DNA of 64,000 nt, taken from contig CAZULS010000002.1 of the NCBI GenBank assembly GCA_964621395.1, forward strand, positions 170,252-234,251, given 5' to 3'. Both the position numbers and the translations under genes were made by a program. Below the pieces are notes generated by a model. The model did not search any database and was not told the origin of the DNA. It worked only from the letters and a program-made list of their open reading frames with translations. Below, in pieces: positions 1 through 64,000 of the stretch (position 1 is the stretch's first letter; each line of letters opens with the position of its first letter). This DNA comes from an uncultured Candidatus Saccharibacteria bacterium (GTDB taxonomy: Bacteria; Patescibacteriota; Minisyncoccia; Phycocordibacterales; JACNGX01).

Positions 1-60
1 GTCTTTGACGTCAAATGCATTTCCCACTTTGGGGACGTTTTTCAGTAAGATAACTTTCAT
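1..60 (-). CDS. rplI: 50S ribosomal protein L9, N-terminal 20 codons (partial, continues beyond window start)
   Basis: Minus-strand translation from ATG at 58-60 gives MKVILLKNVPKVGNAFDVKD, matching the canonical L9 N-terminus (MKVILL..V..G..G). The gene is truncated by the window edge. Confidence 0.45.
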   Translation of the reverse strand, partial: MKVILLKNVPKVGNAFDVKD

Positions 61-121
61 AGTTGCTCTATTTAATCATATTCTTCCTCGAAAATCAACT
101 ACTCTCACAACAAAAGACAAA

Positions 122-173
122 GTGCGCCAAAGTTAAGCTTTGGCAGAATTGCCAAAGCTTAACTTTGGCGCAC
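122..173. repeat. 52-bp near-perfect palindromic element gcgccaaagttaagctttggc..gccaaagcttaactttggcgc (family 3), copy 1
   Basis: Seen directly. A near-identical copy lies at 24311-24364 with the central loop inverted. Confidence 0.7.
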
Positions 174-324
174 ACCCACCTCATATACCTGTCATTCCCG
201 ACTTGACCCCAAGCCACAAGCGGCGGGGCAAGTTGAGAATCTTTGTAACACCACCTCTGAAGAATGTTGGAGAAGATTCCGTATCAAGTACGGAATGACA
301 AAAGAGAGTGTGGAATGACATCAT

Positions 325-696
325 TTAGCTTTCCTGCCCGCTCTTTCCTGTATACATCGACGCTCCCACAAGAATACCACCCAGGATAATGAGCGGAAGT
401 GAAATCGCAAAGAGAACGAAGGGTTCGTTCCAAGCATTAAACGCAATGAGCGTGAAGAGTCCAAAGAGAACAACGATAATACCGCTCGCCTTCTCCCACT
501 TCCACGTTGCTCCGGCGAGAATGAGAAGAAGAAGCCATGGCAAAGCATTGGGACTATTTTGAACAATGCCGGAGATGCCACCGCCATACAATTCCGCTCC
601 CGAAAGGAGAGAAAAGATAAAGAAGAACAGCGCAATAAGCGTGAGAAGCACACGTGCGATATTTCGAAGAATGTAGATGAGATGAGAATTATTCAT
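325..696 (-). CDS. hypothetical integral membrane protein (4 predicted TM helices)
   Basis: 123-aa ORF. The translation is strongly hydrophobic with helix-length segments. No recognisable family. Confidence 0.45.
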   Translation of the reverse strand: MNNSHLIYILRNIARVLLTLIALFFFIFSLLSGAELYGGGISGIVQNSPNALPWLLLLILAGATWKWEKASGIIVVLFGLFTLIAFNAWNEPFVLFAISLPLIILGGILVGASMYTGKSGQES

Positions 697-710
697 AGAG
701 CTTGAAATGA

Positions 711-956
711 TTAATTGTCAAAAGGGCGGAGAAAGGTGAAGCGAGGGACGGTGCCTTCCGGTGTTTCCACCGTGTCAGCAAACATTGCAAGCGGGCGGAC
801 CCAAAGAGGTTTGGGACCAAAATCGTCGGTGTCGTAGCGTGCACGATAGAAGACAAGTTCTTCGAGTGTCTCTGTATGACGACCGACACCGAGCACGTCG
901 TACTCTTTATCTTTGTTTTTATAGTGGTGATAAATGCCGGGGGTAATGGTGTTCAT
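711..956 (-). CDS. DUF1653-like small protein
   Basis: Translation MNTITPGIYHHYKNKDKEYDVLGVGRHTETLEELVFYRARYD..LWVRPLAMF resembles the DUF1653 pattern (YRHYKG..Y.V.G..HTET.E..V.Y...Y). The ORF track extends to 980, which would overlap the MITE-B terminus. Confidence 0.5.
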   Translation of the reverse strand: MNTITPGIYHHYKNKDKEYDVLGVGRHTETLEELVFYRARYDTDDFGPKPLWVRPLAMFADTVETPEGTVPRFTFLRPFDN

Positions 957-971
957 AATGACATAGATTTT

Positions 972-1164
972 AGAACCCATCTCACATTAAACCGCTAAAA
1001 TAACACTTTGCACTTCGTGCATAAGCTTGGCAATTCTCGCACCGACTATCCGGCTACGCCTTGTCTCTCGACGAAAACGTACGATAGTACGTTTTCGTCT
1101 CCGAGACTGCGCCTCGCTCGAATAGTCGGCACGAGAATAAGCCATTTAATATGAGATGGGTTCT
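972..1164. mobile_element. MITE-like foldback element, family B copy 1 (TIR agaacccatctcacattaaa / tttaatatgagatgggttct)
   Basis: A 193-bp element with about 20-bp terminal inverted repeats and nested internal hairpins (gacgaaaacgtac gata gtacgttttcgtc). A second copy is at 59319-59515. It lies precisely between the DUF1653 gene start and the ctpA stop codon. Confidence 0.65.
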
Positions 1165-2446
1165 AGTTATCTGCTAAAAACTCAATTGCCGCGTCCATTT
1201 GTGGATCTCTATCGGCCATGATATCTTCATAGGTCATCTCCACTTCAATATCAGGCGCAACGCCGCCATCGGAAATGGAATTGCCGCTCGGTGTAAGCCA
1301 CTTGGCAACGGTGATTTTGAGCGATGTGTTGTCTGTCACCGGGAGAAGTTCTTGCACGGATCCTTTGCCGAATGTGGTAGTGCCAATGAGCGTGGCAATG
1401 TCGTGTTCGGAAAGTGCGCCCGCGAGAATCTCAGAAGCTGAGGCGCTTCCGCCGTCGATCAAGACAACCATCTCAAGCTTATCGGTAAAGATATCGTATC
1501 CCTTGCTTCGGTGCACGTGTTCATCTTCTTTATCGTCGTATGATTCACGGACAATCGTCTTTCCCGACGGCAAAAACCAGCTCGCCATATCGACCGACGC
1601 TTCCAAGTATCCACCCGGATTACCGCGGAGATCGAGGATGAGTTTGTGTGCGCTGGAATCAATAAATTCTTGCAATGCGTTGCGGAAGAGATTGGGCGAT
1701 TGTGCGGAGAAATTGTAGAGCGAAATGACAAAGATATCTTCCTTGGCACCCGTGGCTTTACTCTCTTTTGTTTCGCTATCACGAATGTCGGTGTCGATGG
1801 TGGGAATATCAATGACAGCGCGTGTGATTGCAATATCTTCTGTCTCTCCGGCATCTTCATGAAGCACGGTAAGAGTCACGCTACTGCCTTCCGGTCCGCG
1901 AATAAGGGAGACTGCATCGTCAACCGACATGCTGTCGGTGGTTTCTTCGTCGATAGCCAGAATACGATCACCGCTGCGCATGCCGGCGCGCTCAGCCGGG
2001 GTATCCTTGAGCGGCGCAATCACCGTGAGAATGCCGTCTCTCATGCCAATCTCCATGCCGACGCCTTGGAATTGTCCGCTGATATCTTCTTCAAACTTTT
2101 CCGATTCTTGCGGTGGAAAGAAAACGGTGTATGGGTCGCCCACGGAGCCAACCATGCCGGAAATGGCACCCCACACACGTTCTTGCGCATCGGGGATTTC
2201 CCCGCCATAGTGTTCTTTGAGGAGATTCCACGCTTTCCAAAACGGTTCAAAATCGGCGGCACCGGTGATTTCTTCGTCAGTAATATGAAAGAGGTCAGTG
2301 ACTTTCTCTGCTTCCGGACGTTCCGTGTATCCGGCATACACGCCGAGCCCAAATGATGCAGCGATGAGTGCAACAGCCAGTACACCGAAGACGATACGAT
2401 GGTAGATGTTCATGAAAGATATTATAGCATAATTTCCGATTGTCAT
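1163..2446 (-). CDS. ctpA: carboxy-terminal processing protease (S41 family, PDZ domain)
   Basis: 427 aa. The PDZ segment is GVGMEIGMRDGILTVIAPLKDTPAERAGMRSGDRILAID. The S41 catalytic region is HKLILDLRGNPGGYL ... GTTTFGKGSVQ, with an N-terminal TM anchor. Confidence 0.85.
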   Translation of the reverse strand: MTIGNYAIISFMNIYHRIVFGVLAVALIAASFGLGVYAGYTERPEAEKVTDLFHITDEEITGAADFEPFWKAWNLLKEHYGGEIPDAQERVWGAISGMVGSVGDPYTVFFPPQESEKFEEDISGQFQGVGMEIGMRDGILTVIAPLKDTPAERAGMRSGDRILAIDEETTDSMSVDDAVSLIRGPEGSSVTLTVLHEDAGETEDIAITRAVIDIPTIDTDIRDSETKESKATGAKEDIFVISLYNFSAQSPNLFRNALQEFIDSSAHKLILDLRGNPGGYLEASVDMASWFLPSGKTIVRESYDDKEDEHVHRSKGYDIFTDKLEMVVLIDGGSASASEILAGALSEHDIATLIGTTTFGKGSVQELLPVTDNTSLKITVAKWLTPSGNSISDGGVAPDIEVEMTYEDIMADRDPQMDAAIEFLADN

Positions 2447-2574
2447 TCCCGGCTTGAACGGGAATCTTTACTGTCATGAAGTACATGGCTAAGTTTCGAG
2501 TATCGAGTTGCGAGACGGCGCACTCCCTGCCCCGTCGGAGCCTTGGCGAAGTGGGGACGCACGCCTCCACAAAA

Positions 2575-2597
2575 AAAGCTGCACCTCGGTGCAGCAC
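2575..2597 (-). terminator. Rho-independent terminator hairpin (gctgcacctcggtgcagc) preceded by an A-run on the plus strand
   Basis: A perfect 7-bp stem with a 4-nt loop. The U-run is on the minus strand, immediately 3' of the HTH regulator stop. Confidence 0.5.
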
Positions 2598-2600
2598 ATT

Positions 2601-2969
2601 TCAATTCTTGCCGAAAGTGTCTTTGTCGACATCAGGATATCCCTTTCCCTTCTGAAACCTATTCCCTCTGTCGGACATTTTTCGTAATCCTTTGAGTATT
2701 TCATCGACGTCGAACGCATCCACAAGTTCATGAAATGCCTCAGAAATCTTGTCTCCTTTCCACAAGTCAGATACCGAGACATCAAGTGATTGCGCGAGTC
2801 TGTCTATTATTTCGAGATGGGGATATGTTTTACCATTTTCTATTTTTTCTAAAAATCCAGAAGAAATATTTGAAATTCGCGCCAATTTTTCCAGAGAAAG
2901 CTTCTTTGCTTCACGATATTTTCTGATGTTATTTCCTAGACTTTCTTCTGACGACCTGTGTTCTTTCAT
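2601..2969 (-). CDS. XRE-family helix-turn-helix transcriptional regulator
   Basis: 122 aa. KLSLEKLARISNISSGFLEKIENGKTYPHLEIIDRLAQSLDVSVSDLW is a classic Cro/C1-type HTH. Confidence 0.7.
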   Translation of the reverse strand: MKEHRSSEESLGNNIRKYREAKKLSLEKLARISNISSGFLEKIENGKTYPHLEIIDRLAQSLDVSVSDLWKGDKISEAFHELVDAFDVDEILKGLRKMSDRGNRFQKGKGYPDVDKDTFGKN

Positions 2970-3161
2970 AATTCCTTGTTCTTTATGTTGCGATGATTTT
3001 TACCGATACTTATAATAAATCCTCATAAGTTTTTGTCAAGCCCACGAAGTGGCGTTCTAACAACTACTCACTAAAAACTAACAACTAAACTATGGTATAC
3101 TATATCCAAGTTATATTACCCTTTTCTCGAAACTCGATACTCGTAACTCGCGACTCTTTTT

Positions 3162-4085
3162 ATGCTTAAGCGCTATACATACAAAAAAATCACATGGGTT
3201 GATTTGGAATCTCCGTCACAGGACGAAATACGCGAAGTGATGCAGGAGTTTCATATTGACCCTCTTGTTGCCGAGGAGCTTCTTGTGCCGACGGTGCGTC
3301 CGAAAGTGGATCTCCATGAAAACTATCTCTACCTCATTCTTCACTTTCCTGCGTATCTGCATAATCACGGTGCGGCGCATGATTACGGCGAACAGGAAGT
3401 CGATTTTATCGTGGGAAAAGATTTTATTATCACCACGCACTATGAGATGGTTGATCCAATTCACGAATTTTCCAAAGTCTTTGAAGTGCATTCCATGGTT
3501 AATCGAAGTGTGATGGGTAATCATGCCGGCTTTGTCCTTTTCTTTATTCTCCGAAATTTGTATCGATCACTTGGCTACGGACTCGATGCCATCGGTGATG
3601 ATTTGGAAGAAATTGAAACACATGTCTTTGAAGGGAGGGAGAAAAAAATGGTGCATGCACTCTCCGGCGTGTCGCGCGATTTACTCAACTTCAAACAGTC
3701 GATTCGGCTTCACAAGGATGTGTTGGAATCGCTTGAAAATGTGGGCCCCGATTTTTTTGGTGCGAAGTTTGCTCCGTATATGCATACGCTTATCGGTGAG
3801 TATTATCGCATTTCCTCGGAGCTTGAAAGTCATCGGGAGTCGTTTATGGAACTTCGCGAAACCAATGACTCACTTTTGACGACCAAGCAAAACGAGACCA
3901 TGAAGGTTTTCACTATCCTTGCTTTTGTCACCTTTCCGCTTTCGCTCGTCGCCAGCATCTTCGGCATGAACACGCAAGACATGCCGTTTGTCGGCTATCC
4001 GGGAGATTTCTGGGTCGTCATTGGTATTATGGTGGTTGCGACATTGATAATGTTTATGTATTTCCGGCATAAGGATTGGATGTGA
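3162..4085 (+). CDS. corA: CorA-family Mg2+/Co2+ transporter
   Basis: 307 aa. Two C-terminal TM helices and the signature GMN motif (ASIFGMNTQDMPF). Confidence 0.9.
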   Translation: MLKRYTYKKITWVDLESPSQDEIREVMQEFHIDPLVAEELLVPTVRPKVDLHENYLYLILHFPAYLHNHGAAHDYGEQEVDFIVGKDFIITTHYEMVDPIHEFSKVFEVHSMVNRSVMGNHAGFVLFFILRNLYRSLGYGLDAIGDDLEEIETHVFEGREKKMVHALSGVSRDLLNFKQSIRLHKDVLESLENVGPDFFGAKFAPYMHTLIGEYYRISSELESHRESFMELRETNDSLLTTKQNETMKVFTILAFVTFPLSLVASIFGMNTQDMPFVGYPGDFWVVIGIMVVATLIMFMYFRHKDWM

Positions 4086-4408
4086 GAACAGAAGTTAGAA
4101 ATTAGGAATTAGAAATGAGAAAGGCGGCGCGGCTACGCCGCGCCGCTCCCATAGTCAATATCAATATACGTGTCATCCCGTCCAGCCCCACATCATTGAG
4201 CATGGAAATGCATATCCCTAACTCAGCAATAATTCTACCGAGAAAAATCTTTTCTTCTTCAGAATCATAAATGTGGGGCTGGAATGCGGGATCTCCCCGA
4301 ACAGTTTTCGGAAATGATATGACGAAGATTCCGGACTCATGCCCGACCGCTTGCGGTTTAGGGTCAAGTCCGGAATGACAACAATATTTTTTCAGTTCAA
4401 AGTATTTT

Positions 4409-5833
4409 ATGAAAGACATTTACTTCACCAATACACTTACCCGCAAAAAAGAACTCTTCAAGCCAGGGAACCCGCCCTTGGTGTCGATGTATCAGTGCGG
4501 GCCCACGGTATATTGGACACAGCATATTGGTAATCTTCGCGCGGCAGTGATGGGCGATGTGGTGGTCCGTTCTCTCACCTACCTTGGCTACGATGTGAAG
4601 CTTGTGCGGAATTATACGGATGTCGGCCATCTCACCTCCGATGAAGACGAAGGAGAAGACAAAATGGAAAAGGGTGCTCGCCGTGAAGGTCTCTCTCCCG
4701 AGGAAATTGCGCAAAAATATATCGATCGCTATGAGCAAGATGTGGCTGCGCTCCATATCACTCCCCCTGCCGTGTGTCCGCGTGCGACCAATCATATTTC
4801 CGATATGATTGCGCTTACCGAAACGCTTCTCTCGAAAGGTTTTGCATACACTACTCCATCGGCGATTTATTTTGATGTGAGCAAGGTGAAAGACTACACC
4901 AAGCTTTCCGGACAGAATCTCGATGAACTTCGGACCGGTGCCGGTAGCGGTGAGGTGGAAGATTCGGAAAAGAAAAGTCGTCTCGATTTTGCGCTGTGGT
5001 TTTTCAAAGCGGGTACTCATAAAAATGCTCTGCAGACATGGCATTCGCCCTTTGAGTCTCCCCTCGTGGATCACGGCGAAGGATTTCCCGGCTGGCATAT
5101 TGAATGTTCGGCGATGATTGAGGCACATCTTGGCGAGACGATTGATATCCATATGGGCGGTATTGAGCATGTTCCGGTGCATCACACGAATGAAATCGCA
5201 CAAAGCGAATCAGCTCATGACGGAAAAGAGTACGCGCGTATGTGGCTGCACAATGAACACCTTACGGTAAACGGCGGAAAAATGGCCAAGTCTGAAGGCA
5301 CCGGATATTCGCTTGAAGAGGTGGAAGAGAAGGGCTTCTCCCCTCTTGCACTGCGCTATTTTTTCCTCCAGGCACATTATCGTTCGAAGCAGAATTTCAC
5401 CTGGAAAGCGCTTGAGGCGGCTTCGCGCGGTTTGGAGAATATTGCGAAGGCATTTCGTGCGCTTCCCGAAAATGCTGGCGCGAAGCCCGATGAAAAAACA
5501 ATTGCACTCTTTTCCGAGAAAATTGCCGATGACGCAAATATACCGCAAGCGCTCGCTGTTTTTCACGATGTGCTCGGTTCCGATATGGATGCCGGCGAGA
5601 AGCGTGCCACGCTTCTTAACATGGACCGCGTGCTTGGTCTCGGGCTTGCTGATCTTAAAAGCGAAGAGAAAGAATATATTCCCGAAGATATTATCGCCCG
5701 TGCCAAAGAGCGCGACGAGCTTCGTACACAAGGCGACTATGCCGCGTCTGATGCAATTCGTGACGAACTCGCCGAAAAAGGATATGAAATAAAAGACACG
5801 CCCGACGGCGGGCGTGTTGAGAGGGTCTTCTAA
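4409..5833 (+). CDS. cysS: cysteinyl-tRNA synthetase
   Basis: 474 aa. Class I HIGH-type motif (HIGN), KMSKS variant (KMAKSEG), CysRS zinc ligands (CGPTVY..) and a C-terminal DALR-like domain. Confidence 0.95.
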   Translation: MKDIYFTNTLTRKKELFKPGNPPLVSMYQCGPTVYWTQHIGNLRAAVMGDVVVRSLTYLGYDVKLVRNYTDVGHLTSDEDEGEDKMEKGARREGLSPEEIAQKYIDRYEQDVAALHITPPAVCPRATNHISDMIALTETLLSKGFAYTTPSAIYFDVSKVKDYTKLSGQNLDELRTGAGSGEVEDSEKKSRLDFALWFFKAGTHKNALQTWHSPFESPLVDHGEGFPGWHIECSAMIEAHLGETIDIHMGGIEHVPVHHTNEIAQSESAHDGKEYARMWLHNEHLTVNGGKMAKSEGTGYSLEEVEEKGFSPLALRYFFLQAHYRSKQNFTWKALEAASRGLENIAKAFRALPENAGAKPDEKTIALFSEKIADDANIPQALAVFHDVLGSDMDAGEKRATLLNMDRVLGLGLADLKSEEKEYIPEDIIARAKERDELRTQGDYAASDAIRDELAEKGYEIKDTPDGGRVERVF

Positions 5834-5842
5834 CAAAATACG

Positions 5843-6127
5843 CTACTTTGGAGAAAGTGAAATACCGAAATTGAAGTAAATTTTGATATTAAAACCGTCG
5901 ACCTCATGTTCGGTAAAGTCATCAGACGGATCAATGATATTTTGAAGCTCAATACACCCCTCAGCAAAACCGTTCAATGTGTCTGCTATTGGACCGCTAC
6001 CATCTTCGTCTTCTACGGTACTCGCCATTCGTCCGGTAACTGACGAGAGAAGAGTCAGTATTGCGGCTACCGTACTTTTTCCTACGTAATCAGCAGCACG
6101 GGGAATGTCCGGAATTGTAAAACTCAT
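5843..6127 (-). CDS. hypothetical protein (weak call)
   Basis: An ORF convergent with cysS, with only a 9-nt gap to the cysS stop. The translation looks protein-like but has no recognisable family and no RBS. Confidence 0.3.
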   Translation of the reverse strand: MSFTIPDIPRAADYVGKSTVAAILTLLSSVTGRMASTVEDEDGSGPIADTLNGFAEGCIELQNIIDPSDDFTEHEVDGFNIKIYFNFGISLSPK

Positions 6128-6299
6128 TTTTATTATGTTCACATATTTTGCAATAGCAGCGCGCGGACCGAAGGTCCACGCGCTGCTATTCCTGTTTTCT
6201 ATTTCCTAATTCCTACTGTGGCCGAGCATGCTTGTCATGCTTTAGGTCTTTCTGAATCATCCCCAGTTTATCCCCACACTCTCCCCTATTTTTCGGTTT

Positions 6300-7709
6300 T
6301 TGTCGTCTGGTCGCTCTTTTTTGGTATGGTACAATATGGAAACCATGTCAGAAAACACACGAGGCGGTGGACGTATTCCGCCCCAACATCTCGATTCTGA
6401 AAAAGCGCTTCTTGGCGCCATTATGATTAAGCCCGCGGCAATGATTGATGTGGCGGATTTGGTAACTCCGGAAATGTTTTATGCTGACAAGCACGCAATT
6501 ATCTATGAGACGATGCTTGAGTTGCATAAGAAGGGCGATCCGATTGATATCCTCTCTCTTTCTTCGCGACTCGAAGAACGCAAATCACTCGATCGTGTCG
6601 GCGGTAATGCCTACATCACCGAACTTGCCGGCACCGTCCCCTCTGCTTCCAATGCCGAATACTACGCGCACATCGTGAAGTCTAAAGCCATCAAGCGTGA
6701 GCTCATTTCCATTGCCGATCATATCAGCGAGCTCGGCTATGCCGAGGAGAAAGATATTGAAGAGGTTCTTGATACCGCTGAGAAGAAAATCTTCTCTGTG
6801 ACAGGCGCATATACCAAGCGTTCGTTTATGCCGATTGCCGATATTTTGCCGGAAGCATGGGCGAAGTATGAGGAGCTGCACAATAATGAAGGGACGACTC
6901 GTGGCGTGCCCACGGGCTTCCCCGATCTTGATACTCTCCTCTCGGGCTTACAACCTTCTGATATGGTGGTGCTTGCCGCGCGACCTTCGATGGGTAAGAC
7001 GACGCTTGCTCTTGATATTGCTCGCGGCGCCGCTATTGGTCATGGAGTGCCCGTGGGAGTGTTTTCTCTTGAAATGAGCTCGCATCAGCTCGTGAACCGT
7101 ATGCTTTCTGCCGAGGCTAGAGTGGACGCATGGAAGCTCCGCACCGGAAAGCTCAAAAGCGACGAAGAATATGAGAAGCTTCGCGACGCTATTGATCGCG
7201 TTTCAAAAGCGCCAATCTACATCGACGACAAGCCGGGCAACACAATCATGGGTATGCGCTCGATGGCGCGTCAGCTCAAGGCAAAGCATGGTGTGGGGCT
7301 CATTATTGTGGATTATCTTCAGCTCATTACTCCCGCGCGACACTATGATTCCATGGTGAATCAAGTGACGGAGCTTTCCCACGGCATCAAGGAGCTTGCA
7401 CGAGAAGTGGAAGTGCCGGTGCTTATCCTCTCTCAGCTTTCTCGTGCGGTGGAAGCACGCGGCGGTAAGCCTCGCCTCTCCGACCTTCGTGATTCCGGTT
7501 CTATTGAGCAAGACGCTGATGTGGTGATGTTTATTCATCGCGAGGATAAATACAATGATCAATCAGATAAACCCAATGTGGCGCAGATTTTGATTGAAAA
7601 ACACCGCAACGGTCCGACGGGATTTATTGAACTGTATTTCGACGATAAGCAAACCACTTTCCTTTCAATTGATAAAAAGGCGCAGGTGGATCCATTTGAA
7701 TCGCTCTAA
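6300..7709 (+). CDS. dnaB: replicative DNA helicase DnaB (likely true start at ATG 6336)
   Basis: The N-terminal domain is LDSEKALLGAIMIKPAAMIDV. Walker A is ARPSMGKTTLALDIA. The region IIVDYLQLI .. RDSGSIEQDADVV matches the RecA-like fold of DnaB. Confidence 0.9.
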   Translation: MSSGRSFLVWYNMETMSENTRGGGRIPPQHLDSEKALLGAIMIKPAAMIDVADLVTPEMFYADKHAIIYETMLELHKKGDPIDILSLSSRLEERKSLDRVGGNAYITELAGTVPSASNAEYYAHIVKSKAIKRELISIADHISELGYAEEKDIEEVLDTAEKKIFSVTGAYTKRSFMPIADILPEAWAKYEELHNNEGTTRGVPTGFPDLDTLLSGLQPSDMVVLAARPSMGKTTLALDIARGAAIGHGVPVGVFSLEMSSHQLVNRMLSAEARVDAWKLRTGKLKSDEEYEKLRDAIDRVSKAPIYIDDKPGNTIMGMRSMARQLKAKHGVGLIIVDYLQLITPARHYDSMVNQVTELSHGIKELAREVEVPVLILSQLSRAVEARGGKPRLSDLRDSGSIEQDADVVMFIHREDKYNDQSDKPNVAQILIEKHRNGPTGFIELYFDDKQTTFLSIDKKAQVDPFESL

Positions 7710-7825
7710 GGAGCGAAGAATTAAGAATAAAATATGAGAACCTTCTTTCTCTTAATTCGTAATTCTTCATTCTTGGCACGTTGCTCTCTTTACGTTATGT
7801 TACCCCCTCATCCATTCAATTCCTC

Positions 7826-8440
7826 ATGGACCTCATTGATCAATTAACCGAATCATTCAAACGCTTTCCCGGCATTGGCTCGCGCCAGGCGCGGCGCTTT
7901 GCATATTTTCTCTTAAACAGCTCTCCGGGGTTTCGTCAAGCACTTGCACACAACATCACCGCCCTTTCCTCGGAAATCGTGCAATGCGACACCTGCTATC
8001 GTTTCTTCAGAAAAGAAAACGGTGCTGTAACGTGCCCGATATGTGCCGATACCGCACGCGATAATACACGGCTCTTGGTCGTGGAAAAGGATATGGACTT
8101 TGAGAATATTCATGCCATGGGAGTGTTTGATGGAAAGTATTTCGTTTTAGGCGGCTCTCTTCCTGTGTTGGCTGAGGATCCGGCGCGACTTATTCGTATC
8201 AAGGAGCTTGTGGCGCGTGTGGAGAGCGGTGCGCAGGAAGGGCTGAAAGAAATTATTCTCGCTTTTTCAGTAAATGTGGAAGGAGAAAATACGGCACAAT
8301 ATGTGAGGAAAACGCTGGAGCCAATGTGTGAGCGGCTTGGCGTGAATGTGTCGTTGCTCGGGAAAGGGCTTTCCACCGGCACCGAACTCGAGTATTCCGA
8401 CAACGATACATTCCGCAGCGCTTTGGAGAATAGGAGGTAG
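7826..8440 (+). CDS. recR: recombination protein RecR
   Basis: Start MDLIDQLTESFKRFPGIGSRQARRFA (HhH motif), a C4 zinc finger CDTCYRFFRKENGAVTCPICAD, then a Toprim domain (LLVVEKDMDFENIHAMGVFDGKYFVLGG). The ORF track begins at 7781, but the RecR consensus N-terminus starts at 7826. Confidence 0.9.
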   Translation: MDLIDQLTESFKRFPGIGSRQARRFAYFLLNSSPGFRQALAHNITALSSEIVQCDTCYRFFRKENGAVTCPICADTARDNTRLLVVEKDMDFENIHAMGVFDGKYFVLGGSLPVLAEDPARLIRIKELVARVESGAQEGLKEIILAFSVNVEGENTAQYVRKTLEPMCERLGVNVSLLGKGLSTGTELEYSDNDTFRSALENRR

Positions 8441-8819
8441 GAGAACGATAAACTGTTGAACGATAAACGATAAACAAGCGCGGACTAACCCCACTTTGTT
8501 AGGTGCTTCAGCAGAAGCGCAAAAACCATCGAAGGTCTTTTTCTCACCTTCTTATCCCTTGTTGGGGTAAGTGCCTTCTTGGTTGGATATTTTGCTGGGT
8601 CCTTTCCGCTGGGTCAGCTCTTGTACAATATGCTCAGCATCAACTCTTTACATCTTGGTTTTGTTGGCCTTGTGGGGATGTTGGGCATCATCCTTTCACA
8701 AACGACTCTGTATGTTGCAAATAGGTAGTAAGTTTACTATTGTAACCCCCCTTTTTTACTCGGGGGGTGTATTTGTTTTTTTAAACAAAAACAACGCAAG
8801 CATTTAGCTTGTGTTGTCC

Positions 8820-9137
8820 TTATTTAATCTTCGAAATCGTTACCGTATTGTACAGCTGACGGTGCCCGCGCTTTTTGAAGTATCGGCTTTTTGCTTTGTA
8901 GCGGATGACGGTCACTTTGTCACTCTTCCCCGCTTCACCGAATGTGGCTTCTACACTTGCGCCGTCAATATACGGCGTGCCGAGTGTGGTCTTCGCACCG
9001 TCGTCTTTAAGGAGTACACTATCAAATACAACAGTATCCCCTTCCTTATATTCGCCGGAAAGCTTCTCGATTTCAATTGTGTCGCCTTCTGAGACACGAT
9101 ACTGCTTACCACCTGTTTCAATAACTGCTTGTGTCAT
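8820..9137 (-). CDS. rplU: 50S ribosomal protein L21
   Basis: MTQAVIETGGKQYRVSEGDTIEIEKL ... KVTVIRYKAKSRYFKKRGHRQLYNTVTISKIK is canonical L21. The start was chosen at the conserved M (the ORF track extends to 9176). Confidence 0.9.
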   Translation of the reverse strand: MTQAVIETGGKQYRVSEGDTIEIEKLSGEYKEGDTVVFDSVLLKDDGAKTTLGTPYIDGASVEATFGEAGKSDKVTVIRYKAKSRYFKKRGHRQLYNTVTISKIK

Positions 9138-9272
9138 AGTGGTGCATATCATACAGCATATGAACTCTAAATGCAAGCATTCTGGTCAATGGGCATTGAC
9201 TTATATAATAAGGGTGTTATAATACCATTTGTACTGCAATTGTTCACCCAAAACACAAACACAAACAGGAAA

Positions 9273-9407
9273 ATGACAAAAAAAGAAGGCAAACAGATAG
9301 CCACATTCTGGGGTGCTGTCCTTCTTGTCATCCTCCTTGTCAGTTTTTATGTCCAAAGTACTGAGAAAGAGGAGATAAAGGAAACTCCAATCGAGTCTAA
9401 AAAATGA
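9273..9407 (+). CDS. small hypothetical membrane protein (44 aa)
   Basis: MTKKEGKQIATFWGAVLLVILLVSFYVQSTEKEEIKETPIESKK has one TM helix. There is an AGGA 6 nt upstream of the ATG, and a bidirectional hairpin terminator at 9413-9445 follows. Confidence 0.35.
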   Translation: MTKKEGKQIATFWGAVLLVILLVSFYVQSTEKEEIKETPIESKK

Positions 9408-9481
9408 GACTCAAAAGGTGTATATGTTCGCATGTGCACCTTTTTCATTTTATGAACTCTATTATACGGATTCTTCGTGTT

Positions 9482-10597
9482 CTAATTCCCCTTCTCCACC
9501 TCCCCCGGCTTCGAAAGTGACAGAGGTTCAAATTCGGTGTTTTCGCCGGTGATTTTGAGGATGTCTTTGTCGATTTTTGTGAGCTCTTTTTGTGCTTTGT
9601 CGTAGTGATTTACCGTGGTGCCCAAGGAATTACCCACCTTGGTGAAGTATTCGTCATAGGCCTTCAGATGCTTCATAAGCATGCCAACTTGCTTTTCAAT
9701 CTGTACCGCTTGTTCCTCGATCCTAAACGCTTTGAAACCATACAGCACCGATTGGAGATATGCGGAGAATGTTGTCGGCGAAACGATAATCACCTTCTTT
9801 TCATGATAGGCATAGTCAATTAAGCTTCGGGTATTCACCTTGATGGCACCGACTTCATTCACGAGCAAATCATAATAGATACCCTCAGCAGGGATAAACA
9901 TGAATGCAAAGGGCAGTGTCCCCTCTTCCGGACGAATATATTTTGCCGTCTCGTCGATGCGCTTTTTCAAGTCGTTTCTGAATTCTTTTTCGAGTTCCTC
10001 TTTTTTGCTCTCATCCTGCTCATTGATAATACGATTATAATTATCGAGCGAGAATTTTGCATCAACGGGAATGATACCCTCTTTGGTTTTGATGATAGCG
10101 TCTACCTGATCGCCCCCCTTAAAAAGATGCTGCATGGAATAGGCGTCGGGCGGCAGGATATTGGAAAGTGAGAGTTCCAAGCTTGCCTCACCAAGATTTC
10201 CACGCTGCTTTTGATGTTTCAAGACCTTCTCAAGATTTTGGAGCTGCTCCGCCAGGGTAAAGACTTGTTTGCTCGACTCCCCCACCTCGGAAACCTCTTT
10301 TTTCACGCTGAGGAGCTGATCGGTCATTTGCTCATTGATATCGCGGATAAGGCGCTGAGACGCCGAAAATTGGCTCTCAACGGCCTCTCGCATCTCTTTT
10401 CGGGATTCTCCCAGCTTACTGTCGATAGCGCGCGTGAGGTTTTCAAGCTGGTTTTGGAGCATGATCAGGTCTTTGGTCGTCTCCTCAGAATTCTCTTCAG
10501 GGGCAGTCTTTTTGAGTATGCGCACCACGACTAATCCGGCGATGCCGGCAGCAATGACTGAGGCGATAATGGCGATGAGGATTGTTGCGATGTCCAT
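9482..10597 (-). CDS. rmuC: DNA recombination protein RmuC
   Basis: 371 aa. An N-terminal TM helix, a long coiled coil, and the RmuC C-terminal nuclease-like domain (KEFRNDLKKRIDETAKYIRPEEGTLPFAFMFIPAEGIYYDLL). Confidence 0.8.
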   Translation of the reverse strand: MDIATILIAIIASVIAAGIAGLVVVRILKKTAPEENSEETTKDLIMLQNQLENLTRAIDSKLGESRKEMREAVESQFSASQRLIRDINEQMTDQLLSVKKEVSEVGESSKQVFTLAEQLQNLEKVLKHQKQRGNLGEASLELSLSNILPPDAYSMQHLFKGGDQVDAIIKTKEGIIPVDAKFSLDNYNRIINEQDESKKEELEKEFRNDLKKRIDETAKYIRPEEGTLPFAFMFIPAEGIYYDLLVNEVGAIKVNTRSLIDYAYHEKKVIIVSPTTFSAYLQSVLYGFKAFRIEEQAVQIEKQVGMLMKHLKAYDEYFTKVGNSLGTTVNHYDKAQKELTKIDKDILKITGENTEFEPLSLSKPGEVEKGN

Positions 10598-10739
10598 AAT
10601 TACGAATTACGAATAGACGCGAATATACGAATACAAGTTTATTTTTTAAGCATATGAATAAATAATATGAATGGTTATGTAACAAGACACGAAGAGTCAA
10701 TAGTACATACACTATATCACCCATTCGTATATTCGTACA

Positions 10740-13460
10740 TTATTCGTAATTCGTAACTGTTTTTTTCCGCATGAAGACGAAGTATTTCACGCTTTCGATA
10801 CAAATGATGTTTAACATGCCGATGATAATCGCGAAGAGGATGTCGAGAGGCGAAAGCGGAACGAGCGATAGGAGTGTTTGGAGGAATGGCACGGTAAGCG
10901 CCAAAATAAGCGTACCGAAGCTTGCAAAAAGGGCGAGCAGCAAGTATGGATTATTGCGAAAATCGATATGCCAGAGCGGTGTATAGAGGTTTTTCAGAGA
11001 AAATGAGAAAAGAATCGTTCCGACGGAAAGAGCGGTAAACATAATGGTGCGTATTCTCTCTATCGGAAAATCGGATATGTATAACAGAAGATACAAGGCA
11101 ATGAGAAAGACACCGGTAACAGACGAAAGGATAATAATAAGCGTGCGAATATTGGGGATGATAATTTTTTTGCGTTCTTGGGAGCGTGGATTTTTGCGCA
11201 TGATGCCGCTTTCCGCGGGCTCGAATGCAAATGCGAAATTCATGAATCCTTCGCCGACGATATTTGTCCAAAGAATTTGTGTGGGGAGAATCGGCACGGG
11301 AAGACCGACAAAGAGCGCTGCACCAACGACAATGATTTCCGAAAAGCCGGTGGAAAGGAGATAGGCAATAATCTTGCGCATGTTGTCGAGAATGCGTCTA
11401 CCTTCTCTAATGGCGTGGACAATGGTGGTGAAGCTGTTGTTGAGCAGAATAAGGTCGGAGGCCTCTTTGGCGACTTCCGTACCGCTTCCGAGAGCCACGC
11501 CGATATCGGCTCTTCTTAATGCGGGGGCGTCGTTGATGCCGTCGCCGGTCATGGCGACCACTTCCCCGTCTTCGCGCATGAGCCGTGCAATGCGCATTTT
11601 CTGATCCGGCAATACGCGGGCAAAGACGTCCGTGTTTTTGAGTGCCACGCGAAGCTCTGCATCGGTGAGTTCGGCAATGTCGCTTCCGGTGAGCGCTTTG
11701 CGCGACATATTGGTAATGCCGACTTCGATTCCGATGCGTCGGGCGGTATTTTCATTGTCGCCGGTAAGCATGATGACGCGCGCGCCTGCGGCGCGCGCCT
11801 CTTTAATAGAAGCCGCGACATCCTCACGCACCGGATCATGAATGATGAGAAAACCGGCAAAGACAGTTTCTTCGAGAAGGAATGCGGGATCAGAAAACGC
11901 CTCTTTAGGGAACGTGTCCCAATCAACATCTCTATATGCCACACCAATCAGGCGCAATCCTTTTGCCGATTCACTCTCCTGTCTTTCCGCGAGCATGGCG
12001 CGCAACGCTTTCCCCATGCGCTTCTTTTTTCCTTCTCTGTACACATGTGTGGCGTCTTCAAGCAGCACTTCCGGCGCACCTGTCACATACACGCGTCGCT
12101 TTCCTTTCGAGAGTGTGTGGAGCGTTGCGGCATATTTTCGTTCCGATTCAAAGGGAATGGTGTCGCGTTTTGGATACCGCGCAGTGAGTATGTCGGGCTG
12201 TTCCCCTGATTCCACTCCGGCAAGCATGATAGCACGCTCTACCGGCCTACCGTGCACGGTCCATTTCCCTACCGTGTCGTCGTATCCTTCCACGAACGCA
12301 TCGGAGGTGAGCATCGCCATTGCCAGCACATCTTTTTCATCGGTGTTTCCAGACACGTGAGCCGAAGGTGTTTCCGGAGTATCGCCAGATTCCTGCTGCA
12401 GGGTGTGAGGTGTAATGATTGATGCAATGCGCATATCAGCTTGGGTGAGTGTGCCTGTTTTATCGGTGAGGATGGTGGTGGTACTCCCCAAGGTTTCCGC
12501 CGCGAGGAGATTGCGTACCAATCCTTTTTTCTTCAAAATATTTTCCATGCCAAGCGCCAAGACAACAGTGACCGCAGCGGGCAGTCCTTCGGGCATGGCG
12601 GCAACTGCAATAGCAATCGCAACAAGGAGCATATCACCCCACGACTCCCCGCGGAAAAGTCCGATAGCGACGATGAAAAGAAGAGCGACAAAAATGGCAA
12701 AAGTAAGCTGAATGGCGAGCCGCTTGATATTTTTTTGAAGAGGGGTGGCGTGCTCAGTTGCCTCGCCAAGCTCGGCGGCAATGCGACCAATCTGCGTGTC
12801 TTCCGCCGTGTGAACGACCACGCCTACGGCATTGCCCGATACCGCGAGTGTTCCCATCCACGCCATGTTATCACGACTGGTGATGGGGCACTCTTCAGGA
12901 ATGTCTTTCACTTCTTTGACGACTTCCATCCACTCCCCCGTGAGTGCCGATTCATTCACTGCAAAATCAGTCACTGCAATGAGTCTCATATCGGCCGGTA
13001 TATACATACCTGTTTCTATAATGCAGATATCTCCGGGCACGAGTCCTTCAGCGGAAACGATATGACGCTTGCCGGCACGCATCACATGCGCTTCCTTTTC
13101 CTGCGAGTCTTTGAGTTTTTTGAATGCACCGTATGCGCGTTCTTCTTGGAGCGTGCCGATGATGACATTAATAAGCAACGCGGCAATGATAACGATGAGA
13201 TCGATGTATTCGTGAAGAATAAGCGTGGCAAGAGCCGCCCCAAGGAGCACGAAGACAAGCGGATTTTTAAATTGAGTGAAAACGGTACGGAGCAATGAGT
13301 GCGCGGTGCTACCGGCAAATGTATTCGGACCATGCTTACTGAATCGTTTTTCAGCTTCGGTAAGCGGTAATCCTTCTGTCGGATTGACACCCAATGTGTG
13401 GAGCACATCGGTAAGCGGTAGCCGGTACCAGTATGATGTTTTTTCACGCTTTGTAGACAT
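10740..13460 (-). CDS. cation-transporting P-type ATPase (type II, Ca2+/Mg2+-like)
   Basis: 906 aa. Phosphorylation motif DKTGTLT, hinge MTGDGINDAPAL, the TGES-type actuator region and 10 TM segments. Confidence 0.9.
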   Translation of the reverse strand: MSTKREKTSYWYRLPLTDVLHTLGVNPTEGLPLTEAEKRFSKHGPNTFAGSTAHSLLRTVFTQFKNPLVFVLLGAALATLILHEYIDLIVIIAALLINVIIGTLQEERAYGAFKKLKDSQEKEAHVMRAGKRHIVSAEGLVPGDICIIETGMYIPADMRLIAVTDFAVNESALTGEWMEVVKEVKDIPEECPITSRDNMAWMGTLAVSGNAVGVVVHTAEDTQIGRIAAELGEATEHATPLQKNIKRLAIQLTFAIFVALLFIVAIGLFRGESWGDMLLVAIAIAVAAMPEGLPAAVTVVLALGMENILKKKGLVRNLLAAETLGSTTTILTDKTGTLTQADMRIASIITPHTLQQESGDTPETPSAHVSGNTDEKDVLAMAMLTSDAFVEGYDDTVGKWTVHGRPVERAIMLAGVESGEQPDILTARYPKRDTIPFESERKYAATLHTLSKGKRRVYVTGAPEVLLEDATHVYREGKKKRMGKALRAMLAERQESESAKGLRLIGVAYRDVDWDTFPKEAFSDPAFLLEETVFAGFLIIHDPVREDVAASIKEARAAGARVIMLTGDNENTARRIGIEVGITNMSRKALTGSDIAELTDAELRVALKNTDVFARVLPDQKMRIARLMREDGEVVAMTGDGINDAPALRRADIGVALGSGTEVAKEASDLILLNNSFTTIVHAIREGRRILDNMRKIIAYLLSTGFSEIIVVGAALFVGLPVPILPTQILWTNIVGEGFMNFAFAFEPAESGIMRKNPRSQERKKIIIPNIRTLIIILSSVTGVFLIALYLLLYISDFPIERIRTIMFTALSVGTILFSFSLKNLYTPLWHIDFRNNPYLLLALFASFGTLILALTVPFLQTLLSLVPLSPLDILFAIIIGMLNIICIESVKYFVFMRKKTVTNYE

Positions 13461-13475
13461 AGCGGTATAAATCTT

Positions 13476-13660
13476 AGAGCCTGTTTATAATCTCATGTCG
13501 TGCGTAATGCACCATATACCGAGCGAAAATCGTGAAAAATGACGAAGGAGTACTCTCGTACTTCAAGACATTTTAAGCGATTTGCAGCCGGTATATGATG
13601 CATTGAGCCGGCAAGGACATGATATTCTTTTTAATTCCGTTGAGATTATGAACAGGCTCT
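13476..13660. mobile_element. MITE-like foldback element, family A copy 1 (TIR agagcctgtttataatctca / tgagattatgaacaggctct)
   Basis: 185 bp. Terminal inverted repeats plus internal complementary arms. The conserved core is ccgagcgaaaatcgtgaaaaa .. gagtact.tcgtact .. agcgatttgcagccggtatat. Copies are at 29210, 52898 and 59600. Confidence 0.7.
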
Positions 13661-13723
13661 AAAATCACAAGCATCAAATAACAAATAATATCCAAAATTA
13701 AAATTCCAAAATACGTGTCCTGC

Positions 13724-13773
13724 GTCGTCGCCGTGCTCTTTTGGCGCTTGCGCCAAAAGAGCACGGCGACGAC
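13724..13773. repeat. 50-bp perfect palindrome (gtcgtcgccgtgctcttttggcgc tt gcgccaaaagagcacggcgacgac)
   Basis: Read directly. A 24-bp stem with no flanking T-run. It sits between MITE-A1 and the PD-(D/E)XK nuclease gene. Confidence 0.6.
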
Positions 13774-13850
13774 ATTTACTTTTCTTTTACGACAAAATTT
13801 ATATTCTGTCATTCTGAACTTGATTCAGAATCTAAAGTAATATTCCATTC

Positions 13851-14645
13851 TTACCCAAACAGCCCACTTTGCTTCGGCGCCTCAGAACTCTCCTTCGGTT
13901 CCGACACCTGCGTGCGTGCATCGTAATATCGGCAATAATCACACTCAGGATGTGGCGCGGGGATGTTTCCGCCCGCAAGTGTTGCCTTAATCTCCTCAAG
14001 AGTTTGCTCAATCCACGCATCATTACCCTCGTAGGCGATGAGCGTCAGATCAAATTCAAGTTTTTTATTGAAGCCGTCCACCTCCTTCGTGGCATTGGCA
14101 TAGACAAAATATCCGGTATTGGAGACAGTGAAGCCGTTCTCTCGCAAAAGCCACTGATACACTTCCATCTGACGCTTATACCCATCGTGCCATTCTTGGT
14201 CGAGGGCGGTGATTTTTTCATCTTTACTTGTTGATTTGTAGTCGACGATAAAGAGCTCCCCGCTTTCCCCAACCCAAATATCATCAACGGCACCGGAGAC
14301 GGTAAAACCGGTTTTTTGGTGGACTGTCTGCACACCTTTGAAGTTCTCGCGCCACATGTCCATCTGTGCATGATTAAACGGCACGGCATTTACGCCGTAT
14401 TCCTCCATGATGGGGTGTTTGGTGCCGAGGGCGCGGTGCATGTCAAATTCTTTTTTGAGCAGTGCGTCAACGGCGGAGTTGAGTGCAAAAGGAAATCCGG
14501 GCGGTCGGGCGGTACCGAGGCGATTGTCGATATAAAAACATCTCGGACATTCTTTGAAGAGATCGATTTTGGAACGGCTCAAGCGAAAGCGATCCCCTCC
14601 ATAATTCCAATTGGGATTTCTATGCGGTTTGTAGTATTGAGACAT
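13851..14645 (-). CDS. PD-(D/E)XK (RecB/Cas4-like) nuclease with Cys cluster
   Basis: 264 aa. N-terminal Cys (CPRCFY), core IVDYKST (D-x-K) and a C-terminal CDYCRYYDAR. This is the four-Cys arrangement typical of Cas4/AddB-type Fe-S nucleases. No cas genes are nearby. Confidence 0.65.
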   Translation of the reverse strand: MSQYYKPHRNPNWNYGGDRFRLSRSKIDLFKECPRCFYIDNRLGTARPPGFPFALNSAVDALLKKEFDMHRALGTKHPIMEEYGVNAVPFNHAQMDMWRENFKGVQTVHQKTGFTVSGAVDDIWVGESGELFIVDYKSTSKDEKITALDQEWHDGYKRQMEVYQWLLRENGFTVSNTGYFVYANATKEVDGFNKKLEFDLTLIAYEGNDAWIEQTLEEIKATLAGGNIPAPHPECDYCRYYDARTQVSEPKESSEAPKQSGLFG

Positions 14646-14687
14646 GACGTTATTATATCATATTCTCTCATTGCTTTGCCCGAGCAC

Positions 14688-14740
14688 AACTTGTTGTGCT
14701 TTAGGGTCATTCCCGCCTCCGAGCGGGAATCTTCTCTGGT
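14688..14740. repeat. tandem REP-like palindromes: family 2 (gcccgagcacaacttgttgtgctttagggtc) fused to family 1 (gtcattcccgcctccgagcgggaatc)
   Basis: Both families recur many times in the window (see findings). Confidence 0.7.
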
Positions 14741-14824
14741 GTGGTGTATATGGAGAAGTTTCGAGTATCGAGTTGCGAGTTTCGAGAAGGCGCGGCTTGC
14801 GCCGCGCCTTCTACCACCACTCTC

Positions 14825-14915
14825 TATTTTTGTCATTCCTGGCTTGACCAGGAATCTAGAGTTACTATCCACGTATGTCATCCTGGATTTCTGGTCACCA
14901 GGAATGACGATTGTT
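14825..14915. repeat. two family-1 REP-like palindromes (tgtcattcctggcttgaccaggaatc ; gtcatcctggatttctggtcaccaggaatgac)
   Basis: Inverted-repeat units of 25-32 bp with a tgtcattcc..ggaatc frame. Confidence 0.65.
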
Positions 14916-15048
14916 TTTGGACAAAACCGCCGATGAGCGTGAGCTCATCGGTGGTTTATGTTTGATATTTTTCTTTTTTACGTGCCCGAGCACGACTTGT
15001 CGTGCTTTAGGGTCGTTTATAGTTTAACGTTTATCGTTCATCGTTCAC

Positions 15049-15657
15049 TTAAATCCGTACCGCACGAAACGATGCAATCACACCGTTCCCCTCAGGTCCG
15101 GGAAGAAGCATGTCTCCCTCGGCGCTAAACATTTCATCGCCATTATCATCATATGCGGTGATGTAATAGGTATTACTTGCTTCAGTGTTGCGAAGAAGGT
15201 CTATCCATACGCCCTCATGATTTCCCTCTTGGAGTCGCGCTGCACCCAAAATATTGCCCAGTTCACCATTATTGTCTTCCTGGACGGCAATCCATACGGT
15301 ACGATCCGCTGAAACACTGTTGACAAAAACGTGCAATCCCTCCGGCTGCTCAAGAGCGGTTGCGGAAACAGCCAAGATGTCGTTGATAGACGGCTTGGTG
15401 CTTGTGCCGTTCTCGTTCCCCGCTTCCTTCTCATTTGTGTTTTCGGTTTCTTCCGTGTCTTCGGCAATTGCGCCGGTATTGTCACTTACAGAACGATTAT
15501 CCCAGAGATAATGACCACCGAATCCGATTAATATACCGATAATAAAGACGGTCCACATGCGTGCAGTCGATGACGCGCCGCGTGCTTCCGTGTCGTTGTT
15601 GTGCTGTGTGTTTTCCATAATACGCCTATAGTACTCGTTCAGCACACCCCCTGTCAA
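15049..15657 (-). CDS. hypothetical membrane-anchored protein
   Basis: 202 aa. One N-terminal TM helix (MWTVFIIGILIGFGG), then an acidic, polar extracytoplasmic domain. Confidence 0.5.
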   Translation of the reverse strand: MTGGVLNEYYRRIMENTQHNNDTEARGASSTARMWTVFIIGILIGFGGHYLWDNRSVSDNTGAIAEDTEETENTNEKEAGNENGTSTKPSINDILAVSATALEQPEGLHVFVNSVSADRTVWIAVQEDNNGELGNILGAARLQEGNHEGVWIDLLRNTEASNTYYITAYDDNGDEMFSAEGDMLLPGPEGNGVIASFRAVRI

Positions 15658-15748
15658 TCACTTGATTTTTTAACAATTTGGTGGTATGTTTGGTGGCGGA
15701 AGAAATAAAATAAGCACTATAAAATCTCAGATAAAAGGAGGCATTATA

Positions 15749-16099
15749 ATGCCGTTTAAAACAATAGAAGGTTTTCCTTCGGATAAATGCCGAGAGGCAA
15801 GAGAATTGAAGGAATTTATTAAAGAAACAGTCGCTGGAGAGACAGCTTTGAAGCTCAACAAGGAATCGGTCAAGGTGAATTTTATTGCATCGATGAACGA
15901 TTTCTATCCTGGCTTTCCGCCACCTGAGGCGGTGAAGATAACCATAGATATTTGGGATCTGCCTGGTCGCGAGTTTAAACATTTCAAAGCTGTTTGTAAA
16001 AAAATAGCCGAGAAGACCCGTGAATTAGTAGGTCTTGGTATGCCTATTATGGTCTTTCCGAAGCTTTTCGACGGAGTTTCCTTTTGTCCTATTTTCTAA
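15749..16099 (+). CDS. hypothetical protein
   Basis: Perfect RBS AAAGGAGG 8 nt upstream of ATG 15749 (MPFKTIEGFPSDK...). 116 aa with no recognisable family. Confidence 0.5.
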   Translation: MPFKTIEGFPSDKCREARELKEFIKETVAGETALKLNKESVKVNFIASMNDFYPGFPPPEAVKITIDIWDLPGREFKHFKAVCKKIAEKTRELVGLGMPIMVFPKLFDGVSFCPIF

Positions 16100-16116
16100 T
16101 TCCTAACTTCTAAATG

Positions 16117-17238
16117 CTAAATTACTTTTCCCCCTCCCATACACACATCACCATCATAGACGACGAGTGATTGGCCGGGTACTGCCAAGTTGGGTGCGCG
16201 GAAGGAAACGAGAGTCTCATTCTCCGAAATATGCTCCAGTGTGCAGGGAATAACCTCTCCACGATAGCGGATTTGAGCACCATGTTTCTTCCCTTCTTTT
16301 GGTGCTATGCCCGTCCAATGAATTGCGTCAATGCGCATTTCTTTCGTCTCCCAATGCGCCATATCAGGCTCATGGGCCACGGTGATTGTGTTTTCTTTCA
16401 TATTCTTGGCGACGACATAATGCGGCGCGTCATCCGTACCTTTCTTGATAATGGTAAAGCCGTGTCGCTGACCGAGGGTGAAGAAATGTGCCCCGTCGTG
16501 GACACCGATATGGTTACCCTCTCTGTCGAGTACGCTTCCCTCTTTTGGATCAATATAGTATGAGAGAAATTCTTTCAAATCAATGTGTCCGATGAAGCAC
16601 AGTCCTTGGCTGTCTTTGCGTGTGGCTGTGGGGAGATCAAATTCTTTTGCGAGAGCTCGCACTTCGCTTTTTTCATATCCTCCCACGGGAAAGAGGACGC
16701 GCGAAAGCTCATTCTGCCCAAGCGTCCAGAGGAAATATGACTGGTCTTTATTGGCATCTTTTCCACGGCGGAGTCGATACTCATCGCTCCCTTTCTTGAA
16801 AAACCCTCTTTTCTCCGGTGAGGCAATACGCGCGTAATGCCCTGTTGCCACAAAATCCGCACCTTCCCTAAGCGCATGCTCAAGAAAAGCACCAAATTTC
16901 ACATGCTTATTACACAGCACGTCCGGATTGGGTACACGCCCGCTCGCATATTCGGCAATCATGTCATCAACAATCTCTTTTTTGTATGTTTCAGAAAGAT
17001 CGAGCACCTCAAAAGGAATATCGAGATGTGTCGCCACCTTCTCCGCTTCTCTGCGATCGTCCTCTTGCGTGCACGGCATCCACGACGGTGACCACACACG
17101 AATAAACACACCGCGTACATCATACCCGGCCTCCTGCAAAAGCGACGCCGATACCGAAGAATCAACACCCCCCGACATCCCGACAAACACTTTTGGCTTA
17201 GTCGAGGTAGATAGATTTGTAGTAGAGGTGTTCATCAT
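16117..17238 (-). CDS. mnmA: tRNA-specific 2-thiouridylase MnmA
   Basis: PP-loop VFVGMSGGVDSSVSASLL, the catalytic Cys region and the C-terminal beta-barrel. The start was chosen at MMNTSTT (the ORF track extends to 17400, overlapping mltG). Confidence 0.9.
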   Translation of the reverse strand: MMNTSTTNLSTSTKPKVFVGMSGGVDSSVSASLLQEAGYDVRGVFIRVWSPSWMPCTQEDDRREAEKVATHLDIPFEVLDLSETYKKEIVDDMIAEYASGRVPNPDVLCNKHVKFGAFLEHALREGADFVATGHYARIASPEKRGFFKKGSDEYRLRRGKDANKDQSYFLWTLGQNELSRVLFPVGGYEKSEVRALAKEFDLPTATRKDSQGLCFIGHIDLKEFLSYYIDPKEGSVLDREGNHIGVHDGAHFFTLGQRHGFTIIKKGTDDAPHYVVAKNMKENTITVAHEPDMAHWETKEMRIDAIHWTGIAPKEGKKHGAQIRYRGEVIPCTLEHISENETLVSFRAPNLAVPGQSLVVYDGDVCMGGGKVI

Positions 17239-18241
17239 AATTGCGACCGTAGTGGATTTGGCTTTGGAGATCAGAGAGATAGAAATAATACGGGCTTTCT
17301 TCCGGCTCAAGTGCCGCCATGATGGATTCGAGGCCGGGATTGGCAATTGGTCCTTTGGGGAGGCCGGTACGGGTGTAGGTATTGTAATCGGAATCTTCAA
17401 GGAGATCGCTATAGGTCAATTGAAACGTATTTTTATCACGCTCATAAGCAAAAGGGGCATCAACCTGAAGCGGCATGTCGATGTCCATGCGTTTCCAAAG
17501 AATACCGGCAACGATGCGCTTGTCACTGAATGTGATAGCTTCTTTTTCAAGAATAGATGCCATGATGACGATGTCGTGCACACTTTTGTCGGTGTCCTCG
17601 ATCAAGCTCTCAATCATCGGACGTGCTTTTCTGTCAAATATCGTTTCCATATCTGAAATCACTTGCTCGGCTGAAACATTGGGGAGGAATAAATAGGTGT
17701 CGGGGAAGAGAAATCCTTCCTTGTCTTTTGCCTGTTCAATGAATGTGTCTTCGGCTATGGATGGTATGTGGTAGGAAAGAATGATTGCGACATCGTAGAT
17801 GGTTGCTCCCTCGGGGATAGTGACACGAATCGGTGAAAGACCGAATTGCCCATGTGTAACACGCGAGACAACACTCCACACCGATTCGGGAACATCAAAG
17901 AAATAATCGCCATAAAGAACACCGGTATCGGATGCGGTGAGAACGGTAAGTGCTTTAAATATAAATGCCGAGCGAATCACCTCACGTTCCTTGAGTATCT
18001 TGGCGGCTTCTTCCACGGTGGTGCCGTCTTTGATTGACACTAGTGCACCAACCGGAAAGTCTCCCGGCGGTAGAATTGCCATGTGAAAGACGACAAAGAA
18101 GATCAAGCCGGTTGCAGCTCCTGCAAGTGCCGTATAGAGCGGTCGTTTGGGGCGACGAAAGCGGGTATGCGTCCGAAAAAATTCAAGAACCCGATATTGC
18201 ATACGCTCAAGACGCGCGGAAGATTTTTGGGTGGAATACAT
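17198..18241 (-). CDS. mltG: endolytic murein transglycosylase MltG/YceG family
   Basis: An N-terminal TM helix, then the YceG-like domain with GLPKGPIANPG near the C-terminus. The start was chosen at MYSTQK, just downstream of the upstream gene's stop. Confidence 0.75.
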   Translation of the reverse strand: MYSTQKSSARLERMQYRVLEFFRTHTRFRRPKRPLYTALAGAATGLIFFVVFHMAILPPGDFPVGALVSIKDGTTVEEAAKILKEREVIRSAFIFKALTVLTASDTGVLYGDYFFDVPESVWSVVSRVTHGQFGLSPIRVTIPEGATIYDVAIILSYHIPSIAEDTFIEQAKDKEGFLFPDTYLFLPNVSAEQVISDMETIFDRKARPMIESLIEDTDKSVHDIVIMASILEKEAITFSDKRIVAGILWKRMDIDMPLQVDAPFAYERDKNTFQLTYSDLLEDSDYNTYTRTGLPKGPIANPGLESIMAALEPEESPYYFYLSDLQSQIHYGRNYDEHLYYKSIYLD

Positions 18242-18258
18242 ATAACAGCTCTTTTGAA

Positions 18259-19503
18259 TCAAAACGGCAGGTTTGACGGCGGTTCTCCCTTTTGCGATTC
18301 GATGCGTTCGAATGTCGGCGTTTCGGCAACGCTGCCGGGGAAGTGGAAGATTGTCGCGAGTTCTTCCGTATTTAACACAAACGGCTTTCGCGAATAGGGA
18401 GGATGAAAATACCCTCGTGCGCAATACGCATTGAAGATAGCAGCTTTTTTCTTATTGAGACGAGTGCCTTTATAGTCTTGCCAAGGAAAGTCAAAGTTTG
18501 TCGCATTATCGGGCTTAAAGCCGTTGAGGTCGTTGGAGTTGTATTGCTTAAACGATCCCATAAGACCGGGAATAGCTCCTCCGTTGAACGCGTCTCCTTT
18601 GCCAAGATATATCATACGAATGCCGGTGTCAAAACCGAGCTTGCCTGTGCTGCGTTCGATGGCGGCGATTTTTTCCGCTTCCCCTTTCGACATGGCGGTC
18701 GTGGGAGGAAAGGACCCTTCTTTGTCGGGTTTGTTCTTTTTTTTGTATTCCTCTTGTATTTCTTCAACGAGCTTTTCTCCTTCTTTTTGCCAATCACGCT
18801 CACTGCCGAAGATACCAAAAACATTCTTTTTTGTTTTTCTCGTGGCGCAGATGAGTATTTGAATCCATGCCTGTTCCCCTTTTCCTAAGCTTCCCAAATA
18901 CTCAATAACAGCTGTCATCGGGTCAACCTTGTATTCTTCTTTGGGATCTTTATCAAGCCCGTAATCAACATATGTTTTAATCGGATACGGATCATCTTTC
19001 GTGAGGACTACATTTGAGCCGAAGAGTTTCCATTCTGAACCTTCCTGACCGTAGGGAACATGACGCGTGTAATCGACCGCTTCGGTGACTTCCGCCGCTG
19101 GATATTGACCATAGATTTGATTCTCTATAAGCATGCGGAAATCCTCTTCTGTCCAGATGAAGAAACGTACTTTCCCCTCAATAGATACCATTTCGAGCGA
19201 GAACCATGGATATGAGCCTCCTTTTATATATTTGATAAATTGATTTCCTTCACGGAGTGGAAGATGAAGCGCGCCGATAATGATTTCCATGGCGAGCGGT
19301 GATTTATACGTGTCTTTCGGGAGTTTGATTTCAAGGAGGACGCGTTTGCGCTCAAGAATGAATTTTCTTCGGACATACAAAACCCATAATCGAGTAAAGA
19401 CAACGAGGAGCACGGGAGGCAACCAGAAGAGAGCTGTTTCATTCATGAAATACAGCGCATAGATGAGTCCGGTACCGAAGAATGTGATAATACCGTCAAG
19501 CAT
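18259..19503 (-). CDS. hypothetical membrane protein (2 N-terminal TM helices + large soluble domain)
   Basis: 414 aa. No family recognised. It appears co-transcribed with mltG and mnmA. Confidence 0.55.
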   Translation of the reverse strand: MLDGIITFFGTGLIYALYFMNETALFWLPPVLLVVFTRLWVLYVRRKFILERKRVLLEIKLPKDTYKSPLAMEIIIGALHLPLREGNQFIKYIKGGSYPWFSLEMVSIEGKVRFFIWTEEDFRMLIENQIYGQYPAAEVTEAVDYTRHVPYGQEGSEWKLFGSNVVLTKDDPYPIKTYVDYGLDKDPKEEYKVDPMTAVIEYLGSLGKGEQAWIQILICATRKTKKNVFGIFGSERDWQKEGEKLVEEIQEEYKKKNKPDKEGSFPPTTAMSKGEAEKIAAIERSTGKLGFDTGIRMIYLGKGDAFNGGAIPGLMGSFKQYNSNDLNGFKPDNATNFDFPWQDYKGTRLNKKKAAIFNAYCARGYFHPPYSRKPFVLNTEELATIFHFPGSVAETPTFERIESQKGEPPSNLPF

Positions 19504-19624
19504 AGGTCAGGAGATTAGTATATGAGTATGTTAGGAGGTTAGTGAGGCGGCTACGCCGCCTTGAAAACATATTCAGAACTCTTTTATTATACGGTAAAAG
19601 AGCAGGTGATTCCACGGTGGTGGT

Positions 19625-19677
19625 GGACAAAACATACGGCGCGGCGACCGGAGGTCGCCGCGCCGTATGTTTTGTCC
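19625..19677. terminator. long GC-rich hairpin terminator (ggacaaaacatacggcgcggcgacc gga ggtcgccgcgccgtatgttttgtcc)
   Basis: A perfect stem of about 25 bp. Similar GAAG/GGA-loop GC hairpins recur at 4120, 6153, 25832, 45856, 46921 and 49935. Confidence 0.6.
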
Positions 19678-19684
19678 TGGGCGT

Positions 19685-20710
19685 TTACGCAATAGAATAC
19701 CGCCCCTTCGTGTCGCGATTGAAGTATTTCGGATTCTGAAGGTTTACGATAATGGTATTGGGCTTCACGTAGCGTTCTTTCAAAACAAGATCGACGATTT
19801 CATCGCGTGTGAGCGGACCGTGCTTTTCAAGAAGCTGGCGAATCACATCGTGCACCACGCCCGGCATATATCCCCAATCGGTGAGTGCATACAGACCACG
19901 GCCAACAAGCACGAAACGGTCGTCCTTAATGAGCTCATTGTGGCACGTTGCCTTGTGTGCTTTGCGACCGAATGTCTCTTCGATGGCTTTTGCCACTTCA
20001 GAGAAGTGCATCGGATTGCCTTCGCGCCGAATAATCAAGTATGCGAGATCGCGAATGCTTTTGGCGCGCACGCTTGCTGATGCGGCCGGACCCCATTCAC
20101 CGAGAGGGTTCTTATCGATGGTTTTAGCAAGTTTGAGCCAGCGAAGGGCGTTGTCTTCATTTTTGTATTCATCAGCAACATCTTCAAGTGCGTCGAGGAA
20201 TTGTCCAACAAGCTCATTTTCAGGGACGAGTGCATCGCTATCAATTGAGGTGGCAATTTCGCGGAGTGCCCCTTCCACGCGACGAGCGATTTCCGCGTCC
20301 GTAATCCAGCGATGGCGGAATTCAGCATTTTCTTTTTCCTTCATGAAAGGATCACCCAAGACGAGGAAGAAGGTGATGTGATTTTGGACATTAGAATCAG
20401 ACGAGACATAGGAGAGAAGTTCATCTTCAGGCACGATGGCACCGAGCTTGGCAATAACCTCGCGAAGCTCCTCAAAAACCGGATTCGCTTTTTCAAAATG
20501 TTCCGACTTTCGGATAGCGGCAAGTGCGGCATTTTCAATCTGGCGAACACGCTCACGGGTGATGCCGTATTCCTGGCCGATTGCCTCAAGAGTGAGCCCT
20601 TTGTCAGACTCCAAACCAAAGCGCTTCACGACAACGTCGCGTGCACGATCGGAAATCCCCGAAAGGAGTTTCTTCGATATTGTCTTGGGATTAAATGAAA
20701 TGGTTTTCAT
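19685..20710 (-). CDS. sigma-70 region-4 (HTH) domain protein with unknown C-terminal domains
   Basis: At the N-terminus, ISKKLLSGISDRARDVVVKRFGLESDKGLTLEAIGQEYGITRERVRQIENAALAAIRK is a textbook sigma-70 region 4.2. The remaining 270 aa do not resemble regions 1-3 of a sigma factor. Confidence 0.65.
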   Translation of the reverse strand: MKTISFNPKTISKKLLSGISDRARDVVVKRFGLESDKGLTLEAIGQEYGITRERVRQIENAALAAIRKSEHFEKANPVFEELREVIAKLGAIVPEDELLSYVSSDSNVQNHITFFLVLGDPFMKEKENAEFRHRWITDAEIARRVEGALREIATSIDSDALVPENELVGQFLDALEDVADEYKNEDNALRWLKLAKTIDKNPLGEWGPAASASVRAKSIRDLAYLIIRREGNPMHFSEVAKAIEETFGRKAHKATCHNELIKDDRFVLVGRGLYALTDWGYMPGVVHDVIRQLLEKHGPLTRDEIVDLVLKERYVKPNTIIVNLQNPKYFNRDTKGRYSIA

Positions 20711-20824
20711 AAAGATATGATTAAATCTCGTCTGATAAATACTATCCAGAATGTCTATAATTGTCCCTCTAAGATAGCATACCCCCGAAACAGTGTCAAG
20801 CACTGTGTCAAGGGTAGGTGTTCT

Positions 20825-23800
20825 TTATGTCTTTATCACAATATTGACCAACTTTCCGGGAACCGTAATGACCTTGACAATCTCTTTGTTTTCAATGTGT
20901 TTTTGGATTTCGGGGAGTTTTTGTGCCTCCCTCTCAAGCTTATTTGGAGGTGTATCCGCACTCGTTTCAAACGTTCCTCGCACCTTGCCATTGACCTGGA
21001 CAACGATGGTAAGTGTCTCGTCGGCGAGCTTATTCTCATCATAGGAGGGCCATGGAATATCCACCACACTTCCCTCCTCTCCCAAATGCTCTCGAATCTC
21101 TTCAGCGCTATGAGGGCAAAATGGAGCAACGAGCGAGAGGAATGTGAGGTACGTTTCTTTGGAAAGTGTTGATTCTTCCTCAAGTGCATTGGCGAGAATC
21201 ATGAGGGCGGAAATTGCCGTATTGAAGCCAAAGATATCGATGTCTTCCCCCACCTTCTGTATTGTCTTGTGAAGGAGTGTTTCGGTTTTCTTTGGAAGCT
21301 CCGGCGCTTCGTCGGAAACCTTCTCAGCAAGTTTCCACACCCGCTCCACAAATCGTCGGGAGCCCATGATATTCTCCGTGCTCCACTGAGTGTCTTGATC
21401 AAATGCTCCCATAAACATCTCATACACGCGCAATGTATCAGCGCCGTATGTGTTGACGATATCATCAGGATTGATCACATTGCCAAATCGTTTACTCATC
21501 TTTCGGCCGTCTTCGCCGCCGATAAGACCCACGTGCTGGAGTCGGGCAAACGGCTCGCTCTCCGAGACCGCGCCAATATCATGAAGGAATTTATGCCAGA
21601 AACGCGCGTAGATCAAGTGCCGTGTGGCATGCTCGGCACCGCCCACATATGTGTCGACGGGTGACCAATACTTCTCCTTTTCCGGATCAACGAGCGCCGT
21701 GTCATTGTGCGGATCCATGAAGCGCAGATAATACCACGATGAGCCCGCCCACTGCGGCATGGTATTGGTTTCGCGCTTCGCCTTCCCGCCACACTTCGGG
21801 CAGGTGGTGTTGACCCATTCGACAATAGAGGCAAGCGGCGACTCTCCCGTGTCTGTCGGCTCATAGCTTTCAACCTCCGGCAATGTGAGCGGTAATTCAC
21901 TCTCGGGAATTGCCACAGCGCCACACTCTTCACAATGCACGATTGGAATCGGTTCACCCCAGTATCGCTGACGCGAAAAAACCCAGTCGCGGAGCTTGTA
22001 TGTTGTCTTGGAACGACCAACACCTTTCTCTTCCAGCCACGTGGTGATGGCAACGCGTGCCTCCGCCGATGTCATATGCGAGAATTCTCCGGCATCAACG
22101 ACCCAGCCATCGCTCGTAAAAGGAATGCGTCCATCTTTGCGTCTCTCCCATATCGGGAACTCAGCGCAGGCAAGATTCTCTCGCTTCCCTATCTCTTCCC
22201 ACGAAAGCCATGTAGGTGTGTGTTGCGCACGCTCTTCCTCATCCACCTCTTCTTGTGTGTCGTCGACGAGGGTGAAAAGCATGGCGTGCACAAACGCCAA
22301 GCGATTTTCATCCTTGTGTGCTGCAAAGAATTGATTGCGCACCGCTGATCCAAGCGAACGGACAAACTCAATATTGGTGTATCCTGTCTCTTCAATAATC
22401 TCTCTTCGTGCAGCCTCCGGCAAATCTTCCCCTTCATCAACGCCGCCGGTGATAAATGTCGTCCAATTTTGTTTTGGCCACTCCAGGCATAAATACTTGT
22501 CTGTCTTGGGATCATGAACAATGCCATGAATCATCGTACGAGCGACTGTCTCCTTTCCTTCACGAGGAGGGTTTTTCACATCGACAATATCAGGAATAAC
22601 GACATCATTGATTGGGAGGTTGTATTTTTTTGCAAAAGCAAAGTCGCGTTCATCATGTGAGGGCACTGCCATGACCGCACCGCTTCCATAATCACCAAGC
22701 ACATAATCGCCGACGAATACGGGAATATGCTCGCCGTTCGCCGGATTGATTGCTTCAATTCCTTCAATCTTCACACCGGTCTTTTCTTTCCCTTCCGCCG
22801 TGCGTTCGATTTCCGTTTTCTTTCTCGCTGTAGCGACGTAGTCGCGTATGTCGTCGTAATTCGTAATTCTTGATTCATTATTCTCAATCAGTGGATGCTC
22901 CGGCGCTACCACCGCATACGTGCATCCAAAAAGCGTGTCAGCCCGCGTGGTGAAGACGGTGAGACTGTCTGTCACTTCTCTCAGTATCTCTGGAACTTCT
23001 GGAGTCTTTTTTCCGAAATGTCCTTTATCTTCAAAAGTACAAAGTCGTGCATCAAGACCTCTTGCGTTCTCTTCTCCCGCAGAAAAAGGAACCCACTCAT
23101 CATCTTTAGAGTGAATGACGATAAATTCATTGCAGTGTTTTTTGATTTTTGAAAAATCATATCCTGTCTCCGAGAAAAATCCCTTTGATGATTTTTCTGC
23201 TTTTCCGGAATTTGTACTTACGAGTACGACTTTTGCGATTTGTTCTGAATCTTTAAGTTGCTCAAGGTACCGCATAACTGCCACGCCTCCTCGAGAGTGT
23301 CCGACGAGGATGGTGTTTGAGTCTAGTTTTAGGCTGTCTAAAACATCCAGCCATTCTTTGATATCGGGGTCTTCTGGAGACGGAAGCTCGGGAATTTCCA
23401 CCATATAGCCAAGGGACTCTAATTCTTGCGAAATCCACGGATACCATTTCTCTTTCGGAGACGTGTCTTTTCCATGCATGATAATGACACGTCTTTTTTC
23501 TTCAGAAACAATCGGAAAGTCAATTTCTGTTCCCACGCTCTTGCCGATCCAATTACGCTGGGATTCTTTAATTGATTCCGGCCAATCGAGACCTTCCAAA
23601 TCTTCGAGAAGACGGTCAGCATAATCGGTAATGCGAAGTACCCATTGGCGCATTGATTTCTTCTCGGTTTCCGTGCCGCAACGTTCACACATCGTGCCTT
23701 CGAGGTCTTCATTTGCAAGCCCTGTCTTGCACGAAGGACACCAGTTGATCGGCTCATCTGATTCATATGCGAGCCCTTTCTCAAACATTTTCAGAAATGC

Positions 23801-24238
23801 CCATTGTGTCCATTTGTAATACGCTGGATTGGTGGTGTTGATTTCACGTTCCCAATCATAGGAGAGGCCGATGATGGAGAGTTGCTTTTTATATCGCGCG
23901 ACATTCTCTTTCGTACACACTGCCGGATGGGTTTTGGTTTTCAGTGCGTAGTTTTCAGCGGGCAAGCCGAAAGCATCCCATCCCATCGGATGAAGCACAC
24001 TATATCCTTCCATTCTTTTTTTACGTGCGATTACATCGGTGGCAATATAGCCCTTCGGATGACCCACGTGAAGTCCTTGACCCGACGGATACGGAAACAT
24101 ATCCAAAATGTATGCCTTCTTGGGATTTGTGAGACTCTCGGGCGTACGATACACACCCTCCTCTGCCCATTTTTTCTGCCACTTCTTCTCAATGGATACG
24201 TGATCGTATTTCATAGGATTTGTGCACAAGCTGTACAA
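20825..24238 (-). CDS. leuS: leucyl-tRNA synthetase with inserted alpha/beta serine-hydrolase and Nudix hydrolase domains
   Basis: 1137 aa. HMGH (HVGHPKGY), KMSKS (KMSKRFGN), the LeuRS CP1 editing motifs TTRADT and GSGAVMAVPSHDERD, and the anticodon-binding domain. A hydrolase with GHSRGG is inserted at about 22970-23500. A perfect Nudix box GGVDEGEDLPEAARREIIEETGY is inserted at about 22124-22597. Confidence 0.9.
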   Translation of the reverse strand: MYSLCTNPMKYDHVSIEKKWQKKWAEEGVYRTPESLTNPKKAYILDMFPYPSGQGLHVGHPKGYIATDVIARKKRMEGYSVLHPMGWDAFGLPAENYALKTKTHPAVCTKENVARYKKQLSIIGLSYDWEREINTTNPAYYKWTQWAFLKMFEKGLAYESDEPINWCPSCKTGLANEDLEGTMCERCGTETEKKSMRQWVLRITDYADRLLEDLEGLDWPESIKESQRNWIGKSVGTEIDFPIVSEEKRRVIIMHGKDTSPKEKWYPWISQELESLGYMVEIPELPSPEDPDIKEWLDVLDSLKLDSNTILVGHSRGGVAVMRYLEQLKDSEQIAKVVLVSTNSGKAEKSSKGFFSETGYDFSKIKKHCNEFIVIHSKDDEWVPFSAGEENARGLDARLCTFEDKGHFGKKTPEVPEILREVTDSLTVFTTRADTLFGCTYAVVAPEHPLIENNESRITNYDDIRDYVATARKKTEIERTAEGKEKTGVKIEGIEAINPANGEHIPVFVGDYVLGDYGSGAVMAVPSHDERDFAFAKKYNLPINDVVIPDIVDVKNPPREGKETVARTMIHGIVHDPKTDKYLCLEWPKQNWTTFITGGVDEGEDLPEAARREIIEETGYTNIEFVRSLGSAVRNQFFAAHKDENRLAFVHAMLFTLVDDTQEEVDEEERAQHTPTWLSWEEIGKRENLACAEFPIWERRKDGRIPFTSDGWVVDAGEFSHMTSAEARVAITTWLEEKGVGRSKTTYKLRDWVFSRQRYWGEPIPIVHCEECGAVAIPESELPLTLPEVESYEPTDTGESPLASIVEWVNTTCPKCGGKAKRETNTMPQWAGSSWYYLRFMDPHNDTALVDPEKEKYWSPVDTYVGGAEHATRHLIYARFWHKFLHDIGAVSESEPFARLQHVGLIGGEDGRKMSKRFGNVINPDDIVNTYGADTLRVYEMFMGAFDQDTQWSTENIMGSRRFVERVWKLAEKVSDEAPELPKKTETLLHKTIQKVGEDIDIFGFNTAISALMILANALEEESTLSKETYLTFLSLVAPFCPHSAEEIREHLGEEGSVVDIPWPSYDENKLADETLTIVVQVNGKVRGTFETSADTPPNKLEREAQKLPEIQKHIENKEIVKVITVPGKLVNIVIKT

Positions 24239-24310
24239 ACAGTATGAATGATTGTATCAGAGATTTTGTGAAAATAAAAGCACAGATATATCGAAGCACG
24301 TAGCACGAGT

Positions 24311-24364
24311 CGCGCGCCAAAGTTAAGCTTTGGCAATTCTGCCAAAGCTTAACTTTGGCGCGCG
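24311..24364. repeat. family-3 palindromic element, copy 2
   Basis: cgcgcgccaaagttaagctttggcaattctgccaaagcttaactttggcgcgcg. Near-identical to 122-173. Confidence 0.7.
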
Positions 24365-24369
24365 GCTTT

Positions 24370-24535
24370 TCCATCCGCCCGTCATTCCGCACCACCACTC
24401 CACATGTCATCCCGCACTTGATGCGGGATCTACATGTTATGAAACAACTCTTTCGAGATCCCGCATCACCCACGCCCCAGTTTTCAAGAAAAAGGAAAAC
24501 TGAGCGGGGCAAGCGTGCGGGATGACATGGAAAGA
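24370..24535. repeat. cluster of family-1 REP-like palindromes (gtcatcccgcacttgatgcgggatc and variants)
   Basis: At least three units in 165 bp upstream of the leuS start. Confidence 0.6.
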
Positions 24536-24622
24536 AAAAGTGAACAGAAAAACAGCGCGACGCCGAAGGTGCCGCGCTGTTTTTTATACATATTTCATAT
24601 TTCGTTTTTCATATTTCTAATC

Positions 24623-25258
24623 TCATTCTCTAAACTTCCGTATGCCGATAATAATAAGCGCAATCAAGGCAATACCGAGGACGATGACGCGGATATATTC
24701 ATCCATGTCCGACCAATAGCCGATTGAACCGATAATGAGCGCCAAGACACCGCCCAAGGAGAATCCATGCATAATGGCACCAAGACCCGGAATAAGCACC
24801 GCTATAAGGATGAGAATAATACCGAAAGCAATCCATGCAATGAAGACATTGCGTTCATAGAGCTCGCGTGCATCATCGTATGCTCCACGACACGTATAAT
24901 CGGTGTCGCAGTATCCTTCCTGCTCTTGTTCAATAATCGGAATCTCCACTCCTTCGCCAGGTACGGTGCGCTGGATATATTTGTCTTCATACCATTTTCC
25001 TCCCACTTCCTCGCAATCCTCCTGGTTTTCGGGAATAATCTTCACCTGTTTTTCTTCGCAGAAGTCATTATATTCCGGCGACGGATAGGCAAGTTGCACA
25101 ACCGACGCGAAAAAGATATTCACAACGACGATAATAGCCAAAATAAGGGCCCATTTAAGAACAGCCGAAAGAGGTTTCTTCGGTTTCTTTGAGGGAGCCG
25201 CTGAGGAAGAAGTCGGCACTTGCTCTCCCTCAGTGTGTGTTTGTGTGTATTGTTCCAT
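24623..25258 (-). CDS. hypothetical membrane protein
   Basis: 211 aa. One TM helix near the N-terminus, a Cys/Glu-rich extracytoplasmic segment and 3 C-terminal TM helices. Confidence 0.5.
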   Translation of the reverse strand: MEQYTQTHTEGEQVPTSSSAAPSKKPKKPLSAVLKWALILAIIVVVNIFFASVVQLAYPSPEYNDFCEEKQVKIIPENQEDCEEVGGKWYEDKYIQRTVPGEGVEIPIIEQEQEGYCDTDYTCRGAYDDARELYERNVFIAWIAFGIILILIAVLIPGLGAIMHGFSLGGVLALIIGSIGYWSDMDEYIRVIVLGIALIALIIIGIRKFRE

Positions 25259-25376
25259 ATGAATATTATTGTATGCCCCTTAGCCATTTTCGACAAGGTA
25301 TTGACAAAATGGTTCAGATGTGTATAATTGTAGACAAGATGTTCCCTAAGTAAGACTAAACTAAAAAAAGCAAAAG

Positions 25377-25541
25377 GAGTGAGAAAATGAAATACGTATT
25401 CAGCATATTGGCTGGATGCTCCATTGGACTTAGTGTCTTTGGTGGAGTTGACGCATCGCTCGCGAGTGGTGTTCTGGCAATGGGAGTCGCTAGTTGTCTT
25501 ATGACAATTAGCGTCATCATTGACGATGCTGTCGAAAAGCT
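25377..25541 (+). CDS. small hypothetical membrane protein (54 aa)
   Basis: RBS AAAGGAGTGAG 7 nt before the ATG. MKYVFSILAGCSIGLSVFGG... is hydrophobic. It is shorter than the ORF-track cutoff. Confidence 0.4.
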
Positions 25542-25831
25542 GAAAAAGTAAAGAGGAGGGGGAGGGTCAAGAATCTGCTCTCAGCCCTTGAAACGGCGTC
25601 TTCTTACAGGCGCCGTTAGTTTTTAGATAGCCGGTATTACGTCCAGCTTTTTCTTCTGTCTCGCAAATGACGGTGTACACTAGTATGCTGTCATCCCGCA
25701 CTTGATGCGGGATCCAGGCAGAAACAAAGTGGTTCATAAACTCTGGATTCCGGCTCGGGGGCCGGAATGACAAAATATTATGGAGATTCTGAAAGACAAC
25801 GTTGGGATAACGTTGTCCCAACGTTGTCTGG

Positions 25832-25868
25832 AAAAAGCGCGGCGACCGAAGGTCGCCGCGCTTTTTAG
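25832..25868. terminator. bidirectional Rho-independent terminator (aaaaagcgcggcgacc gaag ggtcgccgcgcttttt)
   Basis: A perfect 11-bp GC stem flanked by an A5 run and a T5 run. It is downstream of the minus-strand ychF. Confidence 0.7.
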
Positions 25869-25930
25869 TTTATCGTTTACCGTTATTCGTTTTATTATTT
25901 TTAACGTTTAACATTTAATCTCCTATTCTC

Positions 25931-27031
25931 CTAGATCTTAAACTCCACCACATCCCCGTCCTTCACCACATACTCCTTCCCTTCTGTGCGCAGGAGACCT
26001 TTCTCACGAGCAGCTGCATATGAACCGCTTTCAAGAAGTGTGTCGGAGTGGATCACTTCAGCGCGGATGAATCTATCACGAAAATCGCTGTGGATGGCGG
26101 CACCCGCTTCCGGTGCGGTGGAATGATAGCTCACCGTCCATGCGCGTGTCTCGTCGGCTCCTGTGGTGAAATATGTCATAAGACCAAGGAGTGCATATGC
26201 TCCGCGAATTAAATCATTGACCCCGTCGTCGCTTCCCGCTCCCAGCTCTTCACGAAACATGCTCTTCTCCTCCCCTTCCAAACTTGAAAGTTCATGCTCA
26301 ATACCGGCGTCGACAATCACATGCTGAGCGCCATTATCGGTAAGAAATTGCATCAGTGCTTCATATCGTGGATCTTCGGGTGTGTCGGAGAGATTGGTTG
26401 CGCCCGCTTTCGTATTGAGCACATAGAGCATCGGTTTTGCGGAAATAAAATTAAGATGTTTGACCGCCTCACGATCTTCCTTTGAAAGATCGATAATTGC
26501 CGCACGTTTTCCGGCATCAAATCCTTCCAGAAGTTTTTTGATTGCTTGCTCTTCGAGCTGGGCACTTTTGTCGCCACGTTTGAGTTCACTTGCAAGGCTA
26601 CCGAGACGCTTTTCCGCGCTTGCCATGTCAGCGAGAATAAGCTCCATGTTGATGGTTTCGATATCGCGCACCGGATTAATGGAACCATCGACATGAGTGA
26701 CATTGCCATCCTCAAACATACGCACCACATGCGCAATAGCGTTCACCTCGCGGATATGTGAGAGGAATTGATTGCCCAAACCCTCCCCTTCTGCCGCACC
26801 TTTCACAAGTCCTGCGATATCCACGAATTCAATCGCGGCAGGAATGGTTTTTGCTGATTGCGAGAACAGAGAGAGTTTCCCCAAGCGTTCGTCAGGCACA
26901 GCAACAACACCGACCGACGGATCGATGGTACAAAACGGAAAATTCTCCGCAGGAACGGATTTTTTCGTGAGCGCATTAAAGAGTGTTGACTTACCAACAT
27001 TCGGCAGTCCGACGATTCCGATAGAGAGCAT
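25931..27031 (-). CDS. ychF: ribosome-binding ATPase YchF (Obg-family GTPase)
   Basis: G1 is GLPNVGKSTLFNALT. The C-terminal TGS domain is present (EGKEYVVKDGDVVEFKI). Confidence 0.9.
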   Translation of the reverse strand: MLSIGIVGLPNVGKSTLFNALTKKSVPAENFPFCTIDPSVGVVAVPDERLGKLSLFSQSAKTIPAAIEFVDIAGLVKGAAEGEGLGNQFLSHIREVNAIAHVVRMFEDGNVTHVDGSINPVRDIETINMELILADMASAEKRLGSLASELKRGDKSAQLEEQAIKKLLEGFDAGKRAAIIDLSKEDREAVKHLNFISAKPMLYVLNTKAGATNLSDTPEDPRYEALMQFLTDNGAQHVIVDAGIEHELSSLEGEEKSMFREELGAGSDDGVNDLIRGAYALLGLMTYFTTGADETRAWTVSYHSTAPEAGAAIHSDFRDRFIRAEVIHSDTLLESGSYAAAREKGLLRTEGKEYVVKDGDVVEFKI

Positions 27032-27065
27032 AAAAACGAATTACGAATACATACGAATATACGAA

Positions 27066-27530
27066 TTACGAATGGCCAACCTGCCTTTCACGACCTCTTC
27101 GTATTTGAGCTATACATTCATCTTTGAGGATACCTGTTTCGATATGGATAGGATGCGAAGTATGTTTTTGTACATCAAAAACAGTAATGTATGGATTCAT
27201 ATGCTTCTCGCTCGGTGCGCCGAAATAAAACTGAGTGATCCCCGCTTTAACCGCCGCTGACATACACATAGAACACGATTCTGCGTTACTGAAAAGAAGA
27301 CATCCTTTCAAATCTCTTGTTCCCAATTTCTTACCCGCCTTACGAAGAGCGTTGATTTCGGCGTGTGCAGTGGGGTCATTGTGTGTCTTTGTCGTGTTAT
27401 ATGCGGCGACGATAATGGTTCCGTGCATGTCAGCAATAATTGCTCCAAATGGTGCACTGCTTTCTTGTATACCTTTCTCTGCCTCTTTCATTGTACGGCG
27501 AATCAGTTTTTCTTTCTCAGTATCTTTCAT
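27066..27530 (-). CDS. CDA-fold nucleoside/tRNA adenosine deaminase family protein
   Basis: Zinc-binding HAE (HAEINALR) and C..C (CSMCMSAAVKAG) motifs of the cytidine/deoxycytidylate deaminase superfamily, TadA/guanine-deaminase-like. Confidence 0.75.
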   Translation of the reverse strand: MKDTEKEKLIRRTMKEAEKGIQESSAPFGAIIADMHGTIIVAAYNTTKTHNDPTAHAEINALRKAGKKLGTRDLKGCLLFSNAESCSMCMSAAVKAGITQFYFGAPSEKHMNPYITVFDVQKHTSHPIHIETGILKDECIAQIRRGRERQVGHS

Positions 27531-27533
27531 AAT

Positions 27534-27692
27534 TTAAGGAGTATCTTCAGTATATAATTCCACCGCTTCTTTTAGTGCGGACATTGCCTCTTTCCGAGAG
27601 TTGCCGAAACTTGAAACGCCGGTGTCAGGATTGAGCGCAACAAACATTTCTCCTTCTTTCCATATGCGACTTTTAATTGGTGTCGAGTTCAT
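27534..27692 (-). CDS. HicB-like / UPF0150-family small protein (52 aa)
   Basis: Translation MNSTPIKSRIWKEGEMFVALNPDTGVSSFGNSRKEAMSALKEAVELYTEDTP resembles HicB/UPF0150 antitoxin N-domains. The start is 4 nt after the upstream gene's stop. It is below the ORF-track cutoff. Confidence 0.45.
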   Translation of the reverse strand: MNSTPIKSRIWKEGEMFVALNPDTGVSSFGNSRKEAMSALKEAVELYTEDTP

Positions 27693-27695
27693 AGT

Positions 27696-28388
27696 CTACG
27701 CCACCTGTGCAAAAATGACAACGTAATTTTTTCCGAATGTTTTGGCGCATTTCGGACATGCGGTATAGTAGAAATACATCTTTTTGAGTTCCTTGTTCTG
27801 CGAGCCGACATATTCTTCCATCTCCTGTATCCATTGACGCATATTGCTGTACGGTCCTTCAAATACTTTTGTGAGGAAGGTTCCCGACATGCTCGCCATC
27901 TCACATCCGGGCACCTCGCGATCTACTTCCAGATATGCGTCGGCGCCCCAGAGGGATGTTTCGTCTGAGAGCATGATACCGTTTTCAGGGTATGCTTCAG
28001 CGGCTTCCACCTTTGTGTGCATGCGACCCATAACACTTCCGAAATTAAGCGGCATGTGAAGAAAAGAACGAATATGGTCTTTCACAAAAAGCTTGTTGTC
28101 CCACATAAACTCCTTCCCATCAAAATCTTCCGGATTGATGAGTGCACAGCATCCCGTTTGCGCATTGTCGTAATCGGAGCCAGTCTCACTGAAAATCGCG
28201 CAGGAAGAAAAAAATGTGTTAAAGAGCTGCGCTTGGCAGTTCTCGCACCTACATTGCGGCTGCACCTTGCCGCTCGACTGTGCCGCACAAGAGTGCGGCA
28301 CAGTCTCCGCAACTACGGTTCGCACGCAATCTATGCGCGAGAACAAGCCATTTTCAGTGAGACTGGCTCCGGTTTCTGATAGTTTCAT
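27696..28388 (-). CDS. hypothetical Cys-rich protein (putative Zn-ribbon pairs)
   Basis: 230 aa. CRCENC near the N-terminus and CPKC near the C-terminus. No family recognised. Confidence 0.5.
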   Translation of the reverse strand: MKLSETGASLTENGLFSRIDCVRTVVAETVPHSCAAQSSGKVQPQCRCENCQAQLFNTFFSSCAIFSETGSDYDNAQTGCCALINPEDFDGKEFMWDNKLFVKDHIRSFLHMPLNFGSVMGRMHTKVEAAEAYPENGIMLSDETSLWGADAYLEVDREVPGCEMASMSGTFLTKVFEGPYSNMRQWIQEMEEYVGSQNKELKKMYFYYTACPKCAKTFGKNYVVIFAQVA

Positions 28389-28472
28389 ATAGATAACGAT
28401 AAACTATAAATAAATAAACGATAAAAAGTCATCGAGTATGATCATCATCATTCGACATCAAGCAACTAGCTA

Positions 28473-28712
28473 CTAGCGTCTAGGTTGTCCCATTGCGCGC
28501 TGGAGTTCTTCCTTGTATTTCGGCATCACGGCAAATGTTGCCGCCATCTGATCTTTCCCCTTTTTCATTTCCGCCTTGATATCAGCGGAGATTTTCTGGA
28601 AAAGCTCAGGATTCTTTTCCACGGCAGTGAGAATGGCATCCTGCTGATCCTGTGGCATCCCTTTCATTTGGGAACCAATCATCTTCTTCATGAGCATTGA
28701 TTTGAGTGACAT
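28473..28712 (-). CDS. hypothetical small helical protein
   Basis: 79 aa, K/E/M-rich. No family recognised. Confidence 0.35.
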   Translation of the reverse strand: MSLKSMLMKKMIGSQMKGMPQDQQDAILTAVEKNPELFQKISADIKAEMKKGKDQMAATFAVMPKYKEELQRAMGQPRR

Positions 28713-28812
28713 AGGTGTAAAATAAAATAAATGAAAAAATATTATACCACACTTTTTTCAATTTTTTAAAGCCGGACTTTGTTTTTGGTGAAATTATGTG
28801 GTGTTATCCGTA

Positions 28813-29196
28813 TTATCCGAGCACCTGACGAATTTTTCCGAGAACATCCGTGATACTCCAATCGGATTTAACCAGATAATCCACCTTTGGATAGCTGGTC
28901 ACTTCGGCAACATACGACATATCGCTCATATTTGTGAGCATGATAATGGGAATGTGTTCTGTTGCCTCATTATTGCGAATTTCTTTTAAAGCGGCGCGAC
29001 CATCCATATTGGGCATAAGGATATCAAGAAGGATGAGATCGGGAGTATGAGCGATTGCCTGAGCAACACCTTCTTGTCCGTCTTTTGCTTCGATAGCATT
29101 GAATCCTTCGTGAGTGAGTGTGTCAACAACAGCTCGGCGAAGCGGTTCTTCATCTTCAACGATGAGCACTGTTTTATGTGAAGTGGTGTCTGTCAT
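28813..29196 (-). CDS. stand-alone response-regulator receiver (CheY-like) protein
   Basis: VLIVEDEEPLRR..DLILLDILMPNMDG..K fits the REC domain with phospho-Asp and Lys. Confidence 0.8.
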   Translation of the reverse strand: MTDTTSHKTVLIVEDEEPLRRAVVDTLTHEGFNAIEAKDGQEGVAQAIAHTPDLILLDILMPNMDGRAALKEIRNNEATEHIPIIMLTNMSDMSYVAEVTSYPKVDYLVKSDWSITDVLGKIRQVLG

Positions 29197-29209
29197 AGAT
29201 TATTTCTTA

Positions 29210-29396
29210 AGAGTCTGTTTATGGTTCTCTGTCGTGCGTGATGTGTTCGTATGTCGAGCGAAAATCGTGAAAAACTTCGCAGGAGTACTGTCGTACTTCA
29301 AGATGTTTTGAGCGATTTGCAGCCGATATACGGACATATCAGCCGACAAGGACCTATTTTCTCCATTCAATTCCGTTGAGATTATGAACAGGCTCT
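29210..29396. mobile_element. MITE-like foldback element, family A copy 2
   Basis: 187 bp, same TIRs and core as 13476-13660. The right TIR supplies the last five codons (LRACS) and the stop codon of the REC gene at 29382-29759. Confidence 0.7.
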
Positions 29397-29759
29397 AAGC
29401 GCATACTCGATGTCAGTAATAATTTGAGAGAGATCATAATCGGTCTTGGTGTAATATTGATCCACACCAAGCTGGATATAGGACTTCATGCTCTCGGAAC
29501 TCGTAGAGTTTGAGACCACAAAAATAGGAACAGAAGCGATGCTCGGCATGGTGCGTACTTTAGCGACAAAATCAATACCGTCCTCTTTGCCCAGAAGATA
29601 ATGGTCGAGCCAAATAGCGTCAACGGCCGTGTCGGAGAGTATGGTGATACCTTCTTGAACACTGTGTGCCGTATGCGTCTTAAATCCCCGCATGGAGAGT
29701 TGATGCTCAATTGCGGAAGCAAGAACAGTGTCGTCTTCGAGAATAAGGATGCGTTTCAT
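29382..29759 (-). CDS. stand-alone response-regulator receiver (CheY-like) protein
   Basis: MKRILILEDDTVLASAIE .. DAIWLDHYLLGKEDG is a REC domain. Confidence 0.8.
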   Translation of the reverse strand: MKRILILEDDTVLASAIEHQLSMRGFKTHTAHSVQEGITILSDTAVDAIWLDHYLLGKEDGIDFVAKVRTMPSIASVPIFVVSNSTSSESMKSYIQLGVDQYYTKTDYDLSQIITDIEYALRACS

Positions 29760-29831
29760 AGTTCAAATGATAAATAATATTACACCACACTTTTTCGCAA
29801 AAAAAGAGGACGGTCCTTTCGGAGTGGTGTG

Positions 29832-31619
29832 TTAAACAAGAGGTTTAGAACCTGCGGTTTCGGTTGGTTTTTCCTTCCGTATGGGCAGTATACCATAGAA
29901 GATAGTGCCTGTCCCTTGCTCTGATTCAAAGCGAAGAGAGCCGCCCGCTTTCTCAATAATGGATTTGATGATATAGAGTCCAAGGCCGGTACCGGTTGTG
30001 TCCACTTCACGGGCATTGTCCGCACGAAAGAGCTTGTTGAAGATCTGCGGTTGTTGTTCTTTGGGGATACCGATACCTGAGTCGGCAACAGAGAAGAATA
30101 TATTGTCTCCTTCAGGACGAACAGACACGGTGACAACACCTCCTTCGGGAGTATACTTTACCGCATTGGAAAGAAGATTTTGAAAAATCATACGCATATG
30201 TTGCGGATCAAACCACAGTTCGGGTATATCCGGTGCATATTCTTCTTTGAGAGAAAGTTTCTTGTGGGCAATCCTCGGACGTAATTCTCCGATGACACTT
30301 TTTACAATCGGCGGTATCACAATCTTTTCCGGCTCACTGTGAACAGTGCCCATGTCGATTCGTGAGACATTGAGAAGTGAGTTCACCAAATCAATCATGC
30401 GAATATTCGCCGCATATACTTCTTCCAGGTAGGATTTTTGTGTATCGGTGATTGCGCCGCCCATACCCTCTTTGAGCATTTCCGTATACCAGCGTATCGC
30501 TGAAAGCGGCGTCCTCAGCTGGTGCGATGCCAGAGAAACGAATTCGGTTTTAGCATGATCAATCTCTTTACGCCGGGTAATGTCACCGGCAATAATAGCA
30601 AAGAACACCACCCTCCCATCGTCTATGACGGGAGACATGGATATTTCTGCCGTGTACGCCTCGTCTTTGTTATCGGCGCGAATGCCATGGAAGTCGTCGC
30701 TTACAAATGATGTTGTGTCTTTGAGCGCTTTTTTAAGCTGACGCATGTGAATACTTTGTGTGTGCTCTTCAAAAGGAGTGAAAAATTCTTTCGGAGCTTC
30801 CTTTTTTGCCATGCCGATAAGACTATACCATGCATCATTTGCGTGAACGACTTCGCCTTTCGTGTCGACGATAGTGATAGCATCGTGAGCGCTTTCCACC
30901 GCCTGTTGAAACTTTCGCGTGTTTCGTATTTCTTCTTTAATTTGCGCGTTAGCCTTTCGTAATTCATGTGTGCGTCGTTTTAATACCTCCTCAGCAATAC
31001 GAATAGGTGTCTCATCATGGCTTGAGCCGATGAGTTTGTGTGTGTTCCCTTCCACCACAACCGAGCCGTAATCACGGACATAGCGATACTCTTCCGATGT
31101 GCCCGAGCGGATACGATATTCATTTTTATACGCACGTGCTTTTGTATCGATGCCATGTCGTGCCAGACGAAGAAAAGCGTCTCTGTCATCCGGGTGCACA
31201 AGCAGTATCCATTCTTCAAGATTCTTTGGTGCGGTGGCTTCGGTGTATCCATAGAGCTCACGCCACCGCTCCGAGACATACACGGTGGCGCTTTTGCCGG
31301 AAATTGTCCATTCCCAGGTGCCCGTTTTTGAGCTCTCAAGTGCGTGGGCGTAGCGGTCGCGGCTTTCCTTGAATGCGTGGGTAATGTGCGCCGCCGCCTT
31401 GAGGCGGCGGCGCACCAACATCAAAAACACACCACCGGAGAGCGCGTACCCGATTGTTGCACCCAAAAGCACAAACGTGACAAACTCGGTTCCGGGAATA
31501 TATTGAAAAATAAACGTTGCCCCCATACACATCACAAGGACAGCTCCATACCATACGAACCAGCGTGTTGGCACGCGAAATGCGTGTGCCGTGGCATGTT
31601 TTTCAATACGTGATGTCAT
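29832..31619 (-). CDS. PAS-domain sensor histidine kinase
   Basis: 595 aa. 2 N-terminal TM helices, two PAS/PAC-like regions, HisKA (SLASHQLRTPLSAIRWYTEML) and HATPase_c (GTGLGLYIIKSIIEKAGGSLRFESEQGTGTIFY). Confidence 0.9.
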   Translation of the reverse strand: MTSRIEKHATAHAFRVPTRWFVWYGAVLVMCMGATFIFQYIPGTEFVTFVLLGATIGYALSGGVFLMLVRRRLKAAAHITHAFKESRDRYAHALESSKTGTWEWTISGKSATVYVSERWRELYGYTEATAPKNLEEWILLVHPDDRDAFLRLARHGIDTKARAYKNEYRIRSGTSEEYRYVRDYGSVVVEGNTHKLIGSSHDETPIRIAEEVLKRRTHELRKANAQIKEEIRNTRKFQQAVESAHDAITIVDTKGEVVHANDAWYSLIGMAKKEAPKEFFTPFEEHTQSIHMRQLKKALKDTTSFVSDDFHGIRADNKDEAYTAEISMSPVIDDGRVVFFAIIAGDITRRKEIDHAKTEFVSLASHQLRTPLSAIRWYTEMLKEGMGGAITDTQKSYLEEVYAANIRMIDLVNSLLNVSRIDMGTVHSEPEKIVIPPIVKSVIGELRPRIAHKKLSLKEEYAPDIPELWFDPQHMRMIFQNLLSNAVKYTPEGGVVTVSVRPEGDNIFFSVADSGIGIPKEQQPQIFNKLFRADNAREVDTTGTGLGLYIIKSIIEKAGGSLRFESEQGTGTIFYGILPIRKEKPTETAGSKPLV

Positions 31620-31727
31620 AATGGAGCTTGTAACTGATAGCTTTTAGCTTGTAGGTCGCGCGCTACTCGTCCCGCAGAGCTTTAGCGAAGTAGGAACAAC
31701 GCGCGCTCCCTTTTTCTGCCGTGCCCG

Positions 31728-31790
31728 AGCATGACTTGCCATGCTTTAGGGCCCTGCCCGAGCACAGCTTGCTGTGCTTTAGGGTCATTC
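31728..31790. repeat. two tandem family-2 REP-like palindromes (gcccgagcatgacttgccatgctttagggcc ; gcccgagcacagcttgctgtgctttagggtc)
   Basis: Read directly. The same unit occurs at 6218, 14688, 14982, 34588, 34620, 40706 and 50025. Confidence 0.7.
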
Positions 31791-31796
31791 CGCACT

Positions 31797-32996
31797 TTAT
31801 GACCTGCGAAGCCTTGGCGGAGTAGGTGATACGGAATCTTCGTGTGTTTCAGGAATACGTTCATATGTTATCGAGAGAAGAAGCGGTGCCAGTATGGTGG
31901 AGAGTGCACTTCCGGCGATAAATGTTGCGATAAGAGTGCTATCAAGGAGTCCGAGTGATGCACCGGCAAAGACAGCGGCAAACATGGTAGAAAGCTGAGG
32001 AATCTGAGAAAAGCCCAAGGCAAGACGCTCAGCCGAAGATTGCAGACCACTTACTATTCCACCGATGTATCCGCTTACGAATTTTAAGAGAAACGCACTG
32101 CCAAGGACACTACCGAGAATGATAAGCGAGCGAGTATCTGAGAAGAGTCCTCCGATATCGGCCTGTACACCGACAAGCACAAAAAAGATGGGAATGAACA
32201 CGCCGTAGGCAAGTGCATGGAGTTTGTCTTTGAGGATGTCGGTTTTTACCGATTCGGAAAGTACGAAGCCGACGAAGAATCCGGCAATGACCGCATGAAG
32301 TCCGAGGAGTTCAAAGATGACCACCGTGCCAATCATGAGCATGAGTATGAGGCGTATCTCACGCTCAAAAGCATGTTGCGTGGAAAGGTGACGAAAGAGA
32401 TTATGAACACGGGGGATGCCCCATTTGAGAAGGACGAGAATGCCCAACAAGAGCGGATAAAATATCCACAAAGAGAGTGTAGTGGAAGGATGGATACTTT
32501 GCAAAAAAATAGAGAGAAGAACGAGTCCGGCGATATCGGCGACCATTGCCGAGCCGAGAATAGTGTCGCCGAGCGGTGTTCCGAGAGCATTGCGCGCGTT
32601 GAGCGTTGGAAGAATAACGGCAATAGAGGATGCAATAAAGACAATACCGAGCAGAAGCGCAGTAGAAAAGGGGAAACCGAGGCCGACACCAAGCAACACT
32701 CCTCCGGCAAAGGGAACGATGGTGGTAAAAATGCTGACGATGGCAATTGGTTTTAAGCGCCCTTGAATACGTGACCATTTCGTCTCGAGGCCGGCCATAA
32801 ACATGAGAAAAATGAGTCCGATTTCACTCAAGAAAAGAAGTGTCGGATCTCCGGTGGGCACAATTGCCAAACCGTGCGGACCAAGTACAAAACCGGTTAC
32901 CAATAATGCAACCACCCACGGCACATGAAGCCGACTAAATATTCCGGAGAGAAACAAGCCGGCAATGAGAATGATGAAAAAGGAAAGGAACTCCAT
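31797..32996 (-). CDS. cation:proton antiporter (CPA-family Na+/H+ or K+/H+ exchanger)
   Basis: 399 aa, about 12 TM helices. The N-terminal FLSGIFSRLHVPWVVALLVTGFVLGPHGL is typical of the Na_H_Exchanger family. Confidence 0.8.
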   Translation of the reverse strand: MEFLSFFIILIAGLFLSGIFSRLHVPWVVALLVTGFVLGPHGLAIVPTGDPTLLFLSEIGLIFLMFMAGLETKWSRIQGRLKPIAIVSIFTTIVPFAGGVLLGVGLGFPFSTALLLGIVFIASSIAVILPTLNARNALGTPLGDTILGSAMVADIAGLVLLSIFLQSIHPSTTLSLWIFYPLLLGILVLLKWGIPRVHNLFRHLSTQHAFEREIRLILMLMIGTVVIFELLGLHAVIAGFFVGFVLSESVKTDILKDKLHALAYGVFIPIFFVLVGVQADIGGLFSDTRSLIILGSVLGSAFLLKFVSGYIGGIVSGLQSSAERLALGFSQIPQLSTMFAAVFAGASLGLLDSTLIATFIAGSALSTILAPLLLSITYERIPETHEDSVSPTPPRLRRS

Positions 32997-33155
32997 GAAT
33001 TACGAATGTACAAATCACTACAAATCTACAAATGGTACGAATAATACGAATGACGAATCGGATATTTGCTGTCATCCCGCACTTGATGCGGGATCTTCAT
33101 TATATGACCACTCTGCGAAATTTTTTCCATACCAAGGTTTAACCTTGGTATGGCA

Positions 33156-33599
33156 TTACTCCGCAATATTCTCTACACATGCTGTGAAATCAGGGGTCTC
33201 CGTCCATCCACATTGCCCGCTTTCCTGGCGTTCACACGTTGCTTTTCGGTAGCAACCATACAGCGGTGTCCATTCGCATGTGGTGACTATTTCATGTGCG
33301 ACATCCGTGGGGACGCATAACTGCGAACTGCACCCGGCGGGGATGCACTGCTGGGGTGTCAGCACGTCGGGAGCGTACATGACATGCTCCACAAATGTAC
33401 GTTCACCGTGGCGACATTGGCGCGGATACGATTCCATAACCGGATTTCCTGCAGCGGCACAACTTTGAAAATCGGTGACGATACTCTCTGCGGGAGCGGC
33501 CATTCCTCCCTCTCCTACACGAGTAATTGCCACACCAATACCACCGATGATAATAACACCGATGAGCGCAAAAAAGATTGTCTGTTGCGATATATGCAT
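33156..33599 (-). CDS. hypothetical secreted/membrane-anchored Cys-rich protein
   Basis: 147 aa. An N-terminal TM/signal anchor and 10 cysteines in the mature part. Confidence 0.45.
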   Translation of the reverse strand: MHISQQTIFFALIGVIIIGGIGVAITRVGEGGMAAPAESIVTDFQSCAAAGNPVMESYPRQCRHGERTFVEHVMYAPDVLTPQQCIPAGCSSQLCVPTDVAHEIVTTCEWTPLYGCYRKATCERQESGQCGWTETPDFTACVENIAE

Positions 33600-33733
33600 A
33601 GTGGAGCTTGTAGCTGATAGCTTTTAGCTTATAGATCGCGCACTGCGTGCGCTCCTTTTCAAAAGTGAGGTTGTCGCGACACCAAGGTTCAGCTTTGGTA
33701 TGAATACCAAAGCTGAACCTTGGTGTCGCCCAG

Positions 33734-34447
33734 TCATTCCTTCTCCCCAATCGTCTCACTCGCTTTCTGTATTTCTTCCTCCTCAGCCATCTCCTTTTTC
33801 TCTTTTTCAATCGCGCGCATGGCAACACCGCGCCGCACGTAGAAATTCATAAGTGAAAACGTGACCATAGCGGCAAAGACAATACCGATAACATTGAGCA
33901 AGAAAATAATGAATCCGCCGGTCATAGCGCCCCAACTTCCCTTCGCTAACCCGACACCCGTCATGGCAATCGGCGGAATGAGTGCGACGGCAATCGCAAC
34001 ACCCGGAAGCATTTCATTGAGTTCTTTTTTCACAATGGCAAATGATGCGGCAAGCCCGGCAACGATAGCCACAGCAATATGCAGGAGCGACGGATCCATA
34101 TAGCTTGATGACATATCAGTACTGTTTCCAAAAAGGAGTGTGGCAGCCGCTGCGGCAATAACAGCCACAACAATTGATTTCCCAATCGTGATAAGCGAAC
34201 GTTGCACAAGTGTGGTATCGGAAATAACAAATCCAAGCGAGAGCGAAAGCACGGGCGAGAGAAGCGGTGCCACGAGCATACTTCCGATAAGGACGGGTAT
34301 ATTATTCATGATAAGACCGAATGCCGCCATGAGGACCGACAACGAAATCATGAGAAAGAAATCCTTACTCGGACGGCTCTGAGCAATCATTTTCTCAATG
34401 GCAATCGCTTTGTCGTCTTCTGAAAGGTTGTTGAATACTGAAAACAT
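33734..34447 (-). CDS. DUF389-like integral membrane protein
   Basis: 237 aa. Multiple TM helices with the GSMLVAPLLSPV .. IAVALIPPIAMTGVGLA pattern, reminiscent of the DUF389/TIGR00341 family. Confidence 0.5.
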   Translation of the reverse strand: MFSVFNNLSEDDKAIAIEKMIAQSRPSKDFFLMISLSVLMAAFGLIMNNIPVLIGSMLVAPLLSPVLSLSLGFVISDTTLVQRSLITIGKSIVVAVIAAAAATLLFGNSTDMSSSYMDPSLLHIAVAIVAGLAASFAIVKKELNEMLPGVAIAVALIPPIAMTGVGLAKGSWGAMTGGFIIFLLNVIGIVFAAMVTFSLMNFYVRRGVAMRAIEKEKKEMAEEEEIQKASETIGEKE

Positions 34448-34672
34448 GACCTTAGTATATCAGCACGCGTGTTTTTGCGCTAGCGCAAAAACACGCGTGC
34501 TGATAGTACGTCAGTATGTCAGGAGGTCAGTAAAAACAATCGGCGGGGCTTTCGCCCCGCCATCTGCTTTCCAACTTTTTTGCCATGCCCGAGCACGACC
34601 TGTCGTGCTTTAGGGTCGTGCCCGAGTGCGACTTGTCGCGCCTTAGAGTTTTTAGTGGGTAGTTTAGCAAGA

Positions 34673-35395
34673 CTATTTCCTCTCTGCAAAAATATCCAGT
34701 ACGTCACGTGCGGAGTCCTCCCCTACCTTTTTCTCAAAGAATTTCAATTCATCAAACTTTCTAAGCAAGATAAAGACAAAAATGATTGAACTCGCAAAAG
34801 CTCCCTTGAGGATGGAACTATAGACAAGCTCTTGAGATGGAATGATAGAAAGTGTGAGAAAAAGAATGGTGCCGAGGAAGTACATAAGCATCCACTGAAA
34901 GCGCGGCACTCGTTCGTAGTAGAGTGCAATCATGCTTTTGCGAATACTTTGGAGATCTTTGAGAGCATAGAGAATACGCTGAACGGAAAACGCAGCCACA
35001 GTTGGTAATTGCTCTCCCCCAAGCTTCTCTTCAATGAGAGTGTGTAGAGATGTAATGGTTTCAGATTTATGAGTGACATGGTAATCCCATGCATGGTTGG
35101 AGAGAATTGTCTCATAGTGTGCCGTGATAATCTGTTTTGATTTTGCTTGCACGTCAGTTCCTAAATGTCCGCATAACCGATAAATACCTGAAAGAGTCCC
35201 GTCAAAAGACGTGACGCGGTCGCGGATGGCGCTGTAACGATTACCTTGGCGCGCAATGAAAAATCCGGTGAAGATAGAGAAAAGGAATGTTGAAATCGTG
35301 AGAAGAATTTCGTAGTGCGCGATATGCCCGAAAGGCTGCACATAATACACAACAGACAAGACAGGAAAAATGAGGAAAGAAAGATAGTGTGCCAT
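34673..35395 (-). CDS. hypothetical membrane protein
   Basis: About 240 aa with N- and C-terminal TM helices. No family recognised. Confidence 0.45.
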   Translation of the reverse strand: MAHYLSFLIFPVLSVVYYVQPFGHIAHYEILLTISTFLFSIFTGFFIARQGNRYSAIRDRVTSFDGTLSGIYRLCGHLGTDVQAKSKQIITAHYETILSNHAWDYHVTHKSETITSLHTLIEEKLGGEQLPTVAAFSVQRILYALKDLQSIRKSMIALYYERVPRFQWMLMYFLGTILFLTLSIIPSQELVYSSILKGAFASSIIFVFILLRKFDELKFFEKKVGEDSARDVLDIFAERK

Positions 35396-35436
35396 ATAGC
35401 GTATAGTATAACACGGCAATAAGTCAGTATGTGTAT

Positions 35437-36021
35437 TTATACGATACCAAGTGCCAGATTAAGATACCGATACAGAAAGATACAGAGGACGACGAGTGCA
35501 ATGACCACGAAGAAAGCGAGGACAGTGAGGTTGTTTCCGGTTTGCTTTGCACCTTTTGCATTGGTATGGACGACCCCCACCTCATCTTCTTCTTCAGGAG
35601 TCCAACCGTGTGATGGTGGATGAATGGTCTCCTGCTCTCTGGCGGACGCTGAAGGAGGAAGCTCGCTCCCAACCTTTACGGTGTCGGGAATGTGTTGCGG
35701 AGCACCTTCAGGCATGCCGGGCGCGCGATATGCTCCTTTTTCAGGCTCACTCTGCTCTACCTCAGGAGATGTTTCTTCTCTTCGTGATTCTGGTGCGGGA
35801 GTAGAGTTTGTGGGAGGTATAGTATCGGCGCGCGCTTCGCGCGCGCCTTCTTCGACCGATTCTGTCTTGGCAGGATGTAGGTCTTCGACCGACCAAGCAT
35901 CACCCTCGCCGTCAGGCGAAAGTGATGCTTGGTTCAGGTCCTCGACCGATTTCGCTTCAGTATCACTATCCCCCTCATCAGGCCAAAACCGATTCGGATT
36001 GTTGGAAGTATTTTCATCCAT
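35437..36021 (-). CDS. acidic low-complexity protein with C-terminal TM anchor; contains palindrome-encoded SVEDL(H/N)P repeats
   Basis: 194 aa, a D/E/P-rich tail-anchored protein. The repeats SVEDLNQASLSPDGEGDAWSVEDLHPAKTE are encoded by nested DNA palindromes. Confidence 0.5.
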   Translation of the reverse strand: MDENTSNNPNRFWPDEGDSDTEAKSVEDLNQASLSPDGEGDAWSVEDLHPAKTESVEEGAREARADTIPPTNSTPAPESRREETSPEVEQSEPEKGAYRAPGMPEGAPQHIPDTVKVGSELPPSASAREQETIHPPSHGWTPEEEDEVGVVHTNAKGAKQTGNNLTVLAFFVVIALVVLCIFLYRYLNLALGIV

Positions 36022-36536
36022 ATATACAAGTATATCACGGAAAAACTTTATCTGTCATTGCAAATAAAATTATTTTCTGTCATTCCCGCCTCCGAGCGGG
36101 AATCTACAAAGTCGTATAGCCAACCTGCGTTTCTTCACAAATCTTCACACATTCTCGCTATGCGAAACTCAACTCCCTATAAAAACAAACACCCTATACC
36201 TGGTTGGTATAGGGCACCCTTTCCAAAGGTTAAACCTTTGGAAAGCCTGTATACCAAGGTTAAACCTTGGTATAGATGAGGGGTGTGCTGAAAACACACA
36301 GCGGCGCCAAAGGCACCGCTGTGTGTTTTGTTTGATTTTGTCATTCCGTACTTGATACGGAATCTTCCCAAACAATTTCTAAAAATAAGATAGAGGAGAT
36401 TCTGAATCGCCAGAGCCCCACTTTCACCAACAAGCGTTTTCAGTAAAATACTCTCTTTTTTCTTCTATCGTTTCTCCTTTCTTGCTTATTCAGTGAAAGT
36501 GAAGCTCGGCAAGAGTTCAGAATGACAGGGAGATAA

Positions 36537-38129
36537 TTATTCCTCTCCCTGTATATTAGGTTGGTTTTGAGACATGGTACCCTCTCCTTTCTTATCCAAT
36601 TTGCGCTTGATGCACCAAATGATGAGCACGAGCAATAGAATCGCGAGCGGAATAATCGGACAGAAGATGCCAAAGAGATAGAGGATAAAGATTGCGATAA
36701 CGTCACACAGAATCCAGAGACGCAAATCTTCTTCCCTACTCACCTCGTAGCCATGCTTTTCTCGCCATGCCCGATACAATCGCCAAATGATTGCAATGAT
36801 AACAAGAACGAGGATAAACCAGAATGCGCACATGGCAAGTTCGGCAAAGCTTGCCGGCAAAAATCCAAGACCTGCCGGAAGGAGTCCGTTGCCGTCGTCT
36901 TTCAGAAGCTCTTCCTCCTCGCCTCCACCACCTGGAAGGACGTTTTCTTGTGAGGGAGGTGTATAGGTTCCGCCACCCACTGTGCCTCCATCGGCAAGTG
37001 GTCCGCCTGTTCCTCCCTCGGCCGATCCTGCTTCAGCAGGATTTAGGCCTCCTCCATCATCACTCGGTCCGCTTTCGTCTCCATAGGGAATGGTAAATTC
37101 ATGCTGATAGCTTACAGTCGCCGGCGAAGCGTGCGAAACCACACGATACACATACGTGCCGCCCACTTCCAAACCGGTAAGGGTGACTTCATGGTGTGTG
37201 ACCAACGTTGGGTCTTCTGTCGTGGCGTGCGGATACCCAAAATTCGGCTGTGTGAGGTTGATACTGTATGGATAGCCTGCCGCGGGATTACCGTCGCCAT
37301 GAGTCTTGAGTCCGTAAATAACCTGACTGGTCGCCGGCTCAAGTGCACCGTTGCGGTATGTTTCCCATCGAATAATTGCTTCACCACTTGCATCACCGAT
37401 TGCCGTCGGCGACGGTGTGCTCAAGTCGGCAACTCGCTCATTGGCGATAGTAAGCGGCGAGCTCTCAATAATACCGCCACCACCTCCACCGGAGCCGCCT
37501 CCTCCACCTCCGTTTCCGCCGCATGAGCCACAGTCGGAAGGACAAATTTCGCACGATTCATCGCCGTTACACGTGCCATCACCGCAGTACGGATCCTCTC
37601 CGTCGCTGATTTGCGTACCGCAGACATAGCCATTAGGGTCTTCAAAGCCGACACAAATATCAAACGACAAGCTCTTTTCCTGCATGTCATTACCGGTCAA
37701 TTCTTCGAAAGAAACCGTATAGGTATAGATAATTGTTTGACCAGGGTCAATATCGCCGAGCGACACTTCGCCGTCATCAAGGAAATTGCCAAAGAAGTCG
37801 TTGTACCACTCTATACTCGTCACATTATCGGTAATCACCAGCGTCATGTGATCACCTAAGCCGTCAGGATCGGATTCGAAGATGGTATCGGTGTGTACGG
37901 TTTCCGTCTCACTGCCATTGTTGGTCACATGCGCCGTACCCACGGCAGTATCGCCGGGGAGAAAATTGGTTTCGCCAAACATGGCCGTTGAGGATGCCAC
38001 GCCATTGAAAAGCACCTCAAGATTTCCATTTGCATGTGCGGTGGAAGACCCAACAAACAGTCCCATCGCCATAACGGTGAAGAGCAGTCCTCCGAGAAGC
38101 GTATTGTGCATGAATGTATTCATAGTCAT
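36537..38129 (-). CDS. secreted surface protein with Cys-rich knot, poly-Gly linker, beta-rich domain and C-terminal TM/Cys-rich tail
   Basis: 530 aa. An N-terminal signal/TM segment, CGDGTCNGDESCEICPSDCGSCGGNGGGGGGSGGGGGG, and the in-frame palindromic repeat GGLNPAEAGSAEGG. Confidence 0.6.
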   Translation of the reverse strand: MTMNTFMHNTLLGGLLFTVMAMGLFVGSSTAHANGNLEVLFNGVASSTAMFGETNFLPGDTAVGTAHVTNNGSETETVHTDTIFESDPDGLGDHMTLVITDNVTSIEWYNDFFGNFLDDGEVSLGDIDPGQTIIYTYTVSFEELTGNDMQEKSLSFDICVGFEDPNGYVCGTQISDGEDPYCGDGTCNGDESCEICPSDCGSCGGNGGGGGGSGGGGGGIIESSPLTIANERVADLSTPSPTAIGDASGEAIIRWETYRNGALEPATSQVIYGLKTHGDGNPAAGYPYSINLTQPNFGYPHATTEDPTLVTHHEVTLTGLEVGGTYVYRVVSHASPATVSYQHEFTIPYGDESGPSDDGGGLNPAEAGSAEGGTGGPLADGGTVGGGTYTPPSQENVLPGGGGEEEELLKDDGNGLLPAGLGFLPASFAELAMCAFWFILVLVIIAIIWRLYRAWREKHGYEVSREEDLRLWILCDVIAIFILYLFGIFCPIIPLAILLLVLIIWCIKRKLDKKGEGTMSQNQPNIQGEE

Positions 38130-38134
38130 GGTAT

Positions 38135-40609
38135 TTAGGCGGTCTCTTCGCCGTTATCTGATAATGTGTCATCTTCGACAGAAGTGTCCGGCTCGTTTCC
38201 GGTGTCGGAATCACTCTCATGTTCTGAAGAGTCGCCTGATTCTTCATGTGTTTCTTGAGAAGTATCATCTTCGGTGGGCGGTACATCTTCTGTTGTTTGG
38301 GCATCATGCTGATCTTCCAGAGGTGTGTCCTCTTCTCGCAGTGCTTCTTGCTCATCTTCCTCTACGGCAGAACCGGGCATCTCTTCTTCACTTTCTTCTT
38401 CGACCGATCCCGCTTCAGCATCGCTTGAATCTTCTTCCTCCGTATTCTCGGAAACTGTCTCCTCAGAGCCTTGTGTTTCGACATCCTCAGACTCGTCAGA
38501 AGCGGCAGTATCCGTGCCCTGTTCTTCACTCTCGGCCGATTCGCCCGACTCTGATTCCTCATCTTGAGAAGCTGTTTCGTCGTTCTCCTCGCCAACTTCA
38601 TCTTCCTCGACCAATCCTGCTTCAGCAGGACTGAGGTCTTCACCGTCTTCATCTCCTTCGCCCGATTCTGACGCATCACCTTCTTCATTGTCCTCATTAT
38701 TTTCAGAAGCCGTCGCGCTACCGTCATCAGCTGCTCCATCCTCAGCACCCGCGCCATCACTATCATCACCGGAATCCGAAGCACCGTCAGTACCATCGTC
38801 ACCGAGCATCATCGTATCACCTGATTCAACATCCGAACCCTCGGCCGATCCAGCTTCAGCTGGATGTAGGCTTTCCTCAGGCACAATCTCAATCGCCGGC
38901 ACCGCATAGGAAGCTGCATCCGGCACCTCTTCCCCTTCGTAGACAACCACAAGTCGTGTACCTGTGAGCTCATACCCGTCTGCCTCCGCTGTGTACACAA
39001 TCTCGTATACCCCCGCCACAGCGGTATCAACAGTTCCTTCCGTGTGCACGCTCATATCAGCACCCGAAGCATTCAAAACGCGCGCACCCATATCGCTATA
39101 CGAAGAACCAAGTGCCACAAGAGCCGGATTGTTGCCCACAATCTCCATTTCCGGCATCGGCTCATCCTCCGCCGGCACCGGCGTCATAAGCGGCTCGTCC
39201 ATCATCGCTTCAATCGGGAACGGATCCCATACACGACCACTAAAGGTAAAGGCATGTACCATTGGATTTTCCGGTCCGTATGCCACAAGTTTAATCCAGA
39301 TATTACCCACAAATCCGCTTGGCACCGTCCAGTCGTATTCTCCGGTATTACCAATACCCGTTGCAATCACGTGCTCGGTATCACCGTCGTCAATCACTTC
39401 ATCAGCATTGATATCGCGAATGTACGAAAGATCAATAGAGAGATCTCCGTCAGGACCGTTGTGGTTCTCTGCATTCCATTCAATGGTATAGGTGTATGTC
39501 CAGTACCATGTTTGTGAATTGTCGTTTTCATCGGGATTGAGCATATCCACGCTCGGCGGAAGAAGCTCACTCCAGTCCGCAGGTGTGTCGGTGTCGGTTC
39601 CCGAAGGATTACGCGCAAGCATGCCGCCCTCTTGCACAAGAGGTGCAGCCGGATCCCATACCGCCGTGTCGTCTCCCCAACCCACAGCATCAATCACCAC
39701 ACCATCGGGGCGCTTCAAAAGCAAATGGTCGCCATCGTTTGCCAAACCGCCACCGATTGCATTGTCGTCAATCTCAATCTTCACCACCTCATCCGGAATA
39801 TTCCAATAATCCCATGTCGTGCTCGTTGCTGAAATCACCGCATATCCGCCGGCGGGAATTGCCGGCGTGGACGTTGGCATAACATCACATGATGTATTAT
39901 CACACAGTTCCCACTCGGCAAATTCAAGCGGTACATCCGTCTGATTGAAAATCTCTATCCATTCATTCGCCGGCTCACTGCCGAGAGACGGCGCAACATC
40001 ATAATACACCTTATTGATACGCAATCCCCATGAGCTAATGGTATTTTCCACCTTTTCTGTATCGTAATATCCACCGAGCATGTATCCCGGCAGTTCCTTT
40101 TGCCAACCGTCGTACACAATATCAAACGAGCAAATCTTATTCTGATGATTTACCGGCGACGTGAGTGTGTAGTGCCAGGTGCCGAGGGTGTCTGCATCCG
40201 GTGCACTGGAAAACGCGGTAAGCGCACCATTATAGTATGTAGTCGAATCGTATTCGGCTTTAATATTCAAATCGTCACAGTAGTCGACATCGCCCGCCAT
40301 ATTATCAGCATGAGCGACGTAGTAAAAATCAGTACTGGTGCCTTCGTCGATAATTTCAATGTCTCGAAAACCGGTATTGCCGTAGAAAAGGTCTGCCTCC
40401 GATTCCGGCGGAGTCCAACTCGTCGGCTCCAAACGAAAGTCCAGCATATGCGCCGCAAAAAGATTGCCGTCTGAGCGTTCGGTATCGTTGTAGTAGCCAA
40501 ACGTCTCACCCACCGCCGAGAGCCCGGCGGCATTCATGCCCACAACAAGAAACACGGCGACGATGCGTCGAATTGCTTCTTGAATGTATTGTTCGTTAAG
40601 ACGAGTCAT
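38135..40609 (-). CDS. SipW-cognate (TasA/camelysin-like N-terminus) surface protein with lamin-tail domain and long acidic C-terminal tail
   Basis: 824 aa. The N-terminus GETFGYYNDTERSDGNLFAA parallels the AFFSDTETSTGNTFTAG motif of SipW-cognate proteins. An LTD-like segment is present (NEWIEIFNQTDVPLEFAEWELCD..AIPAGGYAVIS). The C-terminal 260 aa are D/E/S-rich with LHPAEAG / LSPAEAG / SDAEAG repeats. Confidence 0.7.
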   Translation of the reverse strand: MTRLNEQYIQEAIRRIVAVFLVVGMNAAGLSAVGETFGYYNDTERSDGNLFAAHMLDFRLEPTSWTPPESEADLFYGNTGFRDIEIIDEGTSTDFYYVAHADNMAGDVDYCDDLNIKAEYDSTTYYNGALTAFSSAPDADTLGTWHYTLTSPVNHQNKICSFDIVYDGWQKELPGYMLGGYYDTEKVENTISSWGLRINKVYYDVAPSLGSEPANEWIEIFNQTDVPLEFAEWELCDNTSCDVMPTSTPAIPAGGYAVISATSTTWDYWNIPDEVVKIEIDDNAIGGGLANDGDHLLLKRPDGVVIDAVGWGDDTAVWDPAAPLVQEGGMLARNPSGTDTDTPADWSELLPPSVDMLNPDENDNSQTWYWTYTYTIEWNAENHNGPDGDLSIDLSYIRDINADEVIDDGDTEHVIATGIGNTGEYDWTVPSGFVGNIWIKLVAYGPENPMVHAFTFSGRVWDPFPIEAMMDEPLMTPVPAEDEPMPEMEIVGNNPALVALGSSYSDMGARVLNASGADMSVHTEGTVDTAVAGVYEIVYTAEADGYELTGTRLVVVYEGEEVPDAASYAVPAIEIVPEESLHPAEAGSAEGSDVESGDTMMLGDDGTDGASDSGDDSDGAGAEDGAADDGSATASENNEDNEEGDASESGEGDEDGEDLSPAEAGLVEEDEVGEENDETASQDEESESGESAESEEQGTDTAASDESEDVETQGSEETVSENTEEEDSSDAEAGSVEEESEEEMPGSAVEEDEQEALREEDTPLEDQHDAQTTEDVPPTEDDTSQETHEESGDSSEHESDSDTGNEPDTSVEDDTLSDNGEETA

Positions 40610-40785
40610 GTACCTAGGAAATTAGGAGATTAATAAGTTAGGAGGTTAGTATTCGCGCGCTAACGCGCGCTCCTCATATTCACCAAAGCAAACGGCTAAT
40701 TCAAGCTTTGCCCGAGCACAGCTTGCTGTGCTTTAGGGTCATTTTTTGTTTGGTTTTTGATATTTTTCTTTTTATCGTTCATCGT

Positions 40786-41367
40786 TTATAGTTTATCGTT
40801 TACAGAGTCAGCGTGTCCTTCACTATCTATTTCTCCACCACCATCCTCTTTCTTACCACGCCCCTTCCGCACCTCCTTAATTATCTTCCACACCTCATCC
40901 ACAATAATCGCCCCCGCGGGAATCACAATAAGGAGAAAGAATCCAATCGGTTTTTTCGCAAAATCAATAATATATCCAAGATAGGGAATGGAAAACAGCA
41001 CCTTTCCAATCACTTCCCCTTCACCAACCTCGCGCACATCCGGATCTTCATTGGCATCTCCCTTCGTTTGAAAGAGCGTCTGTCCCGCTTCGACACGCAT
41101 GTCAACAATACGGTGCGTCGTTGGAACCTTCTCACGTGTGTCTTCGCCGAATGTGATAATGTCGTCGATGGCATACATGCTCTGCGGCAAAATGACAGCC
41201 AAACTCCCCGTGTGAATTGCCGGCTCCATCGAACCCGACGACACAATCTTCACCTGGACATTCCCCTTCATCGGAATGAGCGAGAAGACAAGAATGGCGG
41301 CGATGCAGAGAACGGCAGCCGTAAACGCATAATATGCGATTTTCCAGATGGTATTGATGAGGTTCAT
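40786..41367 (-). CDS. sipW: signal peptidase I, SipW-type (archaeal/eukaryotic-like S26B)
   Basis: 193 aa. N-terminal TM, the catalytic Ser box VSSGSMEPAIHTGSLAVI, His in TTHRIVD, and a C-terminal TM. It is adjacent to three SipW-cognate proteins. Confidence 0.8.
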   Translation of the reverse strand: MNLINTIWKIAYYAFTAAVLCIAAILVFSLIPMKGNVQVKIVSSGSMEPAIHTGSLAVILPQSMYAIDDIITFGEDTREKVPTTHRIVDMRVEAGQTLFQTKGDANEDPDVREVGEGEVIGKVLFSIPYLGYIIDFAKKPIGFFLLIVIPAGAIIVDEVWKIIKEVRKGRGKKEDGGGEIDSEGHADSVNDKL

Positions 41368-41571
41368 ACTCTATATAGCTGTCATTCTGGCCTCCGAGCC
41401 GGAATCTTCGCTATTGCGGACGATTACACCAGTTTTTAGTTGTTAGTTTGTAGTTTTTAGTCCGCGCACTTCGTGCGCTCCTCCACACCCTCTTTTGTCA
41501 TTCCCGACTTGATCGGGAATCTTCGCGATACCAAAGTTAAACATTTGTATCGCCTTCCAACCGACGCCCTA

Positions 41572-41726
41572 GCGAGGCGCCTGATACTAGATTTATGTGT
41601 TTCGAAATGTTAATAGACCGCTCAGCAACATAGCTTCGAGCAGTACATATTATCCAACATCGTCATCAATCTAGTATCAGGCGCCTCGCACACGGTCCCT
41701 AAAACGTAGCAAGCTATGTTTTAGGG
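41572..41726. repeat. large structured element: 21-bp perfect inverted repeats (gcgaggcgcctgatactagat ... atctagtatcaggcgcctcgc) enclosing a 76-nt loop, followed by a second 14-bp hairpin
   Basis: Read directly. A single copy in the window, intergenic between sipW and the next TasA-like gene. Confidence 0.55.
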
Positions 41727-41779
41727 AGCCGCATACGCAAGCGCCGTTTTCAATCAGTAAGTTTTTTCAAAGAATCTGT

Positions 41780-43099
41780 TTATTGAGGAGTGGTAGGAAT
41801 AACCACATCCGCACAATTAAATCCATCATTATTACGCTGCTGTTCCGCATACGCAACAAATTCAGAAATAACCTTGTCCGTCTGTGCTATGTCACCCATA
41901 CCACTTCCACTACAAGTAATGGGATCTGAATCACCGGTGTTTTGAGGACCGGTCTGCGTACCTGCACACCAATCAAAGCCAATAAGACTTACCGGCGTGT
42001 TCGGAAGAAGCGGCATAGCAATCATGTTTTGTTGAATTTGATCGAATGAAGTTCCTGCCGGAACATACACCGTCTCAGAAACATCATACATATTGTTTGC
42101 ATTCGCATCACCCCAAACGAAGAATTCAAGTTCTCCGGAGAGTTCACCCACAGCGTCAGTCGTGTCGTTGGCTTCAATTTCCGGATCAATACGAGTATTT
42201 TCATCGTCGACGATATTGTGCGGGAAGAGACATGAATATGCCTCGTTGCCATACACATGAAGTGAGATAATGCTCTTGCCCCAGTCACCCGGCTTCACAT
42301 CGTTGAAGTTCCAAAATGTTTCGCCGCTCAAGTCTGTTTCACTCCAAAGAGTACACGTACCCCCATAAGTGTATGTGTCATCACAATCAAGTGTTACAAG
42401 AGATATATCGTCAAGATATCCTCCGAGAGTGTCTTGCTGTGAACCGGCATCTGTGAAGCTCACGGTGGTTTGTGCATCAAGAGCGACAAAGTCGTAGGTG
42501 TACTCTTTCCACACTGTACCAGAACCACTATACGAAGGCTGTCCAATGACATCGTTCACCATGACACCGCTTGTTGATGTCACAAGAACACCAAGTTCAA
42601 TTGCATTGTCGGTGTCGGGACCATTGTTCGGTCGCGGTGAGTGGTAGAAAGTGAGACGGTATTGCTGACCGGGCACAGTATCAACCACCTGTTCAATTCC
42701 CGAGGCGCTATCACCGGGAGTATGGCTGTCGAGTTCAGCAAGCTGATTTCCACTATGTGGTGCACCAGCAGCATTATTCTGGATTTCAAGGCCTGCAGAA
42801 CCGCCGGTTACGTCCCAACTCGTGAGTGAGCCGTCGGGATACACAGCCCATTGTCCATTGCCAAGCGCCGGCGTTTCGAATCCGCCGTTTACAATAAGTT
42901 CCGTGTCTCCCTCAACACAGTTATTACACACTTCGCCATTGTACTCAGCGTATGTGTGGTCTACCTTCAAATCAACAGAACCCGCCGTGAAGACATTGCC
43001 TGTGGACGTTTCCGTGTCGTTGTAGAACGCCACCGTAGCGCCTGCGACAACCACACCGACAAGAGCGATAGTCGCAATTCCTGTAAATAATCTGTTCAT
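41780..43099 (-). CDS. SipW-cognate TasA/camelysin-like secreted protein
   Basis: 439 aa. Signal peptide, then ATVAFYNDTETSTGNVFTAGSVDLKVD, the hallmark N-terminal motif of the TasA/CalY (peptidase M73-like) SipW substrates. Confidence 0.75.
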   Translation of the reverse strand: MNRLFTGIATIALVGVVVAGATVAFYNDTETSTGNVFTAGSVDLKVDHTYAEYNGEVCNNCVEGDTELIVNGGFETPALGNGQWAVYPDGSLTSWDVTGGSAGLEIQNNAAGAPHSGNQLAELDSHTPGDSASGIEQVVDTVPGQQYRLTFYHSPRPNNGPDTDNAIELGVLVTSTSGVMVNDVIGQPSYSGSGTVWKEYTYDFVALDAQTTVSFTDAGSQQDTLGGYLDDISLVTLDCDDTYTYGGTCTLWSETDLSGETFWNFNDVKPGDWGKSIISLHVYGNEAYSCLFPHNIVDDENTRIDPEIEANDTTDAVGELSGELEFFVWGDANANNMYDVSETVYVPAGTSFDQIQQNMIAMPLLPNTPVSLIGFDWCAGTQTGPQNTGDSDPITCSGSGMGDIAQTDKVISEFVAYAEQQRNNDGFNCADVVIPTTPQ

Positions 43100-43172
43100 G
43101 TTTTAGGAAGTTAGCTTGCAGCTGATAGCTTTTAGGGTCGTGTGCTCACGCACACTCTTTCTCTCTGTCATC

Positions 43173-43240
43173 CCGTACTCTTGCCGAGCACTTTTTTCGC
43201 TTTAGCGAAAATGGTGCTTGGTGATACAGAATCTTCGTAG
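43173..43240. repeat. family-5 nested palindrome (about 68 bp), copy 1 (inverted relative to copies 2 and 3)
   Basis: tgtcatcccgtactcttgccgagcacttttttcgctttagcgaaaatggtgcttggtgatacagaatc. Copies are at 45690-45757 and 52315-52384. Confidence 0.65.
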
Positions 43241-43386
43241 ATCCTGAATCAAGTTCAGGATAACGAGTTTATCGTTTACCGTTTATAGTTTATCGTTTAC
43301 AAAATCAGCCACACCCAACTCATTTATCTGTCAAAACCCCGAAGGGCAACACCACAATCGCTCACGCGATTGTGGTGTTTGAAAGA

Positions 43387-44802
43387 TTAGTCAACTTGAA
43401 CCAAGAGACCAAACTGTTCTCCCCCGCTTCCCGTGGGAGTTGTTGACCATGTCGCTGTAACTTGACCTGTAAGAGTGAAGCCATCAGCAAGCTGAGTGTC
43501 GCCACTAATGACAAGAGAGCCCTTATCACCTGCTCCTGATGCAGAAGTTGAATCAGGACCGACAGGACTCATGCCGTCAAGTTGAACATTTGCCAGTACG
43601 AGTGATGCGTCGGGAGCATCTGAATTAACCTTCAAAGTAAGACCAAGGTTAGAGCCATCAACTGCCGGAACCGTAGTCACAGCGTTTACAGACTTATCAC
43701 CAACAGTAAACGTTGCATTGCCTGCACCATCGTACGTCAGAGTGAAGTCTTCTGTCACACCGCTACGCCACAAACCTGTTGCGTTATCAGTATGTGTCTG
43801 TGCGATTGGACTACCTCCTCCCGGAAGTCCAATGCGAATTTCGTTTTGTGCAGCAGTTGTTCCTCCGTCACCATAGCGTGCATCTGCTTGCCATGATTCA
43901 TCAAACGAACCCACAGAACTTGCCCATGTTTCGCCTTCCACGGAGGTGATATCGCGAGGGTTCATGCTTGAACACACGAAGTCTCCATTGTTACGTGACT
44001 GTACAGCGTAGAATTCTACATCCACTTCCATACCATCGGTTTGGGTGAGGTTGGTAGTGTTTGCACCGCTACAAGTGAAACCGGTACCACGATCGAGCGG
44101 ACCGTTCTGCCCGGTCTTTCCCTCGTTGTCCTGGGTGACAGCGGCTTCTGCCATGTCACCAAGACACCAGTATTTTGCAATGTAGTGTACCGGCTCATTG
44201 TTGTCACCACCGGCGATGGGACCGCCCGTCTGTGTCCATACATTGTATTGGGAGTCTGCGAGTGCAATGTAACTGCCGTCAAAGAGAGTTGCAGCAGAAC
44301 CTTGTCCCATGAAGATGTATTCACCACCATCGGGACCCTCATACACATTGTCACCATCGTCGTTCCAGAATGCGAATTGGAGCTCGTCCTGAAGCTCGCC
44401 GTCAGTTTCTACGGCACAGGAGTCGTCTACTTCACCTTCCGGCTCTGTACATTCATTGTCTGGTGTCGCCGTGATATCAATCGCCATACATGCATACGCA
44501 TCATTGTTGTTGACATGAATGGAGATGGTGTCTTCACCGCGGTCACCTGGCTTGATGTCGAGGAAATTGAAGAAAAGACCCATGTCCTCATCAATACCCC
44601 AGGACGTAGCAGGGCTTGCCACCAAGTCACCGTCCATGTTGGTGACATAGCTTTCATTGTCGATCTTGAGATCAATCGCGCCGGCGGTGAATGTGTTGCC
44701 GGTTGATGTCTCCGTGTCGGAGAAGAATGCGCCTGTTGCGCCTGCGACTGCAACGCCCGCAAACACAAGCATCGCAATACTCATAAAGAGTTGTTTGTTC
44801 AT
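43387..44802 (-). CDS. SipW-cognate TasA/camelysin-like secreted protein
   Basis: 471 aa. ATGAFFSDTETSTGNTFTAGAIDLKIDNES after the signal peptide. Confidence 0.75.
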   Translation of the reverse strand: MNKQLFMSIAMLVFAGVAVAGATGAFFSDTETSTGNTFTAGAIDLKIDNESYVTNMDGDLVASPATSWGIDEDMGLFFNFLDIKPGDRGEDTISIHVNNNDAYACMAIDITATPDNECTEPEGEVDDSCAVETDGELQDELQFAFWNDDGDNVYEGPDGGEYIFMGQGSAATLFDGSYIALADSQYNVWTQTGGPIAGGDNNEPVHYIAKYWCLGDMAEAAVTQDNEGKTGQNGPLDRGTGFTCSGANTTNLTQTDGMEVDVEFYAVQSRNNGDFVCSSMNPRDITSVEGETWASSVGSFDESWQADARYGDGGTTAAQNEIRIGLPGGGSPIAQTHTDNATGLWRSGVTEDFTLTYDGAGNATFTVGDKSVNAVTTVPAVDGSNLGLTLKVNSDAPDASLVLANVQLDGMSPVGPDSTSASGAGDKGSLVISGDTQLADGFTLTGQVTATWSTTPTGSGGEQFGLLVQVD

Positions 44803-45689
44803 AAATAATCAGTAGAACAGTAATCAGTATGTCGGGATATGAGTATGTATAGAGGATAAAAAAAGTTATCCACAGTTCTTTCCAAAGGTTTAACCTTTGG
44901 AAAACAATATATCTATTCCGACATATCCGAATACTGCAATGAATAAACGAATAAGAAGTATATTTTGAGCGGAGCACAAAAAAACTCTCCACCCGAAATA
45001 CGCTTACAAAGCTGATAAAAAGTGAAAGAGCCAAAGGATCTATGCTGCTATTATATTTTTGTGAGCGCGCGGAAAGTGTTTGTACGTTCGCTGTATTTCG
45101 CACTCGGTAGAACCGAAGACATTCGCCTCGACTCGACCGAGCACGAACATATGGATGTGTTCGCGCACCACATGTTCTCAATTCAAAGTAATGTTTTTCA
45201 GTATCCGAATCGTTTCTCCCCTGCACATAATTGTACTCCTCAGAGAAAAGTGATTCAAATGAAAATAAAGTTGGGAAAGGAAACGGACGGTTCGTCAATC
45301 TCCATGTGACGAAGGATTGAGACGGTATGCCTGACATTGCGTGTCGCGGGTTACCCGACCGCTTGTGTTTTGGCACTGTCTTGAACCGCCTGTATCTTCC
45401 TTCCCCAACATTAAAAAAGAGTCTACTTCCCATACTCTACCCCTCCCGCATATTGTCAAGACCCAAAACAAAGCCCAACATGTCCTTTATGATGTGTCAA
45501 TCTGTTGCCTAAAGGACACCCAAAAAACCCTGCAAAAGAAAGCCCAAAATCCCCTGTCCCTTACATGTCCGATAGAACATATCAAAATACAAAAATAAAA
45601 TATCAAACAAAAACGTAATCCGAAATCTCGCAGACAAAACCAAAGACTATCTTTGGTATGCATACCAAAGATAGTCTTTGGTTTTGTAA

Positions 45690-45757
45690 GATCCCGCATC
45701 ACCAAGCGCCATTTTCACTAAAGTGAAAAAAGTGCTCGGCAAGAGTGCGGGATGACA
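45690..45757. repeat. family-5 nested palindrome, copy 2
   Basis: gatcccgcatcaccaagcgccattttcactaaagtgaaaaaagtgctcggcaagagtgcgggatgaca. Confidence 0.65.
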
Positions 45758-45855
45758 AGCGGCGCGGTCCTTTAGGACCGCGCCGCTTGTCTTTCTGTCA
45801 CGAGTCTCGTGCCAAGGCTTAACCTTGGTCAACCACAAAACATTAGATTGTCAAG

Positions 45856-45890
45856 CAAAAGGGCGGCTCCGAAGGAGCCGCCCTTTTTGC
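45856..45890. terminator. bidirectional Rho-independent terminator (caaaagggcggctcc gaag gagccgccctttttg)
   Basis: A perfect 10-bp GC stem with a GAAG loop, flanked by A and T runs, just 3' of the Fic gene. Confidence 0.7.
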
Positions 45891-45901
45891 TTTGCGGTAA
45901 C

Positions 45902-46774
45902 TCATTCCCCGATTTTCCACTCTCCCTTTTCAAGAAATGCTTCAATCGTTTGCCGCTTTGCCTTATTGAGCAGATTGGAATGTGAAAGTTTACGTTTCTT
46001 TGCATACTCTTTCAATGAGACAATCTGTTTCCCCTCAAGATAGGCAAGCCGTTTATGGTAACTGCGCGCAAGCGCCCGAGCAACGATTTCTTCCATGGGT
46101 TTTGTTTCTTTTTTGGTGTCAAATGCTTTGAACGCATCATAATAGAGAGCACGGTTTTCAAAAGCGATATTTATCGGTACATATCCTTCGCGAATAAAAA
46201 GGTAGTTGTTGAGCACACGTCCGATACGTCCGTTTCCGTCAACAAATGGATGAATACGTTCAAACGTAAGATGAAGTCGCGCAACGCGCTTTACAATATG
46301 TTCGTTTGTGCGCGCGTGATATGTCGCGAGCATGTCGGTTATCAGTGTTTCAATATCTTTCGGATCTGCACCGATATGCGACCCAACGCGTACCCATTCC
46401 CCTTCCGCACGAAATCTGCCGGCAATATCATCACGAATATTGCTGATAAGCATGCGATGGAGAAGAAGTATCATGTCCGTTGAAAGCTCGCTTTCTTTCG
46501 CCTTCCCTTCCATATATTCAACGACACGCGCAAGGTTTTTCGCTTCAAAAATTTCTCGTTCATTCACAAAACGCTCCAAATCAATCTGGAGAAGAATCTT
46601 TTCAGTCTCTTCAAGAGTGAGTGTACTGTTTTCAATCGCATTTGAGTTGTACACATGCTCGGGAACTTCCGCGGCATTGATTGTTGCAATGAGAGACTCT
46701 TTCCCCGGGAGTGCTGCATAATACCGCTCCCTAAGAGATTGAATTGCTGAAAATGTGTGAGATTTTCGTGGCAT
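45902..46774 (-). CDS. Fic/Doc-family protein (putative AMPylase)
   Basis: 290 aa. Canonical Fic motif HPFVDGNGRIGR (HPFx[DE]GNGR). Confidence 0.85.
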   Translation of the reverse strand: MPRKSHTFSAIQSLRERYYAALPGKESLIATINAAEVPEHVYNSNAIENSTLTLEETEKILLQIDLERFVNEREIFEAKNLARVVEYMEGKAKESELSTDMILLLHRMLISNIRDDIAGRFRAEGEWVRVGSHIGADPKDIETLITDMLATYHARTNEHIVKRVARLHLTFERIHPFVDGNGRIGRVLNNYLFIREGYVPINIAFENRALYYDAFKAFDTKKETKPMEEIVARALARSYHKRLAYLEGKQIVSLKEYAKKRKLSHSNLLNKAKRQTIEAFLEKGEWKIGE

Positions 46775-47031
46775 ATACCGTATATTATAGTCTTTTTCAC
46801 GATTATGTCAATAATAATCGTGAAAAAACACGTTTTTTACCACTTTTTAACGATTATTTTTCTGATATTTTCTGTACCAAGGTTGAACCTTGGTACACCA
46901 CATAATATCAAGCTGTCAAGCAAAAGGACGGCTCCTTCGGAGCCGCCCTACGCGCCCTTGACTTTTCACTGCAGAAAGTCCATCCTTGTGAAAGATTGAC
47001 TTTGATAAAAAACACTTCAAAGGAGGCGATA

Positions 47032-47496
47032 ATGAATATCAATGCTCTTGAATTTTCTCCCGGTGTTCTCAGAGGCAGATTGGGCAACATTATCAGTGTT
47101 GTTGCAGCATGTGAAAAAGCCAAAGAATACGCGGCGAAGCATGGAAGACGCGCGTATAACGACAGAGACCCGTTGTTGTACGAATCATTCATGCCGTTTA
47201 CCCCGCAAGTTGTCGGTAGCTATTATTTTTTCCCGAAAGATGAAGATATTGTGAAATTCGCGCATATCCTCGTACGTGAACTCGAAAGTGATCTCGGATT
47301 GATTGATTTCCGTAAAAGAAAAGAGGTCATGCAGGCGAATCACCTCGTTGCATGGCGCGCCGATGCGCCGGCGAACAATCACCTGACGTTCTTGGTACAA
47401 ATGTATGACGGAGTCGGTACTAATGGTAATCTCGGCATTGCCATCGGCATCGCGCATAAAAGTGTCGTTTACGATCTCGCGCATCATACGAATTGA
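47032..47496 (+). CDS. hypothetical protein
   Basis: RBS AAAGGAGG 6 nt upstream of ATG 47032 and a TTGACT -35-like box upstream. 154 aa with no recognisable family. A hairpin plus T-run terminator is at 47510-47540. Confidence 0.5.
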   Translation: MNINALEFSPGVLRGRLGNIISVVAACEKAKEYAAKHGRRAYNDRDPLLYESFMPFTPQVVGSYYFFPKDEDIVKFAHILVRELESDLGLIDFRKRKEVMQANHLVAWRADAPANNHLTFLVQMYDGVGTNGNLGIAIGIAHKSVVYDLAHHTN

Positions 47497-47621
47497 TATG
47501 CACCTACTTCCCCGCTCCTTCGCCGGAGCGGTTTTTTCTTGACAATTTTAGACGGGACATATACCCTTTACAAGGTTTTCAAAAAGCACTATTTTCTTTC
47601 ACAAAAACAAAGCAAGCTATG

Positions 47622-48110
47622 AGTAAAGAAACAAACCTCCTTCTTCTGCACCTGTTTGCGCCGAAGGAAAAACAGGGTGAAAGTGTCAATCAATATGATG
47701 GGCTTCCATCCGCTTCTGCGGTATTTCTCCCCGCGTCCGAGAATGTGGGCGAAATACTTGAAGACGCATCGGTGTGGGAAATTCAGACATGTCTCGCGGG
47801 AGACCGCGGTCTCGGCATGTTTTGCAACGACGTGTCCGCGTACGCCCATCACCGCATGCACGTTGCCGGCAAAGTTGCACCGCACAAAAAACGTATCCTC
47901 CTCGGCGCGCCGGACAACAAGCGCGGATGGATGGTACTCTACACGGCGGAAGAGCCGGTGCCCCAGACCGTTGCGTACCTCAACCAGCTGGTCATGGTAT
48001 GGGGATGCAACAGCGGAAAGATGTATCTCAAAACACTCGTTCCCCGGCAGGAATTTGATGGCGGACTGTTCACGCCCGCCATACCGTTCCTCAAAGTTCC
48101 TTCTTTGTGA
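47622..48110 (+). CDS. hypothetical protein
   Basis: 162 aa. It has its own TTGACA box (47544) and a terminator hairpin (48118-48150). No family recognised. Confidence 0.45.
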   Translation, partial: SKETNLLLLHLFAPKEKQGESVNQYDGLPSASAVFLPASENVGEILEDASVWEIQTCLAGDRGLGMFCNDVSAYAHHRMHVAGKVAPHKKRILLGAPDNKRGWMVLYTAEEPVPQTVAYLNQLVMVWGCNSGKMYLKTLVPRQEFDGGLFTPAIPFLKVPSL

Positions 48111-48210
48111 CAAGTTCCCCTCCCGATCATCCGACTATCGGGAGGTTTTTTCTTGACAACCGCTCCCACTTCGTGCATGATTGGCGCAGAACATACAACA
48201 ACAATCAAAT

Positions 48211-48732
48211 ATGGAGTCTCTTATGGAACACGAACGCATCGTACGCTCCGGTGCCGGTCATGTCATGCTTTTGCATAAGCCATCCGACATGGAGATATGT
48301 TTTAACTTTATCTTCACTCTTTCCAAAGAAATGAGTGAAGAAAACGCCCGAGGTCTGTTCCGGTATTTTTCACCACACGCGATGATCGAAGAAGGGCAGG
48401 CGGTATTTTTCGGATTACAGGAAGAATATGTGCCGGATGTAATGGTGCCCCGCGTATTTTCCCCCGAACCTATCCCTTCTCGCCTCATTATTCAGACAAT
48501 GGACGCTTTGGGAGGAGAAACGGAACACCTTTTCACTTTCAAGGAAGACGGCGAAAAAGATATTGCTGCAACATTTGTAGAGCACGCAAATTTTCTCAAT
48601 ATGGGCGAAATCCCACAGCACAGTATTTCTTCCCTTTTCGGGAATACAAATATACTGGGTGTGTGGAAACCGACACCAAGGTTTATCTCCCTTGTAGAGA
48701 TAAAAATTATTGGTGTTGCAGAAGAAAAATAA
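48211..48732 (+). CDS. hypothetical protein
   Basis: 173 aa. A TTGACA box at 48154. No family recognised. Confidence 0.45.
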   Translation: MESLMEHERIVRSGAGHVMLLHKPSDMEICFNFIFTLSKEMSEENARGLFRYFSPHAMIEEGQAVFFGLQEEYVPDVMVPRVFSPEPIPSRLIIQTMDALGGETEHLFTFKEDGEKDIAATFVEHANFLNMGEIPQHSISSLFGNTNILGVWKPTPRFISLVEIKIIGVAEEK

Positions 48733-48833
48733 CGAGCGGCCCCGAACACGGGCCGTTTTTACTTGCGTAATTTTTGCATGTATGGTATTGTGTAAGCCGT
48801 TTTGTTTTTTGCAACCGCCAAAAGAATACAACT

Positions 48834-49364
48834 ATGAGTACAAGTCAGAGAGAGCCGGAGAAAATCTTTAACATCAAATTTTCCTCAATATCCATGAGGG
48901 ATCTTCGGAGGGAAGCTGAAAAATATGCAGAAGAAGTAGCAGAAAAAGTAGACGAGAAAGTCCCTATACCAGATAAATTGAAAGATATTATTGTCGTGGG
49001 GACAACCGCTCTCCCTCATTTTGACAGAGAAAAAGAAGACGAGAGAAGTATGCAGAAGATTCTCAGAAGAAACCTCAGGGCGTATTTTTCTGCTCTCAAT
49101 TTGTCAATGAATGGCGCTGGGATACTTTTCTTTGAAGAGAAGCATAATCACGATACTCTTGAACAATCAAAAGGGTTCTTTACTGCGTACGCTTCCGCAG
49201 GTGACCATGTGGTCATCTGGGCAGATCTTTTCAAACGATTTGATGCCAGGGTTTATCATGTTCGCCTTGGCCTTGCCTGGAAACCGGTTATGGAAGCCTG
49301 GAAGCTATCAGCGGAAGGTTTACTTGCAGAAGAAAGAGAAAGAGTCGTAAAAGATTTGGTGTAG
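48834..49364 (+). CDS. hypothetical protein
   Basis: 176 aa. The N-terminal half is charged and helical. No family recognised. Confidence 0.45.
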   Translation: MSTSQREPEKIFNIKFSSISMRDLRREAEKYAEEVAEKVDEKVPIPDKLKDIIVVGTTALPHFDREKEDERSMQKILRRNLRAYFSALNLSMNGAGILFFEEKHNHDTLEQSKGFFTAYASAGDHVVIWADLFKRFDARVYHVRLGLAWKPVMEAWKLSAEGLLAEERERVVKDLV

Positions 49365-49453
49365 GGAGATTGGTTACCTCTCTGCATCTTGCAGCGCGGT
49401 CCGTCAGTACCTTGTGGTACGGGGCCGCTTTTTTATGCATAAAGCACGAAGTA

Positions 49454-49481
49454 TTGACAAAAGTATGCTTTTGTGTATAAT
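49454..49481 (+). promoter_or_regulatory. consensus sigma-70-type promoter TTGACA-16nt-TATAAT
   Basis: ttgacaaaagtatgcttttgtgtataat read directly, about 55 nt upstream of ATG 49536. Confidence 0.5.
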
Positions 49482-49535
49482 ACTATTCAGAGTTTTTAGA
49501 CACAATTTTCGCAAAACCTTATCCAAGGGGGACTT

Positions 49536-49751
49536 ATGCGGATGGGAAAAATCACAGTCGTTGCCGCTCTTCTTGTGGCAGCATTCTTTGTCTCTTTCAG
49601 GGCTGGTGTCGTCATACATCAGCTCCCGATTGAGTGGGGTGTACAGCCGGGAGACTGGCTCATGATCACTCCAATCGCTTTTATGGGGGTGGTTATGCTC
49701 TTTGTAGCATACCATCTCATCGCAAAAGCGATAAAAATAATCGGCAATTAG
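49536..49751 (+). CDS. small hypothetical membrane protein (71 aa, 2 TM)
   Basis: MRMGKITVVAALLVAAFFVSF ... ITPIAFMGVVMLFVAYHLIA. Driven by the consensus promoter above. Confidence 0.5.
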   Translation: MRMGKITVVAALLVAAFFVSFRAGVVIHQLPIEWGVQPGDWLMITPIAFMGVVMLFVAYHLIAKAIKIIGN

Positions 49752-50052
49752 CCGAGAACACCGGAGCGTACAGCAGTATTGTACGACTCCGGTTTGTTGT
49801 TTCCGCGGCCGAGCATCCTTATACCAAGGTTCAACCTTGGTATAAGGATGCTATTATGATTATAGCCTTATATTACAATGGTTTTATACTTACCTATACC
49901 AAGGTTGAACCTTGGTATAGATACTTGTGTCAAGAGAAAGCGCGGCGTATGCCGCGCTTTCTATTTCTATCTCCTATAGCTTTTATCGTTAATAGTTCAG
50001 CGTTTTACTGTGGCCGAGCATGCTCGCCATGCTTTAGGCCCGTTCACCAAGA

Positions 50053-50229
50053 TTATTTCTTCCAATCTTCGATGATGAGCCTAGTTCCCTCCTGGCGGAC
50101 GGTGACCTTCTGTTTTTCTCGCCATTTGAGATTACGGACCATTTCTATCGGAAGTGTGACAGCAATACTTCCATTTCCTATTTTTAATAATTTGCGCGTA
50201 TTTCGTTCTCCGAGAGTTTTACGTGGCAT
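50053..50229 (-). CDS. AbrB/MazE/SpoVT-family DNA-binding protein (58 aa)
   Basis: MPRKTLGERNTRKLLKIGNGSIAVTLPIEMVRNLKWREKQKVTVRQEGTRLIIE is the swapped-hairpin beta-barrel signature (KIGNGSIAVTLP). An AT-rich multi-palindrome lies immediately upstream (50231-50285). Confidence 0.6.
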   Translation of the reverse strand: MPRKTLGERNTRKLLKIGNGSIAVTLPIEMVRNLKWREKQKVTVRQEGTRLIIEDWKK

Positions 50230-50422
50230 ATACGTGAGAAAATTAATTAATAAATTATATAATTTATTATATAATAAATTAATTAATTTTTTTATCCACA
50301 CATAATACTTTTCTTCTTTTTTATCATTTCAACCTCTCCGAGTCGGAATAGTGCGGGATGACAAGATGGGTAGTACACAAAAACACCCCCTTTAGGGGTG
50401 TTTTTGTGACTAATGGTCAGTG

Positions 50423-50460
50423 TGGACCCGACTGGGTTCGAACCAGCGACCTCCTGATTG
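50423..50460 (-). pseudogene. tRNA-Ala 3'-half fragment (anticodon-loop position 36 to discriminator)
   Basis: 38 nt identical to the 3' half of the intact tRNA-Ala at 50526-50599. Identity ends exactly at the anticodon loop (..cctgattg|). Confidence 0.7.
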
Positions 50461-50525
50461 TACCGAAAAGCAAGAAGTGGAACGGCTATGCTTTTCATAT
50501 CCCGTAAAAATGATAATGGTCAGTG

Positions 50526-50599
50526 TGGACCCGACTGGGTTCGAACCAGCGACCTCCTGATTGCAAAACAGGTGCTCTAGCCAACTGAGCTACGGGCCC
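50526..50599 (-). tRNA. tRNA-Ala (anticodon UGC)
   Basis: A manual cloverleaf folds with acceptor GGGCCCG/CGGGUCC, the G3:U70 Ala identity pair, a D-arm GCUC-AGUUGGCUA-GAGC, anticodon loop UUUGCAA, T-arm GCUGG-UUCGAAC-CCAGU and discriminator A. CCA is not encoded. Confidence 0.85.
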
Positions 50600-50688
50600 A
50601 CACTACTCACTATAAGGATATGGTACGGACAAAAGGACTTACTCGGGATCTCGAAAAATATATTCGCTTTGCTCATTATTTTTCGGGA

Positions 50689-50724
50689 CAAAACAGGTGC
50701 TCTAGCCAACTGAGCTACAGGCCC
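50689..50724 (-). pseudogene. tRNA-Ala 5'-half fragment (position 1 to anticodon position 35), 1 mismatch
   Basis: 36 nt matching the 5' half of the intact tRNA (gggcctgtagctcagttggctagagcacctgttttg). It ends at the same anticodon-loop junction as the 3'-half fragment. Confidence 0.7.
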
Positions 50725-51294
50725 AAGTGAGGAATATTATATAGAACACACCAAAAAAAGCAAGGGATTTTGGGTGTTAATTGAATAAAAAACCACCTCA
50801 ATCATAGAGGTGGTATGGAAATCGGGAACAAATTTTCGCACGAACGGCGACATTCCCTCACGGATACGTATTTTTTCTTCTCCATTCTCGTTCTTTCTCT
50901 GCGTATTGCTTCCTGTTCCTCGGCCATCGCCTTTGCTTTTTTATACTGACGACAAAGAGTAAATGGGAACAAATGTAATCCATCATCCTCGAAAAGCCCA
51001 ATGCCTTTTTCAGCATACTTCATAAAGGAATTATGGGCATATTTCTCTGCTGCTTTCAAAAAATGCAGGTACATATTACCCGTTGATAGAAAAGAAAAAA
51101 CCGGTTCGGGGGAAAGAATGACGCGCTTCAGTAAGAACAACGATATCCTCTTCGCACCCTTTTCCGCGCATCGACAAGAAAGAGAAAAAAGGATATGGCG
51201 TTTGTATGCTCTGTATATTTCTCTCAAACCGAAAGAAATAAGAGAGCATGTGGTCAAAAAAGATTGTCTGTTCATAGCACACTCCTTTTTGTTT

Positions 51295-51729
51295 TTAAGC
51301 AAAACCGAATATTTGTCTTTCGAAAGTCTGAACAAACTTCTCATTGACAACCGCTTTACGCAGAAGCGCAATAAGAATTTCGTTCAAGGTTTCCGAAGCA
51401 CACGAAAAGTCCGACAAGGACCCTTCTGCCACCCCTTCCACTCGCTCACGCAATTCTAGAAAAGCTTCAACGCTTTTCCCGACACACGGACCTTTTTTCA
51501 ACTCTGCAAGAAGCGAGCTGAAGAAGAGATCTCCGTGATTGATGAGAATTAACCCATTCTTTCTTTGCAGTATGTCAATCCATGTCATCCCTTCAAGCAG
51601 TTCTACAAACCGCTTCTCGTCGGCGGGGGTCATTGCGGTTTTTGAAGGCGTGGCGACACTTTTTCTTCCTTGGTCGTCTCTCAGCAGTGTTTTTTTGCTC
51701 ATTTCCCAAAATTCTTTTGAAGTTACCAA
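51295..51729 (-). CDS. hypothetical protein
   Basis: 144 aa. The translation is protein-like, and there is a divergent promoter region at 51730-51810. No family recognised. Confidence 0.4.
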   Translation of the reverse strand: MVTSKEFWEMSKKTLLRDDQGRKSVATPSKTAMTPADEKRFVELLEGMTWIDILQRKNGLILINHGDLFFSSLLAELKKGPCVGKSVEAFLELRERVEGVAEGSLSDFSCASETLNEILIALLRKAVVNEKFVQTFERQIFGFA

Positions 51730-51816
51730 AAATTCCAGATTTCACCATACCATACACTCATTTTGTTTGTCAAATGCTTGTGTTGAAAAGATGTGTATGG
51801 GATGTATAATGATTGT

Positions 51817-52290
51817 ATGAGTAACCGCTATGAAATGCCAAACGAGGTAGAAGTAATGGTGCCTGAAAAGGCCATTCATAAAGTGGCACAGATTTATACT
51901 GAGCATCTCATGCAGCCAGGTAACGCTGAAGCACTTATTTCCGAGGCGCTTGAGCGTATTGGACGTAAAGAGAAGAACACTATTAATGCCAATGAGGTTC
52001 GCATTGCGGCACTGGAACGTGTTGCTGAAGATAACGGCGGTGTATTACCTGAAGGTTCACTGCGTGATTTGTATAAAGAAAAAGTTATTGAAGAAATTAC
52101 GGAGATAATGTGTGCTGAGCCGTACGATCCCACTGATCCTGAGAGAGTTGTAGAGTATTACAACAAGCCACAACAGCTTCTTATTGCACATGAGCCATTT
52201 CGGGTAATGTTTTCCGGTGAGATAAATAAGATTACGAAGGATATTTTAGGAGATGAACGTCTTGCGTTCAACATTGCTGAGACGGGATAA
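51817..52290 (+). CDS. hypothetical protein (alternative start ATG 51856 with GAGGT RBS)
   Basis: A TTGAAA-16-TATAAT promoter at 51783-51810 sits inside the ORF-track start (51793), so the true start must be downstream. No family recognised. Confidence 0.45.
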   Translation: MSNRYEMPNEVEVMVPEKAIHKVAQIYTEHLMQPGNAEALISEALERIGRKEKNTINANEVRIAALERVAEDNGGVLPEGSLRDLYKEKVIEEITEIMCAEPYDPTDPERVVEYYNKPQQLLIAHEPFRVMFSGEINKITKDILGDERLAFNIAETG

Positions 52291-52314
52291 CTAACGGTTC
52301 TAGATTCCGAAGCT

Positions 52315-52384
52315 GGATCCTGAATCACCAAGTACCATTTTCACTAAAGCGAAAAAAGTGCTCGGCACGAGTTCAGGATGACGA
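52315..52384. repeat. family-5 nested palindrome, copy 3
   Basis: ggatcctgaatcaccaagtaccattttcactaaagcgaaaaaagtgctcggcacgagttcaggatgacg. Confidence 0.65.
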
Positions 52385-52434
52385 TGTTTTGTTTTTAGAC
52401 AAAAAACTGACCTTCGCGGTCAGTTTTAGAGTGT

Positions 52435-52869
52435 CTATGTAAGCGGTTTGATGTCGAATTCGTCTGTACTTCCCTCTTTGAGATATGCGAAATAGAGGAG
52501 TACTTCGACACCGGGAAATGTTTCTTCGACGATTTTCTTTGCCTCCTCAAGGTCTTTGGTGTGCTGAGTAAGTTCTCGTTCTCTAGCTTCGAAATCCATT
52601 GCTTCATAAGCGCCGCAGTCTTCATGATTCAGCAGAATGATTTTTGTGACAGAATGTTTTTTCACCGATACGGTGAGGTCGCGAATCACTGCATCTTTAA
52701 ATCCTTCACTCTGCGGGCGGACGAGATCCTGGATTGCCCCACCGCGAGTGATGAGGTCGCATTCACCGCCGAGCTCTTTAATAAAATCTGCGACATAATT
52801 GCGTCCATCTCCTCTTTGATGAAGGCGGAAGTCTTCACAGGTAATAAGTGCGTGTGTGCAAGTGTGCAT
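52435..52869 (-). CDS. beta-carbonic-anhydrase-like protein (short)
   Basis: The Zn-ligand-like motifs CEDFR (Cx[DE]xR) and HEDCGA (HxxCG) have the spacing of beta-class carbonic anhydrases. At 144 aa it is shorter than typical beta-CAs. Confidence 0.4.
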   Translation of the reverse strand: MHTCTHALITCEDFRLHQRGDGRNYVADFIKELGGECDLITRGGAIQDLVRPQSEGFKDAVIRDLTVSVKKHSVTKIILLNHEDCGAYEAMDFEARERELTQHTKDLEEAKKIVEETFPGVEVLLYFAYLKEGSTDEFDIKPLT

Positions 52870-52897
52870 ATGGAAATAGTGAATGAATAAAATTATA

Positions 52898-53083
52898 AGA
52901 GCCTGTTCGTAATCTCATGTCGTGCGTGATATGCCCATATACCGAGCGAAAATCGTGAAAAACGTTGATGGAGTACTGCCGTACTTCGAGACGTTTTGAG
53001 CGATTTGCAGCCGGTATATGGGCATATCAGCCGACAAGGACAATTTTATTCATTCAATTCCGTTGAGATTGTGAACAGGCTCT
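52898..53083. mobile_element. MITE-like foldback element, family A copy 3
   Basis: 186 bp. TIRs agagcctgttcgtaatctca / tgagattgtgaacaggctct. The internal 17-bp arms gatatgcccatataccg / cggtatatgggcatatc pair perfectly. It ends 3 nt before the atpC stop codon. Confidence 0.7.
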
Positions 53084-53086
53084 AAG

Positions 53087-53527
53087 TTATGACTTATCGG
53101 AACGAATTCTTCCTCCAATATTTCGCCAGCGTCTCATTGCCTTTGTGCGCGCAAGTTCACGCTGAAGGCGTGCTGACGCTGTCGTGAATTGATTCACATC
53201 AACACGGCGACTCTCTTCCATCACTCTTTGTGCCTCTTCTTTTGCTCTCTCCAGGCGTTCTTCGTCGATTTCTTCTGCTCGTTCGGCCGTGTCTGCCAAA
53301 ATAACCGTCTTCTCATGCATCACTTCCACAAAACCACCGGACACCGCCATCACATCACGAGTGCCGTCTTCTTTTTGTGTTTCGATAACACCCGGAGAAA
53401 GTGCTGTCACCATCGGCACATGGCCGGTAAGCACAGTCAACTCCCCTGCCAACGTGGGCAAGGTTAGCGAGGTAACCGTCTCTTTGGAGACAACGCGCTC
53501 AGGTGTAACAATTTCGAATGTAAACAT
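53087..53527 (-). CDS. atpC: F1 ATP synthase epsilon subunit
   Basis: MFTFEIVTPERVVSKETVTSLTLPTLAGELTVLTGHVPMVTAL is a canonical epsilon N-domain. The start is at the conserved M (the ORF track extends to 53611). Confidence 0.85.
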   Translation of the reverse strand: MFTFEIVTPERVVSKETVTSLTLPTLAGELTVLTGHVPMVTALSPGVIETQKEDGTRDVMAVSGGFVEVMHEKTVILADTAERAEEIDEERLERAKEEAQRVMEESRRVDVNQFTTASARLQRELARTKAMRRWRNIGGRIRSDKS

Positions 53528-53693
53528 AGTAATTATTTTTAGGGTTTTCTTGGGGAGACCGAGCACCACATTGATGTGTTTAGAAATATATATATTCAGC
53601 TCAGTAATCATACTACTGAGGAGATTATAAACTCATAATAATCATAGATGTGGTGCTCGGTGACAGAAGAGTGTGTGATGACAAAAAGAATAT

Positions 53694-55103
<1,410 letters not shown>

Positions 55104-55212
55104 TTAAAAATTAAACATCGAATTACGAATATGTACAAATATACAAATTACAAATGGGTATATCAATGGGAAAGACACGGCTATATTTGTAATTTGTATA
55201 TTTGTAATTCGT

Positions 55213-56205
55213 TTACTCAGCTAAAGCATTTGCGCCGGCTGCGATTTCGCTGATTTCGGCGGTAATCGTCGCCTGACGCTCTTTATTATAAAAGAGGGTC
55301 AATTCCTCCACCATTTCTCCCGCGGCCTCCGTTGCGGCATGCATGGCATTCATACGTGCAGAGTGTTCGGACGCATTTGATTCGAGGAGTGCCTGGTACA
55401 GCTGAATATCGATAAGGCGCGGGATGAGATTACCCAGTACTTCAGTAGCGGACGGTTCGAAGAGATACGCAATCGGTGAAAACGGCACCTCCCCTTCCTT
55501 CTTGCAGTGTCTTTGACGTTTTTCTTCAATAAAGGCACGTCGTGTTTCGAGCTTTCCTCCTCTTCCTGCAATACCGAGATATTCATCTTCGGTGCAAATA
55601 TCTACCGGAAGGAGCTGCTTTACGCGTGGTGTCTGTGTGCCGACATTGATGAAATCGGTGTAGGCTACGAGCACCTTATCGTATGCTCCCGCGAGGAACC
55701 CTTCTGTTGCTGTATGCGCGATAGGGCGAATCTCTTCAAATGATGATACCGAATCTTCTTTAGGGAATGCGGCTGTAATGTCGTAGCCATAGTGTGTATA
55801 CATTTCTTTTCCCTTTTCCCCCACCACGATGAACGTGACTTCGCGCCCCTGTTCTTTCTCGTATTTCTGAATCGAATCGTGCGCTTTTTTCATCACGGAG
55901 GTGTTAAATCCGCCACAGAGTCCACGATTGGAAGCGATGAGGATAATGAGTGTTTTCTTCGCGCTGTTGCGCGGATTGGGTGTTTCAAGGAGCGGATGAG
56001 AAAGTTTTTCATCAGAACATGCGCCAATGGATTCAGCGATATTGAGAAGTGTTTCCCAAGAGAGGTTGGCGTATGTGCGGGTGGCAAGTACCGCGGAAAT
56101 CGCTCGACGCATCTTTGTGGCGGCAATCATCTCCATCGCTTTTGTAATCTTTCGAGTACTTCCGACGGATCGAATACGTGTTTTGATTGTTTTGAGATTT
56201 GCCAT
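55213..56205 (-). CDS. atpG: F1 ATP synthase gamma subunit
   Basis: MANLKTIKTRIRSVGSTRKITKAMEMIAATKMRRA is a canonical gamma N-terminus. Confidence 0.9.
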   Translation of the reverse strand: MANLKTIKTRIRSVGSTRKITKAMEMIAATKMRRAISAVLATRTYANLSWETLLNIAESIGACSDEKLSHPLLETPNPRNSAKKTLIILIASNRGLCGGFNTSVMKKAHDSIQKYEKEQGREVTFIVVGEKGKEMYTHYGYDITAAFPKEDSVSSFEEIRPIAHTATEGFLAGAYDKVLVAYTDFINVGTQTPRVKQLLPVDICTEDEYLGIAGRGGKLETRRAFIEEKRQRHCKKEGEVPFSPIAYLFEPSATEVLGNLIPRLIDIQLYQALLESNASEHSARMNAMHAATEAAGEMVEELTLFYNKERQATITAEISEIAAGANALAE

Positions 56206-56268
56206 ACGGTATTTTCGGAAAGGACGGTCCTGTCTGCAGGACGGTGAAAAGTGTAGTGTAATGTTTTT

Positions 56269-57795
56269 TTATTCTTTTTCCTTCTCGAGATAATCGAGCG
56301 TTGCGCGGTAGTCAGTGATAAGCGCTTTCAGTTTCTCTTCGAGTTCATCGTTAAATACCCCTTTTTCAGCGAGCTCGGTGAGCACCTCCTTGCCCGATGT
56401 GTCGGCATAGGCGTACAATCCTTCTTCAAAGGAGCGCACGTGCTCTACCGGCACATCATCCACAAAGCCATGCAGGAGTGCGTAAAAAACGATTACCTGC
56501 TTTTCGTCAGCAATCGGCGCATACTGACCCTGCTTGAAGACTTCTGAAAGACGTTTTCCGCGTTCCAGGCGCTGCGCTGTCTCTTCATCAACATCAGAAC
56601 CAAATTGAGCAAATGCCGCAAGTTCACGATACTGTGCCGCCTCAATACGCATCTTGCCGGCAACTTTTTTCATGACCTTTGTTTGTGCTGATGAGCCCAC
56701 ACGCGATACGGAGAGCCCGGCATTTACCGCAGGACGTACACCTTGGTGAAAGAGATCGGTTTCAAGATAGATTTGTCCGTCGGTAATGGAAATTACATTG
56801 GTCGGGATATATGCAGACACGTCGCCTGATTGGGTTTCGATAACGGGAAGTGCGGTAATTGACCCGCCACCGTAATCATTATTCAAACGACACGCGCGCT
56901 CAAGCAAACGCGAGTGGAGATAGAAGACATCTCCCGGATACGCTTCACGGCCCGGCGGGCGACGAAGAAGGAGTGAAATTTCTCGATAGGCAACAGCATG
57001 CTTGGAGAGATCATCGTAAATCACAAGCACGTCTTCACCTTTATCAAGGAAATATTCGGCAATTGCAGTGCCGGCATACGGAGCAATATATGAAAGAGAG
57101 GCCGGATCCGATGCTCCTGAGAGCACCACAGTTGTGTACTCCATTGCTCCGTGTTCTTCGAGTTTGGCGACAATGCCGGCGACTTTCGACTCTTTCTGAC
57201 CGATTGCCACATACACGCACTTCATGTTTTTACCTTTTTGATTAATGATTGTGTCGATGGCAATTGCTGTCTTTCCTGTTTGGCGATCGCCGATGATAAG
57301 CTCACGCTGACCACGACCAATGGGCACCATCGCATCAATTGCCTTCATGCCTGTTTGCATCGGCACCGACACAGATTGACGTGTAATCACACCCGGGGCC
57401 ACCTTCTCCACCGGATAAAAGGCATCACTTACAACAGCTCCCTTGCCATCAAGTGGTGTGCCAAGCGGACCAACCACCCGACCGATCATTCCCTCACCAA
57501 CAGGCACCTCAAGAATACGCCCTGTTGCTTTTACCGTGTCTCCCTCCTTCATATCGCCATATTCACCGAGAACGATAGCGCCAATCTGCCCTTCCTCAAG
57601 GTTCATCACAACGCCAAAAGCGTCGCTCTCTCCTTCACCGAATGAAAGCATTTCCGACATGCGTGCTTCAGGGAGACCACTTACGGTAACGATACCGTCG
57701 CCGATTGCAACAACCGTACCAAATGATGTGTCGGAGATATCGCGGGTGAAGCCGGCGATACGTTGTTTGAGTTCATCGATGATGATGTCTTTCAT
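56269..57795 (-). CDS. atpA: F1 ATP synthase alpha subunit
   Basis: 508 aa. P-loop GDRQTGKT. Confidence 0.95.
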
Positions 57796-57937
57796 GATTA
57801 GTATGTCAGTATGTTAGTAAATTAGGAGGGTAGTATGTCAGTATGAATCGCTGCTACGCAGCTCCTTTTATTGGTAAATATTTGTACCATTTGTAGATTT
57901 GTAATTATTCGTACATTCGGAGTCCTTGTAATTTGTT

Positions 57938-58342
57938 CTAATGTGTTTTCAGTGCAGTACTGAGTTTCTTCAATGTGTGTTTGAGGCTTCCGTCGAGGAG
58001 GCGATTTTCATATCGGAGGGTAACGCCGCCAAGAAGCGACATGTCTGTCTTCTCAGAGAGCTCAACGAAAGTAGCATTCGTCTTTTCTTTTACATACTCC
58101 GTAATAATATGCTTCTCGCTTTCCGAGAGCTCTTTCGCTGAAGTAACATGAGCATGAACCCTTCCCTCTTCTCTATCATATAAGCGCCGAAGAGCCTCAA
58201 GAATTTCGTCTGCATACGGCAACATCATGTCTTCGGAGAGCACAGTGCAAAAACGGCTGAGAACCTCGGCACGTTCCTCACCGCCTTCTTCGAGGGCGGC
58301 TTTGAGTGCGCGGGCATAATATTGTGGGCTCGGTTTTTTCAT
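57938..58342 (-). CDS. atpH: F1 ATP synthase delta (OSCP) subunit
   Basis: 134 aa. Sits between atpF and atpA. The C-terminal LLGGVTLRYENRLLDGSLKHTLKKL is OSCP-like. Confidence 0.7.
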   Translation of the reverse strand: MKKPSPQYYARALKAALEEGGEERAEVLSRFCTVLSEDMMLPYADEILEALRRLYDREEGRVHAHVTSAKELSESEKHIITEYVKEKTNATFVELSEKTDMSLLGGVTLRYENRLLDGSLKHTLKKLSTALKTH

Positions 58343-58397
58343 AATTCAGTAAGTCAGTACATGAGGAGGGTAGTATGAATCGCCGCTTCGCGGCTCT

Positions 58398-58889
58398 TTA
58401 TGATTCATTACGAATCTCTTCTACAAGACTCTTTTGGGTTTCCGAATCGAGTTTTCCCAATACTTTTTCCAAAGAAAGCACCACTAAATCAGCGGTCTCT
58501 TCGCGAAGCTCGTTTTTCAGCTGTTTTCTTTCCTCTTCCATGCGAGCATGTTCTTTTTCTGCCTCACGCTGCATGTCTTCTTTCATTTCCGTGAGTGCCG
58601 CGACACGGTTCTTTTCCGCGTCTTCCCGTGTTTTTTCGAGGAGTGCATGTGCCTCTTTTTTCGCTTCAGCAAGCTTTTCTTCGTACCCACTGTGTGCTTT
58701 TTTCAGCTGTTCGTCGGCCGCTTGGGCGTCTGCAATTCCTTTCTCTACTTTTTTGGTACGTTCCTCAAGAACATGTGTGAGCGGCTTCACTACAAAGAAA
58801 TACAAAACAGCCAAGACAATGGCAAAGTTGATTACTTGGGCAATGAGAAGCCCGACATCAATGTGAAATGATTCGACGATTGGATTCAT
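58398..58889 (-). CDS. atpF: Fo ATP synthase b subunit
   Basis: 163 aa. One N-terminal TM helix followed by a long charged coiled coil. Confidence 0.8.
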   Translation of the reverse strand: MNPIVESFHIDVGLLIAQVINFAIVLAVLYFFVVKPLTHVLEERTKKVEKGIADAQAADEQLKKAHSGYEEKLAEAKKEAHALLEKTREDAEKNRVAALTEMKEDMQREAEKEHARMEEERKQLKNELREETADLVVLSLEKVLGKLDSETQKSLVEEIRNES

Positions 58890-59094
58890 ACGAGAGCTTA
58901 TAGCTGATAGCTTTTAGCTTATAGGCGCGCGCTTCGCGCGCAGTTTTTATCGTTATGAGTTTCGAGCAAGTGGTTTACACCCTTATCCGGGGAAAATTCG
59001 AGAAGTTGTTAGTTTTTAGTGAGTAGTTGGTAGTGCCGCGCGAGCGAAGCTCGCGCGGCTTTTATCGTTTATAGTTTTTCGTTTAATCGTTCAC

Positions 59095-59515
<421 letters not shown>

Positions 59516-59599
59516 GTTGATTAAGTAATAAAAGCGTATGATACGCACGGAAACGTGTCTCATGCGGGACACACGCTTTCGTTCGTACCACTCCTTCTT

Positions 59600-59785
59600 A
59601 GAGCCTGTTCACAATCTCAACGGAATTGAATGAATAAAAATTTCCTTGTCGGCTGATATGCCCATATACCGGCTGCAAATCGCTCAAAACGTCTCGAAGT
59701 ACGAGAGTACTCCATCAACGTTTTTTACGATTTTCGCTCGGTATATGGGCATATCACGCACGACATGAGATTATGAACAGGCTCT
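59600..59785. mobile_element. MITE-like foldback element, family A copy 4 (inverted orientation)
   Basis: 186 bp, the reverse complement of copy 3 (96-98 percent identical by eye). It is in tandem with the family-B element inside the atpB-atpE spacer. Confidence 0.7.
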
Positions 59786-59819
59786 TAAAAAAGAAAATGC
59801 TGATAATCCAAAGGGATTA

Positions 59820-60704
59820 TCAGTGTCCTTCGGAGGTGTGAATTGTCAAATACGACAGCACCAATATAGCAAAAATGGCAGCCTGAATCAAACCGACCAA
59901 TACCTCCAAAAAGAGGAATGGTAAGGGTAGTCCAAACGCCAATATCGCCGACATCGAAGCCAGGAGCACTTCCCCGGCAAAGATATTTCCAAAGAGACGA
60001 AAGGAAAGACTGGCCACCTTGGCGAACTCTCCAATAATCTCCACCAAACCGACAAATACATTAATCGGATTCACGATGAGCACAGTCGGATCTTTCTTTA
60101 CCTGGGCAGGAATAGCAAGCAGTGCATCAATATTGATGAATGTATTGAAGTGTTTCCACGCCCCCACGGCAATCACACCAAAAATATGGCTTACCACCAC
60201 GCCGATAATAGCGAGTGCGAGCGTGGTATTGAGGTCGGCGCTTCCTCCACGGAGAAATGAGATAAAGGTGTCGTGTCCGTCGACGGACGCAATATAGCCG
60301 ATTGAGCCCACACCCGGGATAAGGCCGAGCCAATTATTAAGCAGAATAAAGAGAAAGAGTGCAAAAACAATCGGGAAGAATGTGAGAGATTTCTTTTTAT
60401 CGCCCGTTACCGAATCGACGATGCCAAGTGCGCTTTCAATCACGAGTTCGAAAAAGCCTTGGAGTTTACCGGGCACCTCTTTTACTGAACGCCTTACGCC
60501 AATACCGATAATCAGAATGACAACAACAACAATCCATGAGGTAAAAAGTGCATTGGTAATTTCAAAGCCACCAATTTCGGCAATAGGCTCTGCGGCAAGA
60601 GAGTGAGCGTGTTCCCCATGCGACTCCCCCTCATGAAGAGCCGCCCCCTCATGGGAGGCGTCATATGCGTGTGTGTCTGTGGAGAGGGCTGTTTCTTCGG
60701 GCAT
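59820..60704 (-). CDS. atpB: Fo ATP synthase a subunit
   Basis: 294 aa. Multiple TM helices with the conserved Arg region RLFGNIFAGEVLL. The N-terminal 60 aa are His/acidic-rich. Confidence 0.85.
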   Translation of the reverse strand: MPEETALSTDTHAYDASHEGAALHEGESHGEHAHSLAAEPIAEIGGFEITNALFTSWIVVVVILIIGIGVRRSVKEVPGKLQGFFELVIESALGIVDSVTGDKKKSLTFFPIVFALFLFILLNNWLGLIPGVGSIGYIASVDGHDTFISFLRGGSADLNTTLALAIIGVVVSHIFGVIAVGAWKHFNTFINIDALLAIPAQVKKDPTVLIVNPINVFVGLVEIIGEFAKVASLSFRLFGNIFAGEVLLASMSAILAFGLPLPFLFLEVLVGLIQAAIFAILVLSYLTIHTSEGH

Positions 60705-60706
60705 AG

Positions 60707-60961
60707 TTAGACTGTATCCTCATCGTCCTTTTTCTGTTCGCCATCCATACGGCGAAACTCGGCAAAAGCGATACGAGCGATACCAACAACCGATATGATA
60801 AAGGAAAGCCCTAAAATAAGCAAGAAAAGCCACGGAGCAGTGCCGTATTTCTCATCAAGCCACGTACCTAAAAGCCCGCCAGCTATAGCGGGCACCAGAA
60901 TCCAGCCGGTCATTGCGCCAAGTAGGCGCGGAATCGTTGTGTACATTTTCGTGTACTTCAT
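60707..60961 (-). CDS. AtpZ/AtpI-like small membrane protein preceding the atp operon
   Basis: 84 aa, 2 TM helices, position 5' of atpB. Assigned by position and topology only. Confidence 0.45.
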   Translation of the reverse strand: MKYTKMYTTIPRLLGAMTGWILVPAIAGGLLGTWLDEKYGTAPWLFLLILGLSFIISVVGIARIAFAEFRRMDGEQKKDDEDTV

Positions 60962-60972
60962 ACCCTTTTTCT

Positions 60973-61014
60973 AGAACCGGTCTCACTGAAAAGATTTTCA
61001 GTGAGACCGGTTCT
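60973..61014. terminator. perfect 19-bp hairpin terminator (agaaccggtctcactgaaaa..ttttcagtgagaccggttct)
   Basis: Read directly. It lies between the upstream surface-protein gene and the atp operon. Confidence 0.6.
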
Positions 61015-61024
61015 GTTGTCATTA

Positions 61025-62758
61025 TTATTTCACTGCTCGTGTGATGTCTTTCAATTCTTTTTGAATGTATTCATGAGCATCCTTCAGATTTTTCTTCATT
61101 CGTCGCATGACCAAACTCTCCTCTTTGGTGAGCTTTCTGCTCTTTCGTGCTTTCTCCAACACACTGCGCTGTTCTTCCAAATCTTCCACGAGTAAGGCGA
61201 ATGCTTTTTTGAGCGCGTCCTCAGCTTCAGACACCTCCCTCCTTAAGGCCGCTCGCCAGAGAATGAATCGATGCCACGCATAATACAGGAGTGCAATAAG
61301 AGCCAATACAAGCACAACAAGCGGCACAAGGACTGCCATGACATGTATTGCTCGGTTTCCGAATTTCATAAGTGCCGTTTGTTCCACCGCAACGGTAACT
61401 CGTCCGGACGGCATACTGCGGGCACCGCGCGTGTCAATTACCTCGGCCCATATGGTACAGAGTCCTTGTTCAGCTCGTTTCTCCGCGACAAAGACAAAGT
61501 TTCCTGATTCGTCGTTGGTCACTCTGTATGATACAACATCTCTATTTCCTTGTTGTACAAAGACTTCCGTGGTGCCTCCCGGGTATAGAGTTTCGCCTTT
61601 TACCACTAGAAATTCTCCCTCAATAAGCTGACGAGTGTACTCGGTAATACGCGGTGTCTCAAGCGAATCAATACTAAATTCAGCGGATCGACTGATACTG
61701 TTTCCCGCTGCGTCCGTCGCACGGACAATCATAATGTAATCGCCGGGGGGAAGAGCAGGTGTTTCATATATATTACTTCCATCGTTTACCCACATCTCGG
61801 TGACATCACCGTTGATAATGATGTCATAGTGATCGATACCGGACATCGTGTCTTCGGCATCAAAGACAAACGCGCGAGTCGGCGAGGTTGGGTCGCTTGT
61901 TTCGACGGGAGTTATTGAAAGTGACGTCGGCGGTTGTGTGTCAATACGAAAACGTGTATGCCCCACACTTCCCCAGCCACTTGTGTCGTGGAACTGCACA
62001 TGCATGTACCACTCACCGTCCTCCATGTCAGGAACCTCTTTTGTATCAATTGGCGGTGTGTAGACAACACTTGGCGTTGAACGAGACGAATCATCAACCA
62101 AAAGACGAACCTTGTCTACGTTGGAAGAAAGGTTCCAGGAAAACGTAGCGGTACGGACAGCATACCACTTCGACGGATCAGGATGCGTACTTGAGACAAC
62201 ATCGGGCGCACCGGGTCCTCCGGCGGTACTTGGTGTTGAAGAAACAGGAACAGCGGGTGATTCACCTGAGAATATATACGATGCTCCCGACACATCCGAG
62301 AGAATATTGGTACCAAGACCATCATTTGCCAGCACTGAACTTTGAGAAAAACGAATTGGCACAGATCCGACCGCCGTTGCTCGTGCGGTGACGCGAAGTA
62401 AGTGTCCGTTTCTGCCTTGGAAGCCGGGATTAAGCACAATACCTTCAAATGAAACCGTGCCACTCGTATTGGAAAAAGACGGTTCCTGTACCCATAAATC
62501 AAACAGAGATGCTGTTTTCGACACAGACAGCACTTTCATTTTATCGGACGGAAAGCTGATACTGCCGGAAACGGCGTTCATTGCTCTGTCGACACTGTCG
62601 ACATACACGGTAAATGAAAACGTATCGCCGACCGTATAATTCCGATCCGACGGCGAGAGTACAAGCTCGGCGGCATGCGCCGCAAACGGAGTGAGGTATA
62701 GAATACAGGCAATGGAAATGCTTGCTACGACGTGTGAGGAGAATATCGTTCTTTCCAT
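61025..62758 (-). CDS. surface protein with N-terminal cohesin-like beta-sandwich domain and C-terminal TM anchor/coiled coil
   Basis: 577 aa. A signal peptide, then SISFPSDKMKVLSVSKTASLFDLW (cohesin-like), Ser/Thr/Pro linkers, a TM helix at about residue 480 and a basic coiled-coil tail. Confidence 0.55.
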   Translation of the reverse strand: MERTIFSSHVVASISIACILYLTPFAAHAAELVLSPSDRNYTVGDTFSFTVYVDSVDRAMNAVSGSISFPSDKMKVLSVSKTASLFDLWVQEPSFSNTSGTVSFEGIVLNPGFQGRNGHLLRVTARATAVGSVPIRFSQSSVLANDGLGTNILSDVSGASYIFSGESPAVPVSSTPSTAGGPGAPDVVSSTHPDPSKWYAVRTATFSWNLSSNVDKVRLLVDDSSRSTPSVVYTPPIDTKEVPDMEDGEWYMHVQFHDTSGWGSVGHTRFRIDTQPPTSLSITPVETSDPTSPTRAFVFDAEDTMSGIDHYDIIINGDVTEMWVNDGSNIYETPALPPGDYIMIVRATDAAGNSISRSAEFSIDSLETPRITEYTRQLIEGEFLVVKGETLYPGGTTEVFVQQGNRDVVSYRVTNDESGNFVFVAEKRAEQGLCTIWAEVIDTRGARSMPSGRVTVAVEQTALMKFGNRAIHVMAVLVPLVVLVLALIALLYYAWHRFILWRAALRREVSEAEDALKKAFALLVEDLEEQRSVLEKARKSRKLTKEESLVMRRMKKNLKDAHEYIQKELKDITRAVK

Positions 62759-63588
62759 ATGAGATGAACACCAAGTATGATGATTACTATCAGTATACCA
62801 AAGAGAACGTACCCCGTCTTATCGCGAGTGAGGATAACTTCACGTGTATTACCATTGCCATCGACAGCAATGACTGTCATGTCAGTGGGCAGCCACCTTT
62901 GTTTGACTCTGTACGGACTTTCAACACGAAGACAACCATATCCGAATTCGCACACTTGATAATGATCAATACCGCTGCCTTTATCTTGGGTGGCGAAGAG
63001 AAGTGTCGGTGCTCCATTGAACAACGATGCATCCCAAACGAGCTCCGGAGTAAAAAGCTCCGGAGGTTCGCGATCGGTGAGCGTCGCAGGGCGATCCGGC
63101 TCTGAGGCATGGGGAGTCCAGGGAAGTACCGACACTTCGTAGGGAGAAACGGACACATCCGCTTCCGTGCCGTGTCCGTCGTGAAGAAGAACGCGACACG
63201 ATTCACACATGATTGGTGCTTTTTTTGCGGCGACACCATGTGCCACGACGGAAAGAAGAATACTCTCTTTGGTATTAAATCCGCCCGGCGTGATGCCTGA
63301 GAACACAACGCCACTTTCCTCGACATGTGGTTCTTCAATCCAGAAATTGATAATAGAATTAGCGTCTACCACACGGGTTATTGCCAACGCTTCAGGATCA
63401 AACATAATTGTGCCCTCCACCGCATTGACTGTCTCCCCTTCCGTATCAATAACGACACGGAATATCTGTTCATCATATACGCGCATGGGACCATATTCCG
63501 GCACGACCCACATATGCGCGGCGAAAAGCTGTGCGGGCACAGTGCACAACAAAAAGAAAAAGAAGAATGTGGTATAAAAGTAGGTCAT
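62725..63588 (-). CDS. paralogous surface protein with cohesin-like domain and C-terminal TM anchor
   Basis: 287 aa. A signal peptide, then GTIMFDPEALAITRVVDANSIINFW. There is a C-terminal TM helix. Confidence 0.5.
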   Translation of the reverse strand: MTYFYTTFFFFFLLCTVPAQLFAAHMWVVPEYGPMRVYDEQIFRVVIDTEGETVNAVEGTIMFDPEALAITRVVDANSIINFWIEEPHVEESGVVFSGITPGGFNTKESILLSVVAHGVAAKKAPIMCESCRVLLHDGHGTEADVSVSPYEVSVLPWTPHASEPDRPATLTDREPPELFTPELVWDASLFNGAPTLLFATQDKGSGIDHYQVCEFGYGCLRVESPYRVKQRWLPTDMTVIAVDGNGNTREVILTRDKTGYVLFGILIVIIILGVHLIWKERYSPHTS

Positions 63589-63589
63589 A

Positions 63590-63985
63590 TTATCCCGTCC
63601 AGTGATATGCCATGATACTGAAGTCTACGAATGTGACAGCACCGTCGCCGTTTAGGCGTTCGCCTTCTGTGATGAAGAACGCATCACTGAGCACACGTTT
63701 GTACCAATATGCGGCAATAGAGAAATCAACGAAGTTTACCCTGTCGTCGTAATTGACATCGCCTATAAGAAAACCCCCTGCCCTTTTGAGAACTGTCTGA
63801 TTACCCACGAGAAAAGCAACAAGCTGGCTTTCCGAACTCACACTCACCCCGTCCACCGTCTTGGAGCGGGTATGATGCTGCCCTTTTTCAAGCGATGATG
63901 TGTCGAATTGATATATGTAGGCACCAATGTCGTCAGTTTCCGTATTGACGAATACCGGATTACTTGATGCAACCATGATGGACAC
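63590..63985 (-). CDS. dockerin-domain protein, C-terminal part (ORF remains open to the window edge; true start probably beyond 64000)
   Basis: Two dockerin-like Ca-binding repeats, GDVNYDDRVNFVDFSIAAYW and LNGDGAVTFVDFSIMAYHW, at the C-terminus. Confidence 0.5.
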   Translation of the reverse strand: MSIMVASSNPVFVNTETDDIGAYIYQFDTSSLEKGQHHTRSKTVDGVSVSSESQLVAFLVGNQTVLKRAGGFLIGDVNYDDRVNFVDFSIAAYWYKRVLSDAFFITEGERLNGDGAVTFVDFSIMAYHWTG

Positions 63986-64000
63986 ATCTGATTCGGGTAT

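What the first reader, a model, noticed from the sequence alone, without database searches (positions are those of the whole stretch)
50415..50730. tRNA-Ala(UGC) flanked by a 5'-half and a 3'-half copy of itself, both broken at the same anticodon-loop position
On the minus strand the order is: a 5'-half copy (50724-50689, positions 1-35, 1 mismatch), 89 nt, the intact tRNA (50599-50526), 65 nt, then a 3'-half copy (50460-50423, positions 36-73). Both fragments end exactly between anticodon positions 35 and 36. Tyrosine-recombinase integrases frequently cross over in tRNA anticodon loops and leave partial tRNA copies as attL/attR. Two half-copies with the same breakpoint suggest repeated integration and excision at this tRNA with the elements now mostly deleted. 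The adjacent 45.6-50.3 kb stretch (Fic protein, AbrB/MazE-like regulator, five orphan genes with private promoters and terminators, an 840-bp gene-free gap) fits a decayed integrated element. A permuted or split tRNA arrangement is a less likely alternative.
Basis: partly seen in the sequence, partly recalled or inferred. Interest (0 to 1): 0.7.

Follow-up and report, generated by a model that had tools for sequence, protein, structure and literature searches.

The report
A tRNA gene nested inside itself
A complete alanine tRNA gene carried on a 228-base insert sits exactly inside the anticodon of an older copy of the same gene, and the same gene-within-gene layout recurs in related tiny bacteria, where it looks like a way that tRNA genes get replaced.

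Summary
On the minus strand the order is: promoter, 5' half (nt 1-35), 89 nt, intact tRNA-Ala(UGC), 65 nt, 3' half (nt 36-73), terminator. The halves abut with no overlap and no gap.

The simplest reading is one 228-nt insertion (89 nt + tRNA + 65 nt) in the anticodon of an older tRNA-Ala gene. Its promoter and terminator line up with those of an uninterrupted tRNA-Ala gene in another Patescibacteria genome. An independent assembly supports the layout.

The two flanks of the inner tRNA pair into a stalk. Four other Patescibacteria lineages have the same layout with much stronger stalks. In two sister pairs the stalk keeps pairing through compensatory changes, while the outer halves carry deletions and mismatches.

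In Uhrbacteria the outer halves match the uninterrupted gene of sister species, and the inner tRNA is a different allele. One insert with one junction sits in two different resident alleles.

Best explanation: a promoter-less tRNA-Ala replacement insert, with dead or dying outer halves.

There is no shared core, no integrase within 20 kb, no third half-site, and it gives no reason for the flanks to pair. How the insert got in remains unresolved.

The parts
50736..50763 (-). Promoter of the outer (old) gene: -35 TTGCTT (50763-50758), 16-nt spacer, -10 TATAAT (50741-50736), then 11 nt to the first tRNA base
   Evidence: Read from the sequence. The -10 box and leader align with the promoter of the uninterrupted tRNA-Ala gene of L031: TATAATATTCCTCACTT against TACAATATCCCGC-GTT, inside a 53-nt match at 90.6%. 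The consensus scan did not list it because the -35 box matches only 3 of 6 positions.
50689..50724 (-). Outer 5' half: tRNA-Ala positions 1-35 (36 nt), T6 instead of C6
   Evidence: One mismatch to the inner tRNA, 0 matches expected by chance. T6 is also found in the uninterrupted L031 gene.
50600..50688 (-). Left flank x of the insert (89 nt): 5' arm of the stalk and leader of the inner tRNA
   Evidence: Unique in the window. Pairs with y through 44 intermolecular base pairs; cofold -35.0 kcal/mol, z = -2.4, reached by 3 of 300 shuffles.
50526..50599 (-). Inner, intact tRNA-Ala(UGC), the functional copy (G3:U70, A73, no encoded CCA)
   Evidence: ARAGORN. Rfam RF00005 67.2 bits, E = 1.8e-12.
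50461..50525 (-). Right flank y of the insert (65 nt): trailer of the inner tRNA and 3' arm of the stalk. Its first 12 nt (50525-50514) repeat the trailer of the outer gene
50423..50460 (-). Outer 3' half: tRNA-Ala positions 36-73 (38 nt), identical to the inner copy
   Evidence: Exact match, 0 expected by chance.
50376..50422 (-). Trailer (CACTGACCATTA, 50422-50411) and intrinsic terminator (CACAAAAACACCCC-TAAAG-GGGGTGTTTTTGTG, 50408-50376) of the outer gene
   Evidence: 14-bp perfect inverted repeat I9. Together with the outer 3' half it aligns to the 3' half, trailer and terminator of the uninterrupted L031 gene (73% over 104 nt) and to the L026 terminator.
50461..50688 (-). The whole 228-nt insert (x + tRNA + y), sitting between anticodon bases G35 and C36 of the outer gene. 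Its two ends are inverted repeats: TCCCGAAAA ... TTTTCGGTA, 8 of 9

Best explanation
**What it is.** The locus is one transcription unit holding two nested copies of tRNA-Ala(UGC). The outer gene is the older resident copy. It keeps its promoter and terminator but was cut in two by one 228-bp promoter-less insert that landed between anticodon bases 35 and 36. The insert carries a complete tRNA-Ala whose leader and trailer pair into a stalk.

**How it works now.**
- Transcription starts at the old promoter and ends at the old terminator (inferred).
- The stalk holds the ends of the inner tRNA together and keeps it from mispairing with the duplicate halves (inferred).
- The inner tRNA is released by ordinary end-processing: RNase P and RNase Z, probably after a cut in the stalk (inferred).
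- The outer halves make no tRNA and are a young pseudogene.

**How it arose.** One non-homologous insertion into a loop of the resident gene, tolerated only because the insert brings a working copy. Such inserts then spread between genomes by homologous recombination through the conserved tRNA halves. The outer halves are lost later, which leaves a simple gene with a new allele. This last part is inferred from comparison with other genomes.
For: **Shown in the window**
- The halves abut exactly, with no shared core, so one insertion explains both breakpoints.
- The outer promoter, leader and 5' half, and the outer 3' half, trailer and terminator, align with the uninterrupted gene of L031.
- The insert has no convincing promoter of its own.
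- The 351-nt transcript folds with the outer acceptor halves paired and x paired with y: -121.5 kcal/mol, z = -5.06.

**Shown in relatives**
- The same layout (5' piece, arm, intact tRNA-Ala, complementary arm, 3' piece, terminator) occurs in L026/L243 (Kaiserbacteria), L029/L257 (Uhrbacteria) and L244/L245 (Kaiserbacteria).
- Among 261 tRNAs with flanks, leader-trailer duplexes with z <= -5 occur only in these loci.
- L026 against L243: the inner tRNA is 74/74 identical. The 39-bp stalk has 2 compensatory double changes, 2 changes through G-U and none that break a pair. The outer 5' half is only about 78% identical and the outer 3' half is almost erased.
- L029 against L257: one more compensatory pair in the stalk.
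- The joined outer halves of L029 equal the uninterrupted tRNA of sister L258, minus 10 nt and with 1 substitution. The outer halves of L257 equal the L261 tRNA, minus the same 10 nt and with 3 substitutions. The inner tRNA is a third allele, identical to the uninterrupted gene of the syntenic L059. So the outer copy is the resident gene, the inner copy is incoming, and one insert with one junction lies in two different resident alleles.
- Junctions differ between lineages: 0 in the window, about 0 in L026, -10 nt in L029/L257, +3 nt in L244. This fits illegitimate joining, not precise enzyme chemistry.
- The 3' arms of L026 and L029 are similar outside the tRNA, p = 0.0005.
Against: - The window's own stalk is weak: z = -2.4, many mismatches, and no excess of G-U over A-C mismatch types by my count. 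It is not significantly similar to the other inserts.
- The window has no sister genome carrying this locus, so decay of its outer halves is inferred by analogy. Its halves are still intact, and the outer pair U6-G67 is a legal wobble.
- The 3' repeat runs 12-16 nt beyond the tRNA. That needs either a closely related donor or later gene conversion.
- The mechanism and the donor of the insertion are unknown. No copy of x or y was found in the window or in viral contigs.
- No expression or processing data exist.
Confidence: 0.62

Rival explanations
1. Two independent site-specific integrations. One element used the 3' half as its attachment identity block, another used the 5' half, and both were later deleted down to 53 and 88 nt.
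For: - A 50-nt exact repeat running from the anticodon loop to past the tRNA 3' end is a classic att signature (PMC9897764).
- The locus is a synteny breakpoint next to orphan genes, a Fic gene and a MazE-like gene.
- One-sided 3' pieces downstream of tRNA-Ala are common in Patescibacteria: L039, L056, L066, L077, L121, L247, L258.
Against: - The halves abut with zero overlap, whereas tyrosine recombinases leave the crossover core in both products. The junctions share no core.
- It requires two near-total internal deletions that both spare the att sites.
- No integrase lies within 20 kb and there is no third half-site.
- It does not explain the x-y complementarity or its covariation in relatives.
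- In L029/L257 the target lost 10 nt at the junction.
Confidence: 0.1
2. A working interrupted tRNA. The 228 nt act as an intron-like intervening sequence that itself yields a tRNA, and the outer halves are joined into a second tRNA-Ala, or stay paired as a two-piece alanine-accepting RNA.
For: - In the window both outer halves are intact and would form a legal tRNA (U6-G67).
- The insert lies at 35/36, the unusual site where Patescibacteria carry group I introns (PMC13011429).
- The stalk stacks on the outer anticodon stem.
- The outer acceptor stem keeps G3-U70 and, in Uhrbacteria, the CCA end.
Against: - It is not a group I intron. The 5' exon ends in G rather than U, the insert ends in A rather than G, and there is no RF00028 or RF00029 hit even at E <= 10.
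- No bulge-helix-bulge motif can be drawn; the two cut sites face each other in a continuous helix (my inspection).
- In L029/L257 the outer copy lacks 10 nt of the D and anticodon stems. In L026/L243 it has a mutated T-loop, acceptor mismatches and a lost 3' half.
Confidence: 0.08
3. Purely local rearrangement: tandem duplication or triplication of the tRNA gene, followed by deletions or decay of the inner parts of the first and last copies.
For: - Inner and outer copies are almost identical, and the inner trailer repeats 12-16 nt of the outer trailer.
- L244 shows that units of 3' part plus trailer can multiply in tandem.
- By eye, y ends in a promoter-like TTGCTT...TACAAT.
Against: - x is not repeated upstream of the 5' half, and y is not repeated downstream of the 3' half.
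- x and y show no similarity to either tRNA half: local alignment against shuffles gives p = 0.58-1.0.
- Two deletions would have to end at the same base.
- In Uhrbacteria the inner and outer copies are different alleles.
Confidence: 0.07
4. Assembly artefact caused by a repeat.
For: The source is a genome assembled from a metagenome, and the region contains 37-nt and 50-nt repeats.
Against: - The independent Logan contig reproduces the left two thirds exactly and breaks where a k=31 graph must break if the 3' half exists in two contexts.
- Homologous nested loci occur in unrelated assemblies from NCBI, ENA and JGI.
Confidence: 0.02

Closest known systems
Partial tRNA gene copies left by integrative elements (attL/attR direct repeats of 40-50 bp; e.g. 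PYG1 in Pyrococcus yayanosii, PMC9897764; Caldiarchaeum tRNA-Thr fragment, PMC3293823)
   Same: An insertion into a tRNA gene that brings its own tRNA sequence, so that one intact gene survives and fragments are left behind. Here too the 3' repeat runs from the anticodon loop to past the 3' end.
   Different: Those elements are kilobases long, encode a recombinase, leave one fragment, and share a crossover core. Here the insert is 228 bp and non-coding. It carries a whole tRNA, leaves both halves abutting with no core, and its flanks form a conserved helix.
Group I introns at position 35/36 of Patescibacteria tRNA-Asn, -Asp and -Tyr (Nakagawa et al. 2026, PMC13011429)
   Same: Same phylum, same unusual site in the anticodon loop, no target duplication, and a resident gene that supplies promoter and terminator.
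   Different: Those introns follow U35, end in G, match group I models and self-splice. This insert follows G35, ends in A, matches no intron model, is too short once the tRNA is subtracted (154 nt), and contains a full copy of its host gene.
Archaeal split and intron-containing tRNAs (Nanoarchaeum, Caldivirga; reviews PMC4033280, PMC4390854)
   Same: A 5' half followed by a sequence complementary to the sequence that precedes the 3' half, so that a long helix brings the halves together.
   Different: Those rely on a bulge-helix-bulge motif cut by the splicing endonuclease, and the halves are the only copy of the gene. Here no such motif can be drawn, the organism is a bacterium, an intact copy sits in the middle, and the halves decay in relatives.
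Intervening sequences in bacterial rRNA genes, removed by RNase III (my own knowledge)
   Same: An extended stem-loop inserted at the tip of a hairpin loop of a structural RNA gene, with no target duplication, patchy distribution and probable spread by recombination.
   Different: Those sequences carry no gene and the fragmented rRNA still works. Here the stalk carries a tRNA at its tip, and the interrupted host RNA cannot work.
Integron gene cassettes (my own knowledge)
   Same: A small promoter-less cassette with an imperfect inverted repeat, which depends on a promoter at the insertion site.
   Different: Integron cassettes keep the attC hairpin intact at one end, have RYYYAAC/GTTRRRY core sites, and need IntI and attI. 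None of these is seen here.

Membership tests
Integrase att-site duplication (attL/attR at a tRNA gene) | Both junction fragments contain the same crossover core, so the 5' and 3' fragments overlap by 6-8 bp | tested here: not met
   The fragments end at 35 and start at 36 with zero overlap. The junctions TTTTG|TCCCG and CGGTA|CAATC share no core.
Integrase att-site duplication (attL/attR at a tRNA gene) | A recombinase gene, or element-sized DNA, lies between or next to the repeats | tested here: not met
   Only 88 and 53 unique nt lie between the repeats. Pfam and PHROGs scans of ORFs from 29.8 to 52.3 kb find no integrase.
Integrase att-site duplication (attL/attR at a tRNA gene) | A direct repeat covering the tRNA 3' part from the anticodon loop onward | tested here: met
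   A 50-nt exact repeat from position 36 to 12 nt past the 3' end.
Integrase att-site duplication (attL/attR at a tRNA gene) | A further half-site that delimits an island | tested here: not met
   No 16-mer of the tRNA or its trailer (up to 2 mismatches) occurs elsewhere in the 64 kb, apart from one chance hit at 26424.
Group I intron in a tRNA | [quoted passage not shown] | tested here: not met
   The exon ends in G35 and the insert ends in A. The boundaries cannot be shifted.
Group I intron in a tRNA | A match to group I covariance models | tested here: not met
   cmscan of 50300-50900 at E <= 10 lists tRNA and chance hits only.
Archaeal-type bulge-helix-bulge (BHB) intron or split tRNA | Two 3-nt bulges holding the splice sites, separated by a 4-bp helix | tested here: not met
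   By hand on the sequence: the four nt before each site (GUUU and UCGG) cannot pair. In the predicted fold the two sites face each other in one helix.
Archaeal-type bulge-helix-bulge (BHB) intron or split tRNA | A splicing endonuclease (EndA) and a ligase encoded in the genome | not tested
   Only 64 kb of the genome was available.
Miniature transposable element (MITE, IS200/IS605-type) | Several copies in the genome, terminal repeats, and a defined target duplication or target motif | tested here: not met
   No second copy of x, y or the end hairpins in the window. No target duplication. Junctions differ between lineages: 0, -10, +3. Only 64 kb of the genome was searched.
Nested tRNA-Ala replacement insert (the group proposed here: L026/L243, L029/L257, L244/L245) | An intact tRNA-Ala lying between a 5' piece and a 3' piece of a tRNA-Ala, with promoter and terminator outside the pieces | tested here: met
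Nested tRNA-Ala replacement insert (the group proposed here: L026/L243, L029/L257, L244/L245) | A strong leader-trailer helix flanking the inner tRNA | tested here: inconclusive
   In the window: 44 pairs but z only -2.4, and not among the top duplexes. The other members have z from -5 to -12.
Nested tRNA-Ala replacement insert (the group proposed here: L026/L243, L029/L257, L244/L245) | Sequence homology of the arms to other members | tested here: not met
   Window arms against the arms of L026, L029 and L244: p = 0.10-0.66. L026 against L029, y arm: p = 0.0005. Only the 5 nt next to the tRNA (AGTGT ... CACTG/CAGTG) are shared with L026.

The most novel reading that the evidence does not exclude
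The insert belongs to a so far undescribed class of tiny, non-coding, promoter-less tRNA-Ala replacement inserts (a stalk plus a tRNA). They land in loops of resident tRNA-Ala genes and take over the resident promoter and terminator. They then move between Patescibacteria by homologous recombination through the universally conserved tRNA halves. This drives the allele turnover seen in Uhrbacteria, where tRNA-Ala alleles do not follow the phylogeny of the flanking genes.

A bolder version: once the inner tRNA is cut out, the outer halves stay held together by the stalk as a two-piece RNA that AlaRS can charge, because it keeps G3-U70, a T-arm and a helix in place of the anticodon arm, much like the tRNA-like domain of tmRNA.
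Probability: 0.3. Interest if true: 0.85.

Novelty: new variant of a known kind. Interest (0 to 1): 0.62.

Why it matters
tRNA genes are known as landing sites for large mobile elements and, in Patescibacteria, for group I introns. A complete tRNA gene nested in the anticodon of its own older copy was not found in six full-text searches of the paper library. Neither was a leader-trailer stalk that selection maintains.

If the reading is right, several things follow:
- It shows an intermediate stage in the replacement of an essential, single-copy tRNA gene by a foreign allele without a lethal gap.
- It explains why promoters, leaders and terminators of tRNA-Ala genes turn over so fast in these genomes.
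- It warns annotators that half-tRNAs next to an intact gene need not mark genomic islands.
- It offers a natural example of a tRNA expressed from inside a tRNA-like scaffold.
- It gives a simple test, because the outer 5' half carries U6 and the inner tRNA carries C6.

Tried and rejected
1. **Group I or II intron, ribozymes, known small RNAs.** cmscan at gathering thresholds and at E <= 10 found only the tRNA.
2. **Bulge-helix-bulge intron.** No such motif can be drawn (inspection).
3. **x and y hide decayed tRNA halves** (tandem triplication, or a tRNA-like attP carried on a small circle). Similarities seen by eye did not survive local alignment against shuffles: p = 0.58-1.0 in the window. 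The only value below 0.02 among 48 tests was L026 x against b, p = 0.014.
4. **A MITE family.** No other copy of x, y or the CCGAAA...TTTCGG hairpins in the window.
5. **A viral or plasmid donor.** Six viral-contig scans with the tRNA halves and with arm sequences of the window, L029 and L026 gave nothing relevant. One hit, L242, is an unrelated tRNA-Ala.
6. **A GIY-YIG homing endonuclease as the driver.** A small GIY-YIG ORF sits in the outer 5' half of L243, but homologues occur in only 4 fetched loci and none in the window.
7. **The metagenome scan was wasted.** My pattern GTCCAN{40,70}TCAGGAGGTCGC was too loose. All but one of the 120 hits lacked any tRNA context, and that one was a simple tRNA-Ala gene.
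8. **The genome scan hit its row limit.** The degenerate tRNA-Ala pattern stopped at 120 loci, so the closest relatives of the window may have been missed.
9. **Selection on the outer tRNA-like fold in Uhrbacteria.** The compensatory T-stem differences between the L029 and L257 outer halves turned out to be pre-existing alleles, identical to the uninterrupted genes of L258 and L261. They are not covariation after the insertion.
10. **Synteny through ddl.** Two of five further ddl loci fetched (L248/L249, L250/L251) have no tRNA-Ala directly after ddl.
Full report
**1. The observation**

On the minus strand the region reads as follows:
- -35 TTGCTT (50763-50758), 16 nt, -10 TATAAT (50741-50736), 11 nt
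- 5' half (50724-50689)
- 89 nt, called x here (50688-50600)
- intact tRNA-Ala(UGC) (50599-50526)
- 65 nt, called y here (50525-50461)
- 3' half (50460-50423)
- CACTGACCATTA, then a 14-bp-stem terminator (50408-50376)

ARAGORN and Rfam call only the middle copy: 67.2 bits, and it is the only tRNA in the 64 kb. The 5' half differs from the tRNA at one base, T6 for C6. The 3' half is identical to it. Neither is expected by chance. The repeats are really 37 nt (-1 to 35) and 50 nt (36 to +12), the latter reaching 54 nt with one indel. The bases next to each half differ from the tRNA, so both halves break between anticodon bases 35 and 36 without ambiguity.

**2. Not an assembly artefact**

A Logan contig from run SRR8146441 (L001) carries the neighbouring carbonic-anhydrase-like gene. 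It reproduces promoter, 5' half, x and the start of the inner tRNA exactly. It ends 30 nt after G35. A k=31 graph must branch there if the 3' half follows both G (inner) and A (end of y) in the reads. Homologous nested loci in unrelated assemblies, described below, argue the same way.

**3. One insertion, not two**

The halves neither overlap nor leave a gap. Together with the promoter and terminator they make a complete gene interrupted by 228 nt (x + tRNA + y).

The outer parts are orthologous to an uninterrupted tRNA-Ala gene in a complete Paceibacterota chromosome (L031):
- -10 box, leader and 5' half: 90.6% over 53 nt, including T6.
- 3' half, trailer, terminator and beyond: 73% over 104 nt.

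The insert has no convincing promoter. TTGTCC-12 nt-TATAGT is the best candidate, and the scan found none. So the inner tRNA most likely depends on the outer signals.

**4. The flanks pair**

x and y cofold along almost their whole length: 44 intermolecular pairs, -35 kcal/mol, z = -2.4, reached by 3 of 300 shuffles. The helix continues the inner acceptor stem (U-1 with A73, then 5 bp, and so on). It ends at the outer anticodon loop, where the insert termini TCCCGAAAA and TTTTCGGTA are inverted repeats. The 351-nt transcript folds with the outer acceptor halves paired and the inner tRNA at the tip (z = -5.06). Taken alone, the window's helix is only modest evidence.

**5. The same architecture elsewhere**

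A scan of species-representative genomes with a degenerate tRNA-Ala pattern returned 120 loci. Protein-anchored look-ups added more. Four further nested lineages emerged.

(a) *L026 (Kaiserbacteria CG10_49_17) and its close relative L243.* A decayed 5' half, a 39-bp leader-trailer helix, the intact tRNA, then a decayed 3' half (almost erased in L243) with a terminator resembling the window's.

(b) *L029 and L257 (Uhrbacteria).* A 5' piece (1-22), a 19-bp perfect inverted repeat flush with both junctions, the intact tRNA, and a 3' piece (33-76) with a terminator.

(c) *L244/L245 (Kaiserbacteria).* Pieces 4-21 and 19-74, with the junction in the D-loop. The unit of 3' piece plus trailer is repeated in tandem.

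(d) *Weaker cases.* L106, and tRNA-Leu in L044.

Among 261 tRNAs with usable flanks, leader-trailer duplexes with z <= -5 occur only in L026, L243, L029, L257 and L244. Uninterrupted tRNA-Ala genes (L031, L059, L085, L258, L261 and others) lack them.

**6. What selection keeps and what it drops**

- L026 against L243: the inner tRNA is identical at 74 of 74 positions. In the 39-bp helix, all six changed bases preserve pairing: two double compensatory changes (U-A to C-G, A-U to G-C) and two changes through G-U. With the 3' partner slid by 1-3 columns, pairing falls from 95% to 34-44%. The outer 5' half is about 78% identical. It has taken up a 24-nt hairpin, and in L243 a GIY-YIG ORF as well. 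The outer 3' half is nearly gone in L243.
- L029 against L257: one more compensatory pair (C-G to A-U) in the stalk.

So the helix is maintained, most simply at the RNA level because G-U intermediates occur. The outer halves are not maintained.

**7. Which copy is old**

L029, L257 and L258 are about equally related to each other, roughly 82% identical in the flanking genes. They are syntenic around tRNA-Ala, as is L059.

- L258 has an uninterrupted gene. The joined outer halves of L029 equal it, minus 10 nt (positions 23-32) and with one substitution.
- The joined outer halves of L257 equal the uninterrupted gene of L261, minus the same 10 nt and with three substitutions.
- The inner tRNA of both is a third allele, identical to the uninterrupted gene of L059.

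Hence the outer copy is the resident gene and the inner copy is incoming. The same insert, with the same junction, sits in two different resident alleles. That calls for transfer or recombination through the shared tRNA sequence on either side (22 nt and at least 16 nt of identity).

It also shows that the compensatory differences between the two outer T-stems are inherited alleles, not new covariation. The 3' arms of the L026 and L029 inserts are similar outside the tRNA (p = 0.0005). So at least these two inserts share ancestry across distant Patescibacteria.

**8. How the insertion happened is not solved**

Junctions vary: 0 nt in the window, about 0 in L026, -10 nt in L029/L257, and a 3-nt duplication in L244. 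The sites lie in loops, three in the anticodon loop and one in the D-loop. This fits illegitimate joining at a break in an exposed loop better than transposase, integrase or intron chemistry.

Joined head to tail, the insert ends would form a palindrome. It is perfect over 38 bp in L029 and matches 8 of 9 in the window. That hints at a hairpin or circular intermediate, but I could not test it. Only insertions that bring a working tRNA-Ala would survive in an essential gene, which may explain the content of the insert without any targeting.

**9. Why the integrase model fails here**

- No shared crossover core.
- Only 88 and 53 unique nt between the repeats.
- No recombinase between 29.8 and 52.3 kb.
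- No third half-site in 64 kb.
- No reason for x and y to pair.

The relative L252 (85% identical carbonic-anhydrase-like protein) is syntenic from 52.9 kb down to 50785. It then diverges and has no tRNA there. So the tRNA locus and the Fic, MazE-like and orphan genes beyond it lie in variable DNA.

**10. Why it is not an intron or a split tRNA**

- The exon ends in G and the insert ends in A.
- No group I or II hit, even at E <= 10.
- Only 154 nt remain once the tRNA is subtracted.
- No bulge-helix-bulge motif.
- The outer halves are defective in all relatives where time has passed.

[quoted passage not shown] That shared site may reflect the same exposed loop, or it may be coincidence.

**11. 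Why it is not a local triplication**

x and y are not repeated outside the halves. They show no significant similarity to tRNA halves. In Uhrbacteria the inner and outer copies are different alleles.

**12. Caveats for the window itself**

- Its stalk is weak, and its arms are not significantly similar to the other inserts. Only the 5 nt on each side of the tRNA resemble L026.
- It has no sister genome carrying the locus.
- Its 3' repeat extends into the trailer, which needs a closely related donor or later gene conversion.
- Its outer halves are still intact, so a function cannot be excluded. U6 against C6 gives a direct test.

**13. Verdict**

The finding is real and is more than a pair of att scars. 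It is a tRNA gene nested in its own predecessor, and one of several such loci in Patescibacteria. Together these point to replacement of tRNA-Ala genes from within by small promoter-less inserts carrying a selected processing stalk. I found no description of this in the literature searched. It is closest to the partial tRNA copies left by integrative elements, but differs in size, content, junctions and the stalk.

Noticed in passing
L243 2262-2590 (ENA ERZ27293400 k141_157981): An 89-aa GIY-YIG ORF (PF01541, T5orf172). It is bounded by an 18-bp inverted repeat (CCCTCACACGAAACGGTC / GACCGTTTCGTGTGAAGGG) and by a 10-bp direct repeat of tRNA positions 2-11 (GGCCCGTAGC). It sits in the decayed outer 5' half and is absent from the sister locus L026. 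This looks like a small terminal-repeat element with a target duplication that carries a nuclease gene.
   Followed up: partly
L242 about 4300-4345 (IMG/VR UViG_3300033149_006995): A viral contig with a tRNA-Ala. About 120 nt upstream lies a perfect palindrome built from the tRNA leader plus its first 5 nt around CCGTA (CTATCCTTCCCAAGTGAGGGGC CCGTA GCCCCTCACTTGGGAAGGATAG). It looks like a fold-back copy of the gene's start.
   Followed up: no
L106, L022, L019 (Saccharibacteria / Nanosyncoccaceae), about 105 nt upstream of tRNA-Ala: The leader plus the first 19-20 nt of tRNA-Ala is repeated upstream. The 85-nt spacer is conserved in all three species and contains an inverted copy of the D-arm. 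L106 also has a 3' piece (positions 60-77) with a terminator 168 nt downstream.
   Followed up: no
L244/L245 4289-4490 (Kaiserbacteria DRNP01000020.1): The unit of tRNA positions 19-74 plus a 54-nt trailer is repeated in tandem after the intact tRNA-Ala. An older, mutated 3' piece and the terminator follow.
   Followed up: partly
L029, L257, L258, L261, L059 (Uhrbacteria, syntenic tRNA-Ala locus): Three tRNA-Ala alleles (T-stems TGGGG/CCCCA, AGGAG/CTCCT, AAGGG/CCCTT) are distributed against the relatedness of the flanking genes. This implies frequent horizontal replacement of this tRNA gene.
   Followed up: partly
L258 (about 190 nt downstream of its tRNA-Ala), L247 2400-2420, also L039, L056, L066, L077, L121: Short 3'-terminal tRNA pieces (15-46 nt) followed by a second terminator lie 70-270 nt downstream of intact tRNA-Ala genes. 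Such one-sided remnants are common in Patescibacteria.
   Followed up: no
L044 1906-1988 (tRNA-Leu CAA): A 15-nt 5' piece lies 83 nt upstream and a 19-nt 3' piece lies 188 nt downstream of an intact tRNA-Leu. The nested pattern may not be limited to tRNA-Ala.
   Followed up: no
window 49812-49923: Two copies of a 25-nt perfect palindrome, TATACCAAGGTT[C/G]AACCTTGGTATA, lie 75 nt apart in the gene-free gap. The first is extended to a 41-nt hairpin.
   Followed up: no
window 50239-50295: An AT-rich 25-28-nt palindrome overlaps the 5' end of the MazE/AbrB-like ORF (50053-50301, minus strand). It could be an operator site.
   Followed up: no
window 50785 compared with L252 2178 (GCA_014383885.1): Synteny with the closest available relative stops exactly at the terminator upstream of the tRNA locus. 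The relative continues with unrelated genes and has no tRNA there.
   Followed up: partly
L026 1662-2672, L243, L244, L247, L085: In several Kaiserbacteria-like genomes tRNA-Ala lies directly downstream of ddl (D-alanine-D-alanine ligase). Its promoter overlaps the end of ddl.
   Followed up: no
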